Source of the DNA: Alkalispirochaeta sp.
Lineage (GTDB): Bacteria; Spirochaetota; Spirochaetia; DSM-27196; Alkalispirochaetaceae
Assembly (NCBI GenBank): GCA_965601925.1
Contig: OZ271854.1
Location: forward strand, 4,800,001-4,864,000
DNA: 64,000 bases
Reading direction: 5' to 3'
The notes under the pieces were generated by a model. The model had not been told where the DNA came from. It was given only the letters and a program-made list of their open reading frames with translations, and ran no database searches. Position numbers and translations under genes: made by a program. Below are positions 1-64,000 of the stretch, in pieces. The first letter of the stretch is position 1. Each line of letters opens with the position of its first letter.

Positions 1-60
1 CTCCATATTCGACTCCGTTGTACCTGTCGATGCGCGCCGGCAGCGGGTGCATGCGCCGGA

Positions 61-669
61 TCAGTTCATGGACGGTTTGAATCCCGTCTCGGCTACGATC
101 CGGTAAAAGCTGCCTTTTCTACTCAACGCCTCTTTCCATCCCTCTTCGGGCTCCGAACGAAACACGACATCGGCCTCGGCTCTGTGGATATACCACGCAT
201 CCTCGGCGATCTCGCCCTCCAGCTGTTCCGGGCCCCATCCCGAGTAGCCGGCGCACACCTTAATGAGCGGTCGCTGTCCGACGGCGAGAGTGTGGTAGTC
301 TTCGGACCGTGAGTAGTCGATCACGTGTTGAAACGAGGGCTCGAAGAAGATACCCGCCGTCGGTTCCTCGCTATGTTCGCTGCGATACCGTTCCGGGATA
401 CCGGAGTGGAGCGCGAACACGTAGTTCTGCTGGACCGGCCCGCCGACGAAGACGGGAATCTTTGCCAGAGGGGATGTATCGAGCCCCTCTATCACCTCGC
501 CCGCGGTCACCTCACTCTGCCGATTGACCACCAACCCGAACGCCCCGTCGCCGTTGTGGTGAATGATGAGCACCACGGTACGAAAGAAATTAGGATCCTG
601 CAGCTCCGTTTCGGCAATGAGGAAATATCCCGCCAGATCGTGTGGAACGGGGTGCTCGTTCGAGTCCAT
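61..669 (-). CDS. YqgE/AlgH (DUF179) family protein
   Basis: Motifs DPNFFRTVVLI, GLVVNR, GGPV, GYSGWGPEQLEGEI. The ORF extends to 702, but ATG 669 is preferred because TATACT lies 6 nt upstream. Confidence 0.9.
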   Translation of the reverse strand: MDSNEHPVPHDLAGYFLIAETELQDPNFFRTVVLIIHHNGDGAFGLVVNRQSEVTAGEVIEGLDTSPLAKIPVFVGGPVQQNYVFALHSGIPERYRSEHSEEPTAGIFFEPSFQHVIDYSRSEDYHTLAVGQRPLIKVCAGYSGWGPEQLEGEIAEDAWYIHRAEADVVFRSEPEEGWKEALSRKGSFYRIVAETGFKPSMN

Positions 670-772
670 ACCAATAGTATACGCCGATGTGCGATTCGAC
701 ATAACCCCGTAGCGGTGTCGTGTGGTACCTGCGGTTCAACGGATCTCCGACGACGCGGGACGTTCCATCGAT

Positions 773-1546
773 CTATATGCGTGCGAGCGCGGCGATATCG
801 CCCACCTTCTTTCTCGTCGCTTCGTATCCGCGTTCGATCGCCTCATCGATACGGCCCAAGTCGGCGTAGCGAAAGCCGCTCAGATCGGGCTCGATCGTCA
901 CATCGGCGGCGGCCTTGCCCTTTTGACTCATGCCGGCGATGAGGATATTGAAGCTGCAGAAGAGTACATCGATCAGATGGTCCGGCGTTTTGTTTTTGGT
1001 GCGGTCGGCGTTCAGATCGACGCCGATAACCACCTCGGCACCCAACTCTCTCGCGATATCGCCGGGGACCTCGTTGACTAATGCGCCGTCGACCAGTAAC
1101 CGTCCGTCGACCTCGACGGGCTCGAATACGACCGGAACGCTACAGCTCGCGCGCACCGCCGCGGCGATCGAGCCTTGCGAGAACAGGACCGCCTCACCGG
1201 TCGTGATATCGGCCGCCACGGTCGCAAAGGGCGTATCGAGATCGGAGAACGACTTGCCGTGGGTCAACTCGGAGAGTACGCGTTCGAGCTTCGTCGCTTG
1301 GACGAGTCCGCGCTTGGGCCACGTAACGCCGACCAAGTCGGACCAATCGACATCGCGTGCGCGACGCTCCAACTCGTGCCAGTCGTAACCGCACACCACA
1401 AGCGCTCCGATCAAACTTCCCACGCTGGTACCGGTTACGCAGTCGACTCCGATGTCCGCCTCGTGGAGACATTTCAGCACACCGATGTGCGCCATGCCCC
1501 GCGCACCGCCGCCGCCGAGGGCGAGCCCGACTCTTCGACGTTTCAA
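773..1546 (-). CDS. Patatin-like phospholipase (RssA-like)
   Basis: GGGGARG oxyanion loop, GTSVG nucleophile elbow, DGA catalytic Asp motif. Confidence 0.92.
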   Translation of the reverse strand: MKRRRVGLALGGGGARGMAHIGVLKCLHEADIGVDCVTGTSVGSLIGALVVCGYDWHELERRARDVDWSDLVGVTWPKRGLVQATKLERVLSELTHGKSFSDLDTPFATVAADITTGEAVLFSQGSIAAAVRASCSVPVVFEPVEVDGRLLVDGALVNEVPGDIARELGAEVVIGVDLNADRTKNKTPDHLIDVLFCSFNILIAGMSQKGKAAADVTIEPDLSGFRYADLGRIDEAIERGYEATRKKVGDIAALARI

Positions 1547-3528
1547 AGCGACGCGAGAATCTGCTCGACTTCGCCGCGGTTCGCGTAGTTCGGGTTACCC
1601 GTCAACAACTCGTCGAGCACGGTACGCGCCGCGTCGGGATCCTCCTGGGCCACGTACAACTCGCCCAAGCGGTGATACGCAAGCCAAAAGCGCGGATTGA
1701 TCTTGACGACGTCGTTGAGGGCGCGCTCCGCACGATCCAACTGCTCGGCCTCGAGATACGCCAGGGCGAGGTTGTAGTGCACCTGCGCCTCGTTGGGCCG
1801 AATACCGATCGCGGTGTTGAAGTGGTTGATCGCCTGATCGTACAGCCGTAGATCGAGATATACATTTCCGAGGTTATTGTTAATCTCGAAGCCGTCGGGA
1901 GCGCGACGATAGGCGGTAGTAAGGACCTGCAACGCCTGCTCGTGCGAACCCTGCTCGTTTAACAGCCGACCGAGCTCAATCAAGGAACGGTCGTACGTCC
2001 CGTCACGCTGCACCGCGGTCATGTGCGCCTCGATCGCCGCCTCGCGGTTCTCGAGCCCCTCGTGAATCTTTCCGAGGGTGAAGTAGTACTCCGGCGGGTC
2101 GTCGTCGAGCTGGATCGCCCTGAGAATGAGCGGAAGCGCCTCACGCTCCTTGCCGATCTCACTCTTAACGAGCGCGGCGTTGTAATTATGCAGCGCGCTG
2201 ACGGGCTCAAGGTCGACGGCGCGATCGAACTCGCGCTCGGCGTCGGTCAGGCGTCCCTGACGATAGAAGGCGGTCGCGAGTCGTGAGAAATAACGCGCAT
2301 CGCCGTCGTGAAGATCGATCGCCTGCCGGAAGCTCTCCTCGGCACCGCCGAGATCGCCGCCACTCAGAAGAATCGTTCCGATCCGATAGTACGCCCGGTG
2401 GTCGTCGGCACTCACCTCCACGGCAAAACGGAACGCCTCGAGTGCACGCGCGCTATCTCGCAACTGCAGATTGGTGATACCGAGATTGTGGTAGGCGTTG
2501 GGGTAAAACGGGTCGATACGCACCGCACCCTCGTAACTCGAGCGTGCCGCACGGAACTCGCCGGCCCGAAACTGCGCCCGAGCCAACTCATAGAGTACCG
2601 CCGCGCTGTCGGGATTGAGTCGCGCGGCTGCGGAGTAAGAGGTGGTGGCGTCGTCGTAACGTTCGGTCTCGTAGTAGACCTGACCCAGGGCGTAGTGCGC
2701 TTCCCACACATCGTCGTTGCGTTCGATCGCGCGGTTGGCGTACTGAATCGCCTCCTGCCGATTGCGCGGACTGGTCGGATCCTCGGCGATATGGCTCAAC
2801 GCCATCACGGCGAGCGCCTCGGCGTGGAGACGATCCTCCATGTTCCGATCGTCGAGCGTCACGTCGAGCGCACGCTCCAAGTTGCTGCGCGCCCTAATAT
2901 GGTCGCCATCGTCCACCAAGTTCCGGGCCGTATCGAGAGCGTCTTGGATCGACTCGGTCCTGCTACGTTCCTCCGCGCTTAACCGTGCAAGCTCCGCTTG
3001 ACGTTCCTCCTCGGCACGCTCTTCGGCCTCGACCCTTCGACGTTCCTCGGCGACGCGTTGCTCGGCGAGTTCGCGCTGTACGGCCAGTTCCGCCTCTCGT
3101 CTTCGCGCTTCGGCCTCGACGCGGCGCGCCTCCGCCTCCGCTTGTTGCGCCGCCAGGGCCAACGCCTCGGTGTCTTGGTTCGGCCTATTGCCGTCCGCCA
3201 ATGCGTCGGCCCGTTGTTGCGCGGCGATTGCGGCGTCGCGTAGGACCCGCGCCTCTTCGTCATCGGCGTTCTCGATGAGTATGGAATCGAGAAGATCCAA
3301 TGCGCGCTGATACTCGCCGCGGTCGATATACTCGCGAGCGAGGGACAACGTATTTCTGCGGCGCTGCTCTGAACGCGCAGCGTCCTCGTCGGCGGTCGTT
3401 ACTGCGGCGGCGTCTGCGGGTGTCGCGGCTCCGTCGCTGCGCAGGAGCAATAAAAGCGTGACGCCCAACGCGACGACCGCCAACGCTATTCCACCGGCGA
3501 TAAAGATCCGTGTTCTGGATCGACTCAT
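1543..3528 (-). CDS. Membrane-anchored multi-TPR protein with an E/R-rich helical segment
   Basis: N-terminal hydrophobic helix and many TPR-consensus repeats (AHYALG, AYHNLG, NNNLG, HYNLA). 4-nt overlap with the patatin gene. Confidence 0.88.
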   Translation of the reverse strand: MSRSRTRIFIAGGIALAVVALGVTLLLLLRSDGAATPADAAAVTTADEDAARSEQRRRNTLSLAREYIDRGEYQRALDLLDSILIENADDEEARVLRDAAIAAQQRADALADGNRPNQDTEALALAAQQAEAEARRVEAEARRREAELAVQRELAEQRVAEERRRVEAEERAEEERQAELARLSAEERSRTESIQDALDTARNLVDDGDHIRARSNLERALDVTLDDRNMEDRLHAEALAVMALSHIAEDPTSPRNRQEAIQYANRAIERNDDVWEAHYALGQVYYETERYDDATTSYSAAARLNPDSAAVLYELARAQFRAGEFRAARSSYEGAVRIDPFYPNAYHNLGITNLQLRDSARALEAFRFAVEVSADDHRAYYRIGTILLSGGDLGGAEESFRQAIDLHDGDARYFSRLATAFYRQGRLTDAEREFDRAVDLEPVSALHNYNAALVKSEIGKEREALPLILRAIQLDDDPPEYYFTLGKIHEGLENREAAIEAHMTAVQRDGTYDRSLIELGRLLNEQGSHEQALQVLTTAYRRAPDGFEINNNLGNVYLDLRLYDQAINHFNTAIGIRPNEAQVHYNLALAYLEAEQLDRAERALNDVVKINPRFWLAYHRLGELYVAQEDPDAARTVLDELLTGNPNYANRGEVEQILASL

Positions 3529-3541
3529 AGTCTAGTGCCTC

Positions 3542-4390
3542 TCAGTCCAAAATATCGATGTCTTCTTCGTAGGTTCGGATATCTTCGTTATCCAACTCGA
3601 AGCTCTGCGCCTCGTCAGTCGCCGTGCTCAGCGACTGCAGAACCGAATCCAGCACCGCTTGGCGACGCGCTTCGGCCGCGCGTAACTCTTCTTCGACACG
3701 ACGCTCCTCGGCGATTCTCACCGCTTCCTCGCGCCGTGAACGCTCCTCCTCGGCAACGCGTCGCGCCTCCTCTTCGGCGATGCGACGCTCTTCCTCCTGC
3801 TCCTGCCTCATACGCTCCGTCTCGATCGTCTGCGTGAGAAGGACGATCATCCGTTCAATCTCGGAGCGTTGCGCGCTACTCGGCCTGAGCGCCAAATAGA
3901 ACTGGTAGTCTCGGACCGCATCGTCGTATCCTCCCAACGATACGTGCGTGTTGGCGCGGTTGAGGTAGGAGGAGGCCATCGCACCGTCGAACTCAAGCGA
4001 GGCGCTGTACATCTCCACCGCGGCGGCGTCTCGGTCCTGACGCGCATACAGCGCCCCGAGATCGAAGGCGAACCGCGACCGTTCGGGGCCGGTCAGCCAA
4101 TCGCGCTCCATGCCTTGACGGAGCACGACTTCCGCCTCGACGACCCGCCCCGTTTGCTCAAGAACAAAGGCGAGCATGCGAACCGCCTCGGCGTCGGACG
4201 GATCGGACGAGACGGCCAACTCCAGAAGCGGCAGCGCCTCGTCCAGCCGATTGTGCTGCAACGCATCGACGGCGCGCTCGCGCACGTCGGTCGCAGCCGG
4301 CTGCTGGGCCCTCGTCGCCGGGGTCGCGAAGAATAAGGAGGCGATGAGCAGCGCAGCGACACCGCCGGTCGACCCGCATCGACGCTGCAC
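3542..4390 (-). CDS. Exported TPR protein with a C-terminal E/R-rich helix
   Basis: TPR repeats (AFDLGALY, SYLNRAN) and a signal-peptide-like segment. GTG 4390 follows GGAGGAAAAGGAG; the upstream ORF extension overlaps the divergent gene. Confidence 0.78.
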   Translation of the reverse strand: MQRRCGSTGGVAALLIASLFFATPATRAQQPAATDVRERAVDALQHNRLDEALPLLELAVSSDPSDAEAVRMLAFVLEQTGRVVEAEVVLRQGMERDWLTGPERSRFAFDLGALYARQDRDAAAVEMYSASLEFDGAMASSYLNRANTHVSLGGYDDAVRDYQFYLALRPSSAQRSEIERMIVLLTQTIETERMRQEQEEERRIAEEEARRVAEEERSRREEAVRIAEERRVEEELRAAEARRQAVLDSVLQSLSTATDEAQSFELDNEDIRTYEEDIDILD

Positions 4391-4432
4391 ACTCCTTTTC
4401 CTCCATTTTGACCCGAAGGGCGGGGTCCTATC

Positions 4433-4461
4433 TTGCCACTTACGGCCTCGGTTATCATAAT
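4433..4461 (+). promoter_or_regulatory. Sigma70-like promoter TTGCCA-17-CATAAT, near-leaderless
   Basis: -35 at 4433-4438, -10 at 4456-4461, ATG 8 nt downstream, no SD. Confidence 0.55.
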
Positions 4462-4469
4462 TACCGCAA

Positions 4470-5822
4470 ATGGGTTTCATAATCGTCATCGTCTTCCTGG
4501 GCGTCGGGATAGGCATTACAACCTTCTTTATCGTCAGAAACCTGGTTGCTCCCAAAAAAATAGCCCGCGTGGAACAACTTCTCAAGCAGAACAAACCGTC
4601 GGCGGCGATCAAAACGGCCAAGCAACTCCTCGCGAAGGATCAGCGCGACCCCGAGGTACACTATCTCCTCGGACGCGCATATTTTCAAGATCACAAGCCC
4701 GAACTCGCCCTGATGGAGTTCAAGATGGTCAATGAGATCGGTGTATTCGGAAAAGGAGTGCCGGAGGTGCCCTTTCGTCGCCAGATCGCCGAACTCTTCA
4801 GGCGGTACAACCAACCGGAGGAGGCGTTAAAGGAGTACCTCCTACTCCTCCAAAAGGACCCCAATACGGCGGACAACTACTTTCAAGCCGGGCAACTGTT
4901 CGAGGACCGTAATAAGGGAGCCAAGGCGGTCGGTTACTATCGCAAGGCGATCTCGCTCCAGCCGCGACACGGCCTGGCGTATCTCCGTCTGGGGCTTATT
5001 CTCTACCGAGCAAAGAAATACGCCGATGCAAAACAATATCTGGAAAAGGCTATTCGTTTCGAGTCGGATCACTACGAGGCGTACTACTACATCGGTCGCA
5101 TCCAAAAAGAGAGTAAAGACTTCGTCGGTGCGCTGAAGTCGTTCGAGTGGGCGACCAAGGCGCCGGACTACAAAATCAAGTCCCTCATCGAGCGTGGGAC
5201 GTGCTACATGGAGATGAATAACAACGACCGCGCCATCTCCGAGCTGGAGCGGGCGATCGGGCAGATCAAGACACCGGCCGAGGGCGATGCGCTCTGGGCG
5301 CGGTATTTTTTGGCCACCGCATACGAGCGCACCAGAAAGATCGAACGTGCGATTGAGCAGTGGGAGGCGATCTATCGCCAAAAACCCGGATTCCAGGATA
5401 TCGCCGAAAAGCTCTCGCAGTATCAAGAGCTGCGGCAAGACGATGTCGTAAAAGATTTTCTCACCGCGTCGCAGGGTGACTTTCGCGCTTTGTGCGAGCA
5501 GGCGACATCGGCGATGGGGCTGTCGGTTCAGTCGATTACCGACGAGAAGGACGGCGCGAGCCTCGTGGCGGTGGAGGCCAAGACGAACTGGCGCAATACC
5601 AAGGCGATGCCCTACATCGTACGATTCGTACGGGTAGCGGAGTTGATCGACGAAGCGACGGTGCGAGAAACCTACGAAGAGATGCGTAAACAGAACGTAA
5701 CGCGCGCCATTCTCGTTGCCAGCAGCAACTTTTCGAGAATGGCAATCGACTACGCGGAGTCACGGCCGATCGAGCTGTATAACAAAGACAAACTTCAGAA
5801 ACTCCTCAAGAGTAGCTCATGA
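4470..5822 (+). CDS. TM-anchored TPR protein with a C-terminal Mrr-like restriction endonuclease-fold domain
   Basis: N-terminal TM and TPR array. The C-terminus (FRALCEQ...ILVASSNFSRMAIDYAESRPIELYNKDKLQKLL) resembles Mrr_cat. Confidence 0.8.
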   Translation: MGFIIVIVFLGVGIGITTFFIVRNLVAPKKIARVEQLLKQNKPSAAIKTAKQLLAKDQRDPEVHYLLGRAYFQDHKPELALMEFKMVNEIGVFGKGVPEVPFRRQIAELFRRYNQPEEALKEYLLLLQKDPNTADNYFQAGQLFEDRNKGAKAVGYYRKAISLQPRHGLAYLRLGLILYRAKKYADAKQYLEKAIRFESDHYEAYYYIGRIQKESKDFVGALKSFEWATKAPDYKIKSLIERGTCYMEMNNNDRAISELERAIGQIKTPAEGDALWARYFLATAYERTRKIERAIEQWEAIYRQKPGFQDIAEKLSQYQELRQDDVVKDFLTASQGDFRALCEQATSAMGLSVQSITDEKDGASLVAVEAKTNWRNTKAMPYIVRFVRVAELIDEATVRETYEEMRKQNVTRAILVASSNFSRMAIDYAESRPIELYNKDKLQKLLKSSS

Positions 5823-6490
5823 GAATCCTTTGCGTCGCCGATCACGTCGATCCGCTCGTCTACAGTACCGCCGTCAGAAGCCGCTTCGGCGACGTCGATT
5901 TGGTTATCGGAGCCGGCGACCTGCCGATGGAGTATCTCGGGTTCATCGCATCGAGCCTCAATCGACCGATATGCTTCGTGTTCGGCAACCACAACCTCAA
6001 AGAGTTGCGCCATTTTCGACGCTCCGAGCGGCCGATGCTCGACGATACGAGCATAGCCTCCCAGATTCGCAACTACTACGGCGCAACCTGCTTAGAAGAT
6101 CGCGTACGCAAAGTGGAGGGGTTGCTGATCGCCGGTCTTGGCGGCAGCATGCGCTATAACGACGGGGATCATCAGTTCACCGAATTCGAGATGTACCGCC
6201 GTGTGTGGCGTCTCGTCCCCCGCCTCCTCTGGAATCGTTTGGTGCACGGCCGGTATCTCGATATCCTCGTGACGCACGCCTCTCCACGTGGTATCCATGA
6301 TAAAGAGGATTTGTGTCATACCGGATTCGGGAGTTTCTTGTGGTTCATGCGCGCCTTCAAGCCGCGTTATCTACTCCACGGGCACATCCACCTGTATGAT
6401 CTCAACGCCCAACGTGTGACCCGTTATGAGGAAACCGAGGTCATAAACGTCTATGATCACTTTGTGTTGGAATTGGAGGGGCGCCAATGA
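5819..6490 (+). CDS. Calcineurin-like metallophosphoesterase
   Basis: Motifs VADH, GAGD, GNH, LVTH, HGHIH. ATGA overlaps on both sides. Confidence 0.9.
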   Translation: MRILCVADHVDPLVYSTAVRSRFGDVDLVIGAGDLPMEYLGFIASSLNRPICFVFGNHNLKELRHFRRSERPMLDDTSIASQIRNYYGATCLEDRVRKVEGLLIAGLGGSMRYNDGDHQFTEFEMYRRVWRLVPRLLWNRLVHGRYLDILVTHASPRGIHDKEDLCHTGFGSFLWFMRAFKPRYLLHGHIHLYDLNAQRVTRYEETEVINVYDHFVLELEGRQ

Positions 6491-7422
6491 ACGATTTGGT
6501 CCAGGCGGAAGCGCGGGATGATTTCAATCGGGCCCGCAAACAGGCGTTTTTCGGCCAGGTGTTCAGCCTGTTCAGTACCGAACGCCGTGAGCTGCTCTCG
6601 CTCCAGGAGGTCAAGGACGTACTGAAACCGCGTGGAGAGACCTACCGCGGTATGCAGACGGTCCCGATCGACCGTATCGTGGGGAGCGAAGGGCGTTATC
6701 GCGACTTCAACAAGCAGTTCCTGCCGCGCCACGAGTATTTACGGAATCGGTGGCAACGGGTCGATATGGCGCATCTGACCGACGTCATTCTGCCGCCGAT
6801 TACGTTGTATGAGATCTGCGGCCTCTATTTCGTGCGCGACGGAAACCATCGCGTCTCGGTGGCCAAGGCGCAGGGCGTACACTCAATAGATGCCGAGGTG
6901 GTCGCGCTCGACACGGAAATCTCGTTCGCCGAATCGCTAACGCGCGAGAATCTGAGAAAAGCGGTCATCGACCACGAGCGCAAACAGTTTTACGAGCGCA
7001 TGTCGATCGACCGCATACTTCCGGGAGTACGACTGGCGGTAAGTGCCACCGGGCGCTACGACGTATTGATGAACCACATCTACGGGCACAAGTACTACCT
7101 CAACGAGTGCGAAACGGTGGAGATCCCCCTCGAGCGGGCGCTCAGGAGTTGGTACGCGCACGTGTATCTCCCCATCGTCGATATCATTCGCAAGAGTAGC
7201 CTCATGGCACGCTTTCCCGGTCGTACCGAGACCGATCTCTACCTGTGGATCGTGAAACACTGGCATGAGCTCAAGGAGCGCTACGGCCAGGACTTTTCGG
7301 TCCAGGACGCCGCAAAGGACTACGCCTACCGATACGGCAAAAGCATCGCACGACGGTTGTGGGAGATGGTGAAGCATCTGTTCGGGGGGAAAGGCACGAC
7401 GGAAGACGACGATCCGGCGTAG
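6487..7422 (+). CDS. ParB/Srx-like N-terminal domain plus DUF4032-like C-terminal domain
   Basis: Motifs IVGSEGRYRDF, LPPITL, YFVRDGNHRVSVA; C-terminal HKYYLNE and HWHELKE. Confidence 0.75.
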   Translation: MNDLVQAEARDDFNRARKQAFFGQVFSLFSTERRELLSLQEVKDVLKPRGETYRGMQTVPIDRIVGSEGRYRDFNKQFLPRHEYLRNRWQRVDMAHLTDVILPPITLYEICGLYFVRDGNHRVSVAKAQGVHSIDAEVVALDTEISFAESLTRENLRKAVIDHERKQFYERMSIDRILPGVRLAVSATGRYDVLMNHIYGHKYYLNECETVEIPLERALRSWYAHVYLPIVDIIRKSSLMARFPGRTETDLYLWIVKHWHELKERYGQDFSVQDAAKDYAYRYGKSIARRLWEMVKHLFGGKGTTEDDDPA

Positions 7423-7436
7423 GCCCACAGGTGCGC

Positions 7437-8120
7437 TTAATCCGCCGCCGCCTCGACCCGCCACGGACCCGATTCCATCCATAACCAGGGGCTCCACTCG
7501 ACGATCAGAAAGATGTCGGTCCCGTCGGATAGCTCGGCCGCCTGCTGAGCCGTATCTGAAACGAGGGACGACCACGGAACGATTCGCTCCTCCGTATCGA
7601 GCGGCCACTCGAGCTCGGTGCTGATCGGTGACGCGTCCGATGCACTCCGGGTCACGTAGAGGCGTCGTGCGTCGGCGGGTACGACGAGGTTGCCGTCGGC
7701 GATACGTGCAAAGGCATCGGGCTCGGCCTCGGGGACGGTCGTCGGAATGGTGACCGTTTGCGACGCCTCGCGACCCGAGAGGTCGATCACGGTGACGACA
7801 AGCGTGTCACGCGGCATACGAGAACGCCCGCGCAGACGGAGACGATCGGATCCGTACCAGTGCTGTCCGTCTCGGGGATGATAGCGCCACGTACTCCCGT
7901 CGAGGTTCCACGACAGATCAAAGTCCTCGTAGGCGATGGTAAGGGTATCGAGCTCTCCCTCCCCGTCGGGATCGTAGACGTCGACGAAGACCGAAAGGCG
8001 CTCCTCGACCTCCTCTTGGTGGGGCACACCGCCGGCGATCAGGCGTGCATCGATCTGCAGTATCTGCGGGTCCGACGAGCTGCACGCCGCAAAGGCGAAC
8101 ACCGAGAGAAACACCCCCAA
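7437..8120 (-). CDS. Hypothetical lipoprotein
   Basis: Hydrophobic stretch ending in lipobox-like FAAC. Start uncertain: the ORF extends to 8225 through the rpsU terminator, so TTG 8120 is preferred. Confidence 0.6.
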   Translation of the reverse strand: MGVFLSVFAFAACSSSDPQILQIDARLIAGGVPHQEEVEERLSVFVDVYDPDGEGELDTLTIAYEDFDLSWNLDGSTWRYHPRDGQHWYGSDRLRLRGRSRMPRDTLVVTVIDLSGREASQTVTIPTTVPEAEPDAFARIADGNLVVPADARRLYVTRSASDASPISTELEWPLDTEERIVPWSSLVSDTAQQAAELSDGTDIFLIVEWSPWLWMESGPWRVEAAAD

Positions 8121-8169
8121 CGCCCGCGCATCGACCGGGTGCCTCTCAGCGTGAAAACGCTGAGAGCAG

Positions 8170-8195
8170 AAAAAAAAACGCCCGTTTCCGGGCGT
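8170..8195 (-). terminator. Rho-independent terminator of rpsU
   Basis: ACGCCCG-GAAA-CGGGCGT hairpin followed by a T run on the minus strand, about 30 nt after the rpsU stop. Confidence 0.85.
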
Positions 8196-8224
8196 CTGTC
8201 GACCGGCGGTATTACGCCGCCGCA

Positions 8225-8434
8225 TTAATAACTCTTGGAAGACTGCATCTTGCGAATCTTCTTCTGGATCTTTCGTTCCATGGCCTTCTTTTTACGATTC
8301 TTGATCGTAGAGGGCTTCTCGTAATACTCGCGCTTCTTCCATTCTCGAATGATTCCTTCCTTCTCGACCATTCGCTTGAAGCGTTTTATAGCCTTCTCGA
8401 GGTTTTCTCCCTCGTCGATTCTCACGATAGCGAT
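8225..8434 (-). CDS. rpsU: 30S ribosomal protein bS21, probable ATC start
   Basis: [33 protein letters not shown] signature. SD AAAGGGGGTGATC precedes the in-frame ATC at 8434, giving 69 aa. Confidence 0.95.
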
Positions 8435-8453
8435 GCGATCACCCCCTTTCGTT

Positions 8454-9482
8454 CTAAGGTGATGGTGATAATGACCCACCGAGGGCACCGGTGTCAACAA
8501 GCGGCACTTCTACGGTCGCCTCCGGGTCGACGGGGACGCCGGAGACGCGAAGCTCCCAATGGAGATGCGGACCCGTGGACAGGCCGGTGGAACCGACCGT
8601 TCCGATCGCGTCACCGACGGCGACGAGATCGCCCGGTACGACCGAAAGCTCGTCGAGGTGGTAATAGAGCGTGTAGACTCCCGGGAGGTGCTCGAGCACC
8701 ACGGTTTTTCCGGTGATCAGTCGATCCGTCGCCATCGCCACCCGCCCGGCAGCGGGAGCCAGAATCGGCGTGCCGATCGGGGCGGCGAAGTCGACGCCGT
8801 AGTGAATCGCATCGGCGCTATTGCCGTCGGCGTAGAGAAATACCCGTCGGTCGCCGAACAGAGAGGTACGACGAATCTCGGCGAGAGGAAGGACGAAACG
8901 TCCGATGTGGTGGCGTGCGGCGGCGTCGAACGTCTGCAGGAGCTCCCACAAAACCCGCGACTCTTCGGCTCGTCGCGGATCGTCGGTGGTACGCAGATCG
9001 CTCAGCGCGCCGGTGAGGGCGATATTCTCGCGACGAAACTCGCGCGCCGCGACGGTAAACACCCCGTCTCCCGCGGCCGTCGTCCCGTCGTCGCGATGCG
9101 CCGTAACGGTGAGCGTCGCCTCGCCGGCGCCGACGGTCGTAGGCACGCCGAACATAATCACCCAACGTTCCGGCTCATCGACCTCGGGCGCGCCCATCGA
9201 CCATCCGTGAGCCCGCACCGATACTCCGTCGGCAAAGGTGACCGATCCCTCGGCCGAGACGATAGTCTCTCCGGTGACGCCGACGACGAGCACGCCCCCC
9301 GGCACCGCATCGGGAGCGTGGTCGAGGAGAATCGTCGACGTCTGGGCGACGATCACACCGGGAGCCGAAATACCGGCGATCACGATGAGGACGATGTGCA
9401 GGATGCGACTACGAATCGACGACGATTTGCTCGTCCGACCGCCGCATGTCAACGACGACAAGTTGTATCGTTTCATTTCCAT
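8454..9482 (-). CDS. M23 family metallopeptidase (exported)
   Basis: HYGVDFAA (HxxxD), YYHL and TGPHLHWE (HxH) zinc motifs; N-terminal signal segment. Start uncertain because it overlaps recJ. Confidence 0.9.
8468..8497 (-). promoter_or_regulatory. Putative rpsU promoter TTGACA-18-CATTAT
   Basis: Consensus -35 at 8492-8497 and -10 at 8468-8473, inside the 3' end of the M23 gene. Confidence 0.5.
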
Positions 9483-11541
9483 TGTAAAAATTCTTACTGA
9501 ATTCGAACACGACGTCCACTCGATCGCGGAGGTCGAAATCCGCGCGCGCGCGGCCGGCGGCGGACCAGAATACCGCGGGCCATTTGTATCCGCCTCCCGA
9601 GAGGAGAAGGCGCAGGTGATCCTGCTCCTTGCCGATAATCTGAAGATCTTCGAGAACCATATTGCGCGCCAGAAATCGAATCTCCGGATGGCCTTGTCCG
9701 TACGGCTCGAAACGTCGAACGACCTTTTCTATCTCCGGATTGAGATACTTAGGCGGCAACTCGGCGTCGATCTCGATCTCCTCCTCGCGCTCCGCCTCCA
9801 GAGAGAGCTCCGGCAGCACGGTTCTGAGGCGATTCCAGAAGTCATCTAGACGGTGCGCCTTGAGGTTGAACCCCGCGGCCTCGTTGTGTCCGCCCCATTT
9901 CTCGAATATATCTTCGAACTTCCTGAGAAAATCGGTGGCGACAAACCCGCGTGCGCTGCGGACGCTCCCGACGACGACATCTTCCACCGAGGTCAACACC
10001 GTAGCCGGCAGGTTGAACCGACGACTGAGTCGGCCCGCGATAATGCCGGTGACTCCACGATGCACGTGCTCGTCGTGCACCGCGATAAGTTTGCCGTCAA
10101 GCGACTCCATCGCCTCGCGAACTCTGGGCAACACCGCCTTCCACGCCTCGTCTCCGACTTTGCGTCGCCGCCGATTGAGTTTATCGATCTGTTCTGCCAG
10201 CTCGTGGCGACGGCCCTCGTCATCGGACAAAAGCAGCTCTACGGCCACCGAAGGTGTGCCCATTCGTCCGGTGGCGTTAATCGCCGGTGCCAGACTCCAG
10301 CCGATATCGCGACTCACCAGAGCGCGCCCGGATATGCCCACGGCCCGCATAAGGGCGTCGAGCCCTCGATTGGGCGCCTCATTGAGACGCTGGAGACCGC
10401 GGCGAATTAACATCCGATTCTCATCGACCAGGGGCATCATGTCGGCGAGCGTCGCCACCGCCATGAGATCAATGACCGAATCGAGAGCATCGCGGATCGA
10501 GGGGAATCGCGCCTCGACCACCTTCTGATAGAGCGCGGCGAGCACGTCTATCTCCTGGGCGCTCGCAGCGGCGTACCGCGCAAGTCGCGACCCTTCGCGC
10601 ATCTCGAGGAGGCTCTTCCCGGAGATCGACGGAAAGAACTCGCGCACCTGTTCGGCGAGATCGAGCATGTAGATGTCGACGCCGGATCCCAGTCCCTCGG
10701 TGAGCAAGCGCTTCTGCAGGGGCAGGTCGTAGCAGATCAATTTACGACCGATCAAAAACTCGCCGAGGCGACTCGCCTCCAACGCGGCGACGCCGGGCAC
10801 AAGCGCTTCGGTAACGCGGTCGACCTCGATGCCGTTCTCGATGGATATGGCCTCGACGATGATCGTATCGTTGGCGGGACGGGCATTTAGGAGGGTCACC
10901 AACTCGCCGAAGATCTCGGTGCGTCCCACGGCGAGGGCTTGGCGCACCTTACCGGCGAGGGCGCACCCGCACAATCCCTCGAACGGATATCCCTCGCCTA
11001 CCTTCGGGTTGATGATCGATACGGCCGGGGGGAGGTGTTCCTGCGGATTGTGGTGGTCCACGACGATCGTATCGATCCCGTACTCCGCCGCGGCGGCGAT
11101 CTCCTCGTTATTGACGACGCCGCAGTCAACCGTAACGATCAACGTGCCGGCGGCGGCGGCGAACCGCTGCACGGAGTCCATGGTAAGGCCGTAGGGCGCG
11201 TCGCCTTCCGGCACCTCCCAGCGCGTATCGATACCCATCTCACGCAGCGTGGAGACCATAACCGCCGTGCTGGTGATGCCGTCCACGTCCCGATCGCCGA
11301 ATACGAGTACCTTCTCGCCGTCTTCGCGGGCTTGAAAGATCCGCTCTACGACGTCGGGCATGTCTTCGAAGAGAAAGGGACTATGGAGGTAGCGTGTATC
11401 GTCCTCCAAGTAGTACGGCATCAACGATCCGTCATTGACACCCCGTCTGACGAGGATCGCGGAGGTAAGCAAATCGGTACCGTACCGCGACGAGAGCTCT
11501 TGTACCGCAACGCCGTCGATCGGAGGCTTGCGCCATTTCAT
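9409..11541 (-). CDS. recJ: Single-stranded-DNA exonuclease RecJ
   Basis: Motifs GDRDVDG, TVDCG, DHH, ATLADMMPL, GSVRS, GGH..AAG. Confidence 0.95.
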   Translation of the reverse strand: MKWRKPPIDGVAVQELSSRYGTDLLTSAILVRRGVNDGSLMPYYLEDDTRYLHSPFLFEDMPDVVERIFQAREDGEKVLVFGDRDVDGITSTAVMVSTLREMGIDTRWEVPEGDAPYGLTMDSVQRFAAAAGTLIVTVDCGVVNNEEIAAAAEYGIDTIVVDHHNPQEHLPPAVSIINPKVGEGYPFEGLCGCALAGKVRQALAVGRTEIFGELVTLLNARPANDTIIVEAISIENGIEVDRVTEALVPGVAALEASRLGEFLIGRKLICYDLPLQKRLLTEGLGSGVDIYMLDLAEQVREFFPSISGKSLLEMREGSRLARYAAASAQEIDVLAALYQKVVEARFPSIRDALDSVIDLMAVATLADMMPLVDENRMLIRRGLQRLNEAPNRGLDALMRAVGISGRALVSRDIGWSLAPAINATGRMGTPSVAVELLLSDDEGRRHELAEQIDKLNRRRRKVGDEAWKAVLPRVREAMESLDGKLIAVHDEHVHRGVTGIIAGRLSRRFNLPATVLTSVEDVVVGSVRSARGFVATDFLRKFEDIFEKWGGHNEAAGFNLKAHRLDDFWNRLRTVLPELSLEAEREEEIEIDAELPPKYLNPEIEKVVRRFEPYGQGHPEIRFLARNMVLEDLQIIGKEQDHLRLLLSGGGYKWPAVFWSAAGRARADFDLRDRVDVVFEFSKNFYNGNETIQLVVVDMRRSDEQIVVDS

Positions 11542-12887
11542 AAGGTGGAGAGTTCCTCCAGGATCATTGCGCTACGTTCCGTTGCCGCATCGCCGGCGGC
11601 ATCGACCTCGATGCCCGTCTCCACCGTCGCGATCGCTTGCTCGACGGCGTGGGACGTGTGCCCCCATACGGTCAAGAGCGGCTCACCGCGGCGTACCGTC
11701 TCTCCCGGCTTTTTGAGGATCTCGAATCCCACGTCGGGGTGTACATCGTCGTCGGCTTGATTGCGTCCCCCACCGAGATACACGCCCCCCATACCGACTT
11801 TGAAGGCATCCATGCGCGTCAACACACCGCTTTCGGGTGAGGAGACGACGCCGCGCTCAGCGGCCCTAAGAGTCCCCAGGGCGCCGTACATTGCATCGAT
11901 ATCCCCACCTTGGAGTCGGATATTATGTTCCATACTGCGCCATGCGGAGCCGTCTTCGAGAGCGCTTTGACACCGATCCTCGCCCTCCTCGACGGAGGCC
12001 GCTTTTCCTGCGGCGACGAGCATCCACGCGGTCAGGCGCATCGTGACCTCCATGAGGTCGTCGCTGCGGCCGTCGGTCGGCACACGATCGAGTGCAGCGG
12101 GACACCGCAGGAGCGCCAGCGATTCCTCCACTTCGAGAAAGTTGCCGACTTTGGAACCGAGGGGACTCTCCATACGAGTGAGGACCGCGACGATCTGTTT
12201 ACCGAGGCTCCGGCCGGTGTCGACTAATGAGCGCGCCAACGCGCGGGCATCTTCGGCGGTTTTCATGAACGCCCCGGGGCCGGTCTTCACATCGAAAACG
12301 AGGGCGTTGGCGCCCTCGGCGAACTTCTTGGAGAGAATACTGGAGGTGATGAGCGGTATATTTTCCACCGTACCGGTCGCGTCGCGCAGGGCGTACAGTC
12401 GGCGATCGGCGGGCACGACGTTCTCACTCTGGCCGGTCATGGCGAAACCGCACTCACCGATGACCGTCGCGAAGCGGGACGAATCCAAGCCGGTACGGTA
12501 GCCGGGAATGGACTCGAGCTTGTCGAGGGTGCCGCCGGTATGGCCCAGGGAACGTCCGCTCATCATCGGCACCTGGAGACCGCATGCGGCCGCCAGCGGT
12601 GCGAGTATGAGCGACACCTTATCTCCTACTCCGCCGGTGGAATGCTTATCTACGAAAGGCCCCTTTAGGGCCGACAGGTCGATCGTCTCGCCGGAGTCGA
12701 TCATTTCACGCGTGAGATATCCGGTCTCTTCGCTCGTCATACCTTGAAAGAACACCGCCATCAAGAACGCCGATACCTGATACTCCGGGATCGATCCGTC
12801 GACGTAACCGCGGATCAAGAAAGATATCTCTTCACGGCTCAGGGCCTCTCCCTGGCGCTTTTTGATGACAATGTCGAGAGCTCGCAT
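11538..12887 (-). CDS. pdp: Pyrimidine-nucleoside/thymidine phosphorylase
   Basis: Motifs DKHSTGGVGDK, SGRSLGHTGGTLDKLESIPG, LYALRDATGTV. Confidence 0.95.
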   Translation of the reverse strand: MRALDIVIKKRQGEALSREEISFLIRGYVDGSIPEYQVSAFLMAVFFQGMTSEETGYLTREMIDSGETIDLSALKGPFVDKHSTGGVGDKVSLILAPLAAACGLQVPMMSGRSLGHTGGTLDKLESIPGYRTGLDSSRFATVIGECGFAMTGQSENVVPADRRLYALRDATGTVENIPLITSSILSKKFAEGANALVFDVKTGPGAFMKTAEDARALARSLVDTGRSLGKQIVAVLTRMESPLGSKVGNFLEVEESLALLRCPAALDRVPTDGRSDDLMEVTMRLTAWMLVAAGKAASVEEGEDRCQSALEDGSAWRSMEHNIRLQGGDIDAMYGALGTLRAAERGVVSSPESGVLTRMDAFKVGMGGVYLGGGRNQADDDVHPDVGFEILKKPGETVRRGEPLLTVWGHTSHAVEQAIATVETGIEVDAAGDAATERSAMILEELSTL

Positions 12888-12916
12888 CTGGAGAGAATAA
12901 CATGGAAGGCGGTCCC

Positions 12917-12945
12917 TTGACAGCCCGGTGTGGTGCGGCTACGTT
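12917..12945 (+). promoter_or_regulatory. Sigma70-like promoter TTGACA-17-TACGTT for the STAS gene
   Basis: Perfect -35, 17-nt spacer and TANNNT -10 in the divergent intergenic region. Confidence 0.6.
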
Positions 12946-12970
12946 CTTTACAAGGCGCCGGATACCGTTC

Positions 12971-13327
12971 ATGACATGCGATATTTCGTACCGAGACAGC
13001 GTAACTATTCTCGCGCTCAACGGTCATCTCGATCTCCATAGTGCTCCGCGCCTCTCCCAAGAGATACAAGACGCGATGCGCACGGACGCGTCGAAACTGG
13101 TAATCGATCTCGCCGGCATCGACTATATCGATTCGAGCGGCATCGGCGTCCTTCTCAAGGTGTTCGGTTCCGCAAGACGGGGCGAGTTTCAACTGCGCCT
13201 GTGCGGCGTGCACGGCGCGGTGGCGCACGTGATCAGCCTTACCAAGTTGACGAACTATCTCCCGATTTCCGACGATCTCACCACGGCGATCACCGATCTC
13301 GACGGCGAGACGGCCGTCGCGACCTGA
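12971..13327 (+). CDS. STAS-domain anti-sigma-factor antagonist
   Basis: Motifs GHLD and IDLAGIDYIDSSGIGVL (phospho-Ser motif). ATG 12971 is downstream of the promoter. Confidence 0.9.
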   Translation: MTCDISYRDSVTILALNGHLDLHSAPRLSQEIQDAMRTDASKLVIDLAGIDYIDSSGIGVLLKVFGSARRGEFQLRLCGVHGAVAHVISLTKLTNYLPISDDLTTAITDLDGETAVAT

Positions 13328-13338
13328 ACCGCCCGCAC

Positions 13339-14364
13339 CTACTCCGAGAGCGTGACCAGATTACGCCCGTTACGTTTGGAAAGATATAACGCCTGGTCGG
13401 CGCGATCGATGAACATGTGCGACGTGTGGTCTCGCGCTGCGTTATATTCGGCGACGCCGATCGATATCGTCACCTTCAAGCGTGTATCGCCCACCTGTAT
13501 GTGCCGCTCGGCAATACTCTCCCGAATTCGGTCGCAAATACGCTGTGCGTCGCCCAAGCGCGTGTGCGGTAACAGCAGTACGAACTCCTCGCCGCCGTAG
13601 CGTGCCGCGATATCGGTCTGTCGTATGGCGCCGAGCAGCACTTGCGCAACATCCTTCAGCACCTCGTCGCCCACCACGTGCCCGTGTGTATCGTTCACTT
13701 CCTTGAACCGATCCAGGTCGAGCATAGCCATCGTGAGTTCGCCCCCTTCGCGATTACAGCGGGCGATCGCCTCTTCGAGCATCGTCAGAAAGTAGTGACG
13801 CATCTTCAATCGCGTCATGAGATCGGTATTGGTCACCTCGAAGAGGAAGGCGTTATGCAGCGCCGTTCCCGCGAGAGCCGCCAGGTCCATGAGGTAGCTC
13901 TGCTCATAGAGTGAGAACTCGCCGCTCCCGTCGATGCGATTACCGAGAATGATGATGCCGATAAGCTGACTCTTGGCGAGAACGGGTATCACGAGAGCGG
14001 GCGCGTGCCGGCCGATCGGCACGATCTCGTGTTCCGAAAGACCGTTCTGCAGTAACTGAGAAATGGAAAAGCACTGCCTCCGTTCCTCCAAGAGTCGAAA
14101 CAGCGAGGAGTTGTCGTCGATACACACCTCGCGGCCGGTGATATCGAATCCAACGGCGTTACGATGGAGGCACAAGGCGCTGGATTGTATGTCGCGCCGG
14201 GTGAAAATCCCGGCCTGCAACACCTGCATCTGCGCCAGACAGGTGTATAGAATCGACTCCAGAACGGTATGAAACTCGAGGGTGCTGTTGAGACTCTTGC
14301 TGATCTCGATGAGCTGTCGTAGGTCGAAGTTCTCTTTCTCCCAGTTCCGCTTCGTCTCGATCAT
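13339..14364 (-). CDS. GAF-GGDEF diguanylate cyclase
   Basis: Motifs DLDRFKEVND, GH..GD, RQTD I-site, RYGGEEF, ADQALYLSK..GRN. ATG 14364 follows GGGAG. Confidence 0.92.
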   Translation of the reverse strand: MIETKRNWEKENFDLRQLIEISKSLNSTLEFHTVLESILYTCLAQMQVLQAGIFTRRDIQSSALCLHRNAVGFDITGREVCIDDNSSLFRLLEERRQCFSISQLLQNGLSEHEIVPIGRHAPALVIPVLAKSQLIGIIILGNRIDGSGEFSLYEQSYLMDLAALAGTALHNAFLFEVTNTDLMTRLKMRHYFLTMLEEAIARCNREGGELTMAMLDLDRFKEVNDTHGHVVGDEVLKDVAQVLLGAIRQTDIAARYGGEEFVLLLPHTRLGDAQRICDRIRESIAERHIQVGDTRLKVTISIGVAEYNAARDHTSHMFIDRADQALYLSKRNGRNLVTLSE

Positions 14365-14440
14365 CGAAGGCTCCCGTCGGTTTGTTCTGGCGTCGCGGCG
14401 ACGACGACCGTGACAGTGTAATCGGTCGTGCGCGGCGGGT

Positions 14441-15208
14441 CTACAGGAGCCGCCCCCCCACGGCGAGAGTGTTGAGCGGCGCGGCCACGACATCCTGTAG
14501 CACAGTCAAGACAAAGCGCCGCGCGGCATCGAACGGCACCTCCGCGATATCCAGATCGCGGACCGCGGCAAAGGGCCGTTCGTCGATCCAGGAGAGCAGC
14601 CGTACCGCGGCGGGCTCGATACGCACCATTGAGGGCGATGACCACTCCTCACCGACGACGCCCCCTTCGACGCGGTGGTAGTACCGCACCTCGGCCTCGG
14701 CAAGCGCCCTATCGGAGACGATACAGCGCTCCAAATCGGGCTGTACTCCAAGAATATGCAGATAGCGCCACAACACCGAAAGGCCGACTAACCGTGCATC
14801 GCACCGGTCGGGAGACGGGTCCTCGATAAGGCTCAATGCATCGTCGATCAAGCGATACACCGCGGGCTCATCGCCGCCGGAGGCGTGGGTGCGCCAGACG
14901 ACCTCGGCCCACAGGCTGGCGTGGTAGTAGGCGGAGAGATCGTGTTGCAACACCAAGGCGTAGCGCTCAACCTCGAAATCGGTAATCTTACTCCGTTCTT
15001 GGCGCGGATCGCGGTACAACCACGCGACGCCACGCACAAAGGGTACGACCTTGCCCCGGAGCGACGACCGTCGGGAGCGCAGTCCGTACGCCACTGCCGG
15101 CACCAGGCCCTCCTCCTCGGTCAAGAGATCCACCATCGCATGGCTCTCTCCGAAGGGACTTATGCGAAGAACGATCGCCGACTGTTGACTGCTGCGGTTC
15201 ACGGTCAT
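14441..15208 (-). CDS. recO: DNA repair protein RecO
   Basis: N-terminal IVLR...GESH.MVDLLT..GLV..VAYG pattern, LGVQPDLERC, typical length. Confidence 0.82.
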   Translation of the reverse strand: MTVNRSSQQSAIVLRISPFGESHAMVDLLTEEEGLVPAVAYGLRSRRSSLRGKVVPFVRGVAWLYRDPRQERSKITDFEVERYALVLQHDLSAYYHASLWAEVVWRTHASGGDEPAVYRLIDDALSLIEDPSPDRCDARLVGLSVLWRYLHILGVQPDLERCIVSDRALAEAEVRYYHRVEGGVVGEEWSSPSMVRIEPAAVRLLSWIDERPFAAVRDLDIAEVPFDAARRFVLTVLQDVVAAPLNTLAVGGRLL

Positions 15209-15262
15209 AGCTTATACACGCCGCAAGACGGAACAACAATAGGCCAAAAATGGAATAAGCCC

Positions 15263-17617
15263 ATGTCACAACAACACGAAATACTTCCGGCGGACCAGGT
15301 TCTGCCCAACAAACTGTCGGTAATCGCGCTGAACGGTAAGCCGATCTTCCCGGGTCTCTTCACACCGTTGATGATCACCTCGGCCGAAGACCTGGAGGTC
15401 GTCCAGAGCGCGCTGGAGGGAGACAAGCACATCGGCTTGGTCATGACCCGCGACGAGGAGACCGAGGAAACGAGCATCGAAGATCTACACGAGATCGGAA
15501 CGGCCGCCAAAATCCTCAAACGTATTAACCTCCCCGACGGCGGAATGAACATTTTCGTCTCTACTCTGAAGCGCTTTCGCATTCGTAAGAGCCTTTCGGG
15601 CGACCAGACGCCGATGATCGCGGCGGTCGACTATCTCGACGACGAGGAGACCGACACCGAGGAGGTGCAGGCGCTCACTCGGGCGATCATCTCCGAGACC
15701 AAGCAGGTGAGCGAGAACAATCCGCTCTTCTCCGAGGAGATGCGACTCAACATGGTGAACATCGATCAACCCGGCAAGATCGGGGACTTCGTCACCAGCA
15801 TTCTCAATATCGATCGCGACGCGCAGCAGGACGTCCTGGCGACCCTCAACGTGCGCGAACGGTTGGAGAAGGTCCTGATGTTCATCAAGAAGGAGCAGGA
15901 GCTCCTGCGTATTCAGAAGCGGATTCAGACTCAGATCAACGAGAAGATAGAGAAGAGCCAACGCGAGTACTTTCTCAAAGAAGAGCTGAAGGCGATTAAG
16001 CAGGAGTTGGGCGTTCCCACCGACGCCAAGAGCTCCGAGTACCAGCGCTTCAAGGAGGCGATCGAGAAGCTTCCGTTAGAGGGAGAGGTACGCAAACAGG
16101 TGGAACAGGAGCTCGAGAAGTTTCAGCTTATAGAACCCAACTCCGCCGAGTTTACCGTGACGCGAAACTACCTCGACACGATCGTGCAGCTGCCGTGGGC
16201 GGAGCCCGAGGCGCGCGAGCTCGATATCAACCGCGCCGGCAAAATTCTCGACGCCGACCACTACGGTCTGGAAGACGTCAAGGAACGCATCCTCGAGTTC
16301 CTCTCCGTGCGCAAACTGAAGGGCGACATGAAAGGCTCGATCATCTGCCTCGTCGGCCCCCCGGGAGTCGGTAAGACCTCGATCGGCAAATCGGTCGCTC
16401 GCGCTCTCGGCAAGGAGTTCTTCCGTTTTTCCGTGGGCGGTATGCGCGACGAGGCGGAGATCAAGGGGCACCGACGAACATACGTCGGCGCGATGCCCGG
16501 CAAAGTACTCCAGGGCCTCAAGATCGCCGGTACCAAGGATCCCGTCTTTATGATCGACGAGATCGACAAGCTCGGCGCGAGTTATCAGGGCGACCCCTCT
16601 TCAGCTCTGTTGGAGGTCCTCGACCCGGAGCAGAACGCTGCGTTCCGCGACCACTATCTGGACCTACCGTTCGATATCTCCGGCATCTTGTTCATCGCGA
16701 CTGCCAATACGCTCGATACGGTACCCTCTCCGCTGTTGGACCGCATGGAGGTCATCCGGCTATCCGGATACATCGACGAGGAGAAGATCGCCATCGCCCG
16801 AAAGTACCTCGTGCCCCGCTCAGTGGAACGAGCGGGACTGGGGAAAAAGCAGGTCGTCTACAACAAGGCGGCGCTGCGCGCTATCGCCAACGACTACGCT
16901 CGCGAGGCGGGTATGCGTCGGTACGAACAACTGCTGGACAAGATCCACCGCAAACTCGCCCGTGATCAGGTAAGCAACGATACGGCACCCCCGACGTACG
17001 AGATTGCCCCGGATGACCTCGAAACCTACCTCGGAAAGCCCGTCTTCCCCGAAGAGGCGGGCAAAAAGGTCGACCGACCCGGTATGACGATCGGCCTGGC
17101 GTGGACTCCGTACGGCGGCGACACCCTCGTGATCGAGGCGATCAACAACGCGGGGCGAGGCACCTACAAACTTACCGGGAAGATGGGTGACGTGATGCAG
17201 GAGAGCGCCAACATTGCCTACAGCTACGTGAAGCACGTCGCCGAAGGGTACGGAGCGGATAGACGTTTCTTCGACGAAAATGAGATCCACATTCACATTC
17301 CGGCGGGCGCGACGCCCAAAGACGGCCCGTCCGCGGGGATCACCATGGCGACGACACTCCTCTCCCTCGCTCGGAGTAAGAAGATCAAGGGTCGCCTCGC
17401 GATGACCGGCGAGCTCTCCCTCGTGGGACAGGTTCTCCCGATCGGCGGTCTCAAGGAGAAGACGATCGCCGCTCGCAGAAACGGGATAAAACACGTTATC
17501 ATCCCGAAGCAGAATGAAAAGGATCTTCAAGAAATTCCGGACCACATCAAACGGGGCATCACCTTTTACCCGGTGGAACGCATGGAAGAGGTGCTTCGCA
17601 TCGCCTTCGGCGATTGA
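15263..17617 (+). CDS. lon: ATP-dependent protease Lon
   Basis: Walker A GPPGVGKTS, IDEIDK, PKDGPSAG (catalytic Ser), GGLKEK. Confidence 0.97.
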   Translation: MSQQHEILPADQVLPNKLSVIALNGKPIFPGLFTPLMITSAEDLEVVQSALEGDKHIGLVMTRDEETEETSIEDLHEIGTAAKILKRINLPDGGMNIFVSTLKRFRIRKSLSGDQTPMIAAVDYLDDEETDTEEVQALTRAIISETKQVSENNPLFSEEMRLNMVNIDQPGKIGDFVTSILNIDRDAQQDVLATLNVRERLEKVLMFIKKEQELLRIQKRIQTQINEKIEKSQREYFLKEELKAIKQELGVPTDAKSSEYQRFKEAIEKLPLEGEVRKQVEQELEKFQLIEPNSAEFTVTRNYLDTIVQLPWAEPEARELDINRAGKILDADHYGLEDVKERILEFLSVRKLKGDMKGSIICLVGPPGVGKTSIGKSVARALGKEFFRFSVGGMRDEAEIKGHRRTYVGAMPGKVLQGLKIAGTKDPVFMIDEIDKLGASYQGDPSSALLEVLDPEQNAAFRDHYLDLPFDISGILFIATANTLDTVPSPLLDRMEVIRLSGYIDEEKIAIARKYLVPRSVERAGLGKKQVVYNKAALRAIANDYAREAGMRRYEQLLDKIHRKLARDQVSNDTAPPTYEIAPDDLETYLGKPVFPEEAGKKVDRPGMTIGLAWTPYGGDTLVIEAINNAGRGTYKLTGKMGDVMQESANIAYSYVKHVAEGYGADRRFFDENEIHIHIPAGATPKDGPSAGITMATTLLSLARSKKIKGRLAMTGELSLVGQVLPIGGLKEKTIAARRNGIKHVIIPKQNEKDLQEIPDHIKRGITFYPVERMEEVLRIAFGD

Positions 17618-17741
17618 GGATAGATCGCGTGAAAGAGGGACGGCCCTCTCTCGCAACGGAGTCGCCCGAGGAAGAGGCGCGCGACAAACGGTCGATATCG
17701 CAAAGGGGAACGGCCGGGCACGCGGGCATATCGTCCGGAGC

Positions 17742-18620
17742 GTGGCGCTCATTGCGGCGACGGGAGTGCTCGCTGCGGCGTGCACGGACGGCGTACGACG
17801 CGAGGGAGAGGCAACCGCTCCCTCGCCGGGGCCCGAGGAGGAGTCGACGGTCGTCCGCCCGCACGAGCTCGCCGATCTCCAGCCCCACCCCGCCTTTGAC
17901 CTTACGATGAATGACTTGCGCGCGGTGACGGTGGGCTTGGGGGGTGAGCGCGCGGCGGCGATTCTCGATCGCCCGGCAATCTTTCTCGACTTGGCCGACC
18001 GTATGCTTGCCCTACCGCCGGAGGCGCTGTGGCTCGTCGATAAGGAGACGCGCCTCGGTGCCGAGTACGAGCCTCACGACCTCATACCGCTCTCCGAATA
18101 CGCCGATCGTCTCACCCTCAACCGTACCGGCCTCTCCCTCAGGGCACTCATCATTCCCGACTTTCTCGCCATGGTCGAGGCGGCGCGCCTCGACGGAGTC
18201 ATCCTCGACGTGTCGAGCACCTATCGCAGTTACTCCTACCAAGAGTGGCTCTTCGACTATTGGGTCGGCGAGCTCGGGCTGGAGGAGGCGGAGCGGGTGA
18301 GCGCGAAAGCCGGATCGAGTCAGCATCAACTCGGAACGACGGTCGACTTCGGGAGCGTCACCGTTGCCTTTGCCGATCACCCCGCCGGCATCTGGCTTCG
18401 TCGTCGTGCGGGGGAGTTCGGCTTCTCCCTCTCCTATCCCGACGGATACGAGGAGATTACCGGGTACTCGTTCGAGCCGTGGCACTTCAGGTGGGTATCG
18501 CGACCGGCGGCGCGGATGGAGGCCGAGTTCTTCGGCGGAGTCCAGCAGCACGCTCTGGAGTTCTGGGCGCGCCACGAAACGTACCTCCGACACGCCCACC
18601 GCGACCGGACGGCGGAATAG
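17742..18620 (+). CDS. M15B (VanY-like) D,D-carboxypeptidase lipoprotein
   Basis: Motifs STYRSYSYQ, SAKAGSSQHQLGTTVD, EPWHFRW; lipobox LAAAC. Start uncertain; the frame is open from 17514. Confidence 0.82.
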   Translation: MALIAATGVLAAACTDGVRREGEATAPSPGPEEESTVVRPHELADLQPHPAFDLTMNDLRAVTVGLGGERAAAILDRPAIFLDLADRMLALPPEALWLVDKETRLGAEYEPHDLIPLSEYADRLTLNRTGLSLRALIIPDFLAMVEAARLDGVILDVSSTYRSYSYQEWLFDYWVGELGLEEAERVSAKAGSSQHQLGTTVDFGSVTVAFADHPAGIWLRRRAGEFGFSLSYPDGYEEITGYSFEPWHFRWVSRPAARMEAEFFGGVQQHALEFWARHETYLRHAHRDRTAE

Positions 18621-18630
18621 GTGGGTGCCG

Positions 18631-19908
18631 ATGGAACTTCTTTCACCGGCCGGAAGCCTCGAAAAACTGCGTATCGCCTACCGTTACGGTGCAGACGCGG
18701 CCTATCTGGGGGTACGTGGCTTCTCTCTACGGAGCGGCGCCGACTCGATCGCCGGGTCGGGGAATTCCACGACGCCTCGCGACGTCGAGGGAGAGTCCGC
18801 GGTACGCGATGGAGCGTCGGCGGAGCGCACGGCCGAGGCCGTTCGACGTATCAAGGGCGCCAAGCGTCTCTACGGGGCACTCAACCTCTACGCTCACGAG
18901 GAGGACCTGAAGCGACTCCCCGCGGCACTGGACGAGTTGCGCCCCTTGCCGCTCGATGCATTGATCGTCGCCGACATCGGGCTCGTCGATCCGATTCGAC
19001 GCGTCCTCCCCGAGATCGAGCTCCATCTATCGACACAGGCCAACTGCACCAACTCCGCGGCGGCGCGAATGTACCACCGCATGGGGTTCTCGCGAATCAT
19101 CGCGGCGAGAGAACTCTCGCTCGACGGTATTCGATCGATCAAAGATGCGGTGCCGGAACTCGAGGTCGAGGTATTTGTCCACGGCGCGACGTGTATGGCC
19201 TACTCGGGACGCTGTTTCCTCTCCACGCACATGGCCGGACGCTCGGCCAATCGAGGAGAGTGTGCTCACTCGTGCCGCTGGAACTACGCCTTGGTGGAAA
19301 AGAAGCGCCCCGAGGAATCGTATCCAGTCGAGGTGGACGAGCGCTTCCTGACGATCCTCTCGCCGCGCGATGTGATGCTCTTCGATCGCATAGAGGAGAT
19401 CCGCGCCGCCGGCGTCGCATCGATTAAAATCGAAGGCCGGATGAAGAGTGCCTTATACGCCGCGGTGACCGCCGCCGCCTATCGGGCCGCCCTCGACGGG
19501 GTGGACGGCGGGCAACGGGAACGGTGGAGGCGAGAGCTCGAGACCCTTCCCCACCGACCCTATACGGAGGGGTTTCTCTTCGCCGACCCGACGACTCATG
19601 AACCGGTCACCGACGATACGCCGTGGGGAAGTCGATTTCTGGGAATCCTCCCGAGCGCGATGCACCGCAATGGGACGAGGCTGTGGAACCTGGACGCGAG
19701 AAATGCGATACTCCGAACCGATACGGTCGAGCTCCTTCTTCCCGGTGGAGACGTACACCGTATCGAAGGACCCGATCTTCGCGATGGCGAGGGAACACCG
19801 ATCGAGCGTGCGGTTCACGGACGCCCGGCCGGTCTCGTGCCCCCGAGCAAGCTCGCCGACCGCGATCTTACCGACGGGATCATAAGAAATACTTGCGTCG
19901 AAGCGTGA
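18631..19908 (+). CDS. Peptidase U32 family protein (TrhP-like Fe-S RNA hydroxylation protein)
   Basis: Motifs ELLSPAG, HLSTQAN, EVFVHGA, CX6CX15CX3C cluster, KIEGRMK. Confidence 0.88.
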   Translation: MELLSPAGSLEKLRIAYRYGADAAYLGVRGFSLRSGADSIAGSGNSTTPRDVEGESAVRDGASAERTAEAVRRIKGAKRLYGALNLYAHEEDLKRLPAALDELRPLPLDALIVADIGLVDPIRRVLPEIELHLSTQANCTNSAAARMYHRMGFSRIIAARELSLDGIRSIKDAVPELEVEVFVHGATCMAYSGRCFLSTHMAGRSANRGECAHSCRWNYALVEKKRPEESYPVEVDERFLTILSPRDVMLFDRIEEIRAAGVASIKIEGRMKSALYAAVTAAAYRAALDGVDGGQRERWRRELETLPHRPYTEGFLFADPTTHEPVTDDTPWGSRFLGILPSAMHRNGTRLWNLDARNAILRTDTVELLLPGGDVHRIEGPDLRDGEGTPIERAVHGRPAGLVPPSKLADRDLTDGIIRNTCVEA

Positions 19909-19927
19909 CTGCCGCTACGGTAACGAT

Positions 19928-21214
19928 ATGATCTCTCCCGAACGCTTACAATCGATCGGCATCCGGTTTCCCGAGATACTCATTCCGGATGCATCCGTAG
20001 ACCTGATGCGATGGTCCGTCATTGCGTGCGACCAATTCACCGCCGATCGCGACTATTGGGGAACGGTCGAGGCGACCGTCGGCGACGCACCGTCGACCCT
20101 GCGCATGATTCTACCGGAGGTATATCTCGAAGACTCCGACGTGGACGCTCGGCAGACCGCGACGCGCGAGGCGATGCGTCGATATCTCGATTCTGATCTT
20201 CTCAAAAGCGTCCCGGACTCGGCGGTATACGTACGACGCACGCTACCGGGAGGAGCGGTGCGCCGAGGAATCGTTCTGGCCTTAGATCTCGAATGCTACG
20301 ATTACCACAGAGGAAGCACGACCGTCGTCCGTGCCAGCGAGGAGACGATCCCGAGTCGTTTGCCCGCTCGTGCAACGACGCGCCGCGGCGCTCCGTTGGA
20401 GTCCCCTCACGTCATGGTGCTATTCGACGACCCCGAGCATCGCGTGGTAGGCGGTTTGGAGTCGGCACTCACCGACTTGGAGCGGCTGTATCGGACCGAA
20501 CTCATGCAGGGAGGCGGTTCGATCGAAGGGTTCCGCATCCCGGCACATCACGCCGCCGCAGACGATATGATTTCGAATCTGGAAGCGTTACATACACCGT
20601 CGGAGCTCGGTTTCCTCTTTGCCGCCGGCGACGGCAACCACAGCCTTGCGGCCGCTAAGACGATCTGGGAGGAACGCAAAGGCGAGGGCGCGGACGACGA
20701 CGATCCGTACCGCTGGTGCCTGGTCGAGATTGTCAACGTACACGACGAAGGGCTTCCCTTTCACCCGATCCACCGGTTGGTAGCCGGCGACGAGAATCTG
20801 ATCCTCGAGACGCTGTTGCGCGGTACCGACGCCCGCTTTCACGGATTCGCCCGCGACCGAATAGAGCATCACATCGAGACCGAAGGCTTATCGTCACATG
20901 AAATCGGAATCGTCGGTCCGCACCAGTCGGGCATTCTGACCGTTGCCGACGACGCGGGGTTGGCCGTCGGCCTCGTGGATGCCGCAATCGCGGGAGCTGA
21001 GGTGACGTCGATCGACTACGTGCACGGTCTGCGCGAAGTGGTCGAGGCGGCCTCCCGAGACGGCGCGACGGCGATCGTCGTTCCCGCTCCCGATCGAAGC
21101 GCCCTCTTTTCCACGGTGAGTCGAGACGGAGCGCTCCCTCGCAAAGCGTTCTCGCTCGGTAAGGCGCGGGACAAGCGCTACTACTTGGAGTGTCGTCGCC
21201 TGGACGGACGATAG
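19928..21214 (+). CDS. DUF1015 family protein
   Basis: Motifs WSVIACDQFT, PSTLRMILPE, GDGNHSLAAAK, LPRKAFSLG. Confidence 0.88.
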   Translation: MISPERLQSIGIRFPEILIPDASVDLMRWSVIACDQFTADRDYWGTVEATVGDAPSTLRMILPEVYLEDSDVDARQTATREAMRRYLDSDLLKSVPDSAVYVRRTLPGGAVRRGIVLALDLECYDYHRGSTTVVRASEETIPSRLPARATTRRGAPLESPHVMVLFDDPEHRVVGGLESALTDLERLYRTELMQGGGSIEGFRIPAHHAAADDMISNLEALHTPSELGFLFAAGDGNHSLAAAKTIWEERKGEGADDDDPYRWCLVEIVNVHDEGLPFHPIHRLVAGDENLILETLLRGTDARFHGFARDRIEHHIETEGLSSHEIGIVGPHQSGILTVADDAGLAVGLVDAAIAGAEVTSIDYVHGLREVVEAASRDGATAIVVPAPDRSALFSTVSRDGALPRKAFSLGKARDKRYYLECRRLDGR

Positions 21215-21240
21215 ACTGGACCGGGACGGCGTCGACGCGA

Positions 21241-21741
21241 TCAGCCGAACCGCTTTTCGCCCTCAATCTCGACCTCCCAATCCTCGTCGTTCCGACGAAG
21301 AACGGCGCGGTCGGAGCGGGGCCGTGTTATAATAATGTCGATCAGCAAGTAGAGGAGCGAAATCGTCAACCCGATCGCCCGAAAGAGCGGACGGTTGTCG
21401 CGGGTACGGGGAAGCGCGTCGGGGAGTGCGCCGGGCGTATACCGATAAACGGATCGCGCCTCACGTCCGACGATGCGCAAGACATACTCATCGCCGGCGA
21501 CCAAACCGCTGTCGCGAGCCTCAATCCGCAACGTTTCCGCGTCGGTGGTTAGAAGATGTACCTGGCGGAGAAGTTCCTCCTGTCGGGCGTATAGCGATTC
21601 GAGACGCACACGGTTGCCGTCCGCATATTCGTCCATGAGTCGATACGCGATGACGCCGTAGCTCCCGAACAGTAATTCGAAAGCGAGATATGAGGCGATG
21701 CCCAACAGAAGTGCGGTCAACAAAGAAGAGATCTTCATCAC
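21241..21741 (-). CDS. Septum formation initiator (DivIC/FtsB-like) protein
   Basis: N-terminal TM, FGSYG, coiled coil, EARDSGLV..DE motif, plus an extra C-terminal TM. Confidence 0.7.
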   Translation of the reverse strand: MMKISSLLTALLLGIASYLAFELLFGSYGVIAYRLMDEYADGNRVRLESLYARQEELLRQVHLLTTDAETLRIEARDSGLVAGDEYVLRIVGREARSVYRYTPGALPDALPRTRDNRPLFRAIGLTISLLYLLIDIIITRPRSDRAVLRRNDEDWEVEIEGEKRFG

Positions 21742-21900
21742 TATTCAATACGGCCCGTCGGAGGGGCGGCTTTAGGCCGGTCCTGCAATCGGGCCCTACT
21801 TGCGTTGAGGCGGTATGAACCGTTAAGTTTTGATTCAACTCAAGGCCGAATTCGACCGAAGTAAAGAAGGCAGCGATATCTCCGGCCGGGAGTACACACG

Positions 21901-24549
21901 ATGGATGAACAGAGAAACGATGGTGTCCAAGAAGAAGAACTCGAACGATACGGAGTCTGGGTAAAGGCGGGACCGGAAGAGGTCGTTGAGGCCGAAGATG
22001 ACTTCTCGTTCGCCGATCTCCCCCAAGATGCGTCCGACGAGGTCGCGCCGAGTGACGAGATCGACACGGCGTTGGCGGAGGATGCACCGGTAGCGGAGGG
22101 CCTATCCGATCTTGACGACCTCGACTTCGAGGATTTGGACGTCGACGCCGACATAGTATTCGAGACCGCCGGCGAAACCGCAACGGAGTCCGACGATACG
22201 ACATCGGACTCGGCGCAATCGGTCGGCGAAGAGCCCGTCGCGGAAGTCGCAGAGCTCGACGACTTTGCCGAGGACGATCTTTCGGCCGAGTCGGACACGA
22301 CCGACGGGACGGAGTTTACCCTCGGGGAAAACGACGATCTCGTATCATTGGACGACTTGGACATAGAGGAGCCGGAAGACGAACCCGATCCCTTCTCCGG
22401 GCTTTCGGATACGGACCTGGAGGTCTCCGTCGACGAGTCGGATGTTCTGGACACCACCGAGGAGACGCAATTCGACGCAACGATGCCCGGCTCCGACGAC
22501 GAACTGAGCGCCATCAGCCTGGAAGACGTCAATGTCGACGAGGAGAGCGAGTTTCTTCCGGAACTCGAAGCCGATGAGCCGGTGCAGAGGGAAGATTCGG
22601 TACCGGTCGACGAGCCCGATGAAACCGTTGAATCGGAAGAACACAGCTTTACTCCCGAGCAACAGGGCATAGAGATCGTACCCCAAACTCCCACCAATCG
22701 TCTCACCGCGGACGAGGAGGAGTTTCTCGAGGAGTCCGCCGAGGGCGACGCTATCGCGGATTTGCAAAACGATTCCGAAAGTGATATACCGAATTCGATG
22801 GATCTCCAAGAACGCCAAGCGTTCGATCGAATTCAGAACGAACTGGCGGATATTAAAAAAGAGTTGGCGGATCTCAAGGCGGCGTTACGCTCCGGAGCGG
22901 TTCCGCAGGTAGACGAGATTGACACCGCCTCCGAGCACGAAGCGTCCGATATCGCCGCACCCGACGCCGGAGCGAGCGCCGAGGACGACGAAAGTCACGG
23001 CCCCGGCTTTTTTGAGGATGAAGAGGACGAGACGATCGCCCTCACCGGTGACGAATTAGACAACATTCTCAACACGGCGGAGTTCACCGAACAGGCGGGC
23101 GAAGCCGAAGAGTTGGACGAGGACTTCTTGGTCGAGCCCGACCTCACGGCGGGAGCCGCGGAGGAAACGGTTCCGTCGTTCGAGGACGATACGATCGAGT
23201 TATCCATCGACGCGGCCGATACGGAAGAAGTCGACGAGGAAGCACCTCATCTCACCGACTCCCCGGAGGAGGAAGCATCGCCTCTCGCCGCGGCGGACGC
23301 ATCGGTCGAGATCGATGATACGGGGACCGAGGAAGCGCCACCGCTCGTATCCGATATCGAGATGGAGCCGATCGCCCGTCAGCCGGTTGTATTCGAGGGC
23401 GACGAGTCGGCCGTGGACGAGTTGGCGGAGATGGACATCGACCGTGAGCTGGTCGATATCGAGGGCCTTACCGACGACAGCGCGTCCGAGGAGCCCGTCG
23501 GACCGGAAGAGATCGATATAGATATCGACGACATAGAGGGTATCGACACTTCGATCGTACTCGAAGATAACGCCGACGAGGAGGCGCACGAGGCTGCGAT
23601 CGAGGCGGACCAACGGGCGTTGGCCGACGCCGCCGGGACTCCCGAAGATGACGACGAGTTGATGATCGGTGACGCTGAGATCGATCGCGGCGAAATCGAA
23701 TCGCAGGAACCCACCTCCGATTCTACGGATGGTGATTCCGCTCTCTCCGAAGGGATAGGAGAACGAGCGGTCGAAGGATTCGACGAGTTTGCCGCGGCGG
23801 TGGAGGAGGATATCACCACCGCCGAATCGGGTGTGGAACTTGACGAGACCTTCGACATCGACGAAGGCACACCCGCAGCCGAAGTCCCGGCGCAGGAGAG
23901 CGCCGCGGAGGACGACGAAGAGGAGATCGAAATCGATCTTGCCGATCTCGACGACTTTGACGACTTCGACGATACGGAAGTCGCACTTGACGAGCCCTCC
24001 ACCGAAGATACGACGGGAGCCGACCGGGTGGAGACATCGATCGATTCCGCGGAGATCGACGCTTCCGACGCGGGCGAATCGCTTGAGATCGAAACCGATG
24101 TCACCCACGATATCGACCTCTCGACGGAGATCGAGGAGACACCGGAAGGGGTAGTCGAAACGGCGGAGCCGGACCAAGCCGACATCGCCGCCTCCACCGA
24201 AGACGAGGATAGTGCGACATCCTATGAAGACGGCGCCGAGGAGATCGATCTCTCCGTCGAGCTCGAGACGTCCGAGGGTGCCGCGGAAACGGTCGCCGTC
24301 GATGTTGTCGATTCGTCCGTCGCGGAGACGCTTGAGGAAACGCCGGAGGCGAAAGAGCCGTCGACCGTCGGCGCCGGTTCGTCCATCGCCGACCTACCGG
24401 ACGATCTCAAGCAGGAGATTCGTTCGGTGTTGAGCTACATGGATCAACTTCTCGAGGCGCTGCCGGACGATAAGATCGAGGAGTTCGCCCAGTCCGACCA
24501 TTTCGAGGTTTATAAACGTCTCTTTGAAGAACTCGAATTGGAGACGTGA
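21901..24549 (+). CDS. Very acidic, largely disordered 882-aa protein with short helical islands
   Basis: D/E-dominated composition. Ordered motifs YGVWVK, IQNELADIKKELADLK, IALTGDELDNILNTAEF and C-terminal LKQEIRSVLSYMDQLL...YKRLFEEL. Confidence 0.85.
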   Translation: MDEQRNDGVQEEELERYGVWVKAGPEEVVEAEDDFSFADLPQDASDEVAPSDEIDTALAEDAPVAEGLSDLDDLDFEDLDVDADIVFETAGETATESDDTTSDSAQSVGEEPVAEVAELDDFAEDDLSAESDTTDGTEFTLGENDDLVSLDDLDIEEPEDEPDPFSGLSDTDLEVSVDESDVLDTTEETQFDATMPGSDDELSAISLEDVNVDEESEFLPELEADEPVQREDSVPVDEPDETVESEEHSFTPEQQGIEIVPQTPTNRLTADEEEFLEESAEGDAIADLQNDSESDIPNSMDLQERQAFDRIQNELADIKKELADLKAALRSGAVPQVDEIDTASEHEASDIAAPDAGASAEDDESHGPGFFEDEEDETIALTGDELDNILNTAEFTEQAGEAEELDEDFLVEPDLTAGAAEETVPSFEDDTIELSIDAADTEEVDEEAPHLTDSPEEEASPLAAADASVEIDDTGTEEAPPLVSDIEMEPIARQPVVFEGDESAVDELAEMDIDRELVDIEGLTDDSASEEPVGPEEIDIDIDDIEGIDTSIVLEDNADEEAHEAAIEADQRALADAAGTPEDDDELMIGDAEIDRGEIESQEPTSDSTDGDSALSEGIGERAVEGFDEFAAAVEEDITTAESGVELDETFDIDEGTPAAEVPAQESAAEDDEEEIEIDLADLDDFDDFDDTEVALDEPSTEDTTGADRVETSIDSAEIDASDAGESLEIETDVTHDIDLSTEIEETPEGVVETAEPDQADIAASTEDEDSATSYEDGAEEIDLSVELETSEGAAETVAVDVVDSSVAETLEETPEAKEPSTVGAGSSIADLPDDLKQEIRSVLSYMDQLLEALPDDKIEEFAQSDHFEVYKRLFEELELET

Positions 24550-24567
24550 TCTCCGGGAGCCCTACAG

Positions 24568-25608
24568 GTGGGATTGATTCACCGTCTGAACGCCCCGCCC
24601 GATCCTGAGTCGGTGGTGGGGCGTGTCCTCGCGATGCGACGGAGCCGAGAGCCCGGCGTCCTACCGGAGACGGTGAACGAAGGCTCGGCATCTGATACAC
24701 AGAAGGCCGAATCGACGGTCGACGCCGCTGCGGCGATCCGGTCTCTCCTGCGAGAGCTTCAAACACAGCGTCGGTATGGAATCGCAACGCCGTCGCACCT
24801 CTTTTCCATGCTCCACCGTCACCTACGAGTACAGCGAGGTGCCCTCTTGGTGCCGAATCAAGAGGACGAGTTTTTGCCGATCGCGACATCCGGCCTCGAT
24901 CGCACCAGCCGCTTTCGCCTTCGTGTGACGAGTGCGGAACTATCCGAGCTCTTGACGCCCGGTAACGTAGCGGTTCTGACCGGCGATGCGCGGGATTTTT
25001 TCTCCGATCGGCTGTCGCGCGTCGATTTTCGAAGCTCTCCCCGTCTGGGACTCTTTCCCTTTACCCACTTGAGTCGTGTATTGGCCCTCCTGATCGTCTT
25101 TGATTCACCGATTCTCGATTCAGAGCGTGTCGTGCTGGACGTTCTCCTGGCTGCGCTCTCCGATAACGCGGGCCGTCTCATCTTCGACGGTCGACAGAAG
25201 CCGCTCAGTCTCAGAAATCGCGGTGTCGTGCTGCCGACCGATCAAATCTCGACGATTCGTCGGCGAATCGAAGAACGGGCCCGGGAGCGTGATAGCGCGG
25301 CCGAGGTGATCGAGGTCGAGTTCGATTCCACGATCCGTACGATTCTTGAGGCGCACCCCCATCTCGACCGGGAGCGTCTCATCGAAGACGTATTCGACAC
25401 CGCGGCGCTTCTCGTCTCCTCTCACTATAGCGTCGTGCGCACGGATAACGACCGCGCGCTCCTTCTTGGGGTGGCGTCGGCGTCGATAGACGTGGAGCTT
25501 CTCATCCACCTGTTGGGATCGACGTTGGCTCAACTGTTCGGGTGCGACCGCCTTCCGAAACTGCAGTTTCACCTCCGGAGCGCCGACGATATAGGTCGTG
25601 ACGCGTGA
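24568..25608 (+). CDS. Hypothetical protein with a GAF-like domain
   Basis: GTG after GGGAG; RGALLV...FLPIATSGLD and LFPF...LALLIV patterns; co-oriented in the operon. Confidence 0.6.
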   Translation: MGLIHRLNAPPDPESVVGRVLAMRRSREPGVLPETVNEGSASDTQKAESTVDAAAAIRSLLRELQTQRRYGIATPSHLFSMLHRHLRVQRGALLVPNQEDEFLPIATSGLDRTSRFRLRVTSAELSELLTPGNVAVLTGDARDFFSDRLSRVDFRSSPRLGLFPFTHLSRVLALLIVFDSPILDSERVVLDVLLAALSDNAGRLIFDGRQKPLSLRNRGVVLPTDQISTIRRRIEERARERDSAAEVIEVEFDSTIRTILEAHPHLDRERLIEDVFDTAALLVSSHYSVVRTDNDRALLLGVASASIDVELLIHLLGSTLAQLFGCDRLPKLQFHLRSADDIGRDA

Positions 25609-27169
25609 ACTCCACATAAGTCGCAGCGGGCACCCGAGCGTGCTCATTAACGGTATCTCGCTCCACTCCCGGTACGATCCGATCAAGGAAGCCGATCGGA
25701 GAGCCCGCCTCGTTGCGCCGGGGGGTCACGTACGGTGCATCGTCGTCGTCGGCGAGGGTCTGCCGTACCTGAGCCGCGTTCTCGCCGACCGCTTTCCCGA
25801 CAAGCGCATTCTAAGCGTGATGTTGACGGCTCCGCCGCACTCGGCGCCGCCGCCGGGAGAGTGGACGGCCGCCGACATCGCGGAAGAGGGAGCGATACGC
25901 GGTTGGCTCCGCAGTCGCGTACACCCTCTGGACGCCGCCGCCCTCGCCGTGGAGCGGTGGGAGCCGGCAGCCCGTTGCGCGCCGACGGCCATAGAACGTA
26001 TCGAATCCGAGGTCGTCGCCGCCATCAGGGACCTGCAGGGGCAAATTGCCACGGTAGGATCGTTCGGCCTACGCTGGTTATCCAACGCAATACGCACCGT
26101 TATCGATATCGATACGCGCTGGGAGGTTCGAGTCGAGGGCGGGCCGCTCCTCCTGGCGACGAGCGGTCCCTCGTTGGAACGACTCTCTCGCTTCCTTCGG
26201 CAGGGCGCCGCCGCCCCGCTTCTTTTTGCGACGAGTTCGGCGCTCCGTCCGGTGACCGCGGCGGGTCTCACGCCGGCGTTGATCGTACACACCGACGGCG
26301 GTTTTTGGGCTCGCCGCTACCTCGCGCGGCCGCCGCGCACCGCCTTCGGAACGGCGACGACGGCCGACTCACCCCTGCTCGCCCTCCCTCCCCGCTCGGG
26401 CGGCGTACGACTCGGCGGCTCCGCCCCTCGGTTTCGTCCCGCATTACTCGCCACGGGTTGGGTCGGCGACGAGTTGGCGCCGGACTCGTCGGAGTGGACG
26501 GTACTTCCGGAGATGCCCAGCGTCGCCTCGTCGATGCTCGCCCTCGCCCGCGTCGTTGCACCGGATAGTGCTCTCCTCATAAGCGGTTTGGATCTTTGCT
26601 CGCGCGGTATCTCGACCCATGCGCGTCCCCACGCCAACGACTCGGTCGTCTCCACGGCGTCGCACCGCCTAATAAGCGAGGAGTCGCTCCGATTCCGTCG
26701 AGCCGTTCCCCGCGGCGGCGGACGGGCCGAGCGGGACTACACGTGGCCCGACGGCGTCCCCGCCTATCAAAGTGCCGCGCTGGAGGCGTTCGTAGAGCCG
26801 ACGCGTAGACTCATCGCCGAGCATCGCCGGCGCGCCCCAGTGTGCCACATCGAGCCGTCGCCGGTATGGGAGGAGTCGAGTCGGTGCCTCGATGGGGAGC
26901 CTAAGCGGGAAGGAGCACATCTTGTCGTTCGCCGCATCGAGCGCCCTCCCAAAAGGCGGCGCATTGCACATCTTCGCACCGTTCTCGACGCGTGGATGCA
27001 CCTATCACCGACCGACGAGAGTGTACGGACTCGCGACATTTTGCTGCACGCGGCGCCGGTCGAGATGGTGAGGTTCGCGCGCGGCGCATCCACCTCCGAA
27101 GAGGTCTCTCGCGCATCCGGTACTGCAATCGCGAAACTGCGACGGTTAGTGGAACATCTCGATGGCTGA
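25598..27169 (+). CDS. Maf/DUF115 (MptE-like) family protein
   Basis: Motifs LHSRYDPIKEA, ATSGPSL, HTDGGFW, GLDL. Confidence 0.72.
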   Translation: MTRELHISRSGHPSVLINGISLHSRYDPIKEADRRARLVAPGGHVRCIVVVGEGLPYLSRVLADRFPDKRILSVMLTAPPHSAPPPGEWTAADIAEEGAIRGWLRSRVHPLDAAALAVERWEPAARCAPTAIERIESEVVAAIRDLQGQIATVGSFGLRWLSNAIRTVIDIDTRWEVRVEGGPLLLATSGPSLERLSRFLRQGAAAPLLFATSSALRPVTAAGLTPALIVHTDGGFWARRYLARPPRTAFGTATTADSPLLALPPRSGGVRLGGSAPRFRPALLATGWVGDELAPDSSEWTVLPEMPSVASSMLALARVVAPDSALLISGLDLCSRGISTHARPHANDSVVSTASHRLISEESLRFRRAVPRGGGRAERDYTWPDGVPAYQSAALEAFVEPTRRLIAEHRRRAPVCHIEPSPVWEESSRCLDGEPKREGAHLVVRRIERPPKRRRIAHLRTVLDAWMHLSPTDESVRTRDILLHAAPVEMVRFARGASTSEEVSRASGTAIAKLRRLVEHLDG

Positions 27170-28820
27170 GTCGACTTTCAGGAAGAACATCGCCGCGCTG
27201 ACGCGTCGACAGCCCGATCTGGCCGCCGATCTTGAGGCGACACACCGGGCTCCACACCTTCGCGCGACGAGAAATGCCGACGGCCTGCTCAATGTAGAGA
27301 TGACCCTAAAGGATCTGCCTCCGCGACGCCTGCACTCTCGCCACGATCCGCTCCGGGAGGCGCAACGCATTGCCGACTCCCTGGGGCCCGCCGCGACGTT
27401 GTTGTGCTACGGGTCCGGCGCGGCGTGGCTCCCCCCCGTGTATCTGGCACGCTACCGCAGTGCGTCGGCCGTCATCGTCGAGAACTCTCCTGCAGCGTTG
27501 CGTACGACGATCGAGGCGGTTGACATCGCACGGGAGATAGCGGATGGACGGCTCTATCTGGCGTGTTCGACGGAAACGCTGAAGGCGGTCGTAGCGACGA
27601 TCCACCACCCCACGCTCCGCGATCGCCTCCTACAGCACCGATTGACGGGACGCGACGCCGATCCGGATGCGGCGGCCTTCTTCGGCCGAGCCGCCTCGTC
27701 CGTCCGCACTGCGCTGGCGGCGGCCGCTGAGGATGGAGCGACGATGCGACGTTTCGCTCGCTCGTGGTTCGTCCACACCGTCGCCAATACGCGCACCGTG
27801 TCGTGGGCGGCGCAGGCAGATCGGGTCCGTTCCGTAACGAAACGTTTTGCGGGGCGACGGGCGGTAGTACTCGCCGCCGGTCCCACGCTCGACGACTGGC
27901 TTGGTGCACGGATGGGGGACTGCGGGCCGATCGCCGTCGTCGACACGGCCTACCCCGCCGTACGCGCGCGCGGGATTAAGCCCGAGGTGGTGGTCAGTAT
28001 CGATCCGCAAGGTTGGACGTGCATGCACCTTGCCGAGGGCGTCCCGCGGCATACGACGCTGGCCGCAGATCTCGGGGTCAGTCCTCTCGTATTTGCATCA
28101 TCCGAGTCGGCGATCGCGATTGCCGGTCGTCATCCGCTGCACCAGCTCCTCTCACTCCGCGGCTTTCCCCTGGGGACGTTGGCGAGGCCGGCGTTGACGG
28201 TCACCGAAGCGGCGGTTCTTACCGCTCGCGGCTTCGGAGCGAGGGAGATTGAGATCGTCGGGGCCGACGGCGCCTTTCCCCGCGGAGCGACATACGCCAA
28301 GTCCACCTATCACCATCGCTTTTCCGCCCGTCGAGCGACGCGAGTGCGCCCCCAGGAGCACTTCTTTGCCGAGCGGGTCTATCCGTCGGCCGAGCCCGAC
28401 GCGACCGGCATGAACCGAGGCGAACGATCGACGCAAGAACGGGACGCCCCGGTCTTCTCAATTCCCGCAATGCGTCGGGCCCGGGAGCGTCTGTCGGACC
28501 TCGTCTCATCCCACGTTGAGACTCCCTCTTTGATCGCCTCCAAGGGAGCGACCGCCGCGGTGCGCACTATTGACGACGTACGGGCGTTTTGGAGTGACCA
28601 TATCGTGCACATCGACCGCGCTATTCAGGAGCTTTCGAGCGGCGAGGAGCGCTCTACCCCGGAGATTCTGCAGTGTATCGGACCGGACGGCCGAGCACAC
28701 CTTCCCCTTCTGGCCGCGTTCCCGCACCGGCGCGGGGAACCGCACGGGGAGCCACAACGACGGTTCATCGCCGTACTCCAGACGGTAAGAGCTTTCCTTT
28801 TTAAGGAAATCAACCGATAA
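27162..28820 (+). CDS. Maf/DUF115 (MptE-like) family protein, second paralog
   Basis: Motifs FRKNIAAL, LHSRHDPLREA, AAGPTLD, VDTA, VSIDPQ, VGADGAF. Confidence 0.75.
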   Translation: MAESTFRKNIAALTRRQPDLAADLEATHRAPHLRATRNADGLLNVEMTLKDLPPRRLHSRHDPLREAQRIADSLGPAATLLCYGSGAAWLPPVYLARYRSASAVIVENSPAALRTTIEAVDIAREIADGRLYLACSTETLKAVVATIHHPTLRDRLLQHRLTGRDADPDAAAFFGRAASSVRTALAAAAEDGATMRRFARSWFVHTVANTRTVSWAAQADRVRSVTKRFAGRRAVVLAAGPTLDDWLGARMGDCGPIAVVDTAYPAVRARGIKPEVVVSIDPQGWTCMHLAEGVPRHTTLAADLGVSPLVFASSESAIAIAGRHPLHQLLSLRGFPLGTLARPALTVTEAAVLTARGFGAREIEIVGADGAFPRGATYAKSTYHHRFSARRATRVRPQEHFFAERVYPSAEPDATGMNRGERSTQERDAPVFSIPAMRRARERLSDLVSSHVETPSLIASKGATAAVRTIDDVRAFWSDHIVHIDRAIQELSSGEERSTPEILQCIGPDGRAHLPLLAAFPHRRGEPHGEPQRRFIAVLQTVRAFLFKEINR

Positions 28821-28830
28821 TCTCAGGGAG

Positions 28831-30069
28831 ATGAGTCGACTTCTGGCGCGCATATACTTGATTACGACCATTCTTGTACTGGTGGGCATCACGGCGTTCT
28901 TCTTCTGGAGGCTCCATAGCGTACGAACGGAGCAGGAGACCGCCGCCGCCGAGAGCTTCCGTGGGTTGTCCGGGGACATTGCGACGCTGTGGAGCGACAA
29001 CGAGCTTCCCGCGGCGGGGGACGTCCTTTCGACGACCCTGGAGCGTTCATACGAAGTCGTTATCGAGCAACCGGAGGAGTCGGCCTCGGAGCGAGAGGCA
29101 GACGCGGCACCCGGTCACATGCCGCCCATCGTGGTAGGCGTCTACTCCTTCGATCGCGGCATCGACTATCTGTGGGCGCGCGACGGGCGATTCTTGGCGG
29201 ACGGGATGGTCGTCGAACACGGCGTCGCCCCGGTCATCAGTAGTAACGAGTTTATCCATCGCCGCTTTACGCGTTCCTTCGAGCTACCCGACGGGGAGCG
29301 TCGCATCGTTACCGCGGTATACTCCGTGCTGGACGCGCACGTCGCCTACGCCGCGTTGCGAGATACGCTCGTTGCACTTCTCGCGGCGATCGCCGGCGGC
29401 CTGGCGGTGACGATTATCCATCTCGCGGCGACTCGGCGCACGACGAGTTCTACGGTGCCCGTGAGTGCATCGCCGGCCGTTCATACCGTATCCGAGCCGT
29501 CTTCTCCGTCGGCGGCGACAATCGACCCGGCGGACGATGCCGTATCGGTACCGCCTCCCGAGGACACGGCCGAAGGTACCGCAGGTCTCGTTTCGAAATC
29601 GAATCTGGCACGTCGCCTTACGCTGGAGCTTGAACGTGCCGGCTTTTACGAACAGGATTTGAGCGTCGCCCTCTTCGAGTTTTTCGACGACAACAATGGG
29701 GTGGATGACGCCGCGTTCGCGCAAAATGCCGCTACAGTGCTTTCGTTCTTCGCCTTCGAGGACCTCTGCTTCGACGCCGGCGATAGACGCATCGCGGCGA
29801 TCTTTCCCAATACCACTCTGCAAGAAAACTTGGCACAAATCGAGCGGTTCCAGCACTTCTACTGGGAGGAACGTCGCAAGTGGGACCGAAACGAGGCCGA
29901 CTTCGTGTGCGGAGTCTCAGCGCGCAACGGTCGTCTCGTCGACGGTGAACGAATCATGGGCGAATGCGGTGCAGCGCTCCGACGCGCCAAAGGTACGCCG
30001 GGCCGAATTATGGGGTTCCAGCCGGATCCGCAACGTTACCGAGAGTTTTTGTCGGGTCAATCGGGATAG
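28831..30069 (+). CDS. Two-TM membrane protein with a degenerate GGDEF-like domain
   Basis: Two hydrophobic helices. The C-terminus follows GGDEF topology (RLTLELERA...DLSVAL...AIFPNT...CGVS...AALRRAK) but lacks the GG[DE]EF signature. Confidence 0.65.
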   Translation: MSRLLARIYLITTILVLVGITAFFFWRLHSVRTEQETAAAESFRGLSGDIATLWSDNELPAAGDVLSTTLERSYEVVIEQPEESASEREADAAPGHMPPIVVGVYSFDRGIDYLWARDGRFLADGMVVEHGVAPVISSNEFIHRRFTRSFELPDGERRIVTAVYSVLDAHVAYAALRDTLVALLAAIAGGLAVTIIHLAATRRTTSSTVPVSASPAVHTVSEPSSPSAATIDPADDAVSVPPPEDTAEGTAGLVSKSNLARRLTLELERAGFYEQDLSVALFEFFDDNNGVDDAAFAQNAATVLSFFAFEDLCFDAGDRRIAAIFPNTTLQENLAQIERFQHFYWEERRKWDRNEADFVCGVSARNGRLVDGERIMGECGAALRRAKGTPGRIMGFQPDPQRYREFLSGQSG

Positions 30070-30995
30070 GGAATTTCAATATGCATCCGATCGCGGGTAA
30101 GGAACGTATCGGGAAAGTGCTCGCGGGCCTCTTTCACTAACTCCTTCAGCTGTCGGTTGGTAAATCTCGGACTATAGTGAATGAGCCCCATCCGTTTTAT
30201 GCCGCCGGCTCGAGCCGCCAGTCGCGCCGCATCGGCCGCGGTCATATGTTTTTTTGCGTAGGCGGTCTCGCGATGCTCCTCGGTAAACATTCCCTCGCTG
30301 ATCAATAGGTCGGAATCGGCGATATGCTCCGTGACGCTCTCGAGGGGCAACGTATCGGTCATGTACGTGAACTTGCGCCCAAGCCGTCCGGGCCCCAGCA
30401 CCGCCTCGGGATCCACTACCGTCCCGTCCTCGAGCGTAATCGATCGTCCCGCCTGCAGATGCGCCCACATCGGCCCACGGGGCACACCGGCCGCGGCGGC
30501 ACGATCGGGATAAAATGTCCCCGGGCGCATATCCTCGATCAACGTGTAGCCGACGCATACGCGCGAATGTCTGAGGGGAAACGAACGTATCGAATAGCCG
30601 TCGCCGCGAAATACCTCGTTCGGCACCGAAGGATCGGCGATCTCTCGTACCTTGATTTCGAAGTTAATGTACATCTCCAACACGCGGCGGCTCGTCTCAA
30701 CGTACTCCGCAATTCTGGGCGGACCGATGACGTACAACGGCTCGTCCCGGTCGACTTGACTCGAGAGCATCAGCATCCCCGGGAGACCCGTCACGTGATC
30801 CGCATGGGTGTGGGAGATGAGAATCGCACTGATCTTCTTCCACTTGAGGTTCAGCGCACGCAGACTGACCTGTGTGCCCTCCCCGCTATCAAAAAGAAAC
30901 ACCTCCCCTTCCCGTCGCAACAAGACCGACGTGAGGTGCCGATTCGGTAGCGGCATGGTACCGCTGGTACCGAGTACAAACGCCTCCATGTTCAT
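30057..30995 (-). CDS. rnz: Ribonuclease Z
   Basis: Motifs LGTSGTMP, FDSGEGTQ, SHTHADHVTG, exosite GVPRGP, HYSPRF. Confidence 0.95.
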   Translation of the reverse strand: MNMEAFVLGTSGTMPLPNRHLTSVLLRREGEVFLFDSGEGTQVSLRALNLKWKKISAILISHTHADHVTGLPGMLMLSSQVDRDEPLYVIGPPRIAEYVETSRRVLEMYINFEIKVREIADPSVPNEVFRGDGYSIRSFPLRHSRVCVGYTLIEDMRPGTFYPDRAAAAGVPRGPMWAHLQAGRSITLEDGTVVDPEAVLGPGRLGRKFTYMTDTLPLESVTEHIADSDLLISEGMFTEEHRETAYAKKHMTAADAARLAARAGGIKRMGLIHYSPRFTNRQLKELVKEAREHFPDTFLTRDRMHIEIPYPD

Positions 30996-31073
30996 AGCAG
31001 GGGGGAATGTAGCATAGCCGATCCATCATGTCATTGGGGACGATGCGAATGTGCCGGCGGGGAGCCGCACGTG

Positions 31074-31101
31074 AAAAGCTGCCGGACGGAGTCCGGCAGC
31101 T
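31074..31101 (-). terminator. Probable terminator downstream of xylA
   Basis: Perfect 11-bp stem AGCTGCCGGAC/GTCCGGCAGCT with a 3-nt loop and a short T tract on the minus strand. Confidence 0.6.
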
Positions 31102-31185
31102 CCCTCCTTAGGCCGAGGATCGCCGTATGCAGAAACGACGCCGCGACCGTCTTGCCATTGTATCACCACATGGGGCGATGCGCCG

Positions 31186-32499
31186 TTAAATGTAGCGATT
31201 GACGATCGACTCCAAGAGCTCTCGCCGTCCACTCTCAAGTACGAAGTCGCCCTGGGTTAGGCTATACTGCTCGAGTTCTTCGAATCCGACGCGCCCGTCG
31301 AGGATCTTCGCACCGATACCGCTCTTCCACCCTGCGTAGCGGTCGGTGACGAACCCTTCCAGCTCGCCGCCCGCCAACAGGGCGTGGGCGACTTTGAGCC
31401 CTCGAGCGTACGCATCCATTCCGGCGATGTGGGCGAGGAAGATGTCATCGCTCTTAAAGGACGGCCGCCGCAACTTGGCGTCGAAGTTGAGCCCGCCGGG
31501 GGCGAGTCCGCCGTTTTTGAGCACCTCATACATCACGAAGATGCTCTCCATGATATTGGTCGGGAACTGATCGGTGTCCCACCCGAGGAGGTAGTCACCC
31601 TGGTTGGCGTCGAGACTGCCCAACAGTCCGTTGGCCCGAGCATAATGGATTTCGTGGGCGTAGGTGTGGCCGGCAAGGATCGCGTGATTCTGCTCGATGT
31701 TAAACTTAAAGTGGTCGACCAACCCGTACTTCTGCAGAAACGCGTGCCCGCTTTGCACATCGAAGTCGTACTGGTGGCTGGTCGGCTCTTTCGGCTTCGG
31801 CTCGATCAAAAACTGGCCGTCGAAACCGATTTTCTTCTTATAGTTCACCGCCATGTTGAGGAATCGTCCGAGATTGTCGAGTTCGAACCCCATGTCGGTG
31901 TTTATAAGCGTCTCGTACCCCTCTCTACCGCCCCAGAAGACGTAATTCTTACCGTCGAGGTATTGCGTAACCTCAAGGGCCTTTTTGACCTGGGCCGCGG
32001 CGAACGCGAAGACGTCGGGGGACGGTGAGGTCGCCGCACCGTGAACGTAACGCGGATGCATGAACAATTGCGCCGTTCCCCATAGAAGACGCGTCGGCGA
32101 ATCGGCCATTAACGCCTTGGTGTACTCGACGATCTCATCAAGATTGCGATTCGCCTCGTCGAGCGTTGCGCCGTCTGGAGCGACGTCACGGTCATGAAAA
32201 CAGAAGAAGGGTACTCCCAGTTTCTCAGTAATCTCAAAGAGTGCCCGCATACGCGCCTTAGCCTGTTCCATAGGGTCCTGAATCGCAAGCCACGGTCGCT
32301 CATTGACACCTACACCGAACGGATCGGCGCCGGTGCCGTTCAGCGTATGCCAATAGGCGACCGAAAAACGCAAATGCTCCGCCATCGTTTTGTCGCCGAC
32401 ACGCTCATCGGAGTTGTAAAACTTGAAAGCCAGGGGATTGCGCGAGTCGGGGCCTTCGTATTCGATCGTTGGAATGTCCGGAAAAAACTCGTTTCTCAT
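31186..32499 (-). CDS. xylA: Xylose isomerase (class II)
   Basis: Motifs [47 protein letters not shown]. Confidence 0.97.
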
Positions 32500-32505
32500 G
32501 CGCCC

Positions 32506-32534
32506 ATGGTAGTCCCGATCGGAGCGGGGAGCAA
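32506..32534 (-). promoter_or_regulatory. Leaderless promoter of xylA, TTGCTC-17-TACCAT-6-ATG
   Basis: -35 at 32529-32534, -10 at 32506-32511, no SD before ATG 32499. Confidence 0.6.
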
Positions 32535-32670
32535 CGAATATCCGCCCTTCCGTGATACATAACGGGCGTTATATCGGAACATAAAGATAAAAAAGGATCA
32601 TATGTACACTACATTACGCGGCCGAACGGCCGGGAGGCCGGTGTCGCGCGGGTCGCGTGGCGGGCGGATG

Positions 32671-33105
32671 TTACGGCGTACGCGCGGACTCCTCGTCGGT
32701 GAGCTCATCGTGCAGCCAACGACGGTAAGAACGCGCCTTGAGGTTGCGAAGACGGAGCACCGCGAGGGCGATCACGGTGCCGGCCCCGGCAACGATCGCA
32801 ACGGACGGTCCGAAGGGGGGAGCAAATCGCAGCGTGATCCGACCTATGACCATCACCACGATCGCCAAAGTACCGAGCCACAAGGCGACCACAAGCAGCA
32901 TCGCATCGCGCTTCCGCCGCGCATCCGCGGCCTCCTCGGTGAGCTGGATCCAGCGGTACGCCGCGCGTTGATCGACACCACACTCCTCCGATATACGCGC
33001 CGAGAGCGCAACCGGCTCCGCCGCCTCGATGAGGGCCTCTACGATCGAAGGCAGCATCTTCCGGTACGCTTGGCGTTCTTCTCGCTCTTTTTGCGCGATC
33101 GACAT
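32671..33105 (-). CDS. Hypothetical two-TM membrane protein
   Basis: Two hydrophobic segments; TATTCT lies 6 nt before ATG 33105. Confidence 0.65.
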   Translation of the reverse strand: MSIAQKEREERQAYRKMLPSIVEALIEAAEPVALSARISEECGVDQRAAYRWIQLTEEAADARRKRDAMLLVVALWLGTLAIVVMVIGRITLRFAPPFGPSVAIVAGAGTVIALAVLRLRNLKARSYRRWLHDELTDEESARTP

Positions 33106-33186
33106 GGTGAGAGAATAGCGACGGTGTGGGGTATGGGGCAACTCGGTGCGCCGCCGTGTTAACGGATGATCCGCCGTCCCCGCGCG

Positions 33187-35034
33187 TTACGGCCGGCGGT
33201 CTCCCGACTCTCCTCCGACAAGCGACAAGATATCGTCATTGCCTTCGGCAAAGTCCGCAGCCGTCCTACCCAGATCGTCACGGATCGTCGTGTCGGCTCC
33301 GGCGTCGAGCAATAATGTAACGACATCGACACCCCTGCCTTTCATAACCGCCACCATGAGCGCCGTCAGTCCCTCGTTGGACTGGAGGTTAACCTCCGCG
33401 CCTCGCTCCAGCAGAAGCTGTACGTGCCCTGGGGTGTCGTATCGATACACTGCGGCCATCAACGGCGTATACCCATTTTTGTCGGCGCGGTTCACATCGG
33501 CGCCGTTTTCCAAGAGGGCGAGGACCATCGCAAGATCGCGGCGACGATCAACGGCATACATCAAGGCTGTCCGCACGTCCTCGTCGTGAGAGTTAGGATC
33601 GGCTCCGGCGTCCAGAAGTGTATGCACTACGTCGAGACTTCCACCGTTGCGCGCGGCATGGATGAGTGCGGTACGCCCGGTGCCACTCCGGAGATTTGGA
33701 TCGGCGCCCGCGGCCAGAAGAGCGCGCGTAACTTCGACGTTCTCGTGGTAGCGCGCAGCGTGCATTACGGCCGCCCACTCCCCGTTATTTTGAATGTTCG
33801 GGTCGGCACCGCCGTCCAGGAGTGCCTGAATTACCTCGGGACTCCCGTCGTACCGCGCCGCGTACATTAACGCGGTCCAGCCCTCATTGGTTTGAATATC
33901 AGGCTCGGCTCCGGCGTCCAAAAGCGCGTGCGTCACTCCGAGATACTCCCGGTGGCGGACGGCGTGCATAAGGGCGGTCCATCCCTTGTCACTCTGGGCA
34001 TTAGGATCGGCATTTGCATCCAAGAGAGCCTCGACTGCTTCTACGTGCCCATCGTATCGCACCGCATACATTAACGCCGTCCATCCGTCGGCCGCTCGGG
34101 CGTTGACGTCCGCTCCGGCCGATAAAAACGAACGTACAACGTCGGCCTCCTGGCCGTTGTATACGGCGGTCATCAGAGGCGTCCAACCGTCAACGAGTGA
34201 AAGGTTGGGATCCGCCCCGCTTTCCAATAACGCATGGATCACGCCCGCATCTCGCGTCTCCTGTGCAGCTGACATAAGAGACGTCCAGCCGTCGTCCGCC
34301 GGAATGTTCGGATCGGCACCAAAGTTTAGTAGTGTGAGAATCGCCTCCGGATCTTGCGCTTCTTGCGCCGCCACCATAAGCGCCGTCCAGCCCTCGTCAT
34401 CCCGCGCATTTACGTCCGCGTCAGCCGCCAACAACAACCGCAGGATTTCCACGTTGTCGGAATAGAACGCGGCCAGCATCAACGGCGTCCAGCCGTCGTC
34501 CGCCGGAATGTTCGGATCGGCGCCGGCGTCGAGAAGCAACTCCGCAACCTTAGGACTTCGGTTCTCACTGATCGCCTCTGTCAACGCGGTCCATCCATCG
34601 TTGCTCCGAGTGTTCGGATCAGTTCCGGCGTCGAGAAGCATTTTGATCACCTTCACCCCTCGGTCGAAATGCACGGCCCTCATGAGGGCCGTCCAACCGT
34701 CGTCCGTCCGAACGTTCGGATCGGCACCGGCGTCGAGAAGCAAGCGCACTATCTCCACGGGGCTACCGTGGTGCACGGCGTACATCAAAGCGGTCCACCC
34801 CTCGCTACTCTGAGCCTCCAGATCGGCGCCGTCCCGCAAAAGGGATCGAACCTGCTCCAGATCCCCCGCGTTGCGAACGGCACGAATCAACGATGTCCGC
34901 CCACCGTCGGTTACGAGCTCGTTTTTCGAAGCGGAGCGTGCCGACTGCGTATCGATTGAGGCGCACCCCGTTAGAGCCGTGAGGCCGCTCATTATGATGA
35001 TGAATTTGATGTGGACCAAAGGATGGCTACTCAC
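33187..35034 (-). CDS. Ankyrin-repeat lipoprotein (16 full 34-aa repeats plus a partial one)
   Basis: Repeats of GWTALMxA...LLDAGADPN; lipobox LTGC; GGAGG SD before the GTG. Confidence 0.93.
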   Translation of the reverse strand: MSSHPLVHIKFIIIMSGLTALTGCASIDTQSARSASKNELVTDGGRTSLIRAVRNAGDLEQVRSLLRDGADLEAQSSEGWTALMYAVHHGSPVEIVRLLLDAGADPNVRTDDGWTALMRAVHFDRGVKVIKMLLDAGTDPNTRSNDGWTALTEAISENRSPKVAELLLDAGADPNIPADDGWTPLMLAAFYSDNVEILRLLLAADADVNARDDEGWTALMVAAQEAQDPEAILTLLNFGADPNIPADDGWTSLMSAAQETRDAGVIHALLESGADPNLSLVDGWTPLMTAVYNGQEADVVRSFLSAGADVNARAADGWTALMYAVRYDGHVEAVEALLDANADPNAQSDKGWTALMHAVRHREYLGVTHALLDAGAEPDIQTNEGWTALMYAARYDGSPEVIQALLDGGADPNIQNNGEWAAVMHAARYHENVEVTRALLAAGADPNLRSGTGRTALIHAARNGGSLDVVHTLLDAGADPNSHDEDVRTALMYAVDRRRDLAMVLALLENGADVNRADKNGYTPLMAAVYRYDTPGHVQLLLERGAEVNLQSNEGLTALMVAVMKGRGVDVVTLLLDAGADTTIRDDLGRTAADFAEGNDDILSLVGGESGDRRP

Positions 35035-35184
35035 GGGAGATCCCTCCGTACAAAGGACGCCTTGGATTGTATATAGTCCTTTTTATGTCGTGTGTTTGTC
35101 CATAGTAGACTCACAAACACTCTACGACAAGCTCGATTCCCACGTGTTACAACCCTTGAATGCTACGGCGTATTCGGTATATGA

Positions 35185-36492
35185 GTGTCAGCTATGCCGA
35201 TAGAACCGCGTGTACTCAAGGGCTTTCGCGACTTTCTGCCCGCCACGGAGATGCGACGCAAGTCGCTCATCCGTACTTTGGAAGACACCTTCTCATCATT
35301 CGGGTTCGTACCCATCGACACCCCCGTATTGGAGTACAGCAATGTGCTCCTCGGCAAGGGAGGCGGCGAAACGGATAAGCAAGTATACCGCTTCATCGAT
35401 CACGGCAAGCGGGACGTGGCGATGCGTTTCGATTTGACCGTGCCCTTTGCACGTTACATGGCGATGCACCGTTCCGAGCTCTACCTCCCCTTCAAGCGCT
35501 ATCACGTCAACAAAGTCTTTCGTGGAGAGAATACTCAGCGCGGCCGCTACCGCGAGTTCATGCAATGCGACTTCGATATCGTAGGCACCGAGTCGGTCTC
35601 CGCCGATCTCGAGATTCTCTTGATGATGTACGCCGCGTTTCAAGCGTTGGAGGTCCCGGGTGTGCGTATACACCTCTCCCACCGCGGAGCGTTTAACCAT
35701 TTGCTGCGAATGTGCGGCGCCGAGAACCGTAGCGAGACGGTATTGCGCGCGGTGGACAAGCTACGCAAAGTGGGACGCGACAAAACCCGCGAGACGCTCA
35801 TCGAACTCGTGGGCGAAGAGCATACCGTGCGCATCCTCGCATTCATCGAATCGCGCGGCACCATGGGCGAGGTACTCGATGAAATGGAGTCGATCCTCGG
35901 CGGGCCGACGGACGACACACGGCGACTCAGAACGCTCGCCTCGGCCGTCACGGAGTTGGGGCTCGAAGAGAGTATCGTACTCGACCCTTCGATCACCCGC
36001 GGTCTCGATTATTACACCGGCGTCGTGTTCGAGACCTTTCTCGTGGGTGTGGAGGCGATCGGTTCGGTCTGCTCGGGAGGGCGCTACGACGACTTGGTCT
36101 CTTTGTACAGTAAGGAGGCGATGTCGGGCGTCGGCGCCTCGATAGGTCTCGACCGTCTCGTCGCGGCCCTGGAGGAACTCGCGATCGCCGACGGTGAGGC
36201 GAGTGCGGCCGAGGTGCTCATTACCCTGCAGGATACGGCGCTCCTCGTCCACTATCACGATATTGCGCGACAACTGCGCGCGGAGGGTATCCGTTCCGAG
36301 GTCTTTCCCGACGCAAGAAAGCTGGGACAGCAGTTCGCCTTCGCCGAGAGGAAGGGTATCGCCCTGGCGCTCATCTGCGGTGAGGAGGAACACCGCACCG
36401 GCACGGTGAACCTTCGTATCCTCGCTCAACGAGAAACGCTGGACCGGATACGTCTCGATAGCCTCTTGGAGGAGATAAAACGGCTCCTATAA
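35185..36492 (+). CDS. hisS: Histidine--tRNA ligase
   Basis: Motifs KGFRDFLP, RFDLTVPFAR, RGENTQRGRYREFMQCDFD, RGLDYYTG, GGRYD. Start at 35185 or 35194. Confidence 0.97.
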   Translation: MSAMPIEPRVLKGFRDFLPATEMRRKSLIRTLEDTFSSFGFVPIDTPVLEYSNVLLGKGGGETDKQVYRFIDHGKRDVAMRFDLTVPFARYMAMHRSELYLPFKRYHVNKVFRGENTQRGRYREFMQCDFDIVGTESVSADLEILLMMYAAFQALEVPGVRIHLSHRGAFNHLLRMCGAENRSETVLRAVDKLRKVGRDKTRETLIELVGEEHTVRILAFIESRGTMGEVLDEMESILGGPTDDTRRLRTLASAVTELGLEESIVLDPSITRGLDYYTGVVFETFLVGVEAIGSVCSGGRYDDLVSLYSKEAMSGVGASIGLDRLVAALEELAIADGEASAAEVLITLQDTALLVHYHDIARQLRAEGIRSEVFPDARKLGQQFAFAERKGIALALICGEEEHRTGTVNLRILAQRETLDRIRLDSLLEEIKRLL

Positions 36493-36510
36493 CGCCCCGC
36501 TCGCCGGGCG

Positions 36511-36539
36511 GTGACAGACGACGGCCACTCGCCTACAAT
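36511..36539 (+). promoter_or_regulatory. Leaderless promoter of the hrpA-like gene, GTGACA-17-TACAAT-6-ATG
   Basis: -35 at 36511-36516, -10 at 36534-36539, ATG 36546, no SD. Confidence 0.6.
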
Positions 36540-36545
36540 GGATCC

Positions 36546-39128
36546 ATGGATCCTCGTCAACTTCCGGTTTATCAGCAGAAGAGTAAGATCCTTTCCGCGC
36601 TGGAGTCGCACCGCGTGGTCGTGGTGGAGAGTCCGACCGGAAGCGGCAAGACGACGCAGCTTCCCATCATACTCCACGAGGCGGGATACTCGCAGTCGCG
36701 CGTGATCGGAGTCACCCAGCCGCGCCGAATCGCCGCGGTATCGGTCAGCTCCTTCATCGCCGGTCAACTCGACGCGGCCGCCTCGGACCTCGTGGGTTAC
36801 AAAATGCGCTTCGACGACCATACGACCGGCGAGACGCGTATCAAGATAATGACCGATGGAATACTGCTCCAGGAGATAAAGAACGATCAATATTTAAGAG
36901 ACTACAGCGTCGTCATGGTCGACGAGGCGCACGAGCGCAGCCTTAACATCGACTTCGTGTTGGGTCTGCTCAAGCGCGCGATGGAGCTTCGTCCCGATCT
37001 CCGCGTCATCGTCTCGTCGGCAACGATCAATGCCGACGTCTTCAGTCAATACTTCGACTCGTGTCCGGTGATCCGTATCGAGACGCAAATGTACCCGGTG
37101 CAGATCGTCTATGACGATCCGACGACGCGCGTTCTCCAAGAAACCGACGCGGCACTATCAGCCGGCGAGCGCGGGTACAGCGCGCGACGTGTAAAGGAGA
37201 TGACCTACGACGCACTGATAGATCGTGTCGCGGCCATCGTGATGCGCGTCATCGAGGAGGGACATCCCGGAGATATGCTCGTCTTTCTCTCCGGCGAGCA
37301 GATGATCAAGGACTGCATTACACGCCTCTACTCGCTGCCGATCCGAGGCAAGCTCTATATTCTGCCGCTGTACGGACGTTTGAGCAAAGAGGAGCAGGAC
37401 GCGGTATTTCCCCCGCCTCCTTCGGAGAAAATTAAGATCGTGGTCGCGACCAACATCGCCGAGACGAGTATCACGATCGATGGGATTACGACCGTCATCG
37501 ACTCGGGGCTCTCAAAGACCAACTTCTACAATCCCAAAACGTACACCTCATCGCTTATCGAGGGTCCCATATCCAAGGCAAGCGCCAACCAACGTCGTGG
37601 ACGCGCGGGGCGCACGCGCCCGGGACGGTGCTACCGCCTGTACGGTAGACAAGACTTCGAGAATCGGCCGCTGTTCCAGGAGGACGAGATCTACCGGACC
37701 GACCTATCGGAGGTTGTGCTGAGAATGGCGGAGCTGGGCATTCGCGATTTCGAGGAGTTCGACTTCATATCCAGTCCGGGACGGGGAAACATCTTGGCGG
37801 CGATCGAGACGTTGCGCCTCTTGGACGCGATTGACGAACACCGCGACCTCACCGAGATCGGCAGAATGATGGCAACCTTTCCGCTGCTTCCCAGACATTC
37901 GCGGATTATCGTGGAGGCGGTGTATAACCACCCGGAAGTCACCGACGAGATCCTCATCGCGGTCTCTTTTTTAACGTCCGCGACTCCCTTTACGCTGCCC
38001 CCCGGCGAGGAGATGGAAGCGCGCCAGGCGCACCACCGCTACCGTGACGAGCTGGGCGATTTCGTCAGTTATCTCAGGCTCTTCGAGGCCTACATGAGCG
38101 CCCCCGACAAGGAGAAGTTCTGCACTACTCGATACCTTGATGCGCGAACCATGGCGGAGATTGCCAACGTAAAGACGCAGCTTTCGGAGATCCTTTCGGA
38201 GATGGGCTTCCCGATCCTCTCCGGCGGCGCGCGCGCCGATTATCTGGCCACGATCGCCCGGGGTTTGATTCAGTTCGTATGCGCCCATGTCGGGAAAGGG
38301 GTGTACCAGAGTCTCACCGCCGAGCGGATCCAAATTCATCCGGGCTCGGGAATGTTTCGCGAGACGCCGCAGTTCATCGTCGCAGGGGAGATCGTCAAAA
38401 CGAGCCGCACCTACGCTCGGAGCGTCTCACCGTTGCGCAAAGAGTGGCTGCAATCGATATCCGAGGGGCTCTACGAGGGGCTGCGGGAGAGCCATGGGGG
38501 ACGCCGCGGACGTGCGGCCGACTCGCGCGATTCGATCGCCGAAACTGCTCCGGGCAGACGCGATACGACGTGGCAAATCATGATCGGCGGGCGCTCCTTT
38601 CCGATGCTTCCGTACAAGGGTAAAAAGAAAATTGCCGTCCTACCGTGGCGCGAGCTGGCGCCCCTCTTTCGTGACTCCCAACGCCCGACCGTATCGGGTA
38701 ACGCAGCCAAGGTGCGGACGCGCGTCGAGTTGGACGACTACGTGCTGATAAACGGTGAGCGCCTCTCTACGGTGCTGAAAATCGCCTCGCACTTACCGCG
38801 TGACACCTCGATACTGCACGACCGGCCGCGGAAGAAGAGCTTTCTCGTCGGTGAGGAATCCCGAGAGCTCGTGGATCTCCTCGATCTTATCTTACGGCCC
38901 ACACCACTGAAAAAAAGTGCCAAACAGCTCGGATTCCTCGCCCTCTACGCCTCGGCCGAGGGTCGATACTGGTTTAAGCCGAATCGCGGTTTCTTCAACG
39001 CCGTACACGAGAGCATGGCGAGCATCGAACAGCTGATCGATGAGCTGGGCCGGGCCGCCGACGGCGAGTACGCCGATGAGGTAGGGGCCACCTACCGGCG
39101 CCTCGCCGACATCATAGAGGGCGACTGA
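36546..39128 (+). CDS. hrpA: DEAH-box ATP-dependent RNA helicase (HrpA family)
   Basis: Motifs PTGSGKTT, TQPRRIAA, DEAHER, SAT, TNIAETSITI, QRRGRAGR. Confidence 0.9.
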   Translation: MDPRQLPVYQQKSKILSALESHRVVVVESPTGSGKTTQLPIILHEAGYSQSRVIGVTQPRRIAAVSVSSFIAGQLDAAASDLVGYKMRFDDHTTGETRIKIMTDGILLQEIKNDQYLRDYSVVMVDEAHERSLNIDFVLGLLKRAMELRPDLRVIVSSATINADVFSQYFDSCPVIRIETQMYPVQIVYDDPTTRVLQETDAALSAGERGYSARRVKEMTYDALIDRVAAIVMRVIEEGHPGDMLVFLSGEQMIKDCITRLYSLPIRGKLYILPLYGRLSKEEQDAVFPPPPSEKIKIVVATNIAETSITIDGITTVIDSGLSKTNFYNPKTYTSSLIEGPISKASANQRRGRAGRTRPGRCYRLYGRQDFENRPLFQEDEIYRTDLSEVVLRMAELGIRDFEEFDFISSPGRGNILAAIETLRLLDAIDEHRDLTEIGRMMATFPLLPRHSRIIVEAVYNHPEVTDEILIAVSFLTSATPFTLPPGEEMEARQAHHRYRDELGDFVSYLRLFEAYMSAPDKEKFCTTRYLDARTMAEIANVKTQLSEILSEMGFPILSGGARADYLATIARGLIQFVCAHVGKGVYQSLTAERIQIHPGSGMFRETPQFIVAGEIVKTSRTYARSVSPLRKEWLQSISEGLYEGLRESHGGRRGRAADSRDSIAETAPGRRDTTWQIMIGGRSFPMLPYKGKKKIAVLPWRELAPLFRDSQRPTVSGNAAKVRTRVELDDYVLINGERLSTVLKIASHLPRDTSILHDRPRKKSFLVGEESRELVDLLDLILRPTPLKKSAKQLGFLALYASAEGRYWFKPNRGFFNAVHESMASIEQLIDELGRAADGEYADEVGATYRRLADIIEGD

Positions 39129-39172
39129 GAGACGCCGGGGATAGCCGTCGCCCGCGCCGCTTTGTCGCTATC

Positions 39173-40195
39173 TCACTCAAAGATCGTGAGACGATAACTC
39201 CCCTCACCGCCGAAGAACGACGTCACATAGATCGAGTAGGACTCCGTGCGGGGGAGCGTGACATCGATCAGACTGTTGCCGTTGCCCCCGTCGTCGTCGT
39301 TGCGGGAAAGATTGGTGCCGTCGGCATTGTTTAGATAGAGCACTGCATCGAAATCGTCCGACTCCAAGAGAATGCTGACCGATCGGCCGGCATTACCGGC
39401 AAGCTCGTATACGTCGTAGAGCGTCCCATCGTACCCGCGGTCGTCGGAGCGGCCGTCGAGTGTACCGTCGTAGCGCCGACTCACCGTTTGTGACGATTCG
39501 ATGATACGCAACTGGTACGCCCCGGCGCCGCCGCCCAAACTCGAAGCGGTAATGGTGAGAGTGCCCGCGCCCTCGAACGTATACGCCAGGCGGCTATTAA
39601 GCCCTTCGGCGCCTCCGTCGTCGTTACTGAACGTGCGGCCCGAATCGTCGATCGCCTGGAGATACGCGTCGAAGTCGTCGGAATCGAGTTCGATTACGAC
39701 GCGTTGTCCCGCCCGTCCGGAGAGCGCAAATAGGTCGGCGGATCTACCGGTCTTGTCCCCCAAGCGTCCGTTGACCACCGCGCCCACCGAGATCGGCTCG
39801 GGATCGCCGGCAGTGACGACGATCAACTCGTAGCCGCCCCCGGAACCGCTAAAGAGCGGCGACACCGTGAGCCGCATCGTGCCGGTTCGCGATATCCTCG
39901 TCATAAAACCGGCATTGAATCCCTCGTAATCGTCGTTACTGATCACCTCGCCGCCGGGAAGCACGGCATCGATGTAGGTGTCGACCTCGTCGCTGCGGGC
40001 TATGACCTCGATCGTGCGCCCGGCCTCGACACGGATCTCGTAGACGTCCTGGAAGGTCCCATGGGGGCCGACGATATCACCCGGTCCGAGGCTGTCCGAG
40101 GCGGAAAAGAGCACCTCTTGGGCCGCGAGACCGGCGGGCACAAAGAGCGCGCCGACCGCCACCATTACACCACACCCCAATCGTTTTACCATCAT
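39173..40195 (-). CDS. Secreted protein with three PPC-like (pre-peptidase C-terminal) domains
   Basis: Signal peptide ending ALAAQ-like; three repeats of S-D-[DE]-[VF]-D-x-x-[IL]...NDD...G-x-Y-x-L. Exact start between 40192 and 40213. Confidence 0.72.
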   Translation of the reverse strand: MMVKRLGCGVMVAVGALFVPAGLAAQEVLFSASDSLGPGDIVGPHGTFQDVYEIRVEAGRTIEVIARSDEVDTYIDAVLPGGEVISNDDYEGFNAGFMTRISRTGTMRLTVSPLFSGSGGGYELIVVTAGDPEPISVGAVVNGRLGDKTGRSADLFALSGRAGQRVVIELDSDDFDAYLQAIDDSGRTFSNDDGGAEGLNSRLAYTFEGAGTLTITASSLGGGAGAYQLRIIESSQTVSRRYDGTLDGRSDDRGYDGTLYDVYELAGNAGRSVSILLESDDFDAVLYLNNADGTNLSRNDDDGGNGNSLIDVTLPRTESYSIYVTSFFGGEGSYRLTIFE

Positions 40196-40294
40196 CACAC
40201 TTCCTTTTTTCATTCGGCCACCGCGCTGGGAGGTCGCAACCGTGTATCCGGTCCGAGATTGATCGCGGAGCCAAGGCGCTCCGCGACGTCCGTA

Positions 40295-41365
40295 TCACCC
40301 GGCAAGTACGCCGCGTACGACGTGATCCGGCAGTACTTCCAATACCGTGTCCTGGGCTCCCGCCTGAAGGACGAATCGCAACCCGTCGCGATACCGCTTC
40401 TTGTCGCGCTGCATCGCGTCGAAGAGCGCGTCGGGTTCGGCACCTTGTACGCTGGCGCCCGTCTCGTAGCCGTAGGCCGAAAGGAGCATCACCACGCGTT
40501 GGACCCACGCGCCGTCGGTGATTCCAGCGGCCGCCCCGGCGTGCATCGCCCGCGCAATGCCCCACGCGACTGCCTCGCCGTGGGCGATCGCGTCGAACCC
40601 GAGCACACTTTCGGCGGCGTGACCGAACGTGTGGCCGAGATTCAGTACGGCGCGCCGTCCGCGTTCGGTTAAATCATCGGTGACGACGCGCGCCTTGACG
40701 CGCACGGAGCGGACGATCACCTCCCTGAGGAGCGCCGGGTCGCGACGCAAGATCTGTTCGCGACGATCCTCGAGGATCGATAGGAGCTCGGCGTCGTCCA
40801 GAAGTGCGGCTTTAATCACCTCGGCGAGGCCGTTGCGATACTCCCGCTCGCTCAACGTGGCCAGCAACGCCGGCACGAGTCGTACCTCGGCGGCCGGCGC
40901 AAAGGTTCCCACGATGTTCTTATACCCGCCGAAATCGATTCCCGTTTTACCGCCGATTGCCGCATCGACCATCGATAGAAGCGAGGTCGGAATCAAGACG
41001 AAATCGATGCCTCGCAGATATATACTTGCCGCGCACGCTCCCAGATCGGTCACGGCACCGCCGCCGAAAGCGGCCACAACGCTGTCGCGCGCGAGGCGCG
41101 CGTGTAGAAAACAGTGCAACGTCTCGCCGAGTACGTCGAAGTCTTTACAACGCTCGCCGGGGGGAAGTACGACACGAGGAATATCAATGTCTGAAGGAAG
41201 AATCTTTGCAGTGTTGTGGTCGCACACCAACGCGGCGATGCGTCGCGGCGGCTCGCCGTCACGCTCCAACGGCGCGCCGATATACGATGTGTCGCCGGCA
41301 AGGACGATACGCGAGTCGTTACCGCGGAACGGAATCCGCGCGACCTCGATGATGTCGTTGCGCAT
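40295..41365 (-). CDS. aroB: 3-dehydroquinate synthase
   Basis: Motifs GGGAVTDLG, PTSLLSMVDAAIGGKTG, KNIVGTF, LNLGHTFGHA, HGEAVAWG, DKK. Confidence 0.96.
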   Translation of the reverse strand: MRNDIIEVARIPFRGNDSRIVLAGDTSYIGAPLERDGEPPRRIAALVCDHNTAKILPSDIDIPRVVLPPGERCKDFDVLGETLHCFLHARLARDSVVAAFGGGAVTDLGACAASIYLRGIDFVLIPTSLLSMVDAAIGGKTGIDFGGYKNIVGTFAPAAEVRLVPALLATLSEREYRNGLAEVIKAALLDDAELLSILEDRREQILRRDPALLREVIVRSVRVKARVVTDDLTERGRRAVLNLGHTFGHAAESVLGFDAIAHGEAVAWGIARAMHAGAAAGITDGAWVQRVVMLLSAYGYETGASVQGAEPDALFDAMQRDKKRYRDGLRFVLQAGAQDTVLEVLPDHVVRGVLAG

Positions 41366-41382
41366 ACACAGACTGTATCACA

Positions 41383-41733
41383 CTACGAGCGACTGAGCAC
41401 CTCGTCGGGGATCGCCATCGGTGCTTCGACGAGTGAACCCACGATCTGTCGTATAAACGGATCGACAATCGAATAGACCCGACGATTTCCACGCACCTCG
41501 CTGGAGACGATACCTTTTTGTTTGAGCACCGCCAAATGTTGCGAAATCACCGGTTGCGGCTGATCGAGACAGCTCCAGAGATCGGAAACGCACGGCTCTT
41601 CCTGCTTGGCGATACGACACAACAGCCGTAGGCGCATCGGATGCCCACAAACCTTGAGCTTCGCGGCGCACAAATCGACATACGCTTCGGAGCAACAATT
41701 CGCATTGTCCGTATCGTATCCGGGAATCTCCAT
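41383..41733 (-). CDS. ArsR/SmtB family transcriptional regulator, Cys-rich
   Basis: HPMRLRLL...QPVISQHLAVLKQKGIV...RVYS winged HTH. Confidence 0.9.
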   Translation of the reverse strand: MEIPGYDTDNANCCSEAYVDLCAAKLKVCGHPMRLRLLCRIAKQEEPCVSDLWSCLDQPQPVISQHLAVLKQKGIVSSEVRGNRRVYSIVDPFIRQIVGSLVEAPMAIPDEVLSRS

Positions 41734-41739
41734 TGGTCT

Positions 41740-41768
41740 ATACTACCCTCGTTGGGTCAAAAAATCAA
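41740..41768 (-). promoter_or_regulatory. Leaderless promoter of the arsR-like gene, TTGATT-17-TAGTAT-6-ATG
   Basis: -35 at 41763-41768, -10 at 41740-41745. Confidence 0.55.
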
Positions 41769-41789
41769 TATATAGCAGAAATAAAATCG

Positions 41790-42125
41790 CTACGCCGTCT
41801 TCTTCGTTCCCGTCGCACCCGATTCTTTGCTCGAGCCGCTTTTCCCGTGCTCGGTCGTCTTTGTGTCTTTTCCGCCGTCGTCGGAACCACTTTTCTCGCT
41901 CGACCTCGTGCTGCTCGTACTCTTCGACCCCGACGGTCCCGAAGACTTGCTGTCGTTGACGTAAAAGCCGCTTCCTTTGAATATGATGCCCGTTCCGCCG
42001 GAAATGAGCCGTCGGAGGGCGGGGGTGTCGCACTCCGGGCATACCGACAACGGCTCATCGTGAAAGGACTGAAACGCCTCAAACAGATGATTGCAGTTAT
42101 CGCATTGGTAATCGTACGTCGGCAT
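41790..42125 (-). CDS. FmdB family zinc-ribbon protein
   Basis: MPTYDYQCDNC...CPEC...IFKGSGFYVND followed by a S/K-rich tail; AAGGAG SD. Confidence 0.92.
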   Translation of the reverse strand: MPTYDYQCDNCNHLFEAFQSFHDEPLSVCPECDTPALRRLISGGTGIIFKGSGFYVNDSKSSGPSGSKSTSSTRSSEKSGSDDGGKDTKTTEHGKSGSSKESGATGTKKTA

Positions 42126-42182
42126 GATTACGCTCCTTCTCGTGATAGGGAAAAATATACGAATCCGTGTGATAGGGGCAAG

Positions 42183-42956
42183 TCATCGATCGGTACGCCT
42201 CACGGGAATGCTATGCTCGGATAGGTAGCGCTTGATGCCGCCGACGGTGAAGTCGCCGTAGTGAACCATACTGGCGACCAACGCGGCGTCGGCCGCACCC
42301 TCGTCGAGTACCTCACGCAGATGTTCGGGGTGCCCCGCCCCGCCGGAGGCGACGACCGGAACCGACACCGCCTTCGAGATCATCGAGGTGAGATTACACT
42401 CGTAGCCGTTGCGCGTGCCGTCGGCGTCGATACTGTTTACGACGATCTCGCCCGCTCCGAGGTCGACGGCGTGGCGCGCCCATTCGAGAGCGTCCAACTC
42501 CGTGGCGGTTCGCCCGCCGTTGATGAATACGCGATATCCGGACGGCATCGACGCGTCGGCCGCCGCGTCCATACCGAGCACAATGCACTGACGACCGAAC
42601 CTGGCCGCACCCTCGCCGATGACGTCCGGGTTTTTGACCGCTTGGCTGTTGACGCTGATCTTCTCGGCGCCGGCAAGAAGCACGCGACGCATATCATCGA
42701 CCGTTGCAACTCCCCCGCCGACGGAGAAGGGAACGAAGATCTGGGAGGCGACCTTCTCGACGATGTCGATCATAATCCCCCTTCCCTCGGCGCTGGCGGT
42801 TATGTCGTAAAAGACGAGTTCATCGACTCCCTCGTCGTAATAGTGACGCGCCATCGCCACCGGATCTCCGATATCGACATTTTCCTTAAATCGAACGCCC
42901 TTCGTTACCATTCCGTCGCGCACATCGAGGCACACGATGACCCGCTTCTGATACAT
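42183..42956 (-). CDS. hisF: Imidazole glycerol phosphate synthase cyclase subunit
   Basis: Motifs [37 protein letters not shown]. Confidence 0.96.
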
Positions 42957-43015
42957 GATGCTCTCCGCTCTGTCGGTCGGCTAAAGCCGCGCTCAAATAC
43001 GACGAGGAGACGCGG

Positions 43016-43624
43016 CTACGGCCGCCACTCCAGAAAGTTCCGTAACATCTTCAATCCGATCTCGCCGCTCTTCTCGGGGTGAAACTGAGTAGCAACGATA
43101 TTGTCTCTCCCGACTACCGCGGCGAACCGTTCGCCGTAATCGCATACGGCCAGCGCGTCGGATTCGCTCCTCGGCGCGGGATAGTAGGAGTGGACGAAAT
43201 AAAACGAACTCTCTTCGGCAATATCGTCGAAAAGGGGGTGGTCCGCCACGGCGGAAATCGTGTTCCAACCCATATGCGGAATTTTGAGCCCGTCCCCACC
43301 TGCCAGTTTCACCGTGCGGCCCGCGATCAACCCCAGACACGAGACGTCGCGCTCGTCGGAGTGGTCCAACACGATCTGGGCGCCGATACAGATACCGAGG
43401 ATCGGCACGCCGCGGCGAGCGGCATCGGTAATCGCTTCGTCCAAGGCGAGGGAGCGCAGGCTTTCCATGGCGGAGTACGCCTCGCCGTCACCGGGAATGA
43501 CGATACGCTGCGCCCGGGCGACTACGTCGGGGTCGCTGGTCACCACGTGTTCGGCGTGGAAATACGCCAACGCGCGGGCGGCGCTACGAATGTTTCCGGC
43601 CTCGTAGTCGATAATGGCAATCAT
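43016..43624 (-). CDS. hisH: Imidazole glycerol phosphate synthase glutaminase subunit
   Basis: Motifs IIDYEAGN, GICIGAQ, IPHMGWN, YFVHSY, QFHPEKSG. Confidence 0.96.
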   Translation of the reverse strand: MIAIIDYEAGNIRSAARALAYFHAEHVVTSDPDVVARAQRIVIPGDGEAYSAMESLRSLALDEAITDAARRGVPILGICIGAQIVLDHSDERDVSCLGLIAGRTVKLAGGDGLKIPHMGWNTISAVADHPLFDDIAEESSFYFVHSYYPAPRSESDALAVCDYGERFAAVVGRDNIVATQFHPEKSGEIGLKMLRNFLEWRP

Positions 43625-43758
43625 TGTCGGGCCTCTCGGAAGAGAAGACGCGCCGAGGCGGTACGATCATCGGTCGTCACAACGGCGGCGCCGAGGTGGT
43701 GTAGTGCCGTCTCAACACTACGAAGATTTCCCGCGTCGTAATCGACCACCGCAATCAT
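43621..43758 (-). pseudogene. 45-aa truncated hisH paralog (mini-ORF, not in the ORF track)
   Basis: Manual translation MIAVVDYDAGNLRSVETALHHLGAAVVTTDDRTASARLLFREARQ*. GGAGG SD upstream; ATGA overlaps with both neighbours. Confidence 0.8.
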
Positions 43759-44774
43759 GGCGCGCCTCCTTCCGCGGATACATCCGCGAGTATCATGTTC
43801 AAAACTCCGGTCTCGGCGGACGGATCGATTCTCAAACCGACTATCACGATCGTCTCCCGATCGCGAAGAATATCAAAATCCTCGGTAAGTTCCATCCCCT
43901 GGGCAACGGCAAACTGCGGAAGCAACAACCTGGCCGGAACAAGCGCAACTCGCGCCTCTCGCTCCCCGGAAAACGAAATCGCCCCCTGCACTGCCAAATA
44001 TCCGCTTGCTGCCTCTTCGTTCAACGTGAGAAGAGCCGCATTCGGCCCGACGTGGTCCGGAAAGCCGGGAATGGGCGGGGAGGTTATCCACGCTATGATA
44101 CGCTGGCGATTCCCGACTCCCGACGAGCCGGTCGCACTGAAGAGCGCCGCCGTCTCCTCTCCCAGAGGGGGGCCGCCGCCCGAGAGGCGAGGATAAAACT
44201 CCTCGACCACAGACTCGCGCACCGCCGCGGGGTTCCGATATGGAGCGATATCGCGATCAAACGTCCACACGTCGCGCCGCGCGAGAAGCAGCTCCTCCCG
44301 GCCTGAGGGCGAGCGCCATCGCCCCCTTTCGATGCGATCCCACCCCTGAGCGTTGAGGACGAGTGCCGCGCCCACCCTTCGCGAATCGACATCGAGCCAT
44401 ACACGTTCGCGCTCGGGGGTGCGGTGCAGCAGTATACGTTCGACGCGTCCGACGACTCGCTCCCGCAGCCCCGTAAGGGCGCTCCCGACATCTCGGGCCA
44501 ACTCCCATGAGTCGGTGGAGACGAACACCAAATACTCACCGCCGCGCTCGTCGTCCACCCGCGCGCCGTCGGAATCTCCGGAACGCGGAAACGGCGGCAT
44601 CGTGGCTTCCAAGAACGTTACATCGTCGTCGGAGAGCGTAGGAAAGGCGATCCACCGATCACGCATCGCCCCGTTTAGGGTGCGGTAAGCCGCCGGCGAG
44701 GTCGCGCACGACGCCAGAGCACTCAGCGCAAGGGCGACTAACACGGCGCGGGATCGTCTTCGGTCGCCTCGCAT
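43755..44774 (-). CDS. Hypothetical lipoprotein
   Basis: Basic N-terminus, hydrophobic core, lipobox LASC; sits in the ileS-his operon. Confidence 0.72.
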   Translation of the reverse strand: MRGDRRRSRAVLVALALSALASCATSPAAYRTLNGAMRDRWIAFPTLSDDDVTFLEATMPPFPRSGDSDGARVDDERGGEYLVFVSTDSWELARDVGSALTGLRERVVGRVERILLHRTPERERVWLDVDSRRVGAALVLNAQGWDRIERGRWRSPSGREELLLARRDVWTFDRDIAPYRNPAAVRESVVEEFYPRLSGGGPPLGEETAALFSATGSSGVGNRQRIIAWITSPPIPGFPDHVGPNAALLTLNEEAASGYLAVQGAISFSGEREARVALVPARLLLPQFAVAQGMELTEDFDILRDRETIVIVGLRIDPSAETGVLNMILADVSAEGGAP

Positions 44775-44783
44775 GGTGGCGGC

Positions 44784-47700
44784 TCACACGGTGCGAATCG
44801 CCACTCGAGCGGAAGTCTCTCCGATTGCGATCGACTCAGCGTCGTCCGACGCGCTCCACTCGAGCTGTTCGGCGAGCGTCTCGCCGCACAAGTACTCTTC
44901 AAAGGTGCGCACCGCCGCGGCGATCTCCTCGTCGCCGTCAATCGAGAGGGCGATGCGGTCGGTCACCTCGAAACCGCGCGCCTTTCGCATGGTCTGCACG
45001 GCACGAATCAGGTCGCGGACGAGCCCCTCCTGCCGCAGCTCGGTGGTGATCTCCGGATCCAAGGCGACTGTAAGGCTTCCCTCGTTGAGAACTTTGAGAT
45101 TCTCCTTCTCGCTGCGCTGGACCAATACGCTGTCGATGGTGATGTCGACCGACTCACCCTCAACCTCCAAGCTCAGCGTGCTACCGTCCATGAGCTGTTG
45201 GATCTCGACGCCCGACAACCCTTCGATCACCGCCGCCGCAGCGCGCATCCGTTTGCCGAGCCTCGGGCCGAGCTCGCGAAAGTTCGCCTTGGCGGAATAC
45301 TCGACGAGTTCCTCCTCGTTCTCGCGGAAGACGACCTCTTTGACGTTGATCTCGTCGCGAATGATGTCCTCCATCTCCAGGAGAACCCTGCGCGCCTCAC
45401 CGTCGCGAGTGACCAAATGGAGGGCGGCCAGGGGTTGGCGAATCTTCAGATTGTGCATGGTGCGGATCGCCCGGCCCAGGCTCACGGCCTGGCGCGTTAC
45501 CGCCATCTTCCGCTCCAACTCGAGATCGCGGCGCTTCTCGTCCGCGACCGGATAGTCGCACAGATGGACCGATTCGGGCTCTCCGGGGGAGCGCAGATTG
45601 CGATAAATCTCCTCGGTCATGAAGGGGATAATCGGCGCGGCGACCTTGGTGAGCGTCATGAGCACGGAATAGAGCGTCTGATACGCCTGTATCTTGTCGC
45701 CGTCGTTCTCACTCCTCCAGAATCGTCGACGACTGCGCCGCACGTACCAGTTGTTGAGCGTATCGATGAAGCTCACGATCGGGTCGATCGCCCGCTGTAG
45801 TTCGTAGGAGTCGAGGTAACCGGTCACCTCGGCCACGAGGCGCTCGGTCTCCGAAAGCACCCAGCGGTCCAACGGGTTGTCGGGCTCGTCGGGCGCACCG
45901 GTCGGTTGTACACCGTCAATATTGGCGTAGGTGACGAAAAAGCTGTAGGCGTTCCAATACGGGATGATGACCGTTTTGAGAACCTCGCGCACACCTTCAT
46001 CGGAGTACTTGAGATCCTCGGCGCGCACGACCGCCGAATCCATCAGAAAGAGGCGCAATGCATCGGCGCCGAACTCGTCGATGATATCCTTCGGATCGGT
46101 GTAATTGCGCTCGCTTTTCGACATCTTCTTGCCGTCGGGGGCGAGGACGAGACCGTTCACCACCACGTGTTCGAATCCGGGGGAGTCGAAGAGTGCGGCG
46201 GCGAGAACGGTCAAGGTGTAAAACCATCCGCGCGTCTGGTCCAACCCCTCACAGATGAAGTCGGCGGGGAAGTTCTCCTCGAAGAACTCCTTGTTCTCGA
46301 ACGGATAGTGGCTCTGGCCGTATGGCATGGCACCGGACTCGAACCAGCAATCCAACACCTCGGGAATTCGGCGCATCGTTCCCTTTCCGTCGGGGCTCGG
46401 CCAGGTGATATCATCGATGAAATGCTTGTGCAAATCCTCGACCCACACTCCGCTCTTTTCTCTGAGCTCCGTTCGGCTGCCGATCACTTCGATGTGGTCA
46501 CTTCCGTCGCACTTCCACACCGGGAGCGGATTACCCCAGTACCGATTGCGGCTGATCGCCCAGTCTCGCGCTCCCTCCAGCCACTTGCCGAAGCGCCCTT
46601 TCTTAACGTGGCCGGGAACCCATTCGATCTTATCGTTGGCCTGAAGCATGCTCCGCTTGACCTTGTCGATGTTGACGAACCACGAACTGATCGCACGGTA
46701 GATGAGCGGTTTCTTGGAGCGATAACAGAAGGGATAGGCGTGGCGATAGGTCTCGCGTTTGACGAGGACTCCCCGCTCTTTCAGCCACGCGATGATGTTC
46801 TTATCCGCCTCTTTGACCTGCTGTCCCTCGAAATCGGGGACCTCGGAGGTGAAGCGCGCCTCGGGATCGATCGGTACGACCACCGGAAGACCGCTGTCGC
46901 GCAGCAGATTGTAGTCGTCCTCACCGAATCCCGGAGCGATGTGCACCACGCCGGTACCGTCCTCGGTCGTAACGAAATCCCCCAGGTGTACGGCAAACGC
47001 ACCGTCGTCGGCAAGATCGGCGAAATAGGGAAAGATCGGCTCGTAGCGCAGCCCCGCCAAGTCTTTACCGGTCAGGCGGTCGACGACGGTGTACTCGCTC
47101 TCGTCGCGGTAATAGTGGCTCAGGCGGCTCTCCGCGAGGATGTAGTGGTCCTCTCCGTCGGCGATTCGCACGTAGTCGATATTCTCACCGACCGCCAGGG
47201 CGAGGTTGCTGGGTAAGGTCCACGGCGTCGTCGTCCACGCCAGCACGTACGTATTCGGCTCGTTTGTCAGGCGAAACCTCACGGTGATCGCCGGATCGTC
47301 GACCTCGTGATATCCGCCCAAATTCACCTCGAAGTTTGACAGCGGCGTCGCCAGCGCGGGGCTATAGGGTAGGATGTAATATCCCTCGTAGATGAGCCCC
47401 TTCTCCCATAGCTGCTTGAAGACCCACCAGATCGTCTCCATGTACTCGGGGTCCATCGTCTTGTAGTCGTTATCGAAGTCGACCCAGCGACCCATGCGGG
47501 TAACCACCTCGCGCCACTCATCGGTGTAGCGAAGCACGATACCGCGGCACGCCTCGTTGAAGCGGGCGACGCCGTACTCCTCGATCTGCGACGCCCCGGA
47601 GATTCCCAGCTCCTTCTCCATCTCGTACTCGACCGGCAGACCGTGGCAATCCCATCCGAATCGACGCTCGACCCGCTTGCCCTTCATCGTTTGGTAGCGC

Positions 47701-47906
47701 GGAATGATGTCTTTGATCGTGCCGGGGACGAAGTGCCCGAAGTGCGGAAGGCCCGTAGCAAAGGGCGGTCCGTCGTAAAAGGTGAAATGATCCGTCTCGC
47801 TCCGTTGCGCGACGGACCGTTCGAATGTCGAGTGTTCCTTCCAAAATGCGAGGATGTCCTCCTCCATCTTTGGGAAGCTCACCTTCGGGTCAACCGGCTT
47901 GTACAA
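44784..47906 (-). CDS. ileS: Isoleucine--tRNA ligase (type 2-like)
   Basis: Motifs DGPPFATGLPHFGH, GWDCHGLP, WTTTPWTL, SRNRYWG, KMSKS. TTG start after GAGGAGG. Confidence 0.97.
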   Translation of the reverse strand: MYKPVDPKVSFPKMEEDILAFWKEHSTFERSVAQRSETDHFTFYDGPPFATGLPHFGHFVPGTIKDIIPRYQTMKGKRVERRFGWDCHGLPVEYEMEKELGISGASQIEEYGVARFNEACRGIVLRYTDEWREVVTRMGRWVDFDNDYKTMDPEYMETIWWVFKQLWEKGLIYEGYYILPYSPALATPLSNFEVNLGGYHEVDDPAITVRFRLTNEPNTYVLAWTTTPWTLPSNLALAVGENIDYVRIADGEDHYILAESRLSHYYRDESEYTVVDRLTGKDLAGLRYEPIFPYFADLADDGAFAVHLGDFVTTEDGTGVVHIAPGFGEDDYNLLRDSGLPVVVPIDPEARFTSEVPDFEGQQVKEADKNIIAWLKERGVLVKRETYRHAYPFCYRSKKPLIYRAISSWFVNIDKVKRSMLQANDKIEWVPGHVKKGRFGKWLEGARDWAISRNRYWGNPLPVWKCDGSDHIEVIGSRTELREKSGVWVEDLHKHFIDDITWPSPDGKGTMRRIPEVLDCWFESGAMPYGQSHYPFENKEFFEENFPADFICEGLDQTRGWFYTLTVLAAALFDSPGFEHVVVNGLVLAPDGKKMSKSERNYTDPKDIIDEFGADALRLFLMDSAVVRAEDLKYSDEGVREVLKTVIIPYWNAYSFFVTYANIDGVQPTGAPDEPDNPLDRWVLSETERLVAEVTGYLDSYELQRAIDPIVSFIDTLNNWYVRRSRRRFWRSENDGDKIQAYQTLYSVLMTLTKVAAPIIPFMTEEIYRNLRSPGEPESVHLCDYPVADEKRRDLELERKMAVTRQAVSLGRAIRTMHNLKIRQPLAALHLVTRDGEARRVLLEMEDIIRDEINVKEVVFRENEEELVEYSAKANFRELGPRLGKRMRAAAAVIEGLSGVEIQQLMDGSTLSLEVEGESVDITIDSVLVQRSEKENLKVLNEGSLTVALDPEITTELRQEGLVRDLIRAVQTMRKARGFEVTDRIALSIDGDEEIAAAVRTFEEYLCGETLAEQLEWSASDDAESIAIGETSARVAIRTV

Positions 47907-47964
47907 AGCGTCCTCCTCGTGTACTGCCTTCTAAGAGATATCGAGTTCGTTGCCGAGACGGGAA

Positions 47965-48999
47965 CTACCCGTCGACCGTCTCGTCTCGTACGATATGGCG
48001 AATCACCTCTACGTCGTACCGGTAGAGTACGATCGTGGAACCTACCGGGAGCCGGTAGGGAAAGGCGATCTGACCGCCGGGATGGACGACGGTAAACAGC
48101 GTGGTGCTCTCGCCCTCGGGGTCCACCGCTACGGCGCTCAGCTCCACCGCCACCGCGTACTCGGGCAGCGTTCGGTCGAATAGTCCGAACTGCACCTCGT
48201 CGTCCGCGCTCCGCACGTCCCGTATCGTCAACGCCACCGGAGTACCGACCGCCACTTGGGAGCCCGGCTCGGGCTCCTGCGCAACGACGACACCCTCCTG
48301 GCCGATCGTCGGCTGTTCCTCCAGCTGGAACAAGAAGGGAATGCCGTCTCGGGAGAGGATCTGTATGGCATCCGACCAGTCCAACCCGAGAAAGGTCGGA
48401 AGCGATACGCGCTCGATATCGGGACCGCGACTTACGATCAGATCGAGGCCGGTAGAACCCGAGAGCGTCGTCCCCGGGGAGGGGTCCTGGCCGATGATCG
48501 TGCCCGCCGGCGACTCGTCGAATACATAACTGATCGTGTCGATGAAGAGAACGCCCTCTCCGCCGACGCCGAGGGCCTGCAGATCGGCCCGGACGTCCTG
48601 AAAGAGACGTCCCGAGTAGTCGTCAACCTCTTCGATGACCGCTCCCTGACTCACCAGAAGCGTAATCCGACGCCCCGCCCGTACCACCGCGCCCGGTTCG
48701 GGGTTCTGGGAAATAATGTGACCGCGAAGGGTCGGGTCCGAGTGGTAGCGCAACTGTACCTGGGGATACAAGCCGCGTTCCTGAAGGGAGACGAGAGCGT
48801 CTACCAACTCTTCGCCGGCAATATCGGGCACCTGCGTCTGTTCGGGGCCGCGAAGGGTCAACAAAAATGCAACCAGCGCCGAGAGTCCGAGAAATACGAA
48901 AAGCCCGACGAAGGCCCACGAGGTGATAAGGAAGTAACGACGTTCGGGACTGTCGTCCACCAATCTCCTGTTTCGTTTGAGAAAACCGAATATGTTCAT
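47965..48999 (-). CDS. PASTA-domain membrane protein
   Basis: One TM and three PASTA repeats (IISQNPEPG, IIGQDPSPG, VVAQEPEPG). Confidence 0.9.
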   Translation of the reverse strand: MNIFGFLKRNRRLVDDSPERRYFLITSWAFVGLFVFLGLSALVAFLLTLRGPEQTQVPDIAGEELVDALVSLQERGLYPQVQLRYHSDPTLRGHIISQNPEPGAVVRAGRRITLLVSQGAVIEEVDDYSGRLFQDVRADLQALGVGGEGVLFIDTISYVFDESPAGTIIGQDPSPGTTLSGSTGLDLIVSRGPDIERVSLPTFLGLDWSDAIQILSRDGIPFLFQLEEQPTIGQEGVVVAQEPEPGSQVAVGTPVALTIRDVRSADDEVQFGLFDRTLPEYAVAVELSAVAVDPEGESTTLFTVVHPGGQIAFPYRLPVGSTIVLYRYDVEVIRHIVRDETVDG

Positions 49000-49002
49000 G
49001 AT

Positions 49003-49995
49003 CTACGCTCGTTCCAGCACACTACCGATGATGGTCGGATTGCCGTTGATGAAGGCACGAAAGTCCATCTCCTTGCGTGTCTGCAATTTGAGACGTCTAA
49101 CCGCAACCAAGCCATCCGTGGTTTGTATCAGAATTCCAAGTCCGTTGTCTACCGCGACCACCTCACCGGGCGTCGCTTTTTCGGGCGCGGCGCCGCCTTC
49201 GACCGCGGGCCGTCGTGCCGGAAGATGGTTCACGTCGATCAACTGAAGCGTCTTTCCCGCCCACGAGCAGACGACGCCGGGCCACGGCGTGTAGGCGCGA
49301 ACCATGCGCGAAATAGTGAGGGCCGACTCGCTCCAATCGAGCTTTCCGTCTCCGCGCTCGACCTTTCGGCAATAGGTTGCCCGCTCGTGGTCCTGAGGAG
49401 TCCGCTGCGCGCTGCCGGCCGCGATTCGATCGATCGCCTCGACCAACAGGCGGGCGCCTCGGCGTCCCAAATCGTCGTGGAGCCGCGAGAGCGAGACGTC
49501 GTCGGGGAGCGCGATACGTTCCTGAAGAAGGATGTCGCCCGAATCCATCTCCGGCGCAAGGTATTGTACGGTCACGCCCGTCTGTTCGTCTCCGGCGAGA
49601 ATCGCCGCCTGTAGGGGGCTGGGGCCGCGATGGCGCGGCAACAGCGAAGGGTGGACGTTAAGGCCCCCCTCCGGGAAGAGGGCCAGAAATCGCGGGCCGA
49701 AGATCCTACCGTAGGCGACCACGACCAAAAGATCGGGAGCCGTTGCGCTCACCGCTTCCCGCGCCTGTGCTCCCAGGCGTTCGGGCTGGAGAACCGGTAC
49801 TCCGTGCTCGAGGGCCCACGTTTTGACCGGCGAGGGCCGTACTCGTCGTCCACGGCCGCTCGGCGCGTCGGGATTGGTCAGGGCGCCCACGATGCGCCAC
49901 CGTGAAGAGTGTTCCCACGCCGCCTCTAAGGAGAAGACGGCGATTTCAGGAGTGCCCGCGAAGAGAATGCGTAACGGCGTCGTGCGAATGCTCAT
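49003..49995 (-). CDS. fmt: Methionyl-tRNA formyltransferase
   Basis: Motifs FAGTPE, NVHPSLLPRHRGPSP, MDSGDIL; adjacent to def. Confidence 0.96.
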   Translation of the reverse strand: MSIRTTPLRILFAGTPEIAVFSLEAAWEHSSRWRIVGALTNPDAPSGRGRRVRPSPVKTWALEHGVPVLQPERLGAQAREAVSATAPDLLVVVAYGRIFGPRFLALFPEGGLNVHPSLLPRHRGPSPLQAAILAGDEQTGVTVQYLAPEMDSGDILLQERIALPDDVSLSRLHDDLGRRGARLLVEAIDRIAAGSAQRTPQDHERATYCRKVERGDGKLDWSESALTISRMVRAYTPWPGVVCSWAGKTLQLIDVNHLPARRPAVEGGAAPEKATPGEVVAVDNGLGILIQTTDGLVAVRRLKLQTRKEMDFRAFINGNPTIIGSVLERA

Positions 49996-50480
49996 GGCGA
50001 GACGGGTTTGTGGTAGTGCCTCAGGAGGCGTTCTTTCTTACGCGCCGTCAGATAGTCGAGGAAGAGTACTCCTTCGATATGGTCGTATTCGTGCTGAATG
50101 ACCCGTGCAAGAATACCGTCGAAGTCGCGCCGATACTCCGTTCCACGCTCGTCCCACGCCTCGACGGTGATCTCCAATGGGCGACGAACGTCGGCGTAGA
50201 CGCCCGGAATACTGAGGCACCCCTCTTCGTAATCGCCCTCGTCGGGAGACGCCGCTACGATCCGCGGATTGATGAAGACGCGCGGCTCGTCGTCGGGAAC
50301 GTGGACGACGAACAGACGGCGAAGATACCCCACCTGCGGACCGGCGAGCCCGATGCCCTTTGCCTCGTGCATTACATCGACCATCTGCGAGGCGAGTTGT
50401 AAAAGCTCTCCGTCGATCGTCTCGACTGCGTCGGCAACGGTGGTCAGCCGTTCGTCGGGGTGGTACACGAGAGATATCAT
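49992..50480 (-). CDS. def: Peptide deformylase
   Basis: Motifs GIGLAGPQVG, EGCLSIP, QHEYDH. Confidence 0.97.
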   Translation of the reverse strand: MISLVYHPDERLTTVADAVETIDGELLQLASQMVDVMHEAKGIGLAGPQVGYLRRLFVVHVPDDEPRVFINPRIVAASPDEGDYEEGCLSIPGVYADVRRPLEITVEAWDERGTEYRRDFDGILARVIQHEYDHIEGVLFLDYLTARKKERLLRHYHKPVSP

Positions 50481-50493
50481 CGTCGTATTGTAC

Positions 50494-52464
50494 TTACAGG
50501 AGGTTCACCGGGTCTACATCTACCTCGATATGCACCCGGTACGACTCGACAAACTCCAGGAGGACGCCGCGTGTGACACGAGCGAGGGCGCCGGCGGAAG
50601 GCCCCCGTAGAAGCACCTGGTAGCGCCATTGATTGTTAATCTTTTCAAGCGGCGCCGGCGCCGGCCCGAGCACCTCTATGGCCGTGGTAGCGTCGGTTTC
50701 GCGACGCAACGAGGTGGCGATCGTCGCGGCACACGTCTCGGCGGAACCGCGACTGCGCGAACGCACGACGAGGCGCAACAGCCGCCCGAAGGGCGGGAAA
50801 CCCAACTCGCGGCGCACATCGATCTCGGCGCGGTAGAACGCATCTATCTCCATCCGCGCGGCGCGGCGAATCGCGTCATGCTCCGGGCGCAGCGTCTGCA
50901 CGATGACCTCGCCGTCGGACCGAAAGCGGCCGGCGCGGCCGGCTACCTGCACGATGAGGGCGAAGGTTCGTTCGGCCGAGCGAAAGTCGGGAAGACTCAA
51001 CCCCGTGTCGGCCATGACGATACCGACGGTGCGCACCCGCGGGAAATTGAGGCCCTTGGCCACCATCTGCGTACCCAACAGCACGTCCACCTCGCCCGAG
51101 GCGAACCGGTCGAGCACCTCCTTGAGCGCCCCGCGTCGCTTCGAGACGTCGGTATCGAGGCGCGCAACGCGTAACTGCGGCAACACACGCCCCATCTCCT
51201 CCTCGATCCGTTCCGTACCGAATCCGGTGTATCCGACGTCCAGAGAGCCGCAATCGGGACATATGCTCTGGGGTCGCGCACGGTAGCCGCAGTAGTGACA
51301 CACCATGCGGCCCTTACTCTTGTGCCACGTCATGGGTACCGAGCAATGCGGACACTCGGCCTGGTAACCGCAACTACGGCATTGAAAGACGCTTGCGAAC
51401 CCGCGACGGTTGAGAAAGAGAATGCTCTGTGCTCCCATATCCGCGGTCCGCCGGAGCGCATCGGCGAGGGGTTCGGAGATGAGCGAGGCCGAACCGCGCA
51501 CGTTATGTACCGCGATCGACGGCAGTGTGCCGCCGGAGAGGCGTTGCGTCAGCTCGAGGCGGCGTAGGCGCCCCGTTTCCATGAGGTGCCACGCTTCGAC
51601 CGACGGCGTCGCCGATCCCATGACGCAGGCGGCGCCCGACTGTATCGAACGGCGAAGGGCAACCTGCCGCGCATGGTATCGCGGCGCATTTCCCGCCTTG
51701 TAAGAGCTTTCGTGCTCCTCGTCGATTACCACTAACCCGAGGCTCCGCACGGGTGCGAAGACGGCGCTCCGGGCGCCGACCACCAGCCGCGCCTCGCCGC
51801 GTTGAGCTCGTCGCCATTCGCCGAGACGCTGTGCCGGGGTAAGACCGGAGTGCAGCATCGCCGCCGTGCTCCCGAAGCGCCGGGAAATATGTTCGAACAG
51901 TTGATGGGTCAGGGCGATTTCCGGAACGAGATATATGACGCTCTTCCCCTCCGTCAGCACCGCCTCGGCGGCGCGAAGAAAGACTTCGGTCTTGCCGCTT
52001 CCGGTAATACCGTACAGGTAGAACCACCGCTCCGCGTCGGACGGCTCTTCGGCGGTGATCGCCGCGAGCGCCTCCTCCTGCTCGACCGAGAGCCGAATCC
52101 GTTCAGGCGCAACCGCCGGCTCGTCGCCGGAGAGCTCGGGTAGCTCACGAGTACGACGCGCCCCGGGCAGCATCGCTTGGAGCACCTCGCCGAGGGAAGC
52201 GAGATAGGTCGCCGATATCCAACGCGCCAAATCGAGATACTCTTCGTCGAAGAGCGGCTGTTCGTCTATGACGCGCGAGATCTCTTTGAGTTGTGTCGGC
52301 GTGTCGCCGCGGTAGTCGGCGTCCACAACGACACCGGTGACCGTGCGTCGACCGAACGGCACGATCACGCGACAGCCCGCTTTAGGAGGCTCGGCGAGAT
52401 CGCCGACACGGTACGAAAAGAGGCGATCGATCGGGACCGGCACGGCCACCTGGACGATGGTCAT
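50494..52464 (-). CDS. priA: Primosomal protein N'
   Basis: Motifs GITGSGKTE, VPEIALT, DEEH, four CxxC, GTQMVAKG, QVAGRAGR. Confidence 0.96.
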   Translation of the reverse strand: MTIVQVAVPVPIDRLFSYRVGDLAEPPKAGCRVIVPFGRRTVTGVVVDADYRGDTPTQLKEISRVIDEQPLFDEEYLDLARWISATYLASLGEVLQAMLPGARRTRELPELSGDEPAVAPERIRLSVEQEEALAAITAEEPSDAERWFYLYGITGSGKTEVFLRAAEAVLTEGKSVIYLVPEIALTHQLFEHISRRFGSTAAMLHSGLTPAQRLGEWRRAQRGEARLVVGARSAVFAPVRSLGLVVIDEEHESSYKAGNAPRYHARQVALRRSIQSGAACVMGSATPSVEAWHLMETGRLRRLELTQRLSGGTLPSIAVHNVRGSASLISEPLADALRRTADMGAQSILFLNRRGFASVFQCRSCGYQAECPHCSVPMTWHKSKGRMVCHYCGYRARPQSICPDCGSLDVGYTGFGTERIEEEMGRVLPQLRVARLDTDVSKRRGALKEVLDRFASGEVDVLLGTQMVAKGLNFPRVRTVGIVMADTGLSLPDFRSAERTFALIVQVAGRAGRFRSDGEVIVQTLRPEHDAIRRAARMEIDAFYRAEIDVRRELGFPPFGRLLRLVVRSRSRGSAETCAATIATSLRRETDATTAIEVLGPAPAPLEKINNQWRYQVLLRGPSAGALARVTRGVLLEFVESYRVHIEVDVDPVNLL

Positions 52465-53297
52465 TCGCCGGGATGCTCCGGCGCGCGGTGCTGTGCGTTA
52501 TCCACGAGCCAGTTGCGTACTCGCTTCAAATCCTCCCACACGGGCCGACGCCAATCGGGATTGCGGAGCACTGCGGCCGGATGAAAGGTGGGAATGAGCG
52601 GCAGGCCGCGATGACGAAAAAAACTCCCGTGAATCCTGGTGATGCCCTCCGAGGAGCCGGTGAGAAGACGCGTGCTGATCCTCCCGACGGTCACGATGAG
52701 CCGCGGGCGAACTAACGCGAGCTGCTCGTCGAGGTAGGGCGCGCACGCGTCGCTCTCTTGCGGCTTCGGATCGCGATTGTTGGGAGGACGACATTTGACG
52801 ATGTTGGCGATAAAGACGTTGGTCTCCCGCGAGAGCCCGATCGAGGCCAACCACTTATCGAGGTACTGCCCGGCCTTTCCGACGAACGGCACGCCCCGTT
52901 GATCCTCCTGAAAACCGGGCCCTTCGCCGACGATCATCACCAGCGGATCTACCACACCGATTCCCGGTACGGCGTTGGTTCGTCCGAGAGCGAGCGGGCA
53001 GAGACGACAGGCGCGGATCGTGTCCGCCAGCGCGGCCAAGCGCGCACTCCGCTCGTCGGCCGACAGATCGGCGTATGTATCGAGTCGGTCCGCCGGCGCT
53101 GAGGACTCGGCAAATGAGCGCGCCGCGCCCTCTACGGACCGCTCATCGGACGGTGCGATCCGCGCGTGATGCGACGTTTCCGGGTCGCTCTCCGCGGATT
53201 CCTCGTCGGACCTGGTGGCCTCTCGAGCGCTGACCAACAACTCCTCCGCTCGAGCGAGAATATCGTGTAACCGCGTAAATGCATCGGTTCGATTCAT
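52461..53297 (-). CDS. Uracil-DNA glycosylase, family 4
   Basis: Motifs CRLCPL, GEGPG..ED..G.PFVG, KCRPP.NR.P, FHPAA. ATG 53297 overlaps the truA stop. Confidence 0.93.
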   Translation of the reverse strand: MNRTDAFTRLHDILARAEELLVSAREATRSDEESAESDPETSHHARIAPSDERSVEGAARSFAESSAPADRLDTYADLSADERSARLAALADTIRACRLCPLALGRTNAVPGIGVVDPLVMIVGEGPGFQEDQRGVPFVGKAGQYLDKWLASIGLSRETNVFIANIVKCRPPNNRDPKPQESDACAPYLDEQLALVRPRLIVTVGRISTRLLTGSSEGITRIHGSFFRHRGLPLIPTFHPAAVLRNPDWRRPVWEDLKRVRNWLVDNAQHRAPEHPGE

Positions 53298-54049
53298 AAC
53301 TCGTACTCCACATCGTGAAAAAAAAGTCCCCAGGCAGGGGCCGTAGCACCCGTCGCGGCGCGCTCCCGACGATTCAGGAGTTCCGACATGGACGACTCCG
53401 GTAACGTTCCGTGTAGCCGAGCGCGTTCGCGCTCCACCAACGTCCCGATGATCGTGCGCACCATGCGCCACAAAAAGCCGTCTGCGCCGATAGAAAACTC
53501 CAGCCGACTCCCGTAGCGGCGCATATCGGCGTATAGCACGCGACGCACCATCTTGTCGCCCTCCTCGCGACGCGATGCGAAACTCGAAAAATCGTGTTCT
53601 CCCACGAGCGAAGCGGCGTCGCGGTTGATCCGTGCAACCTCGGGCATCTCGGGAACACGCCACGCATAGCGCCTGAGATGGGGAAGCTGTACTCCACCGA
53701 CGGCCAGATAGTAACGATAGTGGCGACTCCGGGCGTCAAATCGGGCGTGAAATCCGTCGTACACCTCCCGGGCGGCCAATACGCGCACGTCGTGGGGAAG
53801 TCGGCTGTTAATCGCGTGGGCCATTCGATCGACGGGAATACCGTCGCGATCGGTCACGAAGGATATGTGCTGGCCGACGGCGTGGACACCCGAATCGGTA
53901 CGCCCCGCGGCGATTGTCGCAACGGGGTGATCGTGAAGCTCCTCGAGCGCCGTCTCTACCACGCCTTGAACCGTCCGCTGCCCGTTTTGTATCTGGTAGC
54001 CGCAAAAATCGGTTCCGTCGTAGGCGACGCGTGCCAGGATCGTCCGCAT
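53294..54049 (-). CDS. truA: tRNA pseudouridine(38-40) synthase
   Basis: Motifs AYDGTDFCGYQ, AGRTDSGVHA, FHARF, GEHDFSSF, FLWRMVR. Confidence 0.95.
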   Translation of the reverse strand: MRTILARVAYDGTDFCGYQIQNGQRTVQGVVETALEELHDHPVATIAAGRTDSGVHAVGQHISFVTDRDGIPVDRMAHAINSRLPHDVRVLAAREVYDGFHARFDARSRHYRYYLAVGGVQLPHLRRYAWRVPEMPEVARINRDAASLVGEHDFSSFASRREEGDKMVRRVLYADMRRYGSRLEFSIGADGFLWRMVRTIIGTLVERERARLHGTLPESSMSELLNRRERAATGATAPAWGLFFHDVEYEL

Positions 54050-54912
54050 TACGTCTCCACGTCGTCCGCGGAGACCCCCAGCTCCTTCGAAATCGCCTCG
54101 TATACCTCGCGTGCATTGTCCAGGATCGCCGCCGGCTTGTTCTTGCTCGCCTTTCCCATGCCGAAGATCCGCGCAACGGTACGCTTGGCGCGTTCCAACG
54201 CGTGGCGTCGCATCTCGGGATTGGAACGGGGTCCGTGCTCGTGCTCCAACAGTCCGGAGATATACAGCACCCCATCGTATCCGTAGTTCTTGTCGATATC
54301 GGGGCCGAGATGGGCGGCGCCGCTCAACGGTTCGCTGCCGTCCTGTTCTCCCTCGACCGCACACGAGTAGTAGAAACGCGCCTTGCGGTAGAAGACCGCC
54401 GCCAAATAGTCGAAGTTCTCGGTGGGATGCTTGCGATGAAGATCGTTACACAACCACGCGGCGCGAAGTTGGCTCAACCCCGCTTTGAAGGTCGGCGAAA
54501 AGTGCTTGGGAAAGTGCTCGTAACACAGCGTTGCCGAGACGTAACTCGCTATGCCCTCTTCCAGACTTCTCGGGGTCGTGAAGTCCAGAGCGGGAAAGAG
54601 CTCGGTCAGCATCCCGTGTCGCATATCGCGCTCGTTGAGAAGCGCCTCGCGCCGATTTTCGGGTACTTCCAGGAAATCACCGCTGTATGCGCCGTAGAGA
54701 CAATGGGGACACACGGTCACCGGGTAGAGAAGCGGATAGACCTCTCCGAACTGCTTCGACGCCTCGTAATGGCGCCTGAGCTCGCGCGTAAGATTTCCCG
54801 CGATCTGGCGCCCCCGTCCGGTGCGCATCTCCTCGCGAAAGACCTTCTCCTCGCATACCGGACACTCGATCGGTGTCTTGGAAAAGAACGTCAGTGATGC
54901 CGTCGCCGCCAT
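54049..54912 (-). CDS. DUF2225-like zinc-ribbon/helical-repeat protein
   Basis: CPVC ... YPVTVCPHCLY motifs followed by LRAAWL helices. Confidence 0.75.
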   Translation of the reverse strand: MAATASLTFFSKTPIECPVCEEKVFREEMRTGRGRQIAGNLTRELRRHYEASKQFGEVYPLLYPVTVCPHCLYGAYSGDFLEVPENRREALLNERDMRHGMLTELFPALDFTTPRSLEEGIASYVSATLCYEHFPKHFSPTFKAGLSQLRAAWLCNDLHRKHPTENFDYLAAVFYRKARFYYSCAVEGEQDGSEPLSGAAHLGPDIDKNYGYDGVLYISGLLEHEHGPRSNPEMRRHALERAKRTVARIFGMGKASKNKPAAILDNAREVYEAISKELGVSADDVET

Positions 54913-54919
54913 CGTACCC

Positions 54920-55291
54920 CTACCCTTCTATCACCACCATGGCGATTGCGTGGTGTTGTTCGTGCGTTAGGGAGAGCCACAATCGTCGCCCCCCGATGCG
55001 CGCAAGCGCCGCCGCCGCGGAACCGCTTACGTGCAACTCCGGTTTTCCCAGCGCGTCGTTGACGACCCATACGTCGCGTAAGGCAAACCCGCGAAATCCC
55101 GTACCCAGCGCCTTTGCAAACGCCTCTTTGGCGGCAAAACGCGCGGCGAGGGAGAGTACCGCTCCGTCGCGGCGCTGATAGATCGCATCGCGTTCCCGAT
55201 CGTCGAAATAGCGATGGAGAAGTGCCTCGTCCTCGAGCCAGTGGCTCATGCGATCGACGGCCACCACGTCGACGCCGATACCGCAGATCAC
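54920..55291 (-). CDS. acpS: Holo-ACP synthase
   Basis: Motifs GIGVDVV, ARFAAKEAFAKALGTG, GKP, SLTHE. Confidence 0.96.
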   Translation of the reverse strand: MICGIGVDVVAVDRMSHWLEDEALLHRYFDDRERDAIYQRRDGAVLSLAARFAAKEAFAKALGTGFRGFALRDVWVVNDALGKPELHVSGSAAAALARIGGRRLWLSLTHEQHHAIAMVVIEG

Positions 55292-56232
55292 CGCTCCTCC
55301 TCGATAAGGAGCTGCACCGACGTCGGCTCGTAGCGCAACACGACAAAATCCGGGGGAACGATCGGCCGCACCGGCAGACGCAACTGGCCTCTGCCGTCGA
55401 TACCCGATGCGTCGACGGACAACTGCATATCGCCGGGGCTGACCTCCTCGATGTCGATTTGGCGCGCCTGCACGCGAATCAGTCCGGGCGGCAGGTTCTG
55501 TCCCAGGCGAAAGGCGGGGTCCAGGCCCGTTACGACCAGTTCCACCGGCTCGAAGGTTTGGAGCACGACCGCCTCCTCGATTCGGCCGCGAACCTCGACG
55601 ATATCGCCGCCCGGGAAGCGAACCAACGGATCGGGACGCACGAGTCGGACGCGCTCGGTGAACGTCTCCCGGCGCGTCGAGAGGTCGACGTCCTCGGTGC
55701 GCACCTGCTCGATATTCTCCAGACGACTCCGCGGCCCTTCGACCTCCACCAACGATGGGGTCATCAACAGCTGCGTCAGTTCGTAGCCGGTTGGCGGAAA
55801 GCTGCTCGTGCTCGGCACAACCTCAAGACTCTTGAGCAGATTCTCCTCGAGCGTAACGAGGATGGAGTCGGGCTCGGCGGTCACTTCCAGTGCATCGGCC
55901 TCCGCCGCCGCACCGCTGCGATCGATCTGCACCAACGCGCGATACTCGCCCTCTGCGTCAAAGGGGCGAAAGTTGACCCACGCCCGAAGGTCTTCCTCCA
56001 AAACGCGAAAGACCTCCTCCGATTCGCCGCGCAGACGTAAACGGACTTGGCGCGGATATGCCGATCCCGGCACCAGATCGCCGTTCAATGCCAACTCGAG
56101 CGGGACGGTAAGAAAGCGCTCCTCCAGACGGGTGATGTCGTGAAAGACTAACAGGAAGAGCGCTACGGCAAACGAGAGGATCTTCGCGGGCCAATTGCGA
56201 AATATGCGTCGGAGGATTCTATCAATCTGCAA
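55288..56232 (-). CDS. cdaR: YbbR-domain c-di-AMP regulator CdaR
   Basis: NWPAKILSFAVALFL TM and YbbR-like beta repeats (PSLVEVEGP); directly downstream of cdaA. Confidence 0.85.
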   Translation of the reverse strand: MQIDRILRRIFRNWPAKILSFAVALFLLVFHDITRLEERFLTVPLELALNGDLVPGSAYPRQVRLRLRGESEEVFRVLEEDLRAWVNFRPFDAEGEYRALVQIDRSGAAAEADALEVTAEPDSILVTLEENLLKSLEVVPSTSSFPPTGYELTQLLMTPSLVEVEGPRSRLENIEQVRTEDVDLSTRRETFTERVRLVRPDPLVRFPGGDIVEVRGRIEEAVVLQTFEPVELVVTGLDPAFRLGQNLPPGLIRVQARQIDIEEVSPGDMQLSVDASGIDGRGQLRLPVRPIVPPDFVVLRYEPTSVQLLIEEER

Positions 56233-57034
56233 GTTCGGCGACCTCCTCCTTACGTTCGACGGCCTCGCGTCCGCCGACGTTCAAGACCTCGGCCAGCGTA
56301 TCGCGCGTCTCCTCGCTACTCAAGTCATAGTATAGATTCGCATCGTACGCCAAACTCAGCGCACCGGTCTCCTCGCTCACTACCAGCACCACGGCGTCAC
56401 TCTCCTCCGCAAGGCCCAGGGCGGCACGATGGCGCGTACCGAAACTACGCCGGACGTCCATCTGTTCCGAAAGGGGCAGAAAACATCCCGCGGAGACGAC
56501 ACGCCCGTTCTCCACGACGACCGCTCCGTCGTGAAGTTCAGTGTCGTAGGCGAAGATCGTCAGCAGCAGCGCGGCGCTGACCTCGGCGTCCAGGAGCGTG
56601 CCCGTCTCGATGATGTTCTTTTGGCCGACGGTGCGAGTGAAGACGATCAGCGCCCCCCTTCGCCGGTACGACAGCACCTCAACGGCCCCGATCACCGCGT
56701 CCAACTGTTGGGGGCGCGCCCCGGAATGAGCGTGCAGCCACGTTCCCTGGCCGATGCGAGTGAAGATTTTACGCAGCTCGGGCTGAAAGATAATCGCGAT
56801 ACCGATGACGAAGCTTGGTGCGAGAAGGTTAATGAGCCACAACAGCGTCCGCAGCGAGAGGAGGAGCGAGACGGCGTACAATACGCCCAGAAAGAGCGCG
56901 CCGCGCACGAGTTGGACCGCACGCGTCTGCACGAGAATCTGATATCCACGATAAATGAGGTAGCTGAGAAGAAGTACGTCCAGCGCGGGCAGAATGATTA
57001 CCCGAACGACCCAGATATCCTGTAGCGCTCCCAT
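56222..57034 (-). CDS. cdaA: Diadenylate cyclase CdaA (DacA)
   Basis: Three TMs, FQPELRK, LHDGA, GTRHRAA, VSEETG. Confidence 0.95.
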   Translation of the reverse strand: MGALQDIWVVRVIILPALDVLLLSYLIYRGYQILVQTRAVQLVRGALFLGVLYAVSLLLSLRTLLWLINLLAPSFVIGIAIIFQPELRKIFTRIGQGTWLHAHSGARPQQLDAVIGAVEVLSYRRRGALIVFTRTVGQKNIIETGTLLDAEVSAALLLTIFAYDTELHDGAVVVENGRVVSAGCFLPLSEQMDVRRSFGTRHRAALGLAEESDAVVLVVSEETGALSLAYDANLYYDLSSEETRDTLAEVLNVGGREAVERKEEVAELAD

Positions 57035-57108
57035 TTAGCGCCCATTGTATACAGAGAACCGCCTCGTGTGACACCTCTACGCGATAAAATCGGGGGGCAA
57101 GAAGGACG

Positions 57109-57319
57109 CATGGATGCCGAGCATCCATGTGGGGCGAAAAAGACTCATGGATGCCGGGCATCCATGTGGGGCAAAAAAGACTCATGGATGCCGGGCATCC
57201 ATGTGGGGCAAAAAAGACTCATGGATGCCGGGCATCCATGTGGGGCAAAAAAGACTCATGGATGCCGGGCATCCATGTGGGGCAAAAAAGACTCATGGAT
57301 GCCGGGCATCCATGTGGGG
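57109..57319. repeat. 37-bp tandem repeat with an internal palindrome, six hairpin copies
   Basis: Unit CATGGATGC-CGG-GCATCCATG-TGGGGCAAAAAAGACT starts at 57109, 57146, 57183, 57220, 57257 and 57294. Copies 2-5 are identical. Confidence 0.97.
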
Positions 57320-57322
57320 AGC

Positions 57323-57361
57323 AAAAAAAAGAATCACGGATGCCGGCGGCATCCGTGATTC
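57323..57361 (-). terminator. Rho-independent terminator after the bS22-like gene
   Basis: 14-bp perfect stem GAATCACGGATGCC/GGCATCCGTGATTC with a 3-nt loop, followed by T8 on the minus strand. Confidence 0.88.
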
Positions 57362-57397
57362 GATACGGATCGGGCGCCGCGTATGCGGCGCGTACTA

Positions 57398-57493
57398 TTA
57401 GCGATTTCGCTTTTTGTGTCGATTCTTTCGAAGTTTTTTCTTACGCTTGTGAGTAGCGATTTTTTTTCGCTTACGCTTTCTTCCGCAGGGCAC
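57398..57493 (-). CDS. Small basic ribosomal protein, bS22-like (AURKAIP1/COX24/mS38 domain)
   Basis: Manual translation MPCGRKRKRKKIATHKRKKKLRKNRHKKRNR* (31 aa). GTG start after AAAAGGAGA, double stop TAA TAG, own terminator. Confidence 0.88.
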   Translation of the reverse strand: MPCGRKRKRKKIATHKRKKKLRKNRHKKRNR

Positions 57494-57564
57494 TGAACTA
57501 TCTCCTTTTATCAAGCTGCCGTTACGATCCAAGTATCCGTAAATGAGCCGGTAGTATGAACGCC

Positions 57565-58497
57565 TCACCGACTCCTGTCAAGGACCGCCTCGCACGCGGC
57601 GTCCGCGTCGGCGTGGATCCACGTTACGCCGGGAAGACGACGAAAGAAGGTCTCCTGGCGTTTTGCGTAACGCCGGGAGTTCCGCGCGATCTCGTTCCGT
57701 ATGCGCTCCAGAGAAGCGACGCTCCACGGCGGCGCCCCCCCTACGGAGAAAAACTCGCGATACCCGATGGTGCGCATTCCCGCATCCGCGGCGGTGTAGC
57801 CGCGGCGCACCAACGACTCAACCTCTCGCGGCAGTCCAACATCGAACATCGCATCGACGCGCTCGTCGATACGACGGTACAGCTCGTCGCGCTCGCGGTA
57901 GAGACCTACGGCAACGACCTCCCGATCGCTCCGCGGCGTTTGCGGTACGGCGTACTCCGAAAGGGGGCGGCCCGCGGTGTAGTACACCTCCAGCGCGCGA
58001 AGTACGCGGTAGCGGTCGTTTGCAGCGATACGTTCGTCGCTCGCCGGATCGACGCGCCGCAACTCGTCTCTCAGGGCGTCGAGACCTTCTCGGACGAGCC
58101 GCTCGGCGAGGTGCGCCCTCAACGTCGGCGGCGTCGGCGGTGTCCGGGGCAACCCGAATAGATACCCCCGCACGTAAAACGCGGTACCGCCGGAGATGAT
58201 TGCACGCTTTCCCCTCCCTTCGATCTCCGGCACGAGACGATCGCACTCGGCCACGAATCGTCCGACGTCCCATGACTCATCGGGGTCGATGACGTCGATG
58301 AGATGGTGGCGAATGCGTCGGAGAACGGCGGGCGACGGTTTCGCGGTACCGATATCCATCGATCGGTACACTTGGCGCGAGTCGGCGGAGATAATCTCAA
58401 ACGGCGGAGGTTCGCGCGTTACATCGTCGCCGGCGGCGGCCGTCAAAAGCCGCGACTTTCCAACGCCGGTAGCGCCGAAGAGGAGAAGAACGGACAT
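57565..58497 (-). CDS. miaA: tRNA dimethylallyltransferase
   Basis: Motifs GATGVGKS, ISADSRQVY..MDIGTAKP, GGTAFY, RVLRALEV, YAKRQ. Confidence 0.95.
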   Translation of the reverse strand: MSVLLLFGATGVGKSRLLTAAAGDDVTREPPPFEIISADSRQVYRSMDIGTAKPSPAVLRRIRHHLIDVIDPDESWDVGRFVAECDRLVPEIEGRGKRAIISGGTAFYVRGYLFGLPRTPPTPPTLRAHLAERLVREGLDALRDELRRVDPASDERIAANDRYRVLRALEVYYTAGRPLSEYAVPQTPRSDREVVAVGLYRERDELYRRIDERVDAMFDVGLPREVESLVRRGYTAADAGMRTIGYREFFSVGGAPPWSVASLERIRNEIARNSRRYAKRQETFFRRLPGVTWIHADADAACEAVLDRSR

Positions 58498-58557
58498 GTG
58501 TGTTGATGGTATCGCAGTGGTCCGGAGGGAGCAATGCGAGCGCCGGAGCGACGCTCG

Positions 58558-58773
58558 TTACCCTTCGGTTATTTCAAAGTGAATTTCGCGGTCCAAAACC
58601 TCACCGATTGCCTGAGAGACGACCTTCTCACCGTCTTCATTAACGCTACCGTGTTCGTCGGAGCTGAACGCGCGACGAATCTCGCCGACCTGATGAGCCC
58701 TGCGGATGATAGCCGAGGTGAGCTCATAGATATTGCGGTCGTCGGCCAGTAGTTTATCAAGCGGTATCGCCAT
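58558..58773 (-). CDS. rpoZ: RNA polymerase omega subunit (spirochaete-type)
   Basis: 71 aa; NIYELTSAIIRRAHQ...KVVSQAIGEV pattern; GGAGG SD before ATG 58773. Confidence 0.72.
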   Translation of the reverse strand: MAIPLDKLLADDRNIYELTSAIIRRAHQVGEIRRAFSSDEHGSVNEDGEKVVSQAIGEVLDREIHFEITEG

Positions 58774-58894
58774 GTATCCTCCAATCCGCCTAACATAACA
58801 CACACATCGGGGCGTATTCAAGGCGGTTCGTGCCGATCGAGCTTGACGAAGTGAGGTCGTTTATTAAACATTCAGCGCGAAAGGAACAGATGGC

Positions 58895-61453
58895 ATGGCG
58901 GAATCCGCGTTGGTAATCGTAGAGTCTCCTACTAAAGCACGCACGATAAAACGATTTCTCCCGAAACACTTCGTGGTCGAGGCGAGTATCGGTCACGTAC
59001 GAGATCTCCCGCAGTCCGCATCGGAAATCCCCGCGAAGTACAAGGGGGAGGAGTGGGCGCGACTGGGTATCAACATCGACGACGATTTTGCTCCGTTGTA
59101 TGTAACGCCACGGGGCAAGAGCAAGATCATCCGGCACCTCAAGGATCAACTCAAAAAGGCGGACGTCCTGTATCTTGCGACGGACGAAGACCGCGAGGGG
59201 GAGAGCATCTCGTGGCATCTCTTGGAGCTCCTTAAGCCGAAAGTTCCGGTCCGGCGCATGGTATTTCACGAGATCACCCGCCGGGCGATTCAACATTCTC
59301 TGGAAAACTATCGTACCGTCGACCTTCAACTGGTGCGCGCCCAGGAGACGCGACGCATATTGGATCGTCTCTACGGGTATACGCTCTCTCCGTTGGTGTG
59401 GAAGAAAATCGCCTACGGACTGTCCGCCGGCCGCGTCCAGTCGCCGGGCTTGCGCATGATCGTGGAACGCGAACGCGAGCGAATCAGGTTTAAGCCCGCC
59501 GAGTACTGGGACCTCCTCGCGCGCCTCGAAAAGCCCGGCGAGGCTCCCGCCTTTGAGGCGCGCCTCGTCGAGTATCGCGGCACGCGCTTGGCGATCGGAA
59601 AGGACTTCGACCCCAATACGGGGCAGCTGAAGAGCTCGGCGGCGCTCCATCTGACGGAGGCGGAGGCGCACTCTCTAACCACGGACCTTGCGGCCGGGGC
59701 GTGGACGGTTGCGGAGATCACATCGAAAGACACCAAGACGAGACCGGCCCCGCCCTTCATCACCTCCACCCTCCAACAAGAGGGAAATCGTAAGTTGGGC
59801 CTGAGCGCGCGAGAGACGATGCGGACCGCACAGCGGCTGTACGAAGAGGGCTTCATTACCTACATGCGAACCGATAGCCCGGTCCTCTCGTCGGAGGCGA
59901 TTCAGGCGGCGCGCTCCCAGATCGAGTCGCTGTACGGTGCGGAGTACCTCTCGGCACAACCTCGCCAATACTCGTCGTCGAGCCGCGACGCTCAAGAGGC
60001 GCATGAGGCGATTCGGCCGGCCGGTACGACCTTTAGCCACCCGTCGGAGACGGGACTCTCGGGCCGCGAACGGTCGTTGTATGAGTTAATCTGGAAGCGT
60101 ACCGTGGCAAGTCAAATGGCGGAGGCGCAAAAGCGTTCCATCGGCGTGAAGATCCGCGTCGGCGAGGCGGCGTTCGGAGCCAACGGCAACCGCATCGTCT
60201 TTCCCGGTTTCCTGCGCGTCTACGTCGAAGGCAAGGACAATCCCGAAGCGGCCCTCGAGGATAAAGAGGTCATCTTGCCCGACCTGGTGGAAGGCGACGC
60301 GCTGTCGATGGTGGAACTCACGGCGGATCAACACCGAACCAAGCCGCCGGCGCGCTATACCGAGGCGTCGCTGGTGCAGCGGCTGGAAAAAGAGGGTATC
60401 GGTCGCCCGTCGACGTACGCCTCGATCATCGCCACGCTGTACGAACGAAATTACGTCAGACGCCAAGACAGGACACTTGCCCCGACCTTTACCGGCATGG
60501 CGGTCGTGCAACTGTTGGAGCACCATTTCTCCGAGCTTGTGGAGTACAGCTTTACGAGCAACATGGAGACCGCCCTCGACGAGATCGCTTACGGTCGGAG
60601 AGAACATCTCATCTACCTCAACGACTTCTATCTCGGCGAGACGGGGCTTCGCAGCCGCGTCGAGCAGCGGGAGAGCGAGATCAAGCCGGAGCAGTCGCGC
60701 AGTATCGCCCTGCCCCAACTGTCGGAACATCAGACGGTCAAAGTAGGTCGATACGGGCCGTACATCATTCACCACGAGAACGGAGAGGAGATCCACGCCT
60801 CGATACCGGAGGAGTTCACTCCGGCCGATCTCAACGAACGAGATATCCACGAGCTCATAGAGATTCAGAAAAACGGACCGGCGCCCATCGGAACCCATCC
60901 GGACACGGGAGAGAGTATCTACTGCCTCACGGGGCGATTCGGGCCCTATTTACAGTTGGGAGAGGCGCCGGAGGACGGCGAGACCAAGCCCAAGCGCGCA
61001 AGTCTGCCAAAAGGGGTACGTCCAAGCGAGATGACCGTCGAGCTCGCCGTGCGCCTCCTGAGCCTTCCCCGGACGCTCGGGATTCACCCGGAGAAGGGTT
61101 TGGAGGTCGTGGCCAACATCGGCCGTTTCGGACCGTTCGTGGTATGCGACGGAGAGTACCGCTCTCTGAAGAAGGGCGACGACGTGTACACGATTCAACT
61201 CGACCGGGCGGTCGAGCTACTCGCCGAGGAGAAACAGGGGCGGCGTACTACGGCCAAGACGCTCAAAGATTTCGGCCTCGACTCGACCGGAAAACGCAAG
61301 ATAGCGATTCTCGACGGACGCTACGGGCCGTATATCAAAGCCGGTACCAAAAACGTCTCTTTGCCCGAGGAAAAGCGTACCCCCGAGGCGATCGAGCAAC
61401 TTACGTTGGAGGACGTGCAGGCGATCATCGCCGAAAAAAAGAGGAGTAAGTGA
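58895..61453 (+). CDS. topA: DNA topoisomerase I with C-terminal Topo_C repeats (no Zn ribbons)
   Basis: Motifs IVESPTK, ATDEDREGE, SAGRVQS, ITYMRTD, AHEAIRP, GIGRPSTY; four GR[FY]GP[FY] repeats. Confidence 0.97.
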   Translation: MAESALVIVESPTKARTIKRFLPKHFVVEASIGHVRDLPQSASEIPAKYKGEEWARLGINIDDDFAPLYVTPRGKSKIIRHLKDQLKKADVLYLATDEDREGESISWHLLELLKPKVPVRRMVFHEITRRAIQHSLENYRTVDLQLVRAQETRRILDRLYGYTLSPLVWKKIAYGLSAGRVQSPGLRMIVERERERIRFKPAEYWDLLARLEKPGEAPAFEARLVEYRGTRLAIGKDFDPNTGQLKSSAALHLTEAEAHSLTTDLAAGAWTVAEITSKDTKTRPAPPFITSTLQQEGNRKLGLSARETMRTAQRLYEEGFITYMRTDSPVLSSEAIQAARSQIESLYGAEYLSAQPRQYSSSSRDAQEAHEAIRPAGTTFSHPSETGLSGRERSLYELIWKRTVASQMAEAQKRSIGVKIRVGEAAFGANGNRIVFPGFLRVYVEGKDNPEAALEDKEVILPDLVEGDALSMVELTADQHRTKPPARYTEASLVQRLEKEGIGRPSTYASIIATLYERNYVRRQDRTLAPTFTGMAVVQLLEHHFSELVEYSFTSNMETALDEIAYGRREHLIYLNDFYLGETGLRSRVEQRESEIKPEQSRSIALPQLSEHQTVKVGRYGPYIIHHENGEEIHASIPEEFTPADLNERDIHELIEIQKNGPAPIGTHPDTGESIYCLTGRFGPYLQLGEAPEDGETKPKRASLPKGVRPSEMTVELAVRLLSLPRTLGIHPEKGLEVVANIGRFGPFVVCDGEYRSLKKGDDVYTIQLDRAVELLAEEKQGRRTTAKTLKDFGLDSTGKRKIAILDGRYGPYIKAGTKNVSLPEEKRTPEAIEQLTLEDVQAIIAEKKRSK

Positions 61454-61564
61454 TTCCGCGTCGCCGGGCGAATGTCGGCGCGGAGCGCCGCCTCCCGTCT
61501 CCTGCGTTCGCACATCCCTTTCGGACCCGGATCTATGGCCGTCACGGGTTTCTAAGAATTACAC

Positions 61565-62284
61565 TTGCCGATAGTGGACATCGAAGAAGCACTTTTAGAA
61601 GTACGGAATCTCAAAGTCTTTCGTCCCGACGGTTCGCTTCTTCTCGATGTACCGGAGCTGCGCCTCTTCGCCGGGCAGTGGCTCGTCGTCTCGGGAACCA
61701 GCGGATCGGGAAAGTCGACGTTCCTGCGCGTTATCGCAGGACTTCTCGCGCAGCGGAGCGGTCGCCGCGAGGGGGGCGTGCGCCATCTCACCTGGAACGG
61801 TGAGATTCGTCTGGACGGCATTCGACAGCTCTCAGGAACAATCCAGGATTATCGGAGGCGAGTAACGTGGATACCGCAGCGCCCCGTCCTCGAGCCGGGT
61901 CCGGCCTCCGCAAGTATTGAATCTCTCGCCGAGTACCGCTACAGCGGACTTCCGTCTCCCGATGAGGCCAAAACGCGAGCCGGTCCGCTACTTACCGAAC
62001 TCGGATTGGACGAAGATATTCTTTCACGGAACGTCGCCGAGCTTTCAGGGGGCGAAGCGAGTCGCGTGGCACTGGCGCGCTCGCTCCTCCTCGATCGTCG
62101 GCTCATCCTCCTCGACGAGCCGGGCTCGGCGCTCGACGGGGAGACGTCGCGCATCGCGGCGAATATCGTCAGACGATCCACGAACGCGACCGCGGTGGTG
62201 ATCGTGAGTCACGACGAGAACTGGACACTCCCGGGCTCGCGGTGCGCGACGGTGGACGGAGCGACACTCAAGGAGTACGCGTGA
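61565..62284 (+). CDS. ABC transporter ATP-binding protein (FetA-like)
   Basis: Motifs GTSGSGKST, LSGGE, LLDEP, VSHD. Confidence 0.85.
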   Translation: MPIVDIEEALLEVRNLKVFRPDGSLLLDVPELRLFAGQWLVVSGTSGSGKSTFLRVIAGLLAQRSGRREGGVRHLTWNGEIRLDGIRQLSGTIQDYRRRVTWIPQRPVLEPGPASASIESLAEYRYSGLPSPDEAKTRAGPLLTELGLDEDILSRNVAELSGGEASRVALARSLLLDRRLILLDEPGSALDGETSRIAANIVRRSTNATAVVIVSHDENWTLPGSRCATVDGATLKEYA

Positions 62285-63042
62285 GCAACCTCGATCTCGC
62301 CTTCGTGTACGTGCTTCTTCTCATTCCCTTGTGGATATCGGCGACGTTCGCCTTGGGGCGAATACGCGAGACCCTATGGGCCGTTGTGCGGATGACCGTT
62401 CAACTGACGCTGATAGGCCTGTACATCGAGGTGCTGTTTCGCGTCGAGTCGGTGTGGCTAAACCTCTTGTGGGTCGTTGCGATGTTGATAGTCGCCGACC
62501 TCTCCGTCCTGAAAAAAAGCGGTATCCCGGCGCGCCCTTTGCTGGTCACGACGATTTTCGTGACGCTCACTCCCGGGATTCTCGTTCCGGTGGCGGTCCT
62601 CTTGGCGGCGGTACGCCCCGATCCGTGGTACGAGGCGCGTACACTCATACCGCTGGTGGGTATGGTCCTCGGTAACAGCCTGCGGGGCAACATCGTCGCG
62701 CTGAGTCGATTCCGGGAGATTCTCACCACCGAACGCGACCTGTACGCGTCGCGCCTGATGCTGGGAGCCACGCGGCGCGAGGCGTTGCACCCCGTGTATC
62801 GCGCATCCCTCCAGGCGAGCCTCGCACCGCAGCTGGCCTCAATCGCAACGATCGGCCTGGTATCGCTTCCGGGAATGATGACCGGGCAGATACTGGGCGG
62901 TGCTCTCCCGCTGACGGCTATTCGCTATCAAATCGCGATCATGCTGACGATTCTCGCCGCGGTAAGCTTGGCGGCCCTTCTGAACGTAGCGGTCGCATCG
63001 CGTCTCCTCTTGGACGACAGGGACATGCCGTATGAAGCGTAA
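62281..63042 (+). CDS. UPF0014/FetB-like ABC permease
   Basis: Motifs RMTVQL, IPLVGMVLGN, LGAT..EA, GLVSLPGMMTGQILGG, AIRYQI. GTG overlaps the upstream stop. Confidence 0.88.
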   Translation: MSNLDLAFVYVLLLIPLWISATFALGRIRETLWAVVRMTVQLTLIGLYIEVLFRVESVWLNLLWVVAMLIVADLSVLKKSGIPARPLLVTTIFVTLTPGILVPVAVLLAAVRPDPWYEARTLIPLVGMVLGNSLRGNIVALSRFREILTTERDLYASRLMLGATRREALHPVYRASLQASLAPQLASIATIGLVSLPGMMTGQILGGALPLTAIRYQIAIMLTILAAVSLAALLNVAVASRLLLDDRDMPYEA

Positions 63043-63189
63043 TCCGGCACCCCGGAGAATGCGGCGGACGAGCGATTCTCAATCGCGGCGATACGCGTAC
63101 GGAGGACGTAATAGCGGGCACGCGGCCTTCCAACTAGTTTCAGTTCATGAAATAATATGCATACACCTATCCTGGAGGCACATTCAGAG

Positions 63190-64000
63190 ATGATTATTCT
63201 CACACTCAATTGCGGAAGTTCATCTGTTAAATATCAGCTGTACGACTGGGACCAACGCTCGGCGCTCGCCAACGGTGTCGTCGAACGGGTCACGCAAGAG
63301 GGCTCCCGCATCGAGCATAAAGTCCCCGGCCGAGACGAGCACGAGGTCGATCACCACTGCCCGGACCACCGCGAGGCGATTCAGCTCATTATGGATACGT
63401 TGGTCGATCCGAAGGTGGGTGCGCTCTCATCGATGTCCGAGGTCAAAGCGGTGGGTCATCGCGTCGTCCACGGTGGTGAAACGTTCAAAAAATCGGTGGT
63501 CGTAGACGATGACGTGATAGAGACCTTTCGCAGCATTCAGAATCTGGCACCCCTCCACAACCCGGCCAATATACAGGGTATCGAGGCGGCGCGCGCAGTT
63601 CTTCCCGATATTCCGCATTGCGCGATCATGGACACCGCGTGGCACCAGACGATGCCCGCTCACGCCTACACGTACGCTCTCCCCTACGCGTGGTATCGCG
63701 AACACGGCGTTCGTCGCTACGGCTTCCACGGTACCTCGTTTCTCTACACCGCCAAGCGTGCGGCGGTCCTTCTCGGCAAGGATCCGTTCGAGACGAATCT
63801 GATCATCGCCCACATCGGAAACGGCGCGAGCGTGTGCGCGGTCAAAAACGGCGTATCGGTCGACACCAGCATGGGACTCACGCCCCTCGAGGGGCTGGTC
63901 ATGGGGACCCGCAGCGGCGATATCGACCCGGCGATTCCCTTTTACATGATGAATCAAACGGGCCTTGCCGCCGACGAGGTAGAGCGCGCGCTCAACAAGA
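63190..64000 (+). CDS. ackA: Acetate kinase (runs off the window end)
   Basis: Manual translation [17 protein letters not shown]...GHRVVHGG...APLHNP...DTAWHQT...RRYGFHGTS...HIGNGAS...[28 protein letters not shown]. Confidence 0.95.

Follow-up and report, generated by a model that had tools for sequence, protein, structure and literature searches.

An AUC start codon behind a near-maximal Shine–Dalgarno sequence in rpsU of an Alkalispirochaeta genome, kept as AUC or AUA across the sampled genomes of its order

The window analysed here is a 64,000-nucleotide stretch of an Alkalispirochaeta sp. genome (contig OZ271854.1), whose minus strand carries rpsU, the gene for ribosomal protein bS21 (8225..8434; 69 amino acids plus a TAA stop), as assigned by profile and structure-sequence matches. 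Upstream lies a peptidase M23 gene on the same strand (8454..9482; PF01551, E 2.6e-31), whose TAG stop codon (8456-8454) stands 3 nt ahead of the rpsU Shine–Dalgarno (SD) run. A promoter for rpsU is predicted on the minus strand from a −35 hexamer TTGACA (8492..8497), located inside the 3′ end of the M23 gene, and a −10 hexamer CATTAT (8468..8473) across an 18-nt spacer. This promoter-like site has 10 of 12 matches and is the sole one in 8100-8600, where shuffled sequences average 0.1. On the other side of rpsU, an intrinsic terminator is predicted at 8167..8197 of the minus strand, with a 9-bp stem (8197-8176) and then a T-run tail, TTTTTTCTGC. The open reading frame downstream (7437-8225, minus strand) has no Pfam match. 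It contains a signal-peptide-like stretch that ends in FAACSS and resembles a lipoprotein signal, and its true start probably lies far downstream of the listed ATG at 8225.

The promoter signals recur in the relatives. The order was sampled with 41 genomes from the genus, the family and the order, the window's own included, and 39 of these have a bS21 match; the other two have a completeness of 80% and 90%. In 36 of the 39, an exact TTGACA accompanied by a −10-like hexamer is found at most 110 nt upstream of rpsU, and 35 of those 36 pairs score 9 of 12 or higher. The end of the −10 box is 28-37 nt from the ATC or ATA codon in 28 of the 39 loci; the leader predicted from this distance is about 21-30 nt long. 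We infer that rpsU has its own predicted promoter, a short predicted leader and a predicted terminator. Re-initiation coupled to the M23 gene was considered as a requirement and discarded: the ATC/ATA codon persists behind differing upstream sequence, and a promoter lies upstream in most of the genomes.

The identity of the product is clear from several matches. The 69-aa protein fits the Pfam family Ribosomal_S21 (PF01165) over residues 4-56 (E 3e-20; 72 bits against a cut-off of 27), and a profile search returned it as the single bS21 match in the 5.05-Mb genome. With phmmer it matches 36 solved bS21 sequences. It is in register with the solved 69-aa chain 8fmw_U (3-65 to 3-65), from a structure that we take to be the Borrelia burgdorferi ribosome, and it aligns with the 71-aa bS21 chain 10fz_U over 3-62 to 3-62. 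An earlier note on this DNA had claimed that the protein begins at the usual bS21 start, and both alignments bear this out.

Read along the minus strand, AAAGGGGGTGATC (8449-8437) is followed by GC, ATC (8434-8432), GCT, a second ATC (8428-8426), GTG (8425-8423) and AGA. The frame opened by the first ATC continues for 69 codons to TAA at 8227-8225. This putative initiation codon (8432..8434, AUC in the mRNA) lies 2 nt past the SD run and 7 nt past its GGGGG core, while the GTG at 8423..8425, which we read as codon 4 (Val) and not as the start, is 16 nt from the core; both spacings had been given in the earlier note and are confirmed. The same note had stated that no in-frame ATG is suitably placed, and indeed none occurs before codon 22. 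Upstream, the in-frame candidates are a GTG 15 codons back and a TTG at 8500, both located no further downstream than the predicted −10 box.

The extended SD itself, GAAAGGGGGTGATC (8437..8450, minus strand), forms 14 contiguous pairs with the 16S 3′ tail, one of them G:U. Both 16S copies of the genome end in ...GGATCACCTCCTTTCTA, so the 13-mer pairs with the genome's own rRNA, with one G:U, just as had been proposed from the usual 16S 3′ end, and G8450 contributes a 14th pair. The duplex energy is −25.7 kcal/mol (ViennaRNA duplexfold), the strongest among 103 loci compared below, for all of which the window's 16S tail was used as an approximation. In the Flavobacterium work, the rpsU SD is delimited by 9-13 bp and an energy below −13 kcal/mol under the free_scan model; the run described here has 14 bp and −25.7 kcal/mol under the ViennaRNA model. 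SD runs of 12-16 pairs are present in 36 of the 39 order loci.

Runs of this length are rare in the genome. Fourteen contiguous pairs, G:U allowed, are reached at only 15 positions on both strands (about 10.1 million positions), four of them in rRNA operons, which makes the rpsU match unlikely to be a product of chance. Among the first starts of 5713 long ORFs (at least 200 aa), assigned crudely and without annotation, not one reaches 12 pairs within 22 nt upstream, and the remaining genomic runs of 12-14 pairs are mostly without a start codon at suitable spacing. A separate observation concerns a 17-nt stretch, TGGGGAGGAGGTGATTT, which pairs (G:U allowed) with the entire 16S 3′ tail. It occurs twice outside the window (G000:C1:2551047-2551063 and 3303451-3303467), about 1.85 kb upstream of each 16S 3′ end and hence in the leader of each rRNA operon, and it probably serves as an arm of the 16S processing stem.

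A leader hairpin that would join UCACCUU (8462-8456) to GGGGUGA of the SD (8439-8445) on the minus strand was tried as a candidate and rejected (z −0.99; 30 of 200 shuffles fold as well). Its 5′ arm overlaps the M23 stop codon and may precede the transcription start. The UCACCUU at 8456-8462 matches a segment of the 16S tail, and ACCTTA recurs at that position in most genomes of the genus.

The start codon was compared across the order by reading the rpsU 5′ ends of all 39 matching genomes, which carry 11 family labels. At the position aligned with ATC 8434, all 39 have ATC (34) or ATA (5), and none has ATT; the alignment proposed in the earlier note, meant to look for a conserved ATC/ATT behind an extended SD, shows ATC or ATA in every locus. 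Codon 4 is GTG in only eight of the 39 genomes and otherwise GTA, GTT, GTC, ATC, ATT or ATA, a variation in keeping with a Val/Ile position. From the upstream stop to codon 16 or later, nine loci (L003-L008, L020, L026 and L105) contain no in-frame ATG, GTG or TTG. The upstream in-frame stop is the TGA within GGTGAT in L003-L008 and L020, and also in L103/L104. In many other order loci, a canonical codon occurs nearby only as a GTG or ATG within the SD itself. With an AUH codon (AUC, AUA or AUU) in every one of the 39 genomes, and with nine loci lacking in-frame canonical codons, the conserved AUH of rpsU has no usable canonical start as an alternative.

At the third base of the codon, C and A replace each other in at least three groups of family or genus rank (L016/17, L018/19, L106), and G or T never occurs there in the order. 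This alternation argues for selection against AUG, on a parsimony argument drawn from family labels and made with no tree. As a side observation, in the six same-genus relatives L003-L008 the SD core is followed at once by an ATG in another frame (GGGGGTGATGTTAC ATC), located 8 to 6 nt before the rpsU codon. This ATG would open a frame of about eight codons overlapping the rpsU start.

Beyond the order, a search of 301 genomes of the phylum at least 90% complete gave 297 with a bS21 match, 294 of those outside the order. Sixty-seven outside loci were read, comprising the 27 best-scoring and 40 chosen from the listed matches to spread over family labels. The 39 loci from other orders of the class have ATG in 22 cases, TTG in eight, GTG in three and ATC in six (L043, L056 and L059-L062, with three family labels). 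The 28 loci from other classes have ATG in 12, TTG in 10 and GTG in three; in the three left over (L095, L097, L098), the ungapped extrapolation is off by 1-3 codons and a canonical codon is adjacent by eye. Altogether, of the 67 outside loci, 58 have ATG, TTG or GTG exactly at the aligned position, three more have a canonical codon adjacent to it, and six have ATC. The ATC of the window therefore occupies the position of a canonical start.

Agreement between assembled sequences speaks to the accuracy of this codon. Two assembly contigs, at depths of 34.5 and 26.6, match the window without a single difference over 8100-8600 and are possibly its own source. Two contigs from coral metatranscriptomes of other studies cover 8275-8448 and 8285-8445 with five and four differences, placed at 8321, 8336 and 8354, the remaining ones having no listed position; such contigs attest the sequence in RNA libraries and do not speak to expression levels, starts or RNA ends. 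Contigs from four runs thus carry the ATC, which argues against a sequencing error, the outcome that the earlier note had named as fatal if reads or close relatives showed ATG; the order relatives have ATC or ATA without exception. Taken with the comparisons above, it is strongly supported that rpsU starts at ATC 8434-8432 and not at GTG 8425, as had first been proposed, and equally that the near-maximal SD and the AUH codon, conserved across the order, are selected and not an error.

SD length and start codon strength were then set against each other in 103 loci (39 from the order, 39 from other orders of the class and 25 from other classes, the three misaligned loci being dropped). SD runs of at least 12 pairs precede ATC/ATA in 41 loci, GTG/TTG in 17 and ATG in five, and runs of at most 11 pairs precede ATC/ATA in four, GTG/TTG in seven and ATG in 29. 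The median duplex energy follows the same order, at −21.8 kcal/mol for ATC/ATA, −20.8 for GTG/TTG and −17.1 for ATG. Spacing was counted from the A of GGUGA and leaves out sixteen loci with short or off-register runs. It is 4-6 nt with a median of 5 for ATC/ATA (all 42 scorable loci), 4-8 nt with a median of 6 for GTG/TTG (22 loci) and 5-9 nt with a median of 7 for ATG (23 loci). Long SDs accompany weak start codons across the phylum, an association in raw counts uncorrected for shared ancestry.

The reading of the codon depends on the tRNAs available. The set found with aragorn is ordinary, with three tRNAs of anticodon CAT and one tRNA-Ile(GAT), and a special initiator tRNA was discarded as a candidate because nothing in this set is unusual. 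Reading of the AUC must then fall to the initiator tRNA, which mismatches it at the third position. One of the 51 tRNA genes is tRNA-like with a four-base anticodon, tRNA-???(gggg), and may be a false positive. Further genes with AUH starts were sought by scanning the genome for (A/G)GG(A/G)GGTGA followed 2-8 nt on by ATC, ATA or ATT and an ORF of at least 50 codons. The scan gave 30 candidates including rpsU; the others mostly have an in-frame GTG in the motif or look chance-like within coding sequence, and none is convincing.

Few proteins of a cell are made in such amounts as the ribosomal proteins. In E. coli, AUC gives 1-2% of the initiation of AUG, with the N-terminal Met retained (10.1101/063800), and an order-wide AUC/AUA start on a ribosomal protein gene is for this reason unexpected. 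Two other bodies of work offer a frame. In Flavobacterium johnsoniae, ribosomes without bS21 translate rpsU better (PMC9976891, PMC13000457), and a 13-bp SD–anti-SD helix is incompatible with bound bS21 (PMC13000457). In Staphylococcus aureus, extended SDs direct conserved AUU and AUA starts at roughly 10% of the AUG level (PMC13009471). To these may be added that immature E. coli 30S subunits bind IF3 poorly, evade its proofreading and initiate at non-canonical codons (PMC6868393).

On these analogies, the weak codon and the over-long SD might together be a selected device that limits bS21 synthesis, with small subunits lacking bS21 translating rpsU best; we give this reading about an even chance. 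The AUC start at 8434-8432 would be held in place by the 14-bp pairing between leader and 16S 3′ tail, and the long helix would compensate for the C:C mismatch of AUC with the ordinary initiator tRNA(CAU). If this SD helix is incompatible with bound bS21, as in F. johnsoniae, then bS21-free or immature 30S subunits, which may escape IF3 proofreading as in E. coli, would preferentially initiate on rpsU, and this preference would close a negative feedback loop on bS21. The AUC codon, for its part, would disfavour mature, IF3-proofread subunits. A feedback switch read by ribosomes that lack bS21 or are weakly proofread by IF3, as the earlier note had suggested, is plausible.

A stricter form of the same device is more doubtful, namely a double lock in which the 14-bp helix would be barred on 30S subunits carrying bS21 and the AUC rejected by IF3 on mature subunits. 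Were it true, only unfinished, bS21-free subunits would initiate rpsU, and bS21 synthesis would read out incomplete ribosomes. It would also extend autoregulation by specialised ribosomes from the SD-blind Bacteroidota to a phylum that uses SDs, and it would account for a whole order never reverting AUC/AUA to AUG.

How far the flavobacterial analogy carries depends on the details. F. johnsoniae rpsU (PMC9976891, PMC13000457) is the same gene, has a 13-14-nt complement to the 16S 3′ tail directly upstream and a short leader of about 25 nt, compared with the 21-30 nt predicted here; in the window genome no other crude ORF start nears the SD length of rpsU. However, the start codon is AUG there and AUC/AUA here, and the phyla differ (Bacteroidota there, Spirochaetota here). 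Against F. johnsoniae bS21 (7jil_z), moreover, phmmer matches residues 3-48 only, and the C-terminal part with Tyr54 is unmatched in the bS21 of the window. Bacteroidia are SD-poor and have the anti-SD locked in a pocket of bS21 (Tyr54), bS18 and bS6, whereas the window genome is SD-enriched: with crudely assigned starts, SD-like runs of at least 7 pairs precede 13.0% of long ORFs against 4.5% in a control window, and runs of at least 8 pairs 5.1% against 1.3%. This enrichment before ordinary ORFs suggests that the anti-SD is probably not generally hidden, unlike in Bacteroidia. A 1981 report is said to have found that E. coli 30S subunits without S21 expose the anti-SD less well, not better, and a worse exposure of this kind would reverse the sign of the proposed effect.

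The S. aureus genes cvfC1, ccpN and infC (PMC13009471) share with rpsU of this order an AUH start behind an extended SD at tight spacing, codon and SD alike being conserved among relatives. They encode regulators and IF3 rather than a stoichiometric ribosomal protein, and they use AUU and AUA, AUC having no occurrence in the passages searched of that paper. In addition, initiation was mapped there by ribosome profiling and is deduced here from comparison. Set beside both systems, rpsU combines extended-SD control with an extended-SD-directed non-canonical start, on a ribosomal protein gene and throughout a whole order. It thereby joins flavobacterial bS21 autoregulation and the extended-SD non-canonical starts of S. 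aureus in a third phylum, and the cultured members of the order would offer a tractable system in which ribosome composition and start-codon proofreading may cooperate in feedback.

The strongest competitor to the feedback device, to which we assign a substantial though less than even probability, is a constitutive set-point: the ATC is real and senses nothing, its weakness being offset by the strong SD and the promoter, or the long SD makes the codon nearly irrelevant. PMC13009471 lends itself to this view, since extended SDs in S. aureus "aid recognition of weak start codons" in genes unrelated to the ribosome. Across the phylum, rpsU often has TTG or GTG behind a long SD, which fits a general trade-off, and SDs are used generally in the window genome, whose infC is not of the AUU type. 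A ribosomal protein also needs high output, and the AUC may merely be balanced by promoter and SD. Nevertheless, a third base that is C or A but never G in 39 genomes implies active selection against the stronger codon, which would be difficult to account for were the product of both strengths all that counts. Likewise, the long run sits on rpsU, with no crude long-ORF start at 12 pairs, as in the flavobacterial feedback, where a 13-bp helix and bS21 are known to be incompatible (PMC13000457).

Translation of rpsU might instead vary inversely with IF3 activity alone, in response to IF3 level or growth state and independently of bS21, like E. coli infC; we consider this unlikely. The infC gene of E. 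coli has an AUU start and is autoregulated by IF3. The likeness lies in the AUH start, against which IF3 would discriminate: that IF3 disfavours AUH codons is textbook knowledge and is also stated in PMC9723500 and PMC6868393. The output of the AUA start of ccpN in S. aureus, moreover, changes with the medium (PMC13009471). The differences are that bS21, the product of rpsU, is not the discriminating factor, and that infC in the order begins with TTG, 4 nt past an ordinary GGAGG, in 24 of 24 genomes. There is accordingly no evident AUU-based IF3 circuit of the E. coli kind, the lineage does not visibly use AUH logic at infC, and sensing of IF3 alone would leave unexplained why what is apparently the longest SD of the genome sits on rpsU specifically. 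The TTG of infC and the SD enrichment upstream of ordinary ORFs also weaken strict analogies for the feedback device. Two minor features of infC may be recorded: in one order genome, a TGA immediately precedes the TTG, and the infC of the window genome (L108, G000:C1:3053541-3056747) has about seven extra codons after the start (ARQDMRTTKQDLR versus AKQDLR).

It is very improbable that the ATC is not the start at all and that initiation falls on GTG 8425 or an upstream in-frame TTG or GTG, or that the C is an error for ATG: GTG 8425 is present in the window and the gene of close relatives is called by some programs as a 91-aa or 71-73-aa form, but codon 4 is GTG in only eight of the 39 genomes, nine genomes lack any canonical in-frame codon close to the N-terminus, the 71-73-aa forms would start inside the SD itself, the upstream candidates of the window are at or before the predicted −10 box, the contigs of four runs agree on ATC, and the sister orders have ATG, TTG or GTG at exactly the same codon.

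Our literature search returned no account of spirochaetal rpsU starting at AUC or AUA, and the 69-aa form is already in NCBI-sourced records: NCBI-named proteins of 69 aa begin with M-A at the ATC codon (P0071, P0082, P0101, P0105, P0109, P0022). Among the names given to 69-aa relatives in the database are Salinispira pacifica, Marispirochaeta and Spirochaeta dissipatitropha. Other gene callers place the start in relatives at a GTG within the SD, giving 71-73 aa, or far upstream, giving 88-99 aa. The divergence arises because most gene callers cannot pick ATC or ATA, and callers restricted to ATG, GTG and TTG give wrong bS21 N-termini (the 71-73-aa and 88-99-aa forms). In the public records, the bS21 family accordingly appears with at least three N-termini, of 69, 71-73 and 88-99 aa (P0002, P0004, P0012, P0044, P0064, P0075).
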